A stretch of 37,390 nt of DNA from a virus (Duplodnaviria > Caudoviricetes): IMG/VR virus record IMGVR_UViG_3300020044_006524, positions 1 to 37,390 of that record; one strand, written 5' to 3'. The position numbers were made by a program, and so were the translations under genes. Under the pieces are notes generated by a model, which worked only from the letters and a program-made list of their open reading frames with translations, made no database searches and was not told the DNA's origin. Within the stretch, counting starts at the first letter, position 1. The number at the start of each line of letters is the position of its first letter. Shown here in pieces: positions 1 through 37,390 of this stretch.

Positions 1-19
1 CGCTGGAGTAAGTAACACA

Positions 20-262
20 ATGAGCACGGTTCCAGACCCTAAAGAAAAACTAGACGCGCTCGCATACGAGTCAGCGTGGGCATTCGTCCACTGCGTAGAG
101 AACGGCGAGACTAAGTCTGAGCCGCACCGGAGGCTTGCGGCGAAGTTCCTTGAGGCTTACGCTGACCGATACAATGACGAAAATTGCAGGTATCGTGCAC
201 AGAAGTTGAGGGCACAAACCAACTCTGAGGTGAACGACCAAGCTGACACACGCCATGAATAG
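20..262 (+). CDS. hypothetical protein (cassette-borne); reads into attC-like site 1
   Basis: 80 aa ORF with AC-rich leader; its stop overlaps the ATG of the next ORF inside the hairpin. Confidence 0.65.
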   Translation: MSTVPDPKEKLDALAYESAWAFVHCVENGETKSEPHRRLAAKFLEAYADRYNDENCRYRAQKLRAQTNSEVNDQADTRHE

Positions 263-318
263 ACCATCGAAATCACCAAGCAGCGCCGTATGGCGTTGTA
301 TCCAGCGCCTTGTTCGGC
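229..318 (-). mobile_element. attC-like recombination site 1
   Basis: GGTGAAC...CTGA-CACACGCCAT / ATGGCGT-TGTA-TCCAG...GTTCGGC: AAC/GTT ends, unpaired spacer, inner box with one extra base, central stem-loop. Confidence 0.65.
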
Positions 319-563
319 GGTTGTCCGCATGGGCATTGCGCGACGAACTGAGGCTCCAGCAAAACGTCAACGAGGACGCTCAGTCGCTCGTGGACGCCCT
401 GCTACGCGGGGAGCGTGCCGACGCTTACTGCGGCTATGGGCGAGACGGGCAGGCGTCCAACTACCGGGACGAACTCAAGTGGTCGCTCCATGAACTCAAG
501 AAGCCGAACGACCAGATGAGCGGCGGCACGTCCGCTCCATCGTCTAGTTCGCCAGCTTTATGA
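255..563 (+). CDS. hypothetical protein (cassette-borne)
   Basis: 102 aa; starts inside site 1, reads through site 2, ATGA overlap with the next gene. Confidence 0.6.
   Translation: MNRPSKSPSSAVWRCIQRLVRRLSAWALRDELRLQQNVNEDAQSLVDALLRGERADAYCGYGRDGQASNYRDELKWSLHELKKPNDQMSGGTSAPSSSSPAL
503..553 (-). mobile_element. attC-like recombination site 2
   Basis: GCCGAAC GACCAG ATGAGCGG CGGCACGT CCGCTCCAT CGTCTA GTTCGCC; shares GAACGACCA with site 1; one extrahelical base. Confidence 0.7.
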
Positions 564-922
564 ACTCGCCAGAACTGATCAAAGCAGAGAAACGCGCTTA
601 CGAGAAAGCGTGGAGATTGAAGAACATCGAACGATGCCGGCAATACTCGCGTGACAACTACGCGAAGAACAAAGAACGCCGCCGCGAATATCGTTCGAAG
701 TGGAACAAGGCCAATCGCGCAAAGAAGAATGCCATAAACAAGCGGTGGCGCGAACGGCACCCGGATGTTGTGAAGGAATGCAACCGCCGCGAAATCGAGA
801 ACCTATCGGCGTCGTATGTAGCCAAGAAAATGCACCTCCGTGTTGGCGAGTGTCCTCCCGAGCTTATCGAACTGAAACGAACCCATATCCAACTTCAAAG
901 ACAACTACGAAAAACAAAATGA
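560..922 (+). CDS. basic helical phage protein, possibly DNA-binding
   Basis: K/R-rich with W/Y-x-x-x-N repeats like those in N-termini of phage HNH proteins; no HNH catalytic motif seen. Confidence 0.7.
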   Translation: MNSPELIKAEKRAYEKAWRLKNIERCRQYSRDNYAKNKERRREYRSKWNKANRAKKNAINKRWRERHPDVVKECNRREIENLSASYVAKKMHLRVGECPPELIELKRTHIQLQRQLRKTK

Positions 923-1125
923 CGACACCAACGAACATGCAAGAACTCCGCGCCGTGCTCTGCGAGACAATCGCAGCCGTTCGCGCAAAAGAAATTACAC
1001 CCGACGCGGCGGAAGCCGTGAGTAATGCCAGCGGCAAAATAGTCGCGAGTTTTAGAGTTGAACTCGAATACCGAAGGATGCGCGGGGAAGTGCCAACACT
1101 CGGTTTTATGGAGGGCGCGAAATGA
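919..1125 (+). CDS. conserved-type phage hypothetical protein
   Basis: ATG at 919 (MTTPTNMQELR) overlaps the upstream stop; ATGA overlap downstream. Confidence 0.7.
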   Translation: MTTPTNMQELRAVLCETIAAVRAKEITPDAAEAVSNASGKIVASFRVELEYRRMRGEVPTLGFMEGAK

Positions 1126-1628
1126 CCAAGGAACAAGAAGACGCGCTGCTTGATGCCCCGAAACCTGCAAAGTGTTATGGGGTTAATCCAGCCAACACCC
1201 CTCGCACCGATGCGGCAACGCTTCCTTGCGGATGGGACACAACGGACCCCGTAGTAAAAAAAACCTTCGCGCAGAAATTAGAACAGGAATTGAGCACAAC
1301 TCGCGACGCCTTCGCCGCGCTGATTTACAGCGCCGAAGAAGCGTCGAAACTGATTATTTCTGTCACTGACAGATACGACATTGACGCGGCGATTGAGTCA
1401 GCAAAAGCGGTGATGGCAAATAAGGATTCAAACGAGGCTGATGCATCATGGGCGATGCAACGCAACTGGTGGCTGAACGTCTATCCAGATGGTAAAATTT
1501 CATCCGCTCTATGTCCGACCCGTGAGGATGCGCTGAATCGTAGCACCTACACTGGCGAGACTCCAGACGCGCAGCAGGTCGAAGTGAGGCTGCACATTGT
1601 GAGGCTGGCGAACAATCCAGATCACTAA
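1122..1628 (+). CDS. hypothetical protein
   Basis: 168 aa; TPRTDA motif common in phage early proteins; ends in the attI-like half-site. Confidence 0.7.
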   Translation: MTKEQEDALLDAPKPAKCYGVNPANTPRTDAATLPCGWDTTDPVVKKTFAQKLEQELSTTRDAFAALIYSAEEASKLIISVTDRYDIDAAIESAKAVMANKDSNEADASWAMQRNWWLNVYPDGKISSALCPTREDALNRSTYTGETPDAQQVEVRLHIVRLANNPDH

Positions 1629-1660
1629 CAAATTTGTCGGAATACTCCTGCACAAGATTA
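1604..1660 (-). mobile_element. putative attI-like terminal site of the cassette array
   Basis: GCTGGCGAAC (1604-1613) is the exact reverse complement of GTTCGCCAGC (547-556); no attC hairpin follows; right boundary approximate. Confidence 0.5.
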
Positions 1661-1678
1661 AAAACCAACTAAACCAAC

Positions 1679-2026
1679 ATGCAAAAACTGAAAATCAACC
1701 TGCTAAAGCTCCACGGAGTCAAGCAATTTACATCCAAAGAAGGGACCGATTTCATCGCGATTCCGATTGCGGCGAATAACCTATTCGTGAACGACAAAAG
1801 CGTTTATCTCGACGCTACGGCACTCGAAAACAAAGAAGGAAAAGACCGATACCAGAACGACGGCTTCATTACTTTGGACATTCCGAAAGAAGCCCGAGAA
1901 GCGGGGGAGAAAGGGCCGATTATCGGGAATTGGAAGCACGTTGAGGTAAAGCCGAAAGCTGCCGCTCCAAAGGCTAAGGCTGCGCCTCCGAAGGATGACT
2001 TGGAGGATTCAGCCATTCCGTTTTAA
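1679..2026 (+). CDS. ssb: single-stranded DNA-binding protein (putative)
   Basis: OB-fold-sized beta-rich body, P/A/K linker, acidic tail DDLEDSAIPF. Confidence 0.7.
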   Translation: MQKLKINLLKLHGVKQFTSKEGTDFIAIPIAANNLFVNDKSVYLDATALENKEGKDRYQNDGFITLDIPKEAREAGEKGPIIGNWKHVEVKPKAAAPKAKAAPPKDDLEDSAIPF

Positions 2027-2044
2027 CCTCACCACAACCGCACT

Positions 2045-2080
2045 AAAAACCCCGCTCTTTAACCGGAGCGGGGTTTCTTT
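2045..2080. terminator. bidirectional intrinsic terminator
   Basis: AAAAACCCCGCTC-TTTAACCG-GAGCGGGGTTTCTTT between convergent genes. Confidence 0.8.
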
Positions 2081-2685
2081 GCGTTTATAGCGAGCTTTAT
2101 CAATTCGTCTCTAAATGCAATCGGGGTAGCATTGGCTTCTTTCTTGTTCAAGCTTGGCTTGTTCCTCCAAGGTTCCAAAGCTCTTATTCCCTGAGTGCAT
2201 TTCATTCCTACTTGATGCGTGCCTGTTTTTCGCTCCCATAATAGGCAGTGCGGCGGGGTTTGTCCGTAATAATACAGCCACGTAGCTTTATTCGCTCTGT
2301 GTCCGTATGCGGATTGCCAGACTTCACAGACCCATCCTCCGCATTCTACTAATTGCCATCCCATTTGCACTGGCGATGTGATTCCGTGCTTTGAGAACGC
2401 CTTAGACATTGCAGGGTGTTCTAATACGCCTCCGCATCGCCTCACGTTATCAAGCGCAGATTGGAAGCATCCTGCGTCGTTTCCGGGCCTATTGTGTTCG
2501 CCTCCCCATCGAGCGAAATTAACGCAAGAAAGGTTTCCCCACAGTTGACACGGAGGATGCGCCACAACCGGCAACTCCCCTTTGTATTTTCGCGCATCTC
2601 TTTCTTCTGGCCATGCGTCTATAAAATCAATGTCTGCATAGCATCCGTCAGTCTGGATAAACAATGCTGCAATCTTTTTAGTCAT
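2059..2685 (-). CDS. DNA cytosine methyltransferase-like protein
   Basis: IAALF N-terminus, HPPCQ (motif IV-like), LEHP (motif VI-like), KATWLY; likely start MTKKIAALF at 2685. Confidence 0.65.
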   Translation of the reverse strand: MTKKIAALFIQTDGCYADIDFIDAWPEERDARKYKGELPVVAHPPCQLWGNLSCVNFARWGGEHNRPGNDAGCFQSALDNVRRCGGVLEHPAMSKAFSKHGITSPVQMGWQLVECGGWVCEVWQSAYGHRANKATWLYYYGQTPPHCLLWERKTGTHQVGMKCTQGIRALEPWRNKPSLNKKEANATPIAFRDELIKLAINAKKPRSG

Positions 2686-2812
2686 TGTCTTCTTTCCTGC
2701 ACTTCCGGCACCGATAGAAACAAGTTCCGTCATCCGCCATTCCGACGAAAACGGCTTCGTGATCGCAGTCATCGGGTTCTGGTTCTGGTTCCTGTTCAGT
2801 CTCCATGTTCAT
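2678..2812 (-). CDS. small Cys-rich (zinc-ribbon-like) protein, not in the ORF track
   Basis: MNMETEQEPEPEPDDCDH...CFYRCRKCRKEDND, 44 aa, overlaps both neighbours. Confidence 0.5.
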   Translation of the reverse strand: MNMETEQEPEPEPDDCDHEAVFVGMADDGTCFYRCRKCRKEDND

Positions 2813-2969
2813 CCGGTAAAACCTCCATCGTGAGCTTAACTTGCCTGTATAACGGCACTCGCTTCATCTGCACGATTTGCTCCCGCGTGGCGATGAAAAT
2901 CAGCCTTGGCGTTCCTTCGTCATCGTTGCCGATTTCCACTAGTTCGGCGGTTAGTGATTGCGGTTCCAT
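2796..2969 (-). CDS. hypothetical protein
   Basis: MEPQSLTAELVEIG..., starts immediately after the upstream stop. Confidence 0.55.
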   Translation of the reverse strand: MEPQSLTAELVEIGNDDEGTPRLIFIATREQIVQMKRVPLYRQVKLTMEVLPDEHGD

Positions 2970-2970
2970 A

Positions 2971-3339
2971 CTACCAAAGTCCAAGGGTTTTTCCGAATGC
3001 GTCTGCGCGTTGGGCGGCGTCCGCAAAAACTGCCATTGCATTCAAATAGGATTCGTCTTGTTTGTCTGGATTCATGACGCGAGCCTCGCAAACAATTCTT
3101 CCGAGCCACCAAACGTAATCAGCAGTATATGGCATGTGTTTCGTGCTCTCCGCCTCGTCCATCGCGTTTAGGTCGTTGAGATAGTCGGGAGGAAATCGGT
3201 ATTCGTCTTTTACGTTTGGCGGCCTTCCAATAGGGTCGCCTTGTATTACTCGTAAACTCGTCCACCCACACGCCTCCGCAATCGCGATGCGCTTTTGTTC
3301 CGGTGTTAGTTCTGTTGTGTTCATAGGTTTATGGTTCAT
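2971..3339 (-). CDS. phage ABA-sandwich-like domain protein
   Basis: IAIAEACGW...PDYLNDLNAM...A.AAQRA.AF pattern. Confidence 0.6.
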   Translation of the reverse strand: MNHKPMNTTELTPEQKRIAIAEACGWTSLRVIQGDPIGRPPNVKDEYRFPPDYLNDLNAMDEAESTKHMPYTADYVWWLGRIVCEARVMNPDKQDESYLNAMAVFADAAQRADAFGKTLGLW

Positions 3340-3614
3340 ATCGTAAAAAATACGTTCTTACGCTTTGTCTCTTTCGGAAGATAAGCAATTTGACGCTTAC
3401 GGCTGTAGCTCCAATAGGCTAGTGACGAATCGTTGCTGCCGTAAATGTCTTCGTGGCAATAGCCGAAGTCTTTCACTTCGTTGAATAGCTCTTTTGTGCA
3501 TTGCAAAACCTTGAGCTTTTCCTTCGTTCCAGTTGCATCTTTTCGCGCCTCAGTTTTCGTTGTCCCGACGCCCCAAATGATATCGTCTTTGTCGATAGCA
3601 ATGTAGTATTTCAT
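3336..3614 (-). CDS. hypothetical protein
   Basis: 92 aa ORF in a tightly packed operon. Confidence 0.65.
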   Translation of the reverse strand: MKYYIAIDKDDIIWGVGTTKTEARKDATGTKEKLKVLQCTKELFNEVKDFGYCHEDIYGSNDSSLAYWSYSRKRQIAYLPKETKRKNVFFTI

Positions 3615-3618
3615 AGGT

Positions 3619-3804
3619 TTATTTGTTCTCTGGTTCTATCAAGTATTCACACTCAAAGGCAATAATCATCGGCGGCTGAATCATCGAAACCGTTTCCGAC
3701 CTCGGTGCGGTTCTTCTAAGGCAAGTCTCGCAACCTTCCCGCCAGTATTGAACGCCGTTTTCTATGCTTCCGGCGCCGTCGCATCGGGCTGTGTCATTGG
3801 TCAT
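3619..3804 (-). CDS. small Cys-rich phage protein
   Basis: D.ARCDG...CETCLRR...CEYLI. Confidence 0.65.
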   Translation of the reverse strand: MTNDTARCDGAGSIENGVQYWREGCETCLRRTAPRSETVSMIQPPMIIAFECEYLIEPENK

Positions 3805-4139
3805 GACAGGTCAATAATTCGCGCTTCGTATCGGTTCGTTTTCTCGTTCTTTCGCCATCCGTAAACGAGGATTTTCCATCCCGCCTTACGAACGGCTGAT
3901 ACGTGTTCTGACTCCGCTATTTTCTTCACGCGGGCTGATACAGAGGTCCAGCTTGTAGCTTGCACGGCAATAGTTTCCTCTCCGCGCAAAGCGATAATGT
4001 CGATAAACCCAAAAAGGTCTTTTCGGACTCCGCCCTTGCGCCCAAAAAAAGACTGCCAGTGTTCGACAACCTGCACGGCATCGCAGTCCTCCCGTAGCTT
4101 GTCAAGTGTGCATTGCGTTGGTGATTTCTTCATTTTCAT
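3801..4139 (-). CDS. PD-(D/E)XK-family nuclease (Holliday-junction resolvase/VRR-NUC-like)
   Basis: DLFGFIDIIAL...IAVQAT motif, 112 aa. Confidence 0.7.
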   Translation of the reverse strand: MKMKKSPTQCTLDKLREDCDAVQVVEHWQSFFGRKGGVRKDLFGFIDIIALRGEETIAVQATSWTSVSARVKKIAESEHVSAVRKAGWKILVYGWRKNEKTNRYEARIIDLS

Positions 4140-4438
4140 TTGTCTCCTTTCATTGCTGAATCAATTTCAGCATCCGATGCGCCAGTTGCGAATTTAATCG
4201 CAACTAAGTCACCTATGTTTTCGGCGCAATGATTGAGTCTCCATTTCAGCCGCTCAACCTCTGCTTTCAACTCCCTGCAAACGCTGCTCAGCCGCCAGTT
4301 CTCGCGTTCAGATTTCAGTTGCTCAACCTCTTTCCTCGCCTCGTCGCGCTCTAGCTCAAGCTTTTCAGCGTGAACGCATAGCCGAAACTTTCCGCATCCT
4401 GTTGCGAATAACGCATCCGTCTCCGGTGTGTCGCTCAT
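4136..4438 (-). CDS. hypothetical coiled-coil protein
   Basis: MSDTPETDA...KLELERDEAR; likely start 4438. Confidence 0.65.
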   Translation of the reverse strand: MSDTPETDALFATGCGKFRLCVHAEKLELERDEARKEVEQLKSERENWRLSSVCRELKAEVERLKWRLNHCAENIGDLVAIKFATGASDAEIDSAMKGDK

Positions 4439-4626
4439 AATCCTTTCCTCCTTAGCTCGATTTCTTCCGCCTGTGTAGCCATGCGAAACGCAAAAGCTGT
4501 GTCGATTCCGAAGAATGCAGCCACCTCGCGCCATTTCAGCCCCTCGCGTTTCTTGGCGAGAACTTTGAACCATCGGTCCTCTGCCTTTTCGCGTCTGCGT
4601 TTGTGGTATGCTTCGTGTGTTGTCAT
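4435..4626 (-). CDS. small HTH DNA-binding protein
   Basis: KREGLKWREVAAFFGI helix-turn-helix pattern; likely start 4626. Confidence 0.6.
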   Translation of the reverse strand: MTTHEAYHKRRREKAEDRWFKVLAKKREGLKWREVAAFFGIDTAFAFRMATQAEEIELRRKGL

Positions 4627-5099
4627 ATTGTGATCTGCCTTGCGTATCGTGTGTCGATTACTACCCAATCCGCGAACTTGCTGCACAGAGCGGGCTTGTC
4701 CTGTTTCCTCGTGTCGCCAAGCGAAAGCGCGGTTTTGCACTTTTCTCGCAGAGCTTTCAGCTCTTTCCCGCGCTCGCTGTGAATCGGGAATTGAGCGCAT
4801 CCGCATTCGCATTCAAGCTTTGAAGTTCCATCCCAATAGACTTTATCCAAGCAGTAAAAACGCTTGTTTTCGCAAATGACAAACGTCCTGATTTTCGGCG
4901 GCTTAATTTGCGGAAGCCCTTGCTGTTGCCTTTCTATGTTCTCAGCCTTCTTCGCCATCTTCGGCAGGGAATCGGGATTGCAGTTGTAATGCGCCGCAAT
5001 CTCCCGCCACTTAAATCCGTGACGCCTCATTTTTAAGACGGAAAACCATCTTTCGACATCTTCGTCTCGTTTTGTTTTATGTTCTGTTGTTGTGTTCAT
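4623..5099 (-). CDS. HTH protein with Cys-rich C-terminal region
   Basis: RRHGFKWREIAAHYNC; paralogous to the downstream gene. Confidence 0.6.
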   Translation of the reverse strand: MNTTTEHKTKRDEDVERWFSVLKMRRHGFKWREIAAHYNCNPDSLPKMAKKAENIERQQQGLPQIKPPKIRTFVICENKRFYCLDKVYWDGTSKLECECGCAQFPIHSERGKELKALREKCKTALSLGDTRKQDKPALCSKFADWVVIDTRYARQITI

Positions 5100-6469
5100 A
5101 AATTTTCAAATCGTGCGTATTCCTTCACGTATCGGAGTTCAACTGTTTCTTGCGCGGGTCCGTTGCGCTGCTTTCCAATGTAGATTTCTGCTTTTCCGCG
5201 CAGTGATTCAAGCTCAGGATCGTCTGGTTCGCAATCCATTTCTGGCCGGTCCAACAGTCCAATATTATCAGCATCTTGTTCAATTGCGCCTGTCTCTCTG
5301 ATGTCGCTTATTTTTGCCTTTCGCCTTTCCTTGACAGATGAGCGGTTTATCTGCGCTAAAACGACAACCGGAATTTGCAACTCTTTCGACATCATCTTCA
5401 AACCTCGCGACACTTCAGCAACCTCCTGTTCGCGATTGCCAGCTTTCTTCCCGTCGCTTGTCATCAACTGCAAATAATCCCCGATGAAAACAACGTGAGC
5501 GTGCCCGCTCTTTCGTAGCTCGCGGACCTTTGCGCGTGCTTTCGAGCGGATCTTCTGAATGCTTCCGCCCGTCTCTCCGGTGTCGATAATGGTCACAAGC
5601 GAAGTAGCGAGTTGTTGCGCTGCCGCAGTTAAAGAAGGCCAATCGCGTTCCGTCATATGCCCGTCGCGGACCCGCTGCCGGTTCAATCGTGCGAGCGAAT
5701 AAACTAAGCGTGCCATGAGTTGTTTTGGCGACATTTCAAGCGAGACGAAGATAACAGGAATCCCGAGGCGAAGTATGACGTGCTCCGTTATGGCCAGCGC
5801 AAACGCTGTTTTTCCTACACCGGGACGCGCTGCGAAAACCGTCATTTCCTCGGGATGAAGTCCGTTCGTCAAAAGGTCATACTGGGTGAATCCGGTTTCG
5901 CTTCCTGTGATCTTCCCCTTGTTCTCATACAGGGTTTTTACGTCCTCGATTACAGCCGTGACGAGTTGCTTATTGCTTTGCTCTGCCCGTCCTGCCTTGC
6001 CTTCCGAAAGCGTCAATACTTTGGATTCAAACTCCGACGCCAGCGTTTCAGCTTCGTGTTGCTCGTCATAAGCGCGTGATGCGAACTCTGTTCCAAGCTT
6101 GATGATTCTCCGTAGCCTTAGCTTTGCCCCTGCTACGTCGATGTAATATTGCAGGTTCCCAGCCGTCGGAAGGAACGTGTAAAGCTCGTTTATAAAACCA
6201 GAGCCTCCTACGCCTTCAAGAGCGTTCCTGTCGCGCAGATAGGTTGTCAGGCTGATAAACGACAACTGCCCGCTAGGAGCGTCGAGAATAGCCCGCATTG
6301 CCTGCCACACCGTCGCGTGCGCCGGAATGTGAAACCAGTCCGCGTCAACTCCTGCATCGTCGCAAATCGCTACGCACTCGTAAGGCGCAAGAATGATGCT
6401 CGCAAGTATGCCTTTCTCCGCGTCTGGACTCTGCGGGAGGATGCGGTGAATGTCGGGTAGGTAGGTCAT
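5096..6469 (-). CDS. dnaB: replicative DNA helicase
   Basis: PQSPDAEKGILASII N-domain, Walker A AARPGVGKT, SLEMS, DYLQL, LAQINR, IRETGAIEQDAD, KQRNGP. Confidence 0.97.
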   Translation of the reverse strand: MTYLPDIHRILPQSPDAEKGILASIILAPYECVAICDDAGVDADWFHIPAHATVWQAMRAILDAPSGQLSFISLTTYLRDRNALEGVGGSGFINELYTFLPTAGNLQYYIDVAGAKLRLRRIIKLGTEFASRAYDEQHEAETLASEFESKVLTLSEGKAGRAEQSNKQLVTAVIEDVKTLYENKGKITGSETGFTQYDLLTNGLHPEEMTVFAARPGVGKTAFALAITEHVILRLGIPVIFVSLEMSPKQLMARLVYSLARLNRQRVRDGHMTERDWPSLTAAAQQLATSLVTIIDTGETGGSIQKIRSKARAKVRELRKSGHAHVVFIGDYLQLMTSDGKKAGNREQEVAEVSRGLKMMSKELQIPVVVLAQINRSSVKERRKAKISDIRETGAIEQDADNIGLLDRPEMDCEPDDPELESLRGKAEIYIGKQRNGPAQETVELRYVKEYARFENL

Positions 6470-6606
6470 TCCTCTAGTTTCTTTTCATCTTCATTGATTC
6501 TTTCCATCCACTCGTTCGCCTCGGCTTCCGCTCGCTTTGGGTTTCTTCCTAGCGCGAGTGCTTCATTGAGTCTGTAGGTCCATTCGCGAGTTTCCTCAGC
6601 GGTCAT
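6466..6606 (-). CDS. small hypothetical protein, not in the ORF track
   Basis: MTAEETREWTYRLNEALALG..., 46 aa, ATGA-coupled to dnaB. Confidence 0.55.
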   Translation of the reverse strand: MTAEETREWTYRLNEALALGRNPKRAEAEANEWMERINEDEKKLEE

Positions 6607-6826
6607 TCTTCGCCTCCAATTCCGCCGCCCTTAGCTCGTCCTCCGCGTCCTGTAGCTTATGCGATGCCTCGCCTATCTCCCACTTCTTTTCCGTGGTCTG
6701 CGCGTCGTAGTTATCCCTTGCATCACGGAGGATGTCGTAGTGCTCCTGCGCTTTCTCGCACGCGATTCTTGCGGCTCTTAGGCGGTTCGGTTTTGATTCT
6801 GGGATTTCGTTGAATAGTTCGTTCAT
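6596..6826 (-). CDS. hypothetical coiled-coil protein
   Basis: 76 aa, overlapping start/stop. Confidence 0.65.
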   Translation of the reverse strand: MNELFNEIPESKPNRLRAARIACEKAQEHYDILRDARDNYDAQTTEKKWEIGEASHKLQDAEDELRAAELEAKNDR

Positions 6827-7236
6827 TTTGGTTCCTCCTTTTTGGTGAAGCTCAACAACGCATTCACGTGTGATAATGCCGCTGATTCCGTAAGATGAAC
6901 TAGTCCACTATTGAGATTAAAAATATCAATCCCATTTCCGGCCCATTTTAGTTGCTCAACAAACGTGTATCTTACCTGCGGAACGTAATAAATATCACCA
7001 ATCTCCGGCTTCTCCCGCATCGGCTCCGGCACCTCGATTCCGTTGATTAGGATGAAGCGGGGCTTGCGGCGGTATTCCCACCCTTGATAAAATGCGAAAT
7101 CAACTTTTCCGTCAATCCAATCTGCGTCGTAGATTGACTTATACTGCCATCGTTCCCAAGGCGTCTCAGTTTCGGCTGCGTCTCGTGCGTATTGAAGCAT
7201 AAGTGCTGCGTGTTTGTGTGGTTTGTTCATGTTCAT
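6823..7236 (-). CDS. conserved-type phage hypothetical protein
   Basis: PHKHAALMLQYA...PWERWQ...EYRRKP...INGIEVPEP; likely start 7236. Confidence 0.7.
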   Translation of the reverse strand: MNMNKPHKHAALMLQYARDAAETETPWERWQYKSIYDADWIDGKVDFAFYQGWEYRRKPRFILINGIEVPEPMREKPEIGDIYYVPQVRYTFVEQLKWAGNGIDIFNLNSGLVHLTESAALSHVNALLSFTKKEEPK

Positions 7237-7340
7237 TCTGTTTTGGTTTGGTTGTTTGTTATCAGTGCGGCTTCTTTCCCCGCCGGTCATGGTTTTCTTT
7301 CCCAAAGCATCACGGAATCTTCATCCGTGAATGGAGTGGT

Positions 7341-7649
7341 TTAAGCCACTAAAACCCCGCGCTGATTCGCGAATTTCTCGAAATCAAACAGCGTCGATTT
7401 CTTCATCGTTACGGACACGGCACCTTGTCCAAACATCGAAGCAAAAAGAGTCTTTCCGATTTCTGTCACAGCCTCTATCTCAACTTCCGTTGATTCAAAT
7501 GTGAATGGTTTTACGCGAATGTCAGGTTGCTTTTCGCTTTGAACGTCTAGCTCAATAAGTGGAGTAATCATACTTTGGTTTTTGGTGCTCATGTGTTCTG
7601 TTTCCCCTCTTTTATACGTCATATCAAAAACGTCAAATGATTTTTTCAT
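7341..7649 (-). CDS. hypothetical protein
   Basis: 102 aa ORF directly after the upstream stop. Confidence 0.55.
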   Translation of the reverse strand: MKKSFDVFDMTYKRGETEHMSTKNQSMITPLIELDVQSEKQPDIRVKPFTFESTEVEIEAVTEIGKTLFASMFGQGAVSVTMKKSTLFDFEKFANQRGVLVA

Positions 7650-8201
7650 TTATTTTCGTTTCTCTCTGGAAAACTCATCTTTCATGTAGCCTCTGGCCTT
7701 TGAGAACTCGGCGTATTCGTAGCCTTTTTCCTTCATCCATTCGCGCCAGCCTTCGGGGTCTGTCTGCTTTGCTGATGTCGCCTTTGGAGCCTTTGCCCTT
7801 GCTCTGTCAAGCTCTCCTGCGAAGTTGTTCAGGAACGTGCCAAGGTCGCGCCTGTGAAGCCCTTTCTCGCCTTTTGACCGCTCTGCGGCGTAGTAACGCT
7901 CGATTAGTTCCAAGTCCGCGATTTGAATCCGTCCGGCGGCTTTGTATGACTTGATTTCAGACTCATTCCACGGCGTTGCATGACTTCGCCCGAAAAGGTC
8001 CGCTATCCGCTTGCTGATTTCCGTTGTCGGAACGTTCACTTTCATCGCCCTCGCTGTTTTTTGCATTTGCTTGTATTCCGAGCATGAGTGCCCTTTTAGC
8101 ACTTTGGGCCATCGGTAGTCGTCAACCGGAGGATTGCGTTTGCAAAATGCGTTGAACTCCTCTTCGTGGTAGTGAATGCAGGTTTGGCAGGTTCGGGTCA
8201 T
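7650..8201 (-). CDS. hypothetical protein with N-terminal Cys4 domain and helical C-terminal domain
   Basis: CQTC...CKRNPP...WPKV...CSEY; C-terminus RRDLGTFLNNF may be replication-associated. Confidence 0.6.
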   Translation of the reverse strand: MTRTCQTCIHYHEEEFNAFCKRNPPVDDYRWPKVLKGHSCSEYKQMQKTARAMKVNVPTTEISKRIADLFGRSHATPWNESEIKSYKAAGRIQIADLELIERYYAAERSKGEKGLHRRDLGTFLNNFAGELDRARAKAPKATSAKQTDPEGWREWMKEKGYEYAEFSKARGYMKDEFSREKRK

Positions 8202-9169
8202 ATCAGCTGATCTTGTTCGCGGTGGTTTTCCACGTCTGACAAGTTGAGAACAGCTTGCTTAAAGTAGCTGCTTTTAAGCTCAACTCCCATGCCTCGCCGT
8301 GCGTTCACAACTGCGCCATAAACCTCGCTGCCAACTCCCATGAAAGGAGTGAACACAGTTTCCCCTACGTTGCTCCAAAGGACGCATGCCCGCTCGATAA
8401 CGTCGAGTTGCAAAGGGTGACAATGCCGCTCGTCATCGTTGTCTTTGGCTTCGCGATGCGGAAGAACATTGTCAATGCGAATATCATCCCAGAATGCGTC
8501 AGCGTAGCGTCTCCAAATCCAATGAGAAAAGCGGTTTTTCTTTTGGTCGCCTTCCATGCCTTTCAGGTGAAGCAACTCTGCGGGCATCTGTTCTTCGCCA
8601 GCGTAGCGATGCAGTCCGGTCGGATGCGCAACCGGCACTTCGTTTTCTCCGCTGCGTCGGAAGATCAAAAGCTGGTCCGCGTTTGCCATAGAGCAACGGG
8701 TCGAGTCCTCGCACATCGTTCGGTGAGCCAAGCTTTTCATCATCGTGCGATTGCGAACCGTTAGCGGCTCTTTCCAGATGAAATACCGATGAGTGAACCG
8801 CCATCCGTTTTTTTCGTGCAAGCGAATCACATCGCCGGGAAAGTCAACTAGCGCGTCGCAACCGCTGTTTCCGGTCGGAATGTCCATGCAGTGAACTGCC
8901 GTCATTCGTCCCGGTTTTGTGAGCCGGTGAAGCTCACGAATCACATAGCCGTAATGATCGTAAAACTCGTCACGGTTAATGCAGTTCGACAAGTCCTGAT
9001 CGTCGCTGCTGTATTGGTATAGGCCCGCGAACGGTGGAGAATAAACGGAGAGGTCAACAACTCCTTCCGGTAGTTGTTTCATTACTTCGACGCAATCGCC
9101 GTGATAAAGGGCGTATTTGTCTGTAATTACTTGGTTCATTGTTTCGGTGGTTTCTTTTTTTGTTGTCAT
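8198..9169 (-). CDS. DNA amino-methyltransferase (N4-C/N6-A, beta class)
   Basis: GDC, SPPF motif IV before HPLQ and TPFMGVGSE motif I, GVELK; likely start 9169. Confidence 0.9.
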   Translation of the reverse strand: MTTKKETTETMNQVITDKYALYHGDCVEVMKQLPEGVVDLSVYSPPFAGLYQYSSDDQDLSNCINRDEFYDHYGYVIRELHRLTKPGRMTAVHCMDIPTGNSGCDALVDFPGDVIRLHEKNGWRFTHRYFIWKEPLTVRNRTMMKSLAHRTMCEDSTRCSMANADQLLIFRRSGENEVPVAHPTGLHRYAGEEQMPAELLHLKGMEGDQKKNRFSHWIWRRYADAFWDDIRIDNVLPHREAKDNDDERHCHPLQLDVIERACVLWSNVGETVFTPFMGVGSEVYGAVVNARRGMGVELKSSYFKQAVLNLSDVENHREQDQLI

Positions 9170-9176
9170 AGAGTTG

Positions 9177-10607
9177 TTATTTGAGCCACGCCGGAAGCGC
9201 GGGTTTGATTGTTTTGATTTGTCGTTCAAGTCTGATTGCGTTGTTCATGTGTTTAACAAGTTCCTCAAACATTTTGTCCGCCTGTTGAGCTTTCCTCATC
9301 ATGTTGTCGCGTACACGCTGTTCTCCCTCGCTCGCGATAATGTCCACTGTAACGGGTTTCTTTTGCCCGAACCGCCAGCAACGTCGGATTGACTGGTAAT
9401 ACTGTTCGTAAGAGTGAGAAGCGAACGTGACAACGTGATTACAAAATTGCCAGTTGAGTCCCCATGCTCCAATTTTTGGCTTAACAATGAGAACACGCTT
9501 TTCTTGCGCTTGAAACGCCGCGTAAGCCTCTTCTTTCTCGTCGTCATCCATCGCCCCCTTTACTTGCACGCTGTCGGGAATCATCTTTTCCAACAGGTCG
9601 CCTTCGTTATTCATGTGGCACCATACAACGGCGGGCTTTCGGTGATTCACAAGATCCGCTGCCATCTGGCAACGCTCTGTCAGTGTGCGCCTGCGCTCGT
9701 CTCTTTCTTCCGCTAGTCCGAAAGCTGGCATCGTGAACAGCATGCCTTCCGGTGGCGTTGTAGGCTTCACCACGTGCTCGCGTTCGATAAGGTCAGGGAG
9801 AACGTATCCTGCATCGGAAAAGCCAAGGTCAGAAGGTTTCCTGCAAGCTCTAGCCCAACTGCAAACCCAACGCCAGAAATGGTCGTGCGCGTGGCCCTTT
9901 AGTCGCCAACCATTGATTGCCTGCGAAACACGGAACGAGATTTTCCCGAAGTGGTTTGCCTGCTTCTCTAGGTTGTCGATTTTCTTCTCGTATTGGTCCG
10001 TTGTCTTTTGGTCCATCTGCTTGAAAAAACGGGAAAGCATTTCGGAATTGTTCAAGTTCCCGAGTGCCTCCGATGATGTTCCAAGCTCCGTAAAGTCGTT
10101 TGGCGCGGCTGTTGCGGTCCATAGCGAGCGATAAGGCAACTTAGACATAAACCGCGTGACGGCCTTTTGCGTTGCGCCTGTCGCATGTTTAATGATGCTG
10201 CTTTCATCGCACGCAACTCCGGCAAAGTCTTTCGGGTCAAACAGGTGAAGCTTTTCGTAGTTCGTCACCGTGATTTTTCCAGCCGGTTTTCCGTCGCGTG
10301 AACGTGCCGCATGCAGCCCAAATTTCAAAGCCTCCGCCACCGTCTGCGCTCCAACCGCCAGCGGAGTGAGAATCAGGACATTTCCGTTTGTTTTCTCGAC
10401 TACGTTCTGGCACCACACAAGTTGCATGGCTGTCTTGCCAAGTCCGCAATCAGCAAAGATTGCCGCCCGCCCTTTGCTGATTGCCCACTCCAAAAGTGCC
10501 TTCTGGAAAGGGAAAAGAAAGTCCGGCAAAAATGACGGGGTGAAACCAAAGTCGCCGCCAAGCTGCGATTTATGGTAAAGGAATTGTTCATAGGTTTCTG
10601 TATTCAT
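9177..10607 (-). CDS. SNF2/DEAD-like superfamily 2 helicase
   Basis: LFPFQ, ADCGLGKT, DESS, TATAAPND, GLNWQ, QSIRRCWRFGQ; likely start 10607. Confidence 0.92.
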   Translation of the reverse strand: MNTETYEQFLYHKSQLGGDFGFTPSFLPDFLFPFQKALLEWAISKGRAAIFADCGLGKTAMQLVWCQNVVEKTNGNVLILTPLAVGAQTVAEALKFGLHAARSRDGKPAGKITVTNYEKLHLFDPKDFAGVACDESSIIKHATGATQKAVTRFMSKLPYRSLWTATAAPNDFTELGTSSEALGNLNNSEMLSRFFKQMDQKTTDQYEKKIDNLEKQANHFGKISFRVSQAINGWRLKGHAHDHFWRWVCSWARACRKPSDLGFSDAGYVLPDLIEREHVVKPTTPPEGMLFTMPAFGLAEERDERRRTLTERCQMAADLVNHRKPAVVWCHMNNEGDLLEKMIPDSVQVKGAMDDDEKEEAYAAFQAQEKRVLIVKPKIGAWGLNWQFCNHVVTFASHSYEQYYQSIRRCWRFGQKKPVTVDIIASEGEQRVRDNMMRKAQQADKMFEELVKHMNNAIRLERQIKTIKPALPAWLK

Positions 10608-10635
10608 GTTTCTGTTTGTTCTGTTTTCTAAAGTC

Positions 10636-10741
10636 TCACCGTCCCTCGCCTCAGGTCCGGGAATCGTGCAGGTCTCTTTCAAACCCTAGCGAAAATATTT
10701 CACTTTGTTTGCCCTGCGCGACTGGCGTTGTGCCACGGTAA
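10636..10741 (-). ncRNA. cloverleaf-shaped structured RNA (putative)
   Basis: Closing stem TTACCGT/ACGGTGA; arms GGC-ACAAC-GCC, AGTCGCGCAGG/CCTGCACGATT with nested helices, CCC...GGG; begins at stop codon + CAATTT. Confidence 0.55.
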
Positions 10742-10745
10742 ATTG

Positions 10746-11024
10746 TTATTTCGTCCGCTTTGAAAGGTGCGGTTCCGTCGGCTTGTAAACCGTGTCTCCG
10801 TCTGCGAAAAGCGCGTATTGCTCAGTGTCTTGATCTTGCGGGAGTTCAATGCCTTTGACGATGGCACAATAACTGGAATGCTCAGTGATTGCTTGCGCTA
10901 CCTTGTTTGCAATATCTTCAATTCCAGTTCGGTATGGCAATCCGGCTGAACCTGTGTGCATCGTCCAAGTCCAAGAACCCGGAGGACGGACGAAAATGAA
11001 GTAGTGAATAGGTGTTGGTTTCAT
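10746..11024 (-). CDS. hypothetical protein, paralog family member 1
   Basis: HYFIFVRPPGS..W..H....GLPYRT, similar to 35942 and 36804. Confidence 0.75.
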   Translation of the reverse strand: MKPTPIHYFIFVRPPGSWTWTMHTGSAGLPYRTGIEDIANKVAQAITEHSSYCAIVKGIELPQDQDTEQYALFADGDTVYKPTEPHLSKRTK

Positions 11025-11025
11025 A

Positions 11026-12150
11026 TTATTTGATTCGTTGAACCGGCTGTTGCTGTTCGCTCGTGTCGATTAGCTCCGAGAATAGTTCCTCGAAATGGTC
11101 GAACGCCTGCTTGCCTTTTAGTCCGGAAAGCTTGGCGTGGAGTTCCTGCAATTTTGGGACTGAGATTTTGCAGCACTTGGCGAGTTGAACCGGCTCGAAA
11201 CCGTCAAAGTGTGCTGATAGACTTGCGCCGATTAGCGGGATGCTCTGCGGGTCAATCTCGCGGCTTTTCTTCGCCTTGCCTAGTCCCCAGCCTTCCGCCC
11301 ATCCGTCTCCGTTCTTGCGGATTCCTGCTTTGAGTTCTGAGATACTCTTTTCTGCGATTCCGGCAATCATCGTGAGCTTTTCCAGCCAGTCTCCGCGTTC
11401 TGACGGTGAAGCGGTTTCAATATCGAACTGAGCCGTTCCAAGCGTCACAAGTGCCTTTTGCGACTCTGGACATTTAGCTGTCCCTGCTGCCTTGCAATGC
11501 TGGCATTGCTTAGGTCCGACGATGCGCTTTGCGTTCGGTTCATTAGACGCTAGAACACGCTCGTTCATTTCGCGGTAAGCTCGCATCAAATCCTTTTCGG
11601 AATAGCGGACGAGTTTCACGTCTTCAATCTTCCAAGCTACCCGAGGTTGATTGATAAACGCCGTCACTGATTGCACTCCATAGGTGCAGTAAATCAACGC
11701 CGCTAAGTCGCGAAGCTGTTCGTTCTCGTCTGCGTCCTGATGTTCTCCGTAAAGCGATTTCAAATCCTCAAGAAGCGCGTGTTTTCCGCCTTCCGCCTCG
11801 ACTAGCCAAAACGCATCCGCCTGCCCGCTGTGGTTCTCCACGTAGTTCCATAGTCTCTTCTCCCGATGGCACTCTGCCGGTCCTTTTACGTCGATTCCGC
11901 ATAGCCAGTTGCCGAGGATGATTGACTCGATTTCCTGCGCTCTCCGTAATGTTTTCGCGCTGTCTGCATCGAGAACGATTTCCTCTTTCAACCCCGCAAA
12001 TACGTCGTGAATCAACGTGCCTTGTGAAGCCTCTGCGCTTTCGGTTTCCTCAAGTCCTTTCTGCGCGTTGTGCCGTCCGGGGCATAGCCGGTCTGCCGCT
12101 GCGTTGCTTGCGGAGGTGTGTCCGCGTCGTTCATCTGTTTGTGTGTTCAT
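11026..12150 (-). CDS. Cas4-like / PD-(D/E)XK exonuclease (DUF2800-like)
   Basis: SASNA..RLCPG, GTLIH, SGQAD, EDLKS, QLRDLA, CQHCKA..KCP; likely start 12150. Confidence 0.8.
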   Translation of the reverse strand: MNTQTDERRGHTSASNAAADRLCPGRHNAQKGLEETESAEASQGTLIHDVFAGLKEEIVLDADSAKTLRRAQEIESIILGNWLCGIDVKGPAECHREKRLWNYVENHSGQADAFWLVEAEGGKHALLEDLKSLYGEHQDADENEQLRDLAALIYCTYGVQSVTAFINQPRVAWKIEDVKLVRYSEKDLMRAYREMNERVLASNEPNAKRIVGPKQCQHCKAAGTAKCPESQKALVTLGTAQFDIETASPSERGDWLEKLTMIAGIAEKSISELKAGIRKNGDGWAEGWGLGKAKKSREIDPQSIPLIGASLSAHFDGFEPVQLAKCCKISVPKLQELHAKLSGLKGKQAFDHFEELFSELIDTSEQQQPVQRIK

Positions 12151-12168
12151 TGTTCTGTTTTGTGTTAA

Positions 12169-12288
12169 AGGTGACTCAGGCCGGAATTGCACCGGCTGCC
12201 GGATTTATACCCTTTGACTTTCGGATAATAAAGGCATCATCTCGCTAGAGGGTCGAGCCTTGCGTGTCGCTGTCCACGCCGCTGAGTC
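12169..12288 (-). ncRNA. tRNA-like RNA 3 (expanded anticodon and variable arms)
   Basis: Acceptor GACTCAG/CTGAGTC+ACC, D arm GCGT..ACGC, T arm GCCGG-TGCAATT-CCGGC, AAGGC/GCCTT enclosing 21 nt. Confidence 0.7.
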
Positions 12289-12298
12289 TAAAATTGAA

Positions 12299-12389
12299 TT
12301 GCCAGCCGCAACCCACAAGGGCCGCGATTTGCTCCCGTGTTTTCACCAAGTATGAGTTTCACGAAAGCCGGTAGTTTTACCGCTGGCAA
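12299..12389 (-). ncRNA. cloverleaf RNA without tRNA consensus loops
   Basis: TTGCCAGC/GCTGGCAA closing GGTA-AAAC-TACC, GCTTTCGTG/CACGGGAGC and CGCGGCCC-TTGT-GGGTTGCG. Confidence 0.6.
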
Positions 12390-12391
12390 AT

Positions 12392-12490
12392 TGGCGGGCG
12401 CGGAAAGAGTCGAACTTTCTCTTAGCATTTGGTTGCCTACTCCGGTTGCCCGTCTCGGACTTCTAAGTGCTGCCGTTACACTACGCGCTC
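12392..12490 (-). ncRNA. tRNA-like RNA 2 with encoded CCA and enlarged anticodon domain
   Basis: GAGCGCG TA GTGTAACGGCAGCAC ... GAAAG-TTCGACT-CTTTC CGCGCCC G CCA; TTAG/CTAA encloses 37 nt instead of 7. Confidence 0.75.
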
Positions 12491-12496
12491 AAATTG

Positions 12497-12540
12497 TTCC
12501 CGCTTATCGCCTGCTCGTGTGCTCCGACGGGATAGCGGAA
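12497..12540 (-). ncRNA. hairpin unit within the RNA array
   Basis: TTCCGCTATC...GATAAGCGGGAA flanked by CAATT and CAATTT. Confidence 0.4.
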
Positions 12541-12581
12541 TTGAACTAGTAGGTTTTCTTTTGCTTTCATTGCAATGAAAT

Positions 12582-12734
12582 TGTTGAGCGCGGCAGGATT
12601 TGAACCTGCAATTCATTATAACCCATTTTTTACGTATCCACACTTTCGTGCTTCACGGTGAGCTAGGTAATAAGTGCTCCTTTGGGTTTTGGTGCTTTCA
12701 CCGTGTCAGCGTCTTTGCATTCCGCCACGCGCTC
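12582..12734 (-). ncRNA. tRNA-like RNA 1 with a ~100 nt insert replacing the anticodon/variable region
   Basis: Perfect acceptor GAGCGCG/CGCGCTC, Leu-like D arm GCGGAATGCAAAGACGC, T arm GCAGG-TTCAAAT-CCTGC, internal stem CACGGTGA/TCACCGTG. Confidence 0.75.
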
Positions 12735-12740
12735 AAATTG

Positions 12741-13625
12741 TTACCACTTCACTTCCGTAGCAGCTAGTTCCGGCTCCGGTTCTTGCGGTGCTTCGGTTTG
12801 TTTTGGTTGCTCCGTTGTCTTAGCCGTTCCGAAAATATCAGCGGCAACTTTGCTTTCCGAGAACTTCGGAGGCAGTGGCTTAATCGGGAAAACCTCGTCA
12901 ACTGTTGCGTCGCCGTCTTTAATCGCGTTCGCGTAACCAATCAGAATTTCAATGTGGTCGAGTTGAATGTCGTCGATAGAGCGGACGTTCAACGCCTCGC
13001 AAACTCGCTCTTTGCTAACGCCAAGTTTTGCAAAGTGGTCGAGGCTTGAAGACCGACGCTGAACGAGACTTTTAGAATCCCCGATTGCGAGCTTCTTGGC
13101 CGCTTCGTAAATCGGTTTCACAAGTGCCATCGGGACCACGCGGAACACGGCGTTGCGAAGTGCGATTGAACAAGCAGCGTTGCCAGTTGTCGCAACCATA
13201 TCGTCGCTGTATCGCTTCCCGTCTTTGCTGGTCACTCGCCGCTTCACTTCGATGCTGATTGCGACGTTGTTTTCCAAGTCGTGAACCATTCCTTGCGCTG
13301 TGATAAATTTGCCATCGTCGGCAACAATCCGAGACGCTGCGCGGATGTGCTGATACTGCGAGATTGCGATTTCAGCCAAGCGAACGGATGGGCCTTGCAA
13401 TGGCTTCCCATCGCCTCCCTTGCGTCCCGGCAATGTGTAAAAACATCCCGCCGCCGTTTCCTCGTCCAGAGTCGCAAACGATAGCATCCTCTGTTTCACA
13501 AGTGACAACTGCCGAGGATACTTTTTCGCCGTCGCAATTTGAACGTCGATTTCTCCGCGTGTGATTGATTCCAGAGCTGTCAATGTGACTTGCTCCGGTT
13601 CGATTATTTGTGGTTCGTTGCTCAT
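12741..13625 (-). CDS. putative single-strand annealing/recombination protein
   Basis: IDVQIATAKKYPR, GPSVRLAE, ALRNAVFRVVP family pattern; acidic disordered tail; upstream of the exonuclease. Confidence 0.55.
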   Translation of the reverse strand: MSNEPQIIEPEQVTLTALESITRGEIDVQIATAKKYPRQLSLVKQRMLSFATLDEETAAGCFYTLPGRKGGDGKPLQGPSVRLAEIAISQYQHIRAASRIVADDGKFITAQGMVHDLENNVAISIEVKRRVTSKDGKRYSDDMVATTGNAACSIALRNAVFRVVPMALVKPIYEAAKKLAIGDSKSLVQRRSSSLDHFAKLGVSKERVCEALNVRSIDDIQLDHIEILIGYANAIKDGDATVDEVFPIKPLPPKFSESKVAADIFGTAKTTEQPKQTEAPQEPEPELAATEVKW

Positions 13626-13867
13626 TGTTTTTCCTTTCGTGCTTTTATCATATCGTCGGCAATTTCATACGCTTGTTCTGCCACAGTCGCGTCATCACGC
13701 CATTCATGGCCGCTCCCGTAATTGGCAGGATTTGAAAGCATTCCTTGCATTGCCTGCCCTGCGAACCAGTCGCGGAGGGTCATGCCTTTGCATACGTAGT
13801 TATATTCTTTATTAGCGTCGTTCTCTACCGGAAAAGCCGGTCCGCCATCATCAAGCGGCTCGCTCAT
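13622..13867 (-). CDS. widespread small phage protein (GGPAFP...GMTLRDWFA family)
   Basis: GGPAFP, GMTLRDWFAGQAMQG, AYEIADDMIKAR. Confidence 0.85.
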   Translation of the reverse strand: MSEPLDDGGPAFPVENDANKEYNYVCKGMTLRDWFAGQAMQGMLSNPANYGSGHEWRDDATVAEQAYEIADDMIKARKEKQ

Positions 13868-14019
13868 TTCGTCTCCTTTCGGTCCCGCAGTATGCAGAAG
13901 ATGTGCGAGGATAGCGAACGGCCCTCGCCACTAGCTTCTTTCCGCAGTTCGTCTTTCAGTTTCGGCGGAAGATGAACTCCTGTCATCTCGCGCTTTGGTT
14001 TTTTTGGTTTGGTTGTCAT
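13864..14019 (-). CDS. Arc/CopG-like ribbon-helix-helix regulator, not in the ORF track
   Basis: MTTKPKKPKREMTGVHLPPKLKDELRKEASGEGRSLSSHIFCILRDRKETK (51 aa), matching the Arc pattern LP..LK..L...A...GRSL. Confidence 0.75.
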   Translation of the reverse strand: MTTKPKKPKREMTGVHLPPKLKDELRKEASGEGRSLSSHIFCILRDRKETK

Positions 14020-14023
14020 GTTG

Positions 14024-14245
14024 TTAAAGTTCCCCGAGTGCCTTGCAAACGCAGTAAATCAGATACCAGATTGCACAGTTTAGAATCAGAATGCACAAGC
14101 ATCCAAGTCCGCGAGCTTGCCATTGTTCTTTCAATTCCTGATCAAGTTTCTCGTCGCGGTCTTTCACTGAATCAAGATAGCGCAATGCTTTCTTGTTCCG
14201 CTCGTGCCGCTCGTTTACGTCTGGCCCGTGTATGTTGTCGCTCAT
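14024..14245 (-). CDS. small membrane protein
   Basis: Hydrophobic Cys-rich C-terminal segment. Confidence 0.65.
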   Translation of the reverse strand: MSDNIHGPDVNERHERNKKALRYLDSVKDRDEKLDQELKEQWQARGLGCLCILILNCAIWYLIYCVCKALGEL

Positions 14246-14433
14246 TTTTCCCCCTTTGCTTTCGCGATTGCTGCTACCGCGTCAGCGTGAAGTTGTGCCA
14301 GCATTCCGGCCCCAATCTCCGCGCAGTTCGGGTTAAGTCGTGCGACTCGTTCCGCAAGTGCCAGCAAATCCGGCGCGGCTTCGCAGAGCGTGAAGTGACT
14401 GTCGATTGTGTCTGTTTCTGTTTCTGTTTTCAT
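14242..14433 (-). CDS. small phage protein (AAPDLL motif)
   Basis: EAAPDLLAL...AAIAKAKGE; likely start 14433. Confidence 0.7.
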   Translation of the reverse strand: MKTETETDTIDSHFTLCEAAPDLLALAERVARLNPNCAEIGAGMLAQLHADAVAAIAKAKGEK

Positions 14434-14443
14434 GTTCTTATTG

Positions 14444-14486
14444 TTCGCCGGCTGCCGCCCGATTTCTCGGGACGGCTCACCGACAA
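14444..14486 (-). promoter_or_regulatory. long intergenic hairpin (processing or attenuation site)
   Basis: TTGTCGGT-GA-GCCGTCCCGA-GAAA-TCGGGCGGC-A-GCCGGCGA with a GAAA tetraloop and no U tract. Confidence 0.45.
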
Positions 14487-14494
14487 GTGAGTGG

Positions 14495-14719
14495 TTAGAC
14501 TGCGAGCGCCGCTTTGATAAAGTTGAACGCAAGAACGCAGTCTCGGGTGCATTCCAATGAACGAACTGCGGCGCGAGCGTGTTTTTCTGCGTCAAGTTCG
14601 CTATTGAAGTTACATGCGTAAACGGTTCCGTGTCCGGTAGGAAGTTCAAAGGCGAAGCTATAATTTGCGGATGAAGTGCGATTGGTGCCTTGAATGATTT
14701 TGATTTCGAGCTTGTTCAT
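14495..14719 (-). CDS. hypothetical protein, first gene of the leftward early operon
   Basis: MNKLEIKIIQG..., AC-rich leader. Confidence 0.65.
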   Translation of the reverse strand: MNKLEIKIIQGTNRTSSANYSFAFELPTGHGTVYACNFNSELDAEKHARAAVRSLECTRDCVLAFNFIKAALAV

Positions 14720-14771
14720 TTTGTCGGATGTTCTGTTTTTGTTTTCGCCAGCGTCGTTGCTGACGATGGAG

Positions 14772-14820
14772 ATAAAAGCAGAACCGCAAAACGGACGCAA
14801 CAACTATTTTCACTTTTTTT
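14772..14820 (-). promoter_or_regulatory. putative early promoter
   Basis: A-rich UP element, TTGCGT-17bp-TTTTAT with upstream TG; 5' leader hairpin CGTCAGC/GCTGGCG. Confidence 0.45.
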
Positions 14821-14874
14821 CAAAGTGACGAAAAAAGACTGCGAAAAGGTGATTGACTTTTGCGATGGATTATT

Positions 14875-15438
14875 TCAGCGCGTTGCCTGCGAATGCATGG
14901 AATCGCGCCCCCAAAATGCGCCAGCCGATATCCATCCTTCACGCGCAAAACACTCCATGACTTCCAACGGCATATCGCTCGCAATCGGCCATGCAGCATG
15001 GTTTCCGTTCGTTTCCGGCGCAAGGTCTATCGCTGCTCCGCGTGCGTGCAATGACGGCAGAGAACCGCCTCGCATTGGTCGGTTGTTATAGACGCCCGCA
15101 TACTCCCGCAAAATCAACGGCGCAACTTTCGAGACGGCAACTAGAATCCGCGAAAGGCTGTCAGCAACTCGCTCATGGCATCGAATAGTTGTCACGTTCT
15201 GCCCGTCATATTGCACCGTTACGCCTGCTGGAACTGGCATCTTCACAAGCCTGCTTTCGTCTCCTGCCTTCCCGTAAAACTTCGTGAGAGCCTCTTGCGA
15301 AGTGTCCGGCCACGGATTACTGTCCGGCATCATTCCGCGAAGGTGCGCTTGCACGGCGCGAATGCTTTTGGGTCCCCAGAATCCGTCCGGTTCCGTTCCG
15401 ATGCGTTTCTGGATTGCTTTGATTTGTTCTGTATTCAT
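14875..15438 (-). CDS. endolysin, M15 family peptidase with N-terminal peptidoglycan-binding-like segment
   Basis: IQKRIG..PDGFWGPKS; R...SLHARGAAIDL (SxHxxGxAxD); DSMH. Confidence 0.9.
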   Translation of the reverse strand: MNTEQIKAIQKRIGTEPDGFWGPKSIRAVQAHLRGMMPDSNPWPDTSQEALTKFYGKAGDESRLVKMPVPAGVTVQYDGQNVTTIRCHERVADSLSRILVAVSKVAPLILREYAGVYNNRPMRGGSLPSLHARGAAIDLAPETNGNHAAWPIASDMPLEVMECFAREGWISAGAFWGRDSMHSQATR

Positions 15439-15563
15439 GGCAGCGGTGTAGCCTTTATTTCAACGCTTGGCGAGACTGTCACAATGCAGGTTCTCGCGTG
15501 AATCGTGGCGCGTGTGACGCATCCGGAAAGAGCGGCAGTGAGTAGGATGAAAATCAGTTTCAT
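15435..15563 (-). CDS. small lipoprotein (spanin candidate), not in the ORF track
   Basis: MKLIFILLTAALSGC lipobox, 42 aa, ATGA overlaps on both sides. Confidence 0.7.
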   Translation of the reverse strand: MKLIFILLTAALSGCVTRATIHARTCIVTVSPSVEIKATPLP

Positions 15564-15754
15564 TTCAAATCAAGTGAATCGCTTTTCGGCTTTATGTCCG
15601 GCACTGACTCCAACGCACGGAGCGCAATCAGTCCGCCCACGATGCAGGCTGATACGAGCTTTGCAAGCTCCCATGCGTCGGCTGGCGCGTTCGGATGCTG
15701 CGAAAGGACCGTCAGAGACGACGACAAAAAGTAGCATATCCGGCGGTAGGTCAT
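15560..15754 (-). CDS. putative holin
   Basis: 64 aa with two hydrophobic segments and a charged tail, next to the endolysin. Confidence 0.55.
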   Translation of the reverse strand: MTYRRICYFLSSSLTVLSQHPNAPADAWELAKLVSACIVGGLIALRALESVPDIKPKSDSLDLK

Positions 15755-16185
15755 GCGAGTCTAAGCCGTGGAATCAACAGCGCGACGGGAAACAGCGGGC
15801 GGTATTTCTTGCTCCGCATCGTTGCGTTCACCTCGTTGGTGAAGTCGTAAAAGTTATATGGCTTTTGCAGCAACCCTTGCGCGTAACTCCGCACGTTTTC
15901 CGTGAGCCTTGAAGGATGTCCAGTCACAACCATAATCGGGGCCGATGCCGCGAACGAGGCGATGATTGGCAGGCTCGCGAGCGTTGTTTCAGGAGTCGAG
16001 TCTTGGAGCTTCAAATCAAGCGTTATCAAGTCGAAACACTCGCCGCGTTCCTTTGCCTCCGTGAGCGTCTGAATCGCCGCTTTCAGCGTTGACCGCTCAA
16101 CAATAGAATCAAAGCCGAGTCGCCGCAAATTATACAGTATAATGTCCCGCTCGTCCTCGTTGTCCTCAATGATCAACGCCCTCAT
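15751..16185 (-). CDS. single-domain response regulator (CheY-like receiver)
   Basis: ALIIEDN, FDLITLDLKLQD (phospho-Asp), IMVVTG, LLQKPY. Confidence 0.9.
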   Translation of the reverse strand: MRALIIEDNEDERDIILYNLRRLGFDSIVERSTLKAAIQTLTEAKERGECFDLITLDLKLQDSTPETTLASLPIIASFAASAPIMVVTGHPSRLTENVRSYAQGLLQKPYNFYDFTNEVNATMRSKKYRPLFPVALLIPRLRLA

Positions 16186-16436
16186 TTTGAGATTTCCTTT
16201 TGCTCCGTTGCCAGAATGAAATCAGCAAGTTCCTGCATCTTCGGCTCGCTGTTTTTGCTCAAAAGCATTCCCAAAAGTATCCGGTTGAAGTGTCGCAATT
16301 CTTCACGCATCGCCTTTTGCTCTTCAATGTTTTTCCGGAGATACCACGTGAAAATAAACCCACCGCCGCCGATTAGGACATACCCGATGCCGCCCAATTT
16401 GTGCAGCCATTCAAAAAGTTGAAGCGATGGGTCCAT
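16182..16436 (-). CDS. single-pass membrane protein (holin/antiholin/spanin-like)
   Basis: One TM segment followed by a coiled coil; first gene of the lysis cassette. Confidence 0.6.
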   Translation of the reverse strand: MDPSLQLFEWLHKLGGIGYVLIGGGGFIFTWYLRKNIEEQKAMREELRHFNRILLGMLLSKNSEPKMQELADFILATEQKEISK

Positions 16437-16481
16437 AGTTACGTCAGTTTTTCAGCCTAAATAAAATCCGATAACCGGGAT

Positions 16482-17810
16482 CTACGGTGCGATTTTTCGG
16501 TAACGCATCGAGGATCCGGCTTTTGCTGTGACGGCAGAGGAGCCGACCTCGCTACCGAAACGCAGCGCGAATGTGCCACTCGCACTAACTTTCACGACAC
16601 CTTCGATTTTCGCGAGGCATTGGCCGATGCCTGCCGTCTGACTGCTTGCAGATGTGCCATCGTATGTGGACGCGAAGTCCAGGCGCGAAGTGGTTCCAGT
16701 AGTTGGCGTTTCGACCGAGTATGACAGTATGGTCGGTGATGCCGGTCCATTAACTGCCCATTTGGAGCCTGTCGTCGTCGCAGCGGTCTCGTAAACGACC
16801 CATGCCTCGAACACGTAAGTTTCTCCGGATGTCACCGCGAATGTCAGGCCTGTGACATCAGCAAAAGAGGTCGTCGAGTTCGCCGTGTCCGATGCGAGAA
16901 CCAAGTATGTATCCCCGGAGCCTCCGCTCGGTGTGGCGGCCGCCCACGAGGATCCGTTCCATGTTGGGACTTGTCCCGTGGTCGCGCTGCTTTGTGCTAT
17001 CGAGGAAAGCGCGATATTCGTCAGCGTGTTGCTGCTTCCGCTGATTGTTTTATTCGTCAGCGTTTGCGTCGTTATTTCTCCAACAAAAGTTCCATCGCTG
17101 TTCGGAAAATCCCATGAATGCGGCGAGGTTTGTGACGCTCCTGTTGAGATAGCGACATAATTTCCAAGTGTGTCCCCCTGCCATATCACAAACAATCCAG
17201 CGATTGCGTCCGATCCAGCCTCGATTCCGTTCAGCCCGTGAATATCATCGTTGAAAGTCTGGACTCCAGTAAAAGTATTGGTTCCGCTCGTTCTTGCCAA
17301 GTCAGCGTCGCTCACAAGCGAATTGAGGTTCGCGAAAGTAGGCGTTCCAAGAAAGGTCAATGCGCCTGCCGCCGTTGACGTTGTAGCCGGTGCCGCGCCT
17401 GCGCCGCCGCCGATGACAAGCGCATTCGCCGCTAATGCTCCGGACGATGCCCATCCGCTAGAGCTAGAAAAATACGGAACTCCCCCGCTCGTTCCTGCAA
17501 CCGTGAATGCAAGTGTTCCAGATGCTGTGATTGGTGAACCTGCAACGCTGACGATTCCGCCCGTAAATGAGCCTCCTACGCTCGTAACAGTGCCGGTTCC
17601 GCTAGCCGTAATGTATTCCAATGCTGTTCCTCCGCCGTTCACCGCTAGAATCTGTCCCGAGGTTCCAAGCGAGGTCAGTCCTGTTCCGCCTTGTGCGACA
17701 GGAATCGTCGGAAGGGTCAAAGTAAGCGATGCAAGGTTGAGCGTTCCGCTTGTCGGCGTGCCCGTAAGCGTTCCTTGAATCAGCCCGTTTTTGATTGGAA
17801 ATTGTGCCAT
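16482..17810 (-). CDS. tail fiber / receptor-binding protein
   Basis: G/S/T-rich; PVAQGGTG, GTVTSV, TQTLTNKTI, GQVPTWNGSSW fiber motifs; beta-rich C-terminal domain. Confidence 0.8.
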   Translation of the reverse strand: MAQFPIKNGLIQGTLTGTPTSGTLNLASLTLTLPTIPVAQGGTGLTSLGTSGQILAVNGGGTALEYITASGTGTVTSVGGSFTGGIVSVAGSPITASGTLAFTVAGTSGGVPYFSSSSGWASSGALAANALVIGGGAGAAPATTSTAAGALTFLGTPTFANLNSLVSDADLARTSGTNTFTGVQTFNDDIHGLNGIEAGSDAIAGLFVIWQGDTLGNYVAISTGASQTSPHSWDFPNSDGTFVGEITTQTLTNKTISGSSNTLTNIALSSIAQSSATTGQVPTWNGSSWAAATPSGGSGDTYLVLASDTANSTTSFADVTGLTFAVTSGETYVFEAWVVYETAATTTGSKWAVNGPASPTILSYSVETPTTGTTSRLDFASTYDGTSASSQTAGIGQCLAKIEGVVKVSASGTFALRFGSEVGSSAVTAKAGSSMRYRKIAP

Positions 17811-17813
17811 AGA

Positions 17814-19382
17814 TTAAATTGCGGCGAGGTATTCCACGGAGTAGTCCGTTGTTGCATCTCCGGAGAGCCAAACACGAAAGCCGCTAGTTGTCGCGTCCTC
17901 AACCCCGGCGATGGCTATCTTATACGGTGCCGCTCCGCTGCCGTTGTATTTGACGTAAAGCTCGATGATTGAATACGCCGCTGAACCCATTGCGCTTGAA
18001 AATGCAACGTCAACGTAATCCTGTGCCGCGCAAGTCTGTGAGCCTGTTCTCTCCTCGCCAAAAGTAGGCACGGGGCTGATTGAGCCTGCGTCGATTAGTT
18101 CGCGTTTCAGTGTGATTGTCTCTCCGAAAATCGTGCGAGTCTCGCCAGCCGTCCGCGTGCGTCGAATTTGGAAGTCATAGCTCAACTCGTCTTCCGTTGT
18201 TCCCCAAAAAGCTTTTGCGAGCGCAACCGTGTTGAGATTTAGCGTCCCCGTGTTTCCTTTTGGGTAAACGAGATTTGTGTCGTCAATCGTGAAAGCGGGT
18301 TGCGATGCCGTGTAGATGCTGCCAGTTGAACCGCTTCCGCTTGTCGTTACAGGAACGGAGAACGTGGTTGCCGAAAGGACCGTTACAACGCGATTGCCGT
18401 CAATTGTAGGCGTGCTGTTGCTGCCGCTAATCGTCACCGTGTTTCCAGTCAAGTAGCCGTGCGCTGCCGTTGTCGTAACCACTGCCGCCGCTGCAACGCT
18501 GATAGCGTTAATCGTCCGCGCCAAGGTTGCGCTGCCTAGCGTCCCGAGGAAGGTTATCACGTAGCTTCCATCGGAAAAAGTGACGCTGATATTGTCCGGT
18601 TCTACAGCGTCTTGAAAGAAAATCTCTGGATGCAACGCCAGCGCAAGGCCGAGGTCAACTTCTGACATTGTAGGCGACAGGTTGACGGTGCTAGTGACGC
18701 CATTCACCACAATTGAAACCGATGCAAAGCCGTCGTAAGCGTCGCCAAACGAGAACGAATAAACCGCGTTCACCGTTAGCGTCGGGGAAGTCAATAGCGT
18801 TGCGCTCGCTGCCGTCTCTACGTAGGCCGTCGTTAGCGTTGCTGTCGCAACTGGCGTTTGCCTGATGTCAATAATCTGTTGCGCGTAGGTTGAACCGCTG
18901 CCCGCCCTGATTTGCGTTACCTCAATTTGACAAGCCGGAATCAGTGAATCGGAATTGCCAGTCAAAGCAGGAACAGCCCCAACTGTTGACCAATCAACTT
19001 GATATACTCCTTCCGTCAAAAGCGTAACCGTGCAAGCTCCGTATCCATCGGTGACACTGCGAGCGGATAGCGCGGTCTGTAGCGTTGCTGCGCTAACGTT
19101 ATAGGTTTGCGCTGCAATTGCGCCCGTAAGCGTCAACGTAAACGTTCCGCCCGTAGGCCGCGCATCGGGGTTGCCAATGCTCAGATAATAAGCATCGCTC
19201 GCTTCGTAATCATCTACCCACGGCAGCGTTGCGTTATCCGTTGCAATTACGGGACGAATCCAAAGTTTGATCTCCGCGTCCTGATTGAAATACTCGCCCG
19301 CGTCCGTTGTCCCGCCCGTCGTGAAATCAGAAAGCAGCCCTTGCTGATTAGGTGAGTTTACGTCAATGATTAACGAGCGCAT
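17814..19382 (-). CDS. tail tip / baseplate-associated structural protein
   Basis: 522 aa, T/S/A-rich, TGGTFTLT and TTAAHGY.TG.TVTISG modules; position. Confidence 0.7.
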   Translation of the reverse strand: MRSLIIDVNSPNQQGLLSDFTTGGTTDAGEYFNQDAEIKLWIRPVIATDNATLPWVDDYEASDAYYLSIGNPDARPTGGTFTLTLTGAIAAQTYNVSAATLQTALSARSVTDGYGACTVTLLTEGVYQVDWSTVGAVPALTGNSDSLIPACQIEVTQIRAGSGSTYAQQIIDIRQTPVATATLTTAYVETAASATLLTSPTLTVNAVYSFSFGDAYDGFASVSIVVNGVTSTVNLSPTMSEVDLGLALALHPEIFFQDAVEPDNISVTFSDGSYVITFLGTLGSATLARTINAISVAAAAVVTTTAAHGYLTGNTVTISGSNSTPTIDGNRVVTVLSATTFSVPVTTSGSGSTGSIYTASQPAFTIDDTNLVYPKGNTGTLNLNTVALAKAFWGTTEDELSYDFQIRRTRTAGETRTIFGETITLKRELIDAGSISPVPTFGEERTGSQTCAAQDYVDVAFSSAMGSAAYSIIELYVKYNGSGAAPYKIAIAGVEDATTSGFRVWLSGDATTDYSVEYLAAI

Positions 19383-19388
19383 TGTCTG

Positions 19389-19417
19389 TGTTTATTAGGT
19401 GTCAGCTTGTTTGTCAA
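19389..19417 (-). promoter_or_regulatory. putative leaderless promoter
   Basis: TTGACA-17bp-TAAACA, 6 nt before the ATG at 19382. Confidence 0.5.
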
Positions 19418-20278
19418 TTAGAGAAGCGCGCCTGTTACGGTATCTCTTAGCTGAACTCCGGTTGACTCGTCCCAAATAGGGAATTGCCCGTCAATATCAT
19501 ATGGCCACCACTTAGTAGGTTCAATCGTAACCGCGAAGCTAGTCAACGCTTCGCCTCCGTTGTCGATGTCTCTGTATGCGTATCCAGTGAAAGGATATCC
19601 GTCGATTGAGAAATCTCCCGTGCAATCTATAACCTCTGTAGAACCTAGCAGACGGTCGAAAGTCTCTAGCGAACTCGAAAAGATTTCCGTTGGCGATATG
19701 TCATAGAAAACAGGAATCACAACGGCGATAAGCGGCATGACGAACGATGCCGGATTCTCAAAGTCTGATATGGCGTAATACGATGCGCCGTCATACTGAG
19801 GGTAAGGCAGTTGCCCTCCGCGCATCATGTGCCTAAACGTGCAACCTAGTTGAATATCCCCTCCCGCAAACTCTGCCGTTTGGTTTCCTGATTCCGTTCC
19901 TGATATATACTTGTAATGTGTAATCGGATTGCCAAATTCCATCTGGTTTCCGTTCTGGTCCATGAACGCCGTTCGTTCTTTAACAGCCAAGTAAACCGAC
20001 TCCGTCTCAGCTTTCACGATGAATGAGCAATCAGTCATTGTGTTTGTTGCGCTTGAAGCCGTAACCGTAACTGTCCATTCGCGAACTCTCCACCACCACT
20101 CAATACATTTTGAAATTGGTATTTTGAGAGGGTTTAGCGTGAAATCAGCCGGAACAAGCGGAGTGCTTTGATACGTTCCGCCAAACGGAAGCCCCATGAA
20201 GAAAGGCTCAGTTGCAGGAGCGGGAGCATTTGTCCCGATTCCGTAAGGGCTAGTTGGAACAAAATACGGGAGCCTCAT
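19418..20278 (-). CDS. minor tail protein (putative)
   Basis: 286 aa in the tail operon. Confidence 0.6.
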   Translation of the reverse strand: MRLPYFVPTSPYGIGTNAPAPATEPFFMGLPFGGTYQSTPLVPADFTLNPLKIPISKCIEWWWRVREWTVTVTASSATNTMTDCSFIVKAETESVYLAVKERTAFMDQNGNQMEFGNPITHYKYISGTESGNQTAEFAGGDIQLGCTFRHMMRGGQLPYPQYDGASYYAISDFENPASFVMPLIAVVIPVFYDISPTEIFSSSLETFDRLLGSTEVIDCTGDFSIDGYPFTGYAYRDIDNGGEALTSFAVTIEPTKWWPYDIDGQFPIWDESTGVQLRDTVTGALL

Positions 20279-20523
20279 TGCAACACGCGGATTGGAATCA
20301 ACGCCAAACGGATTTCTCCATTCATGGCAATGTAAGCCTGCTTTCCGTCCTGCATTCCGGTTAGGTCAAAAACAATCTTCTCTTTCGAGTAAATCACCTT
20401 GCCGCCGCCTTTGATTTCCATAGGCGTATTGATTACGTCAACAATCTTTCCAAGGTATTTACGGTCTAATGCGCCGCCCTTGAATGCGTCTTCTGCCGGT
20501 TGTGGAATCTTTTCTTGCGCCAT
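20275..20523 (-). CDS. small tail-associated protein
   Basis: Likely start MAQEKIPQ at 20523; position. Confidence 0.55.
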   Translation of the reverse strand: MAQEKIPQPAEDAFKGGALDRKYLGKIVDVINTPMEIKGGGKVIYSKEKIVFDLTGMQDGKQAYIAMNGEIRLALIPIRVLQ

Positions 20524-20524
20524 A

Positions 20525-21142
20525 TTATGAAACGCGGACAAATCCGGTGAACTTTACGTAGATTGTGCGGCGAAAGTAAATTCCGCCTTTATAGATTCCT
20601 ACTTCTGAATCTTCGGCTGGATAGTATCTTCCAATCTGCAAATTGCCCCAATCGCCAAATTGCACAACGCTGCCGAAAAGCACAGCAACCCGAGGCGCAA
20701 TTAGAGGTTCCGGAAGTCCAAGAAAATATTCATATTTTGCAATCCCCGCCGTGGTTCCGGTTATCTCCGTGACTGACGGCTCAGGAGGTGGAGTTGTCCA
20801 ATCGTAGCTAACGGACGTGCTCAGGAATTGCACCGTGTTCGCAATTGTTGTTCCCTCTTTTCGAGACTGCGGAACTGACGCGAACACTCGCTTAAATTCA
20901 AGTATTCCAAGGCCGATGTTTGACGCTTCTGATTCCTCGACAAGATACGCAAAACCTTCCCGCGTTTTAATCCGCGTCATCGGTCGCATGGCTTTGTATT
21001 TCGGTTCGGAAACTCGATACGTGCGGTGAACCTCGAAAGAGCGTTGATCTCCAACTGCGGAGAAAGGGCGCTGCCATTCGTCACATCCTACTTGCTGTTC
21101 TACGTTATAGTTCCCGTCGTTAATGTATGATGGAACACTCAT
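20525..21142 (-). CDS. distal tail / hub-like protein (putative)
   Basis: Beta-rich 205 aa directly after the tape measure gene. Confidence 0.55.
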   Translation of the reverse strand: MSVPSYINDGNYNVEQQVGCDEWQRPFSAVGDQRSFEVHRTYRVSEPKYKAMRPMTRIKTREGFAYLVEESEASNIGLGILEFKRVFASVPQSRKEGTTIANTVQFLSTSVSYDWTTPPPEPSVTEITGTTAGIAKYEYFLGLPEPLIAPRVAVLFGSVVQFGDWGNLQIGRYYPAEDSEVGIYKGGIYFRRTIYVKFTGFVRVS

Positions 21143-22776
21143 GCGTTTTTGAGGACTTTCACGTTTAAGGTTTCAACGGTCATCACGTTTCCGGCTGCTC
21201 CTCCGATTGCTGCCGCTGCTGCTGCCGGTGCCTGCGGTTGCATCATTGGACGCGGCGGTTGCAGTGCGTTTTGCGGAACTCCTCCCGCTCTTTCACGCGC
21301 AAGAATTGAACGCGCAGCGGAATCACGCCTGCGCTTCTCGCGTTTCTCTTCGCGCTTTTGCTGTGGAGATTTCAACTTCTCGTCAATTTTCAATTCAAGG
21401 TCCGTGATTCCTTGCTGAATGCGAAGCTGCTTCACTAGCTCTTCGTTTCCGTCTTTCTTCGCTTTTGCAATTTTCTCCTCGGTCTCCAATTGAGATTTTA
21501 GAAGCTTTGCCTGCAATGAAGTTCCGCGTGCCTGCGCGTGCATGATTTGCGTTTCGCGAATAGCATCGGCAAGGCTTTCCTTGTTTGCCTTGTTTTTCTC
21601 AATTCGCTTATTCCGCGCTTCAACCTCCTCATCGTTCATTTCGCGCAGCATTTTAGCAGCGTCGTCTTGAAGTTTCTTTTGTTCGTCCGCTGCTTTCTCG
21701 TCGCGCTGTTCTTGCGCCTTGCGAAAGTCATTGTTGATATCGTCTATCTCCTGCTGATTCCGCTTCTTTTGCTCAAAGTATTTGTCGTCAGCTTCGGCTG
21801 CTTTCTTTTCTTCAGCTTCTTGGAACTTGTAGAAATCTTCTTTCTGTTTCCGGTCGTGTTCGTTCTGCGCTTTCTCTTTTTCGTTGAACTTTTCGCGGTC
21901 AATCTGAATCTCTTTTTGCTTCGCAAGCTCGCGCTCCAAATCCTTTTGCCGCACCTTTGATTCGTTGCTTCCTTTTCCTGCGTCGATAGCTTCAAGCTTC
22001 AACTTTAAATCAAGCTGCCGCTGCAATTTGTCCGCCGTGTCATTCTCTCCATTTGCGCGAAGCTTTGCAATCTGAACGGACTGCGCTGCCGCAACTTTGA
22101 ACCGCTCCATGAGTGCGGCATTTGCTTGGATTAAGTCTCCAATTTCTTTCTCTGTTATTGCAATCTTTTGAAGCTGCGTGTCCGTGTATCCAAGCGTGAC
22201 AAGTGCTTTCGAGTCTTCCCAAAGTCCGCGCCAAAAACCGGACAATGATTCGATTTCCGTTTCAAGTTTTCCAACGGCATCTGCGCTTTTTTCAAAGCCT
22301 TTAACAACCGCATTCAACGAACCATTCGCGGCGATTCCAGAAAGCTCATTCTCGATATCGTTCGCGCCTTTGATTATGTTCGCGAAACTCTTTTCCGATT
22401 CAACTCCGGCTGAAACTAACGAAGCTCCAATCGCTGCCGCTGCACCGACGAGTGCGCCTTTCATTCCGCCAAAAACAGAGGCAACTTGCGAACCTTGTTG
22501 CGCGAAGATTTGCAGCGCATTCGTTCCCATCTGCGCCTGCACCGCAACGTCCTGAAGTTGCATCGCAACTTGTCCGGCTTGATACGCTGTTTTACTTGAT
22601 TCTTTCTGAACAGCTTTGCCCGCACTTACCTGCGCTTTCTGCGCGTCCTTTGTTGCTTTCTCTAGCTGCCGCGTTGATTCAGTTGTTGAGTCAATAGACG
22701 CAACAGCCTTTCCCATGTCGGCACGGAACTCTGTTATATCAATTCCGATTTCAGCTAAAACGTCAGCCTTTGCCAT
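21139..22776 (-). CDS. tail tape measure protein
   Basis: QLQDVAVQAQMGTNALQIFAQQGSQ (lambda-type TMP N-terminal motif), long helical body. Confidence 0.9.
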   Translation of the reverse strand: MAKADVLAEIGIDITEFRADMGKAVASIDSTTESTRQLEKATKDAQKAQVSAGKAVQKESSKTAYQAGQVAMQLQDVAVQAQMGTNALQIFAQQGSQVASVFGGMKGALVGAAAAIGASLVSAGVESEKSFANIIKGANDIENELSGIAANGSLNAVVKGFEKSADAVGKLETEIESLSGFWRGLWEDSKALVTLGYTDTQLQKIAITEKEIGDLIQANAALMERFKVAAAQSVQIAKLRANGENDTADKLQRQLDLKLKLEAIDAGKGSNESKVRQKDLERELAKQKEIQIDREKFNEKEKAQNEHDRKQKEDFYKFQEAEEKKAAEADDKYFEQKKRNQQEIDDINNDFRKAQEQRDEKAADEQKKLQDDAAKMLREMNDEEVEARNKRIEKNKANKESLADAIRETQIMHAQARGTSLQAKLLKSQLETEEKIAKAKKDGNEELVKQLRIQQGITDLELKIDEKLKSPQQKREEKREKRRRDSAARSILARERAGGVPQNALQPPRPMMQPQAPAAAAAAIGGAAGNVMTVETLNVKVLKNA

Positions 22777-23395
22777 TTGATTTTTTGCCTTTCTTTTTAC
22801 GTTTCGGCTTCTCTGTCTCTGCCTTTTGTGCCGCGTTTAACGCCTCTGCATAACGCACATTCACGGCATCGCTTCGCTTGTTAATCATCGGCTTACCTTG
22901 GCTCATTTCGAGTGCGCCGATAAGCTGGAAAATAACACCAAGCGGAGTATCTAAGACTTCGCGCCAAGGCATCCGGTAAGGCTCGCCAGCAAGCGCAAAT
23001 GCGTATGATGCACACGGAGAAATACAAGGTCGTTGATTGCCTGCGCTCATCGCGTTTAGGTATGCCCGCTCTAAATACTCGTCAATTTCCTCGCGTGCTT
23101 TTTGAACATCAATTCCAAGAATGGACGGAATGAATTTGTCCCGCTCTGCTTTGTTTGGAGTGAACTGTTTCGAGACAATCCAAAGGAACTGTGCAACCTC
23201 AATCGGGCCAGCTTTACCGCCAACAATGAAAGGCGATTTTGCAAGCCTTAGCCACTCGACACGGCGAGGAGTTAGAGGAACACATTCGATGCCGCAAATC
23301 GTTTCTGGTAACTCCAGAAAGACGTGTGCGCGGTCTTCTAGCTCGCTTGCTAAAGCGGCGTCATACTCAGCCCGTGGGTATGCGGGAATTGCCAC
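22763..23395 (-). CDS. tail assembly chaperone (putative)
   Basis: Between tail tube and TMP; WREVLDTPL segment. Confidence 0.6.
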   Translation of the reverse strand: MAIPAYPRAEYDAALASELEDRAHVFLELPETICGIECVPLTPRRVEWLRLAKSPFIVGGKAGPIEVAQFLWIVSKQFTPNKAERDKFIPSILGIDVQKAREEIDEYLERAYLNAMSAGNQRPCISPCASYAFALAGEPYRMPWREVLDTPLGVIFQLIGALEMSQGKPMINKRSDAVNVRYAEALNAAQKAETEKPKRKKKGKKSNGKG

Positions 23396-23397
23396 AT

Positions 23398-23781
23398 TTA
23401 CACCGTCGTTACGGTTCCCATCTTCTTGACACCCGTGATATTGAGAACGCGAATATCTCCGGCTTCTCGCGTCTCTGTGTGGTTTACAGGGTCAAGAACC
23501 CAATCTTCCGCGCCATAGTTAGAATCAACCGTTAGCGTCATCGTTTGCCCAAACTTCGGATAAGCCGTAGAACTCGCCGCAAGCTGCAATTCGCAACTGA
23601 TTGTCGCAAGCGTTTCAGTAGCCCTACGCCGTGCAGGGATTCCGGTTGCGTTCGTATCAATCACTTCATCCTTTCCGCGTGTAATCTGGATGTTATTCGC
23701 GATGTAGGAAACGCTGTTAATGGTTACGGTTTGGCTTCCGTAAGCCATTGTTCCGTCTAAGACGATATTCGGGACGCTCAT
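23398..23781 (-). CDS. major tail tube protein (putative)
   Basis: 127 aa, T-rich beta protein; synteny. Confidence 0.6.
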   Translation of the reverse strand: MSVPNIVLDGTMAYGSQTVTINSVSYIANNIQITRGKDEVIDTNATGIPARRRATETLATISCELQLAASSTAYPKFGQTMTLTVDSNYGAEDWVLDPVNHTETREAGDIRVLNITGVKKMGTVTTV

Positions 23782-23790
23782 TGTGTGGTA

Positions 23791-24267
23791 TTAGGTTAAA
23801 GATTGAGGCCACGCTGTAGGCGCGACGTTGAACAATAGGTAGTAACTTAACGTTGTGAAGTCAATATCATTCTCGTCAACGAATGTGTCTATTGTTCCTG
23901 TGCCGCGTATGTCGTCAATTAGCGTAACTGGCGATTGCCAATTCTGCACGATGTAACGCATGACTAGGCGACTGCGAACACTGCCGATTAAGCGCGGATG
24001 GTTGAGCGTTCCTTCGTTGCCTGTGCGGTTTGTGGCAATCGTGATTTCAAGCGATGCCTCGAAAGCATCGTGTTCCGTTGTAACGCCTCCGTAGCTTGCC
24101 TTGTGATGCTGTAATGCGGGGCCAAGTATCGCCTTGATTTCAACACGCGGAGAAACCAAATCTTCCGCCTCGCGTGATTTGTAAATGTGCGGACAGGTGC
24201 CGCGCAGAAGCGATGCAAATCCGGTTTCTAACCACTGCTCAAATTGATATAGTTCCTCGACGTTCAT
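23791..24267 (-). CDS. tail terminator (putative)
   Basis: 158 aa; synteny upstream of the tube gene. Confidence 0.5.
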   Translation of the reverse strand: MNVEELYQFEQWLETGFASLLRGTCPHIYKSREAEDLVSPRVEIKAILGPALQHHKASYGGVTTEHDAFEASLEITIATNRTGNEGTLNHPRLIGSVRSRLVMRYIVQNWQSPVTLIDDIRGTGTIDTFVDENDIDFTTLSYYLLFNVAPTAWPQSLT

Positions 24268-24986
24268 TTTGTTCCTTTCGCAATGCGGTTAAGCCTGCGC
24301 CGCATCGCTCGCTGATATGCTCCTTCGTGCTTTGCTTGCGCCTGCGCCAAAATACGTTTGCCGGAAAAGTCTTTGTAGCGGCTAGGCTGTTCAAGGAACG
24401 GGTTGCTGATTACAATCGCGAGAACGTTCTTACCGCCTCGCACTTGCCCGTAAGCCTTTGGAGGCGCAATAGCGGGCTTTCTGCGCGTTCTAGCGTTGCG
24501 TGTGGACTGCGCGACGTTGATGTTGACTCCTAGCGAATCAGCGGCTTCAAGCCACGAACGGCGATACAAGAAACGAGCTTGCGCCCGATGCTTGATGAAG
24601 CTGGTTTGCGTTGTCTGCTTTCGTCTTACGTGTTCCGCAAGTAAGCTCTGGTAAGCGTTCCAAGCTTCATTGGAAAGTTTCCACTCGCTCGCGTTCATCC
24701 ATTTTCCGCGAAAGTATAGCCAATGCTGCCGACCGTTAATCCGCAAGCTAGGGTCAACCAATTCGTGAGAAGTCGGGATGTAATTCACGTAGTAGTTATA
24801 TTGCTTTAACTGAGCCTGCCGAATGAGCGAATAATCACGCGCTGGCGTATCACGTGCCGCCGTTGTGAGCGTCTTTCGCATGAACTCAAAAAGCTCCGGT
24901 CTTAGGTCATTCGCATCCATGCTAAGGTAGCGTCCAATTTTCTTTTTGAACACGCTCGCATCGAATCGAAAGCCTGTTTTCGCCAT
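24264..24986 (-). CDS. basic neck / tail completion protein (putative)
   Basis: R/K-rich 240 aa at the HK97 gp10-like position. Confidence 0.5.
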   Translation of the reverse strand: MAKTGFRFDASVFKKKIGRYLSMDANDLRPELFEFMRKTLTTAARDTPARDYSLIRQAQLKQYNYYVNYIPTSHELVDPSLRINGRQHWLYFRGKWMNASEWKLSNEAWNAYQSLLAEHVRRKQTTQTSFIKHRAQARFLYRRSWLEAADSLGVNINVAQSTRNARTRRKPAIAPPKAYGQVRGGKNVLAIVISNPFLEQPSRYKDFSGKRILAQAQAKHEGAYQRAMRRRLNRIAKGTK

Positions 24987-25300
24987 TACTTTTTTAGGTT
25001 AGCAGTGAACCAAACAATCGGCTCCACAGCGTCAATCTTTAGCTTGTAGATTTCAAACTCGAAAAGCTCATACGTGAAGACGCTACGGTTAGTCATCCCG
25101 CTTGCAAGCCAATCGGTTTTTCGCATCGTGAAAGAGCATCCTTGTTCCGGTTGCCATCCGGCCCGCTCCATCATCTTTTGAATGTCCACTCCGTCAGCAA
25201 CGCACGCATAGCTAGTGCCGCCATAGTCAAGCGTTGAGCCATACATCCCAGCGTCAGCCATTGCGTTAAACGCTGCTAGCCTTTCGGTCGCGTAGCTCAT
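24986..25300 (-). CDS. head closure protein (putative)
   Basis: 104 aa beta protein ending NLKK; synteny. Confidence 0.5.
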   Translation of the reverse strand: MSYATERLAAFNAMADAGMYGSTLDYGGTSYACVADGVDIQKMMERAGWQPEQGCSFTMRKTDWLASGMTNRSVFTYELFEFEIYKLKIDAVEPIVWFTANLKK

Positions 25301-25719
25301 TACGCAATCACTCCGCCGACGTTAGGATTAAGGTTCATCGTTGTCGTCGTCAGCATATTGCCAATAACGATTTTTGTGCATCCTGCAATCAAGTCGGATT
25401 CCGTCTTTGTAATTCCGCCCGCTGTCGGTGAAAGCCAAATCGTGTCGCCAGCTAGAACGGTTGCTCCAATCGTAAAGCCTGCGCTGTCATTCGTGCAATA
25501 GCTGACAGGTTGTCCCGAAGATGCAGCGTTGAGAGCGATGCCCGCGAAGGTGTTTGCCGGTGCCGTTCCGTTTGCGTCAGCAAGTTTGATTTTGTTGCTG
25601 TCGCTCGTATCAATATACACAGCTTGACCGGCTGTAATTGATGCGCCTGCAACGCCAACGGAGACGCTGCCGGTTGAGGATTTGAGAACTGAACTTGCTG
25701 TAATAGAAATGGCGGCCAT
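25300..25719 (-). CDS. virion structural protein (decoration/cement-like)
   Basis: AGASITAGQAVYID..IKLADA..GIALNAA pattern. Confidence 0.65.
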   Translation of the reverse strand: MAAISITASSVLKSSTGSVSVGVAGASITAGQAVYIDTSDSNKIKLADANGTAPANTFAGIALNAASSGQPVSYCTNDSAGFTIGATVLAGDTIWLSPTAGGITKTESDLIAGCTKIVIGNMLTTTTMNLNPNVGGVIA

Positions 25720-25756
25720 ATTGCTTGTAGATTAGTTGGTTAGGTTTCTTGATTGA

Positions 25757-26401
25757 TTAGCTTTGTCGCGTAGGATTTGCAAGCGCATTCATTTCGAGTC
25801 CGTATGCAAAATCTCCAACGTGAGTTAGAACGATTCGTTGATCTACTAGAACCTTGCCGCCGAGCTTCCGCCAGTTGTCGCAGAACCACCAATCCTCACT
25901 TCTCCACTCGCCGTCGTTATCGCAACCCTCATGCCAGAATTGCCACTCCTCGCCGCCGTGGTTTGTGTAACTAGGCACGAGCGGTTTCATTGCCTCGAAA
26001 ACACTGCGATGCACGCGCATAAAGCCACGTCCTGCACGTTTGACTTCGCATAGCGGTTCCGGCCCTCCGAACGGACTTTCATCGGTCAGCGTGGCCAAGC
26101 ACCATTCAAGCGGAAGAGTCTTTTTCGGATAGATGCCATACACGAGCGGAACGTCGTGCGATAGCAGCATGTCCACGTCAGAACGGTTAAAGCCAATGTC
26201 GCAATCTATGACTAGCATTTCGTCGCAATCGCTGGCGAGGAATGTAGATGTCGCAAGGTTGAGTGCCCTAGTAGGGTAGGGTTGAGACACGCGAGCCATC
26301 GCAAGCCCGCGACCTGTTAGACCATTCAACGCTGAATAAACGTAACGCGCTTTGACAATTCCAGTGCCGTTGTCAATTAGCGGGAGAAAAATCTTGTTCA
26401 T
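25757..26401 (-). CDS. glycosyltransferase (GT-A fold, family 2-like)
   Basis: MLVIDCDI (DxD), GIYPKK, GFMRVHRSVFE, SEDWWFC, LTHVG. Confidence 0.85.
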   Translation of the reverse strand: MNKIFLPLIDNGTGIVKARYVYSALNGLTGRGLAMARVSQPYPTRALNLATSTFLASDCDEMLVIDCDIGFNRSDVDMLLSHDVPLVYGIYPKKTLPLEWCLATLTDESPFGGPEPLCEVKRAGRGFMRVHRSVFEAMKPLVPSYTNHGGEEWQFWHEGCDNDGEWRSEDWWFCDNWRKLGGKVLVDQRIVLTHVGDFAYGLEMNALANPTRQS

Positions 26402-26801
26402 ATTGTGATTCTGGTATCGTTGTGAAGTCTTCTCCGGTCCTTACAAACGTAGGAACGAAGCCAATCGTTTTCATTGCTATCTGTGAAGCTCTTCCAAGAA
26501 TGTCACGCTGAACCCATTCTGGATAATTTGCTTTTAATTCATCGGCAAAAAGGATTCTTCCGATGTAATCCTCGGCGCAATTCGTAACTGTTACCCCATG
26601 CCATTCCTTACCGTTCAATGCACGGGAAAGTAACTCAGGCTCGCTACATGGCGGAAGCTTTCCGTGCGTTTCGTGTGAATGAAAACATTCCAGCGCGGTC
26701 AATCCATCTTTCGCAAGTTGGATTCTTGGAAGTCTGTTTGCATCTTCGCATTTTGAAAAATACTCAAAACGCTCTTTTGCCCTTTGGCTTATCTTAGCCA
26801 T
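26373..26801 (-). CDS. hypothetical protein
   Basis: 142 aa in the operon. Confidence 0.65.
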   Translation of the reverse strand: MAKISQRAKERFEYFSKCEDANRLPRIQLAKDGLTALECFHSHETHGKLPPCSEPELLSRALNGKEWHGVTVTNCAEDYIGRILFADELKANYPEWVQRDILGRASQIAMKTIGFVPTFVRTGEDFTTIPESQYEQDFSPAN

Positions 26802-26803
26802 AG

Positions 26804-27076
26804 TTACAGCTTATCAAACAACCTGCGAAACTCTTCCGGCGTGTAGTCGCCAAAGTGAGTAGCATTCTTCGCAAGGTGCGTTTTGTTCCCGCGAACAGTA
26901 TGCGCCTCAACAATTTTAAGCTTAAACATTTCGCCGGTTGATAGCATCTTGTATGTTCCTTCGTATCCGTCCAGTCCGTCAGATACTTTATCAAGTGCCT
27001 TGCCTTTTAGCTTGTCGTTTTCGGCTTCAAGCTGCGCGAGTTTCCGTTTCAGTGGTTTGATTTCTTTTTCGTCCAT
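26804..27076 (-). CDS. hypothetical protein
   Basis: 90 aa with an N-terminal coiled coil. Confidence 0.7.
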   Translation of the reverse strand: MDEKEIKPLKRKLAQLEAENDKLKGKALDKVSDGLDGYEGTYKMLSTGEMFKLKIVEAHTVRGNKTHLAKNATHFGDYTPEEFRRLFDKL

Positions 27077-27083
27077 GATGTTA

Positions 27084-27112
27084 GCCTTAGTCTAAGCGGT
27101 TGATATAGGCAA
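27084..27112 (-). promoter_or_regulatory. putative leaderless promoter downstream of the capsid terminator
   Basis: TTGCCT-17bp-TAAGGC, 7 nt before ATG. Confidence 0.35.
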
Positions 27113-27114
27113 GC

Positions 27115-27145
27115 GAAAACCCGCACCGTTTCCAGTGCGGGTTTC
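27115..27145 (-). terminator. intrinsic terminator after the major capsid gene
   Basis: AAACCCGCAC-TGGAAACG-GTGCGGG-TTTT. Confidence 0.8.
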
Positions 27146-27175
27146 ACTATGCATCACTCTCCCTATGAAAAGAGA

Positions 27176-28180
27176 TTAAGCCGTGTATCCGGTGGTGATG
27201 AGCGTTCCGGCATTCGCATTTGCTACGTAGGGTGCCTTGCTCGTCTTAGCGCGGACGATATTGCTTTCCGTCTTCTCCTCGCGGTAGGTGTCAACGCCGT
27301 AGCCGTTCTGTGGAGTGTAGGAATCCCAGAAGGCATTGACGCCGACTCCCTCAATCGTGGAAATACCGTCTTCCGTGCCGGTCGCACTGTTACCAGTTGC
27401 ACCGACCCAAACGTAAGTATTTCCCCAAACGCGGGACATAACCGGCGTAGCTCCGTCCGCTGCGCTGTTGTAAGTGCTGCGTCCGATGAGAACCTTTTCA
27501 ATTCCAGCGTCGGCAAATGCCAATTGCAGGTTGCTTTGGTTCACCTCAAATCCGCGTCCAAGTTGCGAAACAACGTAGTTTTTCAACAGCGTCGATTGGC
27601 GAATGCGGTTATAAACCTGCTGGCTGAGAACGATTGTGTTCAGTATTTCTCCCTGATCAACTCCGCGTTCAATTGCCGCGTAAATATCAGCCACGAAGTT
27701 GATGGTGCCTGCGGCTAGATTTGCTGCCGTGTAGTCTGCAACTGCAGCCGTTCCAGCTCCGAAAGTGGAAGCATTCATGATAGCCGCGGCTGTCAAATAC
27801 TCGGTAGTGAGTTCAACGCTTTCCGCTGCGTTCATTGCTGCGAGCGACTCGACGCTGAGGTAATCCGCGTAATCCATCTCGACTTCATCGGGCACTTGCA
27901 CTTCGCGCTTGCGAATGCTGATAGTAAACGTGTCGTCATCAAGCTTCATCGTCATACGTTCAACGTCCGCACCGGGAGCGGTGATGAAGTAGTCGTCAAG
28001 AATGCGCGAAAGTTGCGCGTTGGCAATCTTCGCTTTGACAAGGTGAACCGTGCGCTTGTTTACGGCGAGCGGCGGAAGAATCTGCGAATGAATGTTGAGC
28101 TTATTAGCTCCGCGTCCTTCGCGAATGACTGCGCCCAACTCTTGCCGAGGGCGTGCTGTGGCGTTTGTATATGCTGGCAT
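27176..28180 (-). CDS. major capsid protein
   Basis: 334 aa after the protease and decoration genes, followed by a terminator; LNTIVLS..VYNRIR and YREEK..SNIVRA patterns. Confidence 0.85.
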   Translation of the reverse strand: MPAYTNATARPRQELGAVIREGRGANKLNIHSQILPPLAVNKRTVHLVKAKIANAQLSRILDDYFITAPGADVERMTMKLDDDTFTISIRKREVQVPDEVEMDYADYLSVESLAAMNAAESVELTTEYLTAAAIMNASTFGAGTAAVADYTAANLAAGTINFVADIYAAIERGVDQGEILNTIVLSQQVYNRIRQSTLLKNYVVSQLGRGFEVNQSNLQLAFADAGIEKVLIGRSTYNSAADGATPVMSRVWGNTYVWVGATGNSATGTEDGISTIEGVGVNAFWDSYTPQNGYGVDTYREEKTESNIVRAKTSKAPYVANANAGTLITTGYTA

Positions 28181-28199
28181 GTTAGTGTGTAGTTATGAG

Positions 28200-28574
28200 T
28201 TAGGCGACGGAAGCGAGTTCGATAACGCCGAGCGCACCGTTCGCAGTGGTTTGCAGCCATTTGCCCATGAGGACCGCATTGGTTGATGTTACACCCGTAA
28301 GTCCGCTCGCCATCGAGTAGGCAGCGTCACCACGGTCACAGCTTGCTTCGCCTGCGAGAACCGGAACGGAACCGCCAGCGGGAATGACGCAGGCTACTCC
28401 GGTGCCGGAAGCTGCGATGTCTTGAAGGACGATGTAGTCACCACGAACGCCGATAGCGGACGCGGATACTAGACCGTTTGCTTGAAGCGTGACACGTGTG
28501 CCACGCGAGATTGCCACAGCGGTTGCCGTGACAGTTTTCTGAATTGAAATCAGATTTGTTGCTACTGTTGCCAT
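28200..28574 (-). CDS. head decoration protein (DUF2190-like)
   Basis: 124 aa, A/G/V/T-rich, directly upstream of the MCP. Confidence 0.7.
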   Translation of the reverse strand: MATVATNLISIQKTVTATAVAISRGTRVTLQANGLVSASAIGVRGDYIVLQDIAASGTGVACVIPAGGSVPVLAGEASCDRGDAAYSMASGLTGVTSTNAVLMGKWLQTTANGALGVIELASVA

Positions 28575-28602
28575 ATTATTTGTTAGTTGTTGTGGTTACG
28601 TG

Positions 28603-29574
28603 TTAAAGTTTACCGGAAGCGCGGAAAGCGTTATAGACTTCCGGCTTATCCTTCGCGAGTTTGAGAATCGCTTGTGGCTTGCTGATGCCCGAATAAGCGG
28701 CGAGTGCCTTCTCGACTTCATCGGTTTTGTCATCGCCCGCAGGAATCGCAAACTTCCCGCTGCCGAGTGCTTTGGTGAATTGAGCCTCTGCAAGTTTGAC
28801 GGTTTCGTCCTTGCTAGCTGCGAGCGCGGCCTGCGTCAGTCGGCTTGTAGCGCGGGCGATACGAAGCGCGGCACGCATCGCTGCGGGCTTTCCTTCATCT
28901 TCCGGCTTTTTGTCAGCTTCGGTCACGCCTGCTTCCGATTCTGCGGCTGCGGCCATTTCGACTTCGGCTTCTACTTCGGGTTTCACGGCTGCGGCGGCGA
29001 TTGCTTCGGCAATCATCGGCGTAACCAATGCTTTGATTTCGTCTTCGGTCATAGTTTTAGTTGGTTGTATTTCTGAAAGCTTTGCGAGAAGTGCGGTTGT
29101 GCTTGCTCCGACTTCCACAAAATCAGCGGCATGGACACGCTTTGCAATCGCGTCAGTTTCGCCGCCTTCGTAATCGAATACCGTGGAAATCATCATCCCC
29201 TGAGGGTCATATTCAGCAGCGTGCAAAATAGCTTCGCGCTTGTCCGTTGGCCATAGGTGAGCATCGGCAATAAGGTGCCCAGCTTCATTAAGCTTGAATC
29301 CTCGGAAAGTTGCTACCTTGCTAGTCAATCCGTCTTTTCCTGACTCAATCCAATCATGCGTCCAATGAGCCGTTGTCTGCCCCTCGGAAGTGAACAACGC
29401 CATAAGGCTTGCAATCAGCGCGGGCGTCATTAGCAGCTTCTTGGCTTTCCCGTCAGTGCCTTTGAACACTGCAAGCTTGCCATTTTCCGCAAGGATACAA
29501 TCGCGAACAATTCCTTTTTCGCGGTCCACATTCGACTCCTTTGGGAGTTCTAAGCTAAGTGCGGCGGTTGCCAT
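28603..29574 (-). CDS. prohead protease / scaffold fusion
   Basis: VDREKGIV, HWTH, LIADAHL, MIST, AADFVE protease-like N-half; A/E/K-rich helical C-half. Confidence 0.75.
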   Translation of the reverse strand: MATAALSLELPKESNVDREKGIVRDCILAENGKLAVFKGTDGKAKKLLMTPALIASLMALFTSEGQTTAHWTHDWIESGKDGLTSKVATFRGFKLNEAGHLIADAHLWPTDKREAILHAAEYDPQGMMISTVFDYEGGETDAIAKRVHAADFVEVGASTTALLAKLSEIQPTKTMTEDEIKALVTPMIAEAIAAAAVKPEVEAEVEMAAAAESEAGVTEADKKPEDEGKPAAMRAALRIARATSRLTQAALAASKDETVKLAEAQFTKALGSGKFAIPAGDDKTDEVEKALAAYSGISKPQAILKLAKDKPEVYNAFRASGKL

Positions 29575-29583
29575 CTTTCGCGC

Positions 29584-29633
29584 CTTTTCTCACTTTTGAG
29601 ATAGCTAGTCAATACTTTTTCGCAGATTTGATA
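29584..29633 (-). promoter_or_regulatory. capsid-operon promoter region with two palindromic operators
   Basis: -35 TTGACT (29612-29607); TCTCA-CTTT-TGAGA at 29588 and TCGCA-GATT-TGATA at 29620. Confidence 0.55.
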
Positions 29634-29700
29634 TAAAAATCTTTCTGCTAGGCTGAGTATAGCTTGCTATGCTGCGAGATGAAATGGCAAGATTACAGGA

Positions 29701-30231
29701 ATGAGCGAACAAAACGAACTTGCATTAAGCGGAGCACCATCAACGCTAAAATATTTACAGAATAGCGTATCGAGAGCACAGAAGCGACTTGATGAAGCGC
29801 ACGCAAATTTAGAGCAAGCGTTACTCAATCAGCGCGACAAGCCGGACGAGTTAGACGGCGAGGATTTCGAGATTGCGATTGCACGCGCAAGGGCTGAGTT
29901 CAACGACGCGGAACTTTCATACCTTCGCCAGTCCAAGTCTCAACTTGAGTATGACAAGAACGTTGACACAAACCGCCGTGACGTTTCGGAGAGTATCACA
30001 AAAGCAGACGCAGAGCGGTTTTTCTTCTCGTTTGCAATTTGCATGCGCGGGGCAGTTGAGCAAATAGCAACGCGACAGGCTCAAGAGGCGATAGAGTGCA
30101 AGTCTCCGGAAGATATGTTCAAGCTTGTCTCTCCGTTGCTTCGCGAGTGCTTTTCATCTGCGCTCAAATCTGCCGCTGACGAATGCCAAGTGCCGCCTTG
30201 GGTAAAGGCTGCAATCGAAAATGCTTTATGA
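29701..30231 (+). CDS. terminase small subunit (putative)
   Basis: 176 aa helical protein upstream of terL, resembling the coiled part of Nu1-like proteins. Confidence 0.5.
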   Translation: MSEQNELALSGAPSTLKYLQNSVSRAQKRLDEAHANLEQALLNQRDKPDELDGEDFEIAIARARAEFNDAELSYLRQSKSQLEYDKNVDTNRRDVSESITKADAERFFFSFAICMRGAVEQIATRQAQEAIECKSPEDMFKLVSPLLRECFSSALKSAADECQVPPWVKAAIENAL

Positions 30232-30497
30232 AAACCAAACCAAACCACACCACATCAACAAAACCACAAGAAGATTTTTTCCCGCTAGAGGTCGGAGAAA
30301 TAATCAGACTTAAAGAAGGCGAAACATTCCGAGTATGGAGGGTAAAGGGAGTGCATTATTCGGGAATGGGGACTCAGGATTTAGTTACACTTGAGGCATT
30401 GGACATGTATAACGGAACCGCATTCGGCTATGTCATATTGGAAACTCAAGTCCCGATTGTTTTCCTAAAGAACATTCCGCACCTCGGAAGGTTGTGA
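30228..30497 (+). CDS. hypothetical protein
   Basis: Start MKTKPNH at 30228 by ATGA overlap. Confidence 0.6.
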   Translation: MKTKPNHTTSTKPQEDFFPLEVGEIIRLKEGETFRVWRVKGVHYSGMGTQDLVTLEALDMYNGTAFGYVILETQVPIVFLKNIPHLGRL

Positions 30498-32239
30498 TAA
30501 CTAACGCACTAGAATACGCCGCTAAACATATATACTTTTGGGCTTCTAGCCCGATTAGCGGGAAATTCGATGCGAAGAAATATCCATTTATCCGCAAGCC
30601 GTTGCTGTCGCTTGACGACATCGATATAAAAGAAACCGTTGTCTATGGACCCGCGCAGAGCTTCAAGTCAGTCTTCCTTCAAATCGCCACCGCATACCGC
30701 TTAGCCATCGCGCAAAACACAGTTCTAGCCGTTGCTCAATCCGATGACTTGGCCGAGGAGTTTGCGAAGGTGAAGCTCAATCCTTTTCTCGAAAGGTTGC
30801 CGCATTTATTCGATACGCAAGTTGTGAAGCACACAATCGGCCTTTGGCGTTGGCCGAATCATGAGTTGATTATCTGCGGTCCATCGGAAAATCAGCAGCA
30901 ATCGAAATCATGCCGCTTTCTACATACCGATGAGGGACACTTGTATAAATACGGTGCGCTTGCTGCGTTGACTGACCGCATGGGGCAACGCTGGAATCGC
31001 CACGGGTTACACACCACAACGGCGGCAGACGCAGGAACGGAGATTGATACAAAGTTTCACCAAGGCGATAAGAGCGAGTGGCATATCCGGTGCTTGCATT
31101 GCAACGCGCTATTTCAGCCGCTCTGGGAAGACGAATCGCGCCGAGTTTACAACGGGCATAGGGTTTTCCAATGGCTCGACAACGGAAGCGAAACTGAAAC
31201 GCTAAACAGCATTCGATTTGTCTGTCCGCATTGCGACAAGCCGATTCAGAACGTCCCGAGAAACCGCGTTGAGATGGACGACGGCGCGGACTACATCGCA
31301 GGGAATCCGACCGCTGACAAGTCAACGCGCTCGTTCCGCTGGAATGCCTTTGCGTCACGCTTCAAGCCGCTGAGGGACTTGCTTTCCATCTATCTCAAAG
31401 CGATTGAGTCCGCGAAGCTTGGAGACTTTGCGCCTTATGAGAACTGGGTCAAAAAGCAGGAGGTGAGAACTTGGACGGGAGAAATTCCGCAAGTCGGAAC
31501 TGTCGCAATCAATCGCGACCATGAGCTTTCGCAAATTGAGGTTGTGCAGTCTGATTTGGTTCTTGGTTCTTGCGACGTGCAAAGCGAGGGCGGTTTTCAC
31601 ATATGGGCATTGGCTGACGTTTGGCATCCGAACGGAGATTCAAAGCGCATCGCGTATGACAAGCTTTCCAGCTTTGACGATTTACGCGCTTGGCAGCTTC
31701 GCCACGGCATTAAAGACTTCACTCCGGGTAAAGACCGCCACCCGTTTCTCTGCATTGACCACGGGCATCTTGAGCCTGACGTATTCGCCGCCTGCGCTCG
31801 CTGGAATTGGCTCGCAATCAAATCGACGGACGAGGATTCATTCTCGCACGTAATCAAGCGCAGGAATCTTCCAGACATGATTATTGAAAAGCCGTGGTCT
31901 GTTGTCCGCGCAGGCAATCCGCTAATCGGAAAAGCAGGAGCGCAACACGCCAAGCTCTGCGCGTCTCGCCTTTGGAGTAAGCCGAGAATGTATCAGCTTT
32001 TCTACCGACTAAAGCAGAACGAAACCGGACGGAAATACAGCATTGCAACAGACTTTTCGCCGGTGTTTGTTGATCAAGTCCACTCCTATATTCCAGCGGC
32101 AGCAATCGACAAAAAGACCGGAAGCACGTCGAAAACCTATTGGCGGAAGGTAAAGAAAGACGATCACGCTTTTATCTGCGGGACTCAATCGCTGATGCTT
32201 GCTATCATTCACGGAACATACTCTGTCCCTGACTTGTAA
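30494..32239 (+). CDS. terL: terminase large subunit, lambda GpA family
   Basis: KYPFIRKPL, Walker A GPAQSFKS, LHTDE, CLHC...CPHC zinc motif, GSCDVQ, CIDHG, DDHAF. Confidence 0.92.
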   Translation: MITNALEYAAKHIYFWASSPISGKFDAKKYPFIRKPLLSLDDIDIKETVVYGPAQSFKSVFLQIATAYRLAIAQNTVLAVAQSDDLAEEFAKVKLNPFLERLPHLFDTQVVKHTIGLWRWPNHELIICGPSENQQQSKSCRFLHTDEGHLYKYGALAALTDRMGQRWNRHGLHTTTAADAGTEIDTKFHQGDKSEWHIRCLHCNALFQPLWEDESRRVYNGHRVFQWLDNGSETETLNSIRFVCPHCDKPIQNVPRNRVEMDDGADYIAGNPTADKSTRSFRWNAFASRFKPLRDLLSIYLKAIESAKLGDFAPYENWVKKQEVRTWTGEIPQVGTVAINRDHELSQIEVVQSDLVLGSCDVQSEGGFHIWALADVWHPNGDSKRIAYDKLSSFDDLRAWQLRHGIKDFTPGKDRHPFLCIDHGHLEPDVFAACARWNWLAIKSTDEDSFSHVIKRRNLPDMIIEKPWSVVRAGNPLIGKAGAQHAKLCASRLWSKPRMYQLFYRLKQNETGRKYSIATDFSPVFVDQVHSYIPAAAIDKKTGSTSKTYWRKVKKDDHAFICGTQSLMLAIIHGTYSVPDL

Positions 32240-32281
32240 AAATAGGCTTGCGCTCATTCTCAATTTTGATACTTTGACATT

Positions 32282-32399
32282 GCCGAAGTAGAACGCGGAG
32301 AGATTCCGGCGGCGGGGCGGTTTATGTTCTTCCGTCCTTTCATTATCATCGGCCTGTTGGGGCGGCATCGGTTTCTGTTTCCGGTGCCGCTCTTTTCTC
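32282..32399 (+). ncRNA. putative stand-alone small RNA
   Basis: Own promoter (TTGCGC-16bp-TACTTT with TG), GCCGA/TCGGC-closed three-way junction, terminator GGGCGGCATCGG/CCGGTGCCGCTC-TTTTCT. Confidence 0.55.
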
Positions 32400-32432
32400 A
32401 TTATTGACATTCTCGAAAATGATAGGCAAAGT
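32396..32432 (+). promoter_or_regulatory. leaderless promoter for adaptor/portal overlapped by two operators
   Basis: TTGACA-17bp-CAAAGT, 6 nt before ATG; TCTCA-TTAT-TGACA and TCTCG-AAAA-TGATA. Confidence 0.55.
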
Positions 32433-32438
32433 ATCGCT

Positions 32439-32708
32439 ATGCCTAGCCCAACGCGCATTTTTAAAGGTCTAACACTGGAAGAACTTAACACGCTCAAAGC
32501 GACGGCCCTTTTGCGCATTGCAAACGGAGACTTCACCGCGCTCGCTGGCAACGGGCATTCAACCTCCAAGCAATACGCCATGAGGCCACAGGATATTCTC
32601 GACGAGGTAAACGCAGAGATTGAAGTGCTAACCGGAAACCCTCGCGTCACTCGCACAACTCAGGACTTCTCACGACTTAGGGTCAACAATACTACCGTAA
32701 ATGGCTAA
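32439..32708 (+). CDS. head-tail adaptor (gpW-like)
   Basis: 89 aa helix-hairpin-helix pattern between terL and portal, as in lambda. Confidence 0.65.
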   Translation: MPSPTRIFKGLTLEELNTLKATALLRIANGDFTALAGNGHSTSKQYAMRPQDILDEVNAEIEVLTGNPRVTRTTQDFSRLRVNNTTVNG

Positions 32709-34220
32709 CATCATCCAACGTGCAGCCCTAGCGGTTGCCAAGCTTGCCGGATATAACGCGGCACTTCCAAACAAGGTTCAAGCTCCCTCAACGCGCATCG
32801 GGACTAACCCTAATTCCAGCTACTCTCAACAGCAAAGGCTAAGGCTTTCGATTGAAGGCGAGAACGCTGTGAAGAATACGCCTTTCGGTGTAAATTACAT
32901 CTACACCCGCCGCGCCTATTGCTCAGGTCAGATTGCTTGGAATCCCGACACCGGAGATGCCGCGCTTGATGAGGAAGTTGCCAACGTATGTAACGCTGAA
33001 TGGTCAGACATGGGGATCGAATGCAGTATGCAAGATGCGTTCTCCCGAGTCGCTGACGTTTATTTGCCAGTGTCCGGAGATTCTGCGCTGCAATGGTATC
33101 GTGACTTGGACCGCTTGCGTTTGCTGGAAATCACAGCGGATCGGATTGGCGAGCAATTCGCGCTTTCCAATGTGATGCCGACAACTGCGGAGATTGACGG
33201 TGTGAAAGTTGACGGGATTATATTGCCGGAACTCTTTGGACGGGGCCGAAAATCACGGGATACAAAATCTATCAAAGGAACGGAGATGCAAGCTACGTAA
33301 ATCCCGATTGGATTCCTGCGCGTAACATCATCTTTTTCAAGGACGATATCACCGGAGGCGTTCGCGGTGTGTCTAAGTTTGCCGCTGCTTTGGAGGACGT
33401 AAACTCCCGTTATCAGATTCTAAAAAGCACGAAAGATACGATGCAAATGCAATCAAAGATTGCAGCCATCGCGTCAAATAACTCCGGCTCCCCGAGTGAG
33501 TATGATTTTCAGACCGTGCAAGGCACTGACGGCACGATTGATTACGTGGAATCGTTCGCTGACGGTGCCGTTGTAAAATACCAGTTCAACGGCGATTCGT
33601 ATCAGGTTCTAAAGTCTGAAACCCCTTCCGACTCGTTTCTTTCGGGACTGAAATACGTTGACGCGCAGGCATCGCTTGCAATGGGAATGTCTCCGGCTTT
33701 CCTCATTGGTTCATCCGACTTCGGCGGAGCATCCGTCCGACTGGAAATCGAAAAGGCGAGCCGCGAGATCACGCGCATTCGTGAGCACGTCCACCGCCCG
33801 AGGCTGAACAAAATCGCATACGTGACGATCATGGACCTAGTAGCCCGCGGGAAACTACCGGCTAAGGCAAACATCACACGCGGCTCTTGGCACTTCGGGA
33901 CGCTGCCAACGGCTGACGCTTTCCGAGATGCTAAGGGGGATATTGATTCGATTCGCGCAGGAACCACAACACGCGGAAGAGTAATCGCGGCAAATAGCGG
34001 GGATACGTTCCCTAGAACGCTACGCCAAACAACGCAGGAAACGGTTGCGATTCATAAAGCGGTCCAAGATGCTAATCGCGAGCTTGAGCGGTCTATTTCT
34101 CCAATCGACGGCAAGCCATATCAGCCAACTGCAAGCATTGTGGACATTGCGCTTTCAACCGATAACCCTCCACAGGCTCCTACCACTCCCGCCGCTTCCT
34201 CCGCGCCTGCATCCGCTTAA
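32701..34220 (+). CDS. portal protein, lambda family, interrupted by a -1 frameshift after 33212
   Basis: N-part LAGYNAA..RLRL...KNTPF, GDS, LLEITADRI; alternative frame from 33219 YIAG..ITGYKIY..WIPARNIIFF..VRGVSKFA runs into 33369..34220. Confidence 0.85.
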
Positions 34221-34311
34221 TTTTCGCAAGCTTGATATCGATTTGAGCAATCGCGGATTGTAGCCGTGCTGCATCGTTTGTGAGTTGTTTGATTAGGTCG
34301 GCTTTTGTCAT
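34180..34311 (-). CDS. small basic coiled-coil protein, not in the ORF track
   Basis: MTKADLIKQLTNDAARLQSAIAQIDIKLAKIKRMQARRKRREW; ATGA-coupled; overlaps the portal 3' end. Confidence 0.5.
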   Translation of the reverse strand: MTKADLIKQLTNDAARLQSAIAQIDIKLAKIKRMQARRKRREW

Positions 34312-34529
34312 TTCGCCAGTTCCTCCAACTTAACCGCCATCATTGAGAAATGAGCAGCTTCGCTTGTTCCGCCTAATTTCTCCGACTTGATTGCTTCGCG
34401 CCCGTAATACTCCGCGCAAAGCTTCGAAAGTTCCGCTTGGCTCCATTTGTTGCCCATCGTGCCGTGAATCAGCATCGCGGATACTTGGCTGATGATTGTG
34501 TGTTCCCTCATGTTTTCCTCTGTGCTCAT
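34308..34529 (-). CDS. hypothetical protein
   Basis: 73 aa. Confidence 0.6.
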   Translation of the reverse strand: MSTEENMREHTIISQVSAMLIHGTMGNKWSQAELSKLCAEYYGREAIKSEKLGGTSEAAHFSMMAVKLEELAK

Positions 34530-34533
34530 GGTG

Positions 34534-34749
34534 TTACTTCAAGTTCGGGTAGATGTTTTGTGAGTTAAAAAGCGCGAGCAAATGCGCCTTCTTGGATTGT
34601 GGCGAGTTGCGAACGATAACGCGAGCATAACGTCCGAGTCTTTCGCCGTCTGTTTCTCCGATTACTTCGCGGCTCATTGCTTCAAATCCAAGCGATGCAA
34701 GGATTGCGCTCATTCCGGTGGTGATGCCCTGTTCTGTTTTTGTTTTCAC
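34534..34749 (-). CDS. hypothetical protein (leaderless GTG start)
   Basis: 71 aa; promoter 6 nt upstream. Confidence 0.6.
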   Translation of the reverse strand: MKTKTEQGITTGMSAILASLGFEAMSREVIGETDGERLGRYARVIVRNSPQSKKAHLLALFNSQNIYPNLK

Positions 34750-34755
34750 GCTTTT

Positions 34756-34784
34756 CTTCTACTCCCTCCCCTTCATTCTGTCCA
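34756..34784 (-). promoter_or_regulatory. putative leaderless promoter
   Basis: TGGACA-17bp-TAGAAG with AT-rich upstream sequence. Confidence 0.45.
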
Positions 34785-34958
34785 ACTCTTGTTTCACAAA
34801 TTTACACAATTCATCTGAAAGCCGCATGTATGCTTGATTGCAGGGCGGTGGAAAGTTTGCGAGTCGTGGTTTATTTTGGCGATAGACGGCGGAAAAGTGG
34901 CGTGAAAGAGCAGAAAAGTCTTGCCGGCAACGTGTCAATCAACGACATTGTTTGACGT

Positions 34959-35192
34959 ATGCGAAACTGGAAGATACTCAAATGGGCCAACAGGCCGAAA
35001 CACACACACAAAATCGAATTTACCTGCACGAACTGCTGGGAAGATTCAAATCTCGAGATTGCAGGACTCGTCATGGCTCAAATCGAAGACAGCCTCGTTT
35101 TCGATAGCGACCATTCAAGCCCTGAGCAAATCGAATGCCCGCATTGCCGGAAGCAGCTCGAGCTAGAAAAGGAGGTTGAAAATGTACGGTAA
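34959..35192 (+). CDS. zinc-ribbon protein
   Basis: CTNC...CPHC. Confidence 0.7.
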   Translation: MRNWKILKWANRPKHTHKIEFTCTNCWEDSNLEIAGLVMAQIEDSLVFDSDHSSPEQIECPHCRKQLELEKEVENVR

Positions 35193-35961
35193 GTTCCATT
35201 CATCAACCTTCACCGGTTCAATGCGCGGATCCGGACCTGTTGTCTTCGCGGTGTGGGCTTACGTCGTCTCAAACACGAATCAGCACTCGGTTATTGAAAT
35301 CAATCCCGATGTCGTCGCGTTCCTTCTCGGTTGCACGCCCGCAGAAGTTGAGCAGGCAATCGAAACCCTTTGCGCTCCGGACCCGAAGAGCCGGTGTAAA
35401 GACAATGACGGGCGAAGGCTGCTAAAAGAGGGCGAGTTTCAATACTTCGTTCCGACTCACAAGCACTATCGCGAGATGAAGACGACAGAGGAAAAGCGCG
35501 AATATAACCGCGTCAAAAAGCAGGAAGAACGTCAAAGAAAGTCGAATGTCAAACGCGATGTCAAAAATGTCAAGGATGTCAACACATCAGAAGCAGAAGC
35601 AGAAGCACTATCAGATTCATACCCAGAGTCAGAAGCAAAAGCAGACTTAAACTCTATCTCTAAAAATAATAATGATGATGGAAAGAAAGTTTCTTTTTCA
35701 ATGCCAAGTCTCGAAGAGTTCACAGCATACTACGGGAAAGCAATGGAAGACGTGGACCTTGGAGAACACCTGATGCTCTCCGATTGGCTCCTAGAGCAAC
35801 ACAGCTATTGCTCGGACAAGTGGGCAGAACAGCCGGTCAATAACTGGAAAAGCCAGACCGGACGATTCACTCGGCTCTATCGCACACACTGGGAACGGAC
35901 AAAGCCTGACTTCAAACCATCGTCACAGGCTGATTGCCACGATGAAGACGTTGCCTTTTGA
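35182..35961 (+). CDS. replication initiator (lambda O / replisome-organizer-like)
   Basis: N-terminal wHTH-like MYGK..SSTFTGSM, charged helix, low-complexity linker with iterons and EAEAEA, C-terminal PSLEE..NWK domain. Confidence 0.75.
   Translation: MYGKFHSSTFTGSMRGSGPVVFAVWAYVVSNTNQHSVIEINPDVVAFLLGCTPAEVEQAIETLCAPDPKSRCKDNDGRRLLKEGEFQYFVPTHKHYREMKTTEEKREYNRVKKQEERQRKSNVKRDVKNVKDVNTSEAEAEALSDSYPESEAKADLNSISKNNNDDGKKVSFSMPSLEEFTAYYGKAMEDVDLGEHLMLSDWLLEQHSYCSDKWAEQPVNNWKSQTGRFTRLYRTHWERTKPDFKPSSQADCHDEDVAF
35512..35675. repeat. iterons / putative replication origin
   Basis: ATGTCAA at 35546, 35558, 35567, 35576; GTCAAA at 35512, 35531; AGAAGC repeats; AT-rich tract. Confidence 0.6.
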
Positions 35962-36289
35962 TCTTATGAAGAAACTACCTTACACTCACCATTACCTGAT
36001 TTATATCCGACCCATCGGCAGCGCGCATTGGTATCAGCATTGCACCGATGACGGATTGCCATACCGCACCGCGAACATGGATGATGCTCATGATGTGGCA
36101 AAACGAATCTCGGAAACACTCGACCATAGCGCAATGGTTGTGACCGTCACACTGCCAGCAATTCCGGACACGTTCCCGTATGCTTCGATTCAAGACGGGC
36201 AAACGATGTATATCCCGGCCAAGGCAAGACGCAGGAAAGCCGTAAGGGAATACCACGACGCCCGCCATCGCGTTTTTATTCCGCAGTAA
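35942..36289 (+). CDS. hypothetical protein, paralog family member 2
   Basis: HYLIYIRPIGS..W..H....GLPYRT. Confidence 0.75.
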   Translation: MKTLPFDLMKKLPYTHHYLIYIRPIGSAHWYQHCTDDGLPYRTANMDDAHDVAKRISETLDHSAMVVTVTLPAIPDTFPYASIQDGQTMYIPAKARRRKAVREYHDARHRVFIPQ

Positions 36290-36304
36290 GGGGGACGTAG
36301 CTGA

Positions 36305-36559
36305 ATGACCACTTTTCACATAGCAGCAATGACCGGCCAATGTCATTACGCAGTTGACCAAAACGGAATGAGACTTTGCAGAAAATTCAAAAACAGAACT
36401 CAGGCTATTGTTTGGCTAGTCCGCAGGTGGAATGCACGCGAGCTTGACGGTGAGATTGTCGTCTATCCGGAGTCACTATCAGACGCCATGCGACACGATT
36501 TTGATAGCTTTCCGCGAAAGATTACTGGCAAGTGGGCTGATACTCATGCGAAAGAATAA
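36305..36559 (+). CDS. hypothetical protein
   Basis: 84 aa. Confidence 0.55.
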   Translation: MTTFHIAAMTGQCHYAVDQNGMRLCRKFKNRTQAIVWLVRRWNARELDGEIVVYPESLSDAMRHDFDSFPRKITGKWADTHAKE

Positions 36560-36589
36560 AGATAGTAACAACGCAGTAACGTAGCTCTA

Positions 36590-36681
36590 TCGCAGGTTTG
36601 AGAAAGCCGCTTTCCTCTCATAAATGAGACGACGCACGCGCTCGCAAAGTTGAGAGTTGCCGGTGTGTCGCAAGTATGAGA
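36590..36681. repeat. four palindromic operators at an exact 26 bp period
   Basis: TC(G/T)CA-N4-TGAGA at 36590, 36616, 36642, 36668. Confidence 0.85.
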
Positions 36682-36803
36682 AAAGGTTAGGTATCTCGGC
36701 CACAGGAAAAAGGCATCTATTAGGCGAGACCAATCGAGGCAAGAGACTGAAAGCAACCTAACTCCCATTTTCACCAATTTTTCCAACTCACATTATAATA
36801 TCT

Positions 36804-37058
36804 ATGACCTACGCCCGTCATTTTGTCATCTGGGTGCGCCATAGCCGCTCAATAATGCCATGGAAACTGCTATGTGACAGCCGAGGGGCCGCAATAACGT
36901 GCCTAGACCGTCAAACAGCGGACGAAAGAGCTTTACAAGCGGTGGAAGGTGGCAGTGTTTGTGCCATTGTAGGCGAAACGTTGTTGCCAATCGAGCCATC
37001 GGACATGCTTTTCGCTAGGTTGAGCACTGGCGAGGAGCGATTCCTTGCTGATTATTAG
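36804..37058 (+). CDS. hypothetical protein, divergent paralog family member 3
   Basis: HFVIWVR...W......G...T...CAIV....LP....FA....GE. Confidence 0.65.
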   Translation: MTYARHFVIWVRHSRSIMPWKLLCDSRGAAITCLDRQTADERALQAVEGGSVCAIVGETLLPIEPSDMLFARLSTGEERFLADY

Positions 37059-37149
37059 CTAACTGGCACGCTCTAAGCCTAGCAAGTGCGAAAGATTAGG
37101 CTTGCAATTAGGCTTGCCACCTATCAAGAAAATTGGCGGAACCTAACTT

Positions 37150-37242
37150 TCTCACGGATGAGAGTCGCAGGAATGAGAGTCAGGATGGTGTATCAAATGT
37201 GAGACTCGCAAGAATGATACAAGCTGACTCTCAAGTTTGAGA
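37150..37242. repeat. five palindromic operators
   Basis: T(C/A)(T/G)CA-N4-TGA(G/T)A at 37150, 37165, 37191, 37206, 37229. Confidence 0.85.
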
Positions 37243-37287
37243 GCGTAAATATACCCCTTGTTTTTTGTTCCCTTAGTTCTTTCTCCC

Positions 37288-37328
37288 TCATCATCATTCA
37301 TCATCCATCCATTCATTATCATTCATTC
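37288..37328. repeat. low-complexity TCAT/CCAT tandem tract
   Basis: tcatcatcattcatcatccatccattcattatcattcattc. Confidence 0.7.
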
Positions 37329-37390
37329 CTGTCTGACTCTGCTGATTCAGTGCGAAAGCCCTAATTGAATAAAACATAAATGGTATATTT

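Follow-up and report, generated by a model that had tools for sequence, protein, structure and literature searches.

Results

Organization of the locus

The stretch of DNA analysed here, referred to as the window, is a whole virus record (IMGVR_UViG_3300020044_006524) of 37,390 bp that is linear and estimated to be 57% complete. Matches to tailed-phage helicase, methyltransferase, endolysin, tape measure, major head, and terminase genes were found in it, and an exonuclease gene is also present. Near the left end, six ORFs lie between 20 and 2026, all on the plus strand, with overlapping start and stop codons among the first five. ORF1 (20..262, 80 aa), probably a backbone gene, has no assigned function and belongs to no PHROGs or Pfam family. 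It is followed by ORF2 (255..563, 102 aa), by ORF3 (560..922, 120 aa), which encodes a basic protein of a virus-only family without assigned function, by ORF4 (919..1125, 68 aa), which weakly matches the function-less family phrog_17069, and by ORF5 (1122..1628, 168 aa). The sixth ORF (1679..2026, 115 aa) is a backbone gene that occupies the place held by intI in complete phage integrons; we presume a likeness of its product to small single-strand-binding proteins. A terminator-like hairpin at 2047..2076 on the plus strand ends the operon, and no sigma-70-like promoter match was obtained in 1-2200.

PHROGs, Pfam, the Atlas, fold modeling, and a viral fold search returned no function for the cargo genes. 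The ORF2 fold model had a pTM of 0.30 and no structural match, and a search of GenBank phages with ORF2 gave no match. At the other end of the window (29575-37390), the terminase and portal-region genes point away from the head genes, and beyond them lies a replication-gene block that adjoins ORF1 in the related genome G001, unlike in the window. This unusual gene order at 29.6-37.4 kb may be native or a misjoin; with a structural module unrelated to that of G001, the comparison gave no link to misassembly. Following the terminase gene, where a portal gene is expected (32701-34220), two ORFs of 199 and 283 aa without a family match are possibly one gene in two pieces. Short repeats at 35580-35650 encode an alternating Ala/Ser-Glu run in a putative replication gene, and their copy number differs in L001, a record of a close relative.

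Two attC sites lie within coding sequence

A reading of the sequence alone had proposed that this region holds an integron-like cassette array with two attC-like sites. On re-checking, every motif that it quoted was found where it had been placed, including two stretches of complementarity that span the intervening DNA: 7 bp between 312-318 and 503-509, and 10 bp between 547-556 and 1604-1613. Pairing of these cassette ends, over 7 bp in cassette B and 10 bp in cassette A, would restore the stem in a circle. The first site, attC B (229..318, crossover core 229-235), contains the ORF1 stop and the ORF2 start; the second, attC A (503..553, crossover core 503-509), has complementarity extending to 556. 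The top strand of both is the minus strand, on which a foldable single strand has AAC and GTT triplets as its two ends, with a 5-nt spacer, an 8-nt L'' box carrying an extra G, and a 7-nt L' box; the second spacer is 6 nt in attC B and 5 nt in attC A. The unpaired central spacer between the R and L boxes is therefore 5/6 nt in attC B and 5/5 nt in attC A. The spacer of 6-7 nt given by the sequence-only reading belongs to the same structure but was read one base in. As that reading noted, the fourth base is C in all cores of the window (GTTC), and the sites depart from the full RYYYAAC / GTTRRRY core consensus given in PMC5027507.

Geometry does not identify such sites by itself. A scanner for the attC layout gave 6 matches in the window; since 2.8 per shuffle arise by chance, a lone match is unremarkable. 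Pairing at the fourth core base occurred only in 229-318 and 503-553 among these matches, and a two-site chain with 7/7 cross-complementarity appeared in 0/100 shuffles, the geometry having been picked after the sites were seen. A scanner restricted to 5-6 nt spacers overlooked most bacterial sites, which have a spacer of 7. For a test independent of the window, we derived a covariance model (R1) from 8 attC sites of bacterial chromosomes, in which 11 of 20 pairs show changes on both sides. R1 ranked 229-318(-) and 503-553(-) first, at 36.1 and 32.1 bits, with the best other match in the 37 kb at 10.0 bits and the opposite strand of attC A, 503-553(+), at 9.3 bits. That a bacterial-only model puts both sites first supports their identity as attC sites. 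An Rfam scan of 1-2500 returned three chance matches and nothing relevant, and the attC sites were not among the longest pairs reported by a repeat finder.

As a plain hairpin, attC B did not outperform shuffled sequences in folding (z 0.17 and 0.02), and attC A did (z -2.2 and -3.3). In the array form, the top strand gives the better fold at both sites, opposite to the trend for mobile integrons given in PMC5027507; in the modelled circle the two strands are equal or the bottom strand is better. Across 71 bacterial and 56 phage sites of the same family, no folding bias towards one strand was found. On the plus strand, modelled circles folded at -20.7 kcal/mol for A and -14.7 kcal/mol for B, vs -12.3 and -10.5 kcal/mol in the array. 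Both attC sites and the site at 1613 lie within coding sequence, and their three AAC triplets are in-frame Asn codons.

Cassette A is mobile

Cassette A (509..1612, 1104 bp) comprises attC A and three coupled genes. The boundaries proposed for it are shown by empty alleles and by copies in other places. Precise absence of the 1104 bp, with 509 joined straight to 1614, was seen in three records: L001 and L002, which represent one close relative and are identical across the stretch compared, and L016, a metagenome contig. The run comparison took in the contigs of 8 runs, with the small-share runs X8, X9, and X11-X20 left out. Contigs that skip these 1104 bp, with just 5 bases of ambiguity across the AAC, were present in all four runs from four studies and then in two of four further runs, giving 6/8 (X1-X5 and X7). 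In X1-X3, an identical cassette A (0 differences over 1108-1110 nt) has unrelated flanks, and its right flank is an attC arm. Between AAC cores and attC sites, the 49-kb phage L005 carries a whole cassette A homologue that contains an internal insertion and is 86-94% identical; a variant lies inside a longer array in L006; and L007 has the first two cassette A genes without an adjacent site. In addition, the attC A site was found on another cassette in run X10. Cassette A is mobile, and it travels whole, its breakpoints falling at the core triplet, in keeping with the predicted gain or loss at GTT/AAC triplets in relatives. Its clean absence in close relatives and its unchanged form elsewhere make it likely that an integron integrase, supplied by the host or by another phage, moved it.

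These observations bear on three other accounts of the locus. One is that the hairpins are chance structures within an ordinary mosaic early operon, as could be argued from the position of the sites within coding sequence, the 2.8 geometry matches per shuffle, and the z near 0 for attC B; the precise empty allele and the R1 scores already refute it, and its probability is practically nil. The second runs the same machinery in reverse, with B plus A ancestral and A excised from the relatives. An excision would leave an identical empty junction, and cassette excision at secondary sites has been reported (10.1101/2022.09.11.507474). It is nevertheless very unlikely, given that A is missing in every sampled relative, on backbones with 10% divergence in ORF1 and about 20% divergence downstream, and is identical to copies elsewhere. 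Because ORF1 has diverged by that much among relatives while A matches the donor copies exactly, a recent gain is favoured, and we take gain as the probable direction of the event.

The third account holds that the cassettes are real and that their combination never existed, the filled allele being a chimera, formed in assembly or in the library, that joins an empty backbone to a cassette from another phage. Among the contigs listed, the filled junctions of the window itself were bridged in 0/8 runs, empty backbone and donor cassette occur together in the same runs, and the order of genes in the right-hand portion of the window is unusual. Against this, the junctions share just 5-7 bases each, fewer than the word lengths commonly used by assemblers, and two separate chimeric joints would need to fall on predicted triplets and leave the frames intact. 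We regard a chimera as highly improbable. No circle back-joint was found among the contigs listed in the 8 runs, contigs being a form of data that drops rare forms.

Cassette B and variable protein tails

Cassette B (235..508, 274 bp, 7-bp end complementarity) comprises attC B and ORF2 without its own stop. Its proposed status as a unit is borne out by a homologous cassette between AAC cores behind the helicase gene in L012/L015, where a homologous site precedes the homologous gene, and by variable ORF2 tails. The cassette B gene also occurs with a decayed attC at L014:2930-3270 and without a site at L013:2250-2470, apparently as cassettes turning into fixed phage genes. An allele lacking cassette B alone was not found; viral scans with ORF1 and with two array-edge short patterns gave only G001 and G002.

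The next site in frame sets the C-terminal tail and the stop of each cassette's last gene. ORF2 consists of an 86-aa core ending at the crossover Asn and a tail from the next site. Because this last cassette gene has no stop and reads through the Asn, its tail after the crossover is 17 aa here vs 4 aa in L001. Among 67 ORF2 homologues, the registering motif was present in 46, with the other 21 of the 67 outside the scoring; the Asn lies exactly at the crossover in 29/46, followed by 27 distinct tails. The ORF1 frame likewise continues through the crossover Asn (233-235), and attC B supplies its last 8 residues and stop. ORF5, whose stop is not inside the cassette, runs through the Asn at 1611-1613 and has another tail in L005. 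Read-through of the AAC is not general: it was found at 35/47 reverse sites in the cassette-linked set and at 14/42 in the intI-linked set.

The two ends of the array

The terminal crossover site (1604..1628, minus strand, core 1607-1613), where cassette A meets the backbone, gives the last cassette gene its stop. An attI-like site had been placed near 1613. The crossover is indeed where cassette A sits, but a profile of 23 attI-like sites, obtained at 23 of 29 loci upstream of viral intI-like genes, gives this site a score of -6.2; the G004 and L012 rows were left out of this terminal-site comparison. On a profile of 52 attC arms it scores +0.5. Since 111 of the window's 1449 AAC positions do equally well on this arm profile, calling it a half-attC is a weak call. 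From its sequence, the 1613 site may thus be a half-attC or a secondary site, and is not like the sampled attI; because attI sites are diverse, an unsampled attI type is possible. No full version of the terminal site was returned by the viral scans with the two array-edge patterns. At L019:5400-5445, in the incomplete record G003, an array-end site fits the attI-like profile (+6.5), and the next gene is a non-integrase gene, so that the record has retained attI and lacks intI.

At the left edge, a third cassette had been expected to run out of the window. It is unsupported, because the relatives that extend further left (L001 and L016) show no further attC. The segment 192..235 on the plus strand may at most hold a remnant of a further cassette's 3' end, fused to ORF1, a possible but weak assignment suggested by a single contig of X10. 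In this contig (side 25 nt, depth 2.6), a related haplotype departs from the window at 191 and rejoins it at 1662, and X6 has a loose end matching the X10 haplotype that lacks 192-1661. Within the block 192-1678, backbones differ at 1-2 positions in 44, 1 in 274, and 0 in 65, vs 15 in 148 upstream. This haplotype and a near-invariant block between flanks differing by 10-20% suggest that part of a longer array was at one time taken up as a single block, with A joining it afterwards.

Such spread of the block between backbones by flank recombination, as appears to have occurred, would also suit an account in which the attC sites are real and cassette A entered via phage single-strand annealing or another microhomology-using recombinase, the arms serving only as short shared sequence. 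Target and donor arm do have 5-6 identical core bases and share one more short block, the 1613 site qualifies neither as a full attC nor as an attI, and the window has an exonuclease gene. This account explains less well an insertion without loss whose two ends both fall at the predicted cleavage triplet, the recurrence of the same breakpoints across many unrelated contexts, and the presence of intI next to arrays of the same polarity. We judge it unlikely, and continue with insertion by an integron integrase.

Cassette genes run opposite to the classical direction

The genes of the window occupy the plus strand and the extra-G arm the minus strand, so that the array has minus-strand polarity, as the sequence-only reading had deduced. 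According to the rule given in PMC5027507, the extra bases are on the arm opposite the cleaved AAC; the extrahelical base in L'' has this position in both sites, which fits the observed breakpoint in the left core. In the complete bacterial integrons L083 and L101, the extra-G arm follows the gene on the gene's own strand. The classical cassette rule of a gene on the top strand ending ahead of its attC fails in the window, where the genes are on the bottom strand and come after their attC.

Calls with a codon model extend this orientation beyond the window. Virus loci were mostly reverse (50 reverse, 7 classical, and 26 ties at 83 sites, that is, 105 matches minus duplicates), as were sites near viral IntI-like genes (42 reverse, 10 classical, and 19 ties at 71 sites from 79 matches), whereas bacterial sites were mostly classical (5 reverse, 33 classical, and 30 ties at 68 sites). 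A polarity caller based on the longest ORF (7 reverse, 9 classical, and 12 ties at 28 sites) was too crude for phage loci, and the codon model was used instead. In related phage arrays, 26/32 adjacent sites were 7/7 complementary to the next site and 5/32 to their own end.

Many virus contigs (L200-L266) encode IntI of a more ordinary kind; their attC arrays lie upstream of it on the other strand, their genes are in reverse polarity, and their attI-like sites have in common a short consensus after the AAC. In KX853513 (Virus Rctr41k; L268:4680-9434), an IntI-like gene annotated as xerD is followed downstream by five attC matches, which share a strand with intI and the genes.

Candidate integrases

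As the sequence-only reading stated, the window encodes no tyrosine recombinase, with no PF00589 match in the record; nor was one found in G001-G005, all six of these records being less than 90% complete. Because the record is estimated at 57% complete, an integrase elsewhere in this phage is possible. The suggestion that a host or distant integrase acts in trans is supported as likely. A pattern drawn from the L006 sites was found at 138 genome loci; among the 80 listed, 52 are titled Verrucomicrobiota and 9 Planctomycetota (counted by hand, with overlapping loci counted apart). Since most of the listed loci carry the former title, they point indirectly to Verrucomicrobiota as the host group. 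IntI proteins above the TIGR02249 cut-off lie next to the same site family in L045, L083, and L101. Long arrays of Verrucomicrobiota-type attC in sequences binned as Klebsiella or Saccharibacteria (L053-L056, L066, and L079) are probably misbinned.

Phages provide a second candidate. Among array-related virus records (27 of 29 searched), an IntI-like gene was found in one complete phage, G020, and 8 of 9 near-complete records are without one. The G020 protein scores 231 bits vs the TIGR02249 cut-off of 265, has about 80 homologues with 47-100% identity over most of its length, and belongs with these to a long-branch group that a quick 37-row tree supports at 100. At the end of the reverse array in both G020 and L198, an attI-like site precedes the intI-like gene. 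IntI-like proteins of about 324 aa below the TIGR02249 cut-off lie directly after attI-like sites at L171:9241-10215 (G020), L198:818-1789, and L199:465-1409; L171 and L198 have reverse cassettes, and L199 has two near-identical cassettes in tandem. On the basis of sequence, chromosomal IntI of Verrucomicrobiota and the long-branch phage IntI-like clade are both plausible helpers.

Discussion

The locus is an integron-type cassette array without an integrase in the record. In its working it resembles an integron array, but it falls short of a complete integron, having no adjacent intI and, at its head, no site like the sampled attI. The explanation that we consider probable is that of an integrase-less, reverse-polarity two-cassette array in a phage operon, into which cassette A, likely excised elsewhere, was likely inserted at 1613 by IntI acting in trans. 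Cassette A would leave another phage's array as a circle, the plus (coding) strand folding and being cleaved in the AAC of the left core, and circularization would give a fully paired stem. The chemistry could be performed by a host IntI, probably of Verrucomicrobiota, or by the IntI-like protein of a co-infecting phage, with the 1613 target serving as a double-stranded secondary site. Given the direction of the genes, a Pc reading from attI into the cassettes would be antisense; an upstream phage promoter would transcribe the array from its distal end, so that no Pc beside attI is needed.

Phage CALINs, clusters of attC without an integrase, are known: the part of Qi et al. 2023 (PMC9892861) available to us describes 17, and IntI1 recombined 5/6 of the phage CALIN sites with attI1. 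The window resembles them, with at least 2 attC within 3 kb and no nearby intI. The same part of that paper describes the arrays of TJE1 and PH101 as typical of those in bacteria; the two R1 matches in TJE1 (22.6 and 17.8 bits) are on the gene-sense strand, the classical polarity, whereas the genes of the window are on the opposite strand. The window also differs in having its sites inside coding sequence and in natural empty and filled alleles that show movement, which that part of PMC9892861 does not report. In the literature searched, in which few subscription journals were covered, no account of reverse-polarity phage cassettes was found, including the accessible part of PMC8618304; the available portion of 10.1101/030866 mentions inversion of integrase genes and not of cassette genes.

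The integrons on Verrucomicrobiota and Planctomycetota chromosomes (L083, L101, and L045) have the same attC family and the same cross-cassette end complementarity. In contrast to the window, they have intI and attI and are mostly of classical polarity. Their cores differ as well: GTTA at 63/71 and GTTC at 6/71 bacterial sites vs GTTC at 25/56 phage sites. The complete reverse-polarity phage integrons (G020/L171 and L198) share the attC family, the polarity, and the in-frame Asn at the terminal site, but in them a conserved attI-like site is followed, about 23 nt on, by an intI-like gene, and the window has neither. Integration at attG secondary sites, presented together with SALINs by Loot et al. 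(10.1101/2022.09.11.507474), is similar in its insertion outside attI at GWT, expression from a resident promoter, and possible precise excision. It is described there for E. coli chromosomes with classical cassettes, whereas the target in the window is reused beside an existing cassette. GWT is present at 1613, which with 3 bases is uninformative, and when the L001 empty allele was compared with the motif given in that text, CRGM at +6 to +9 was absent.

A wider proposal, which we advance tentatively and with rather more doubt than confidence, is that phages of Verrucomicrobiota-like hosts run an integron network of their own. Unrelated phages would have in common a pool of reverse-polarity, translationally coupled cassettes, a phage-specific IntI clade would also serve integrase-less phages at half-sites, and the order of cassettes would rewrite the C-terminus of the upstream protein. 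Read-through of this kind explains small phage protein families with a fixed core and a hypervariable tail after an Asn. Annotation pipelines would take such inverted cassettes for ordinary genes. Because the locus gives a before-and-after pair at base resolution together with named candidate integrases, integron recombination as a driver of phage mosaicism becomes directly testable. Integrons have been regarded as bacterial tools and lately linked to anti-phage defence; here, phages appear to use the same chemistry for their own accessory genes.
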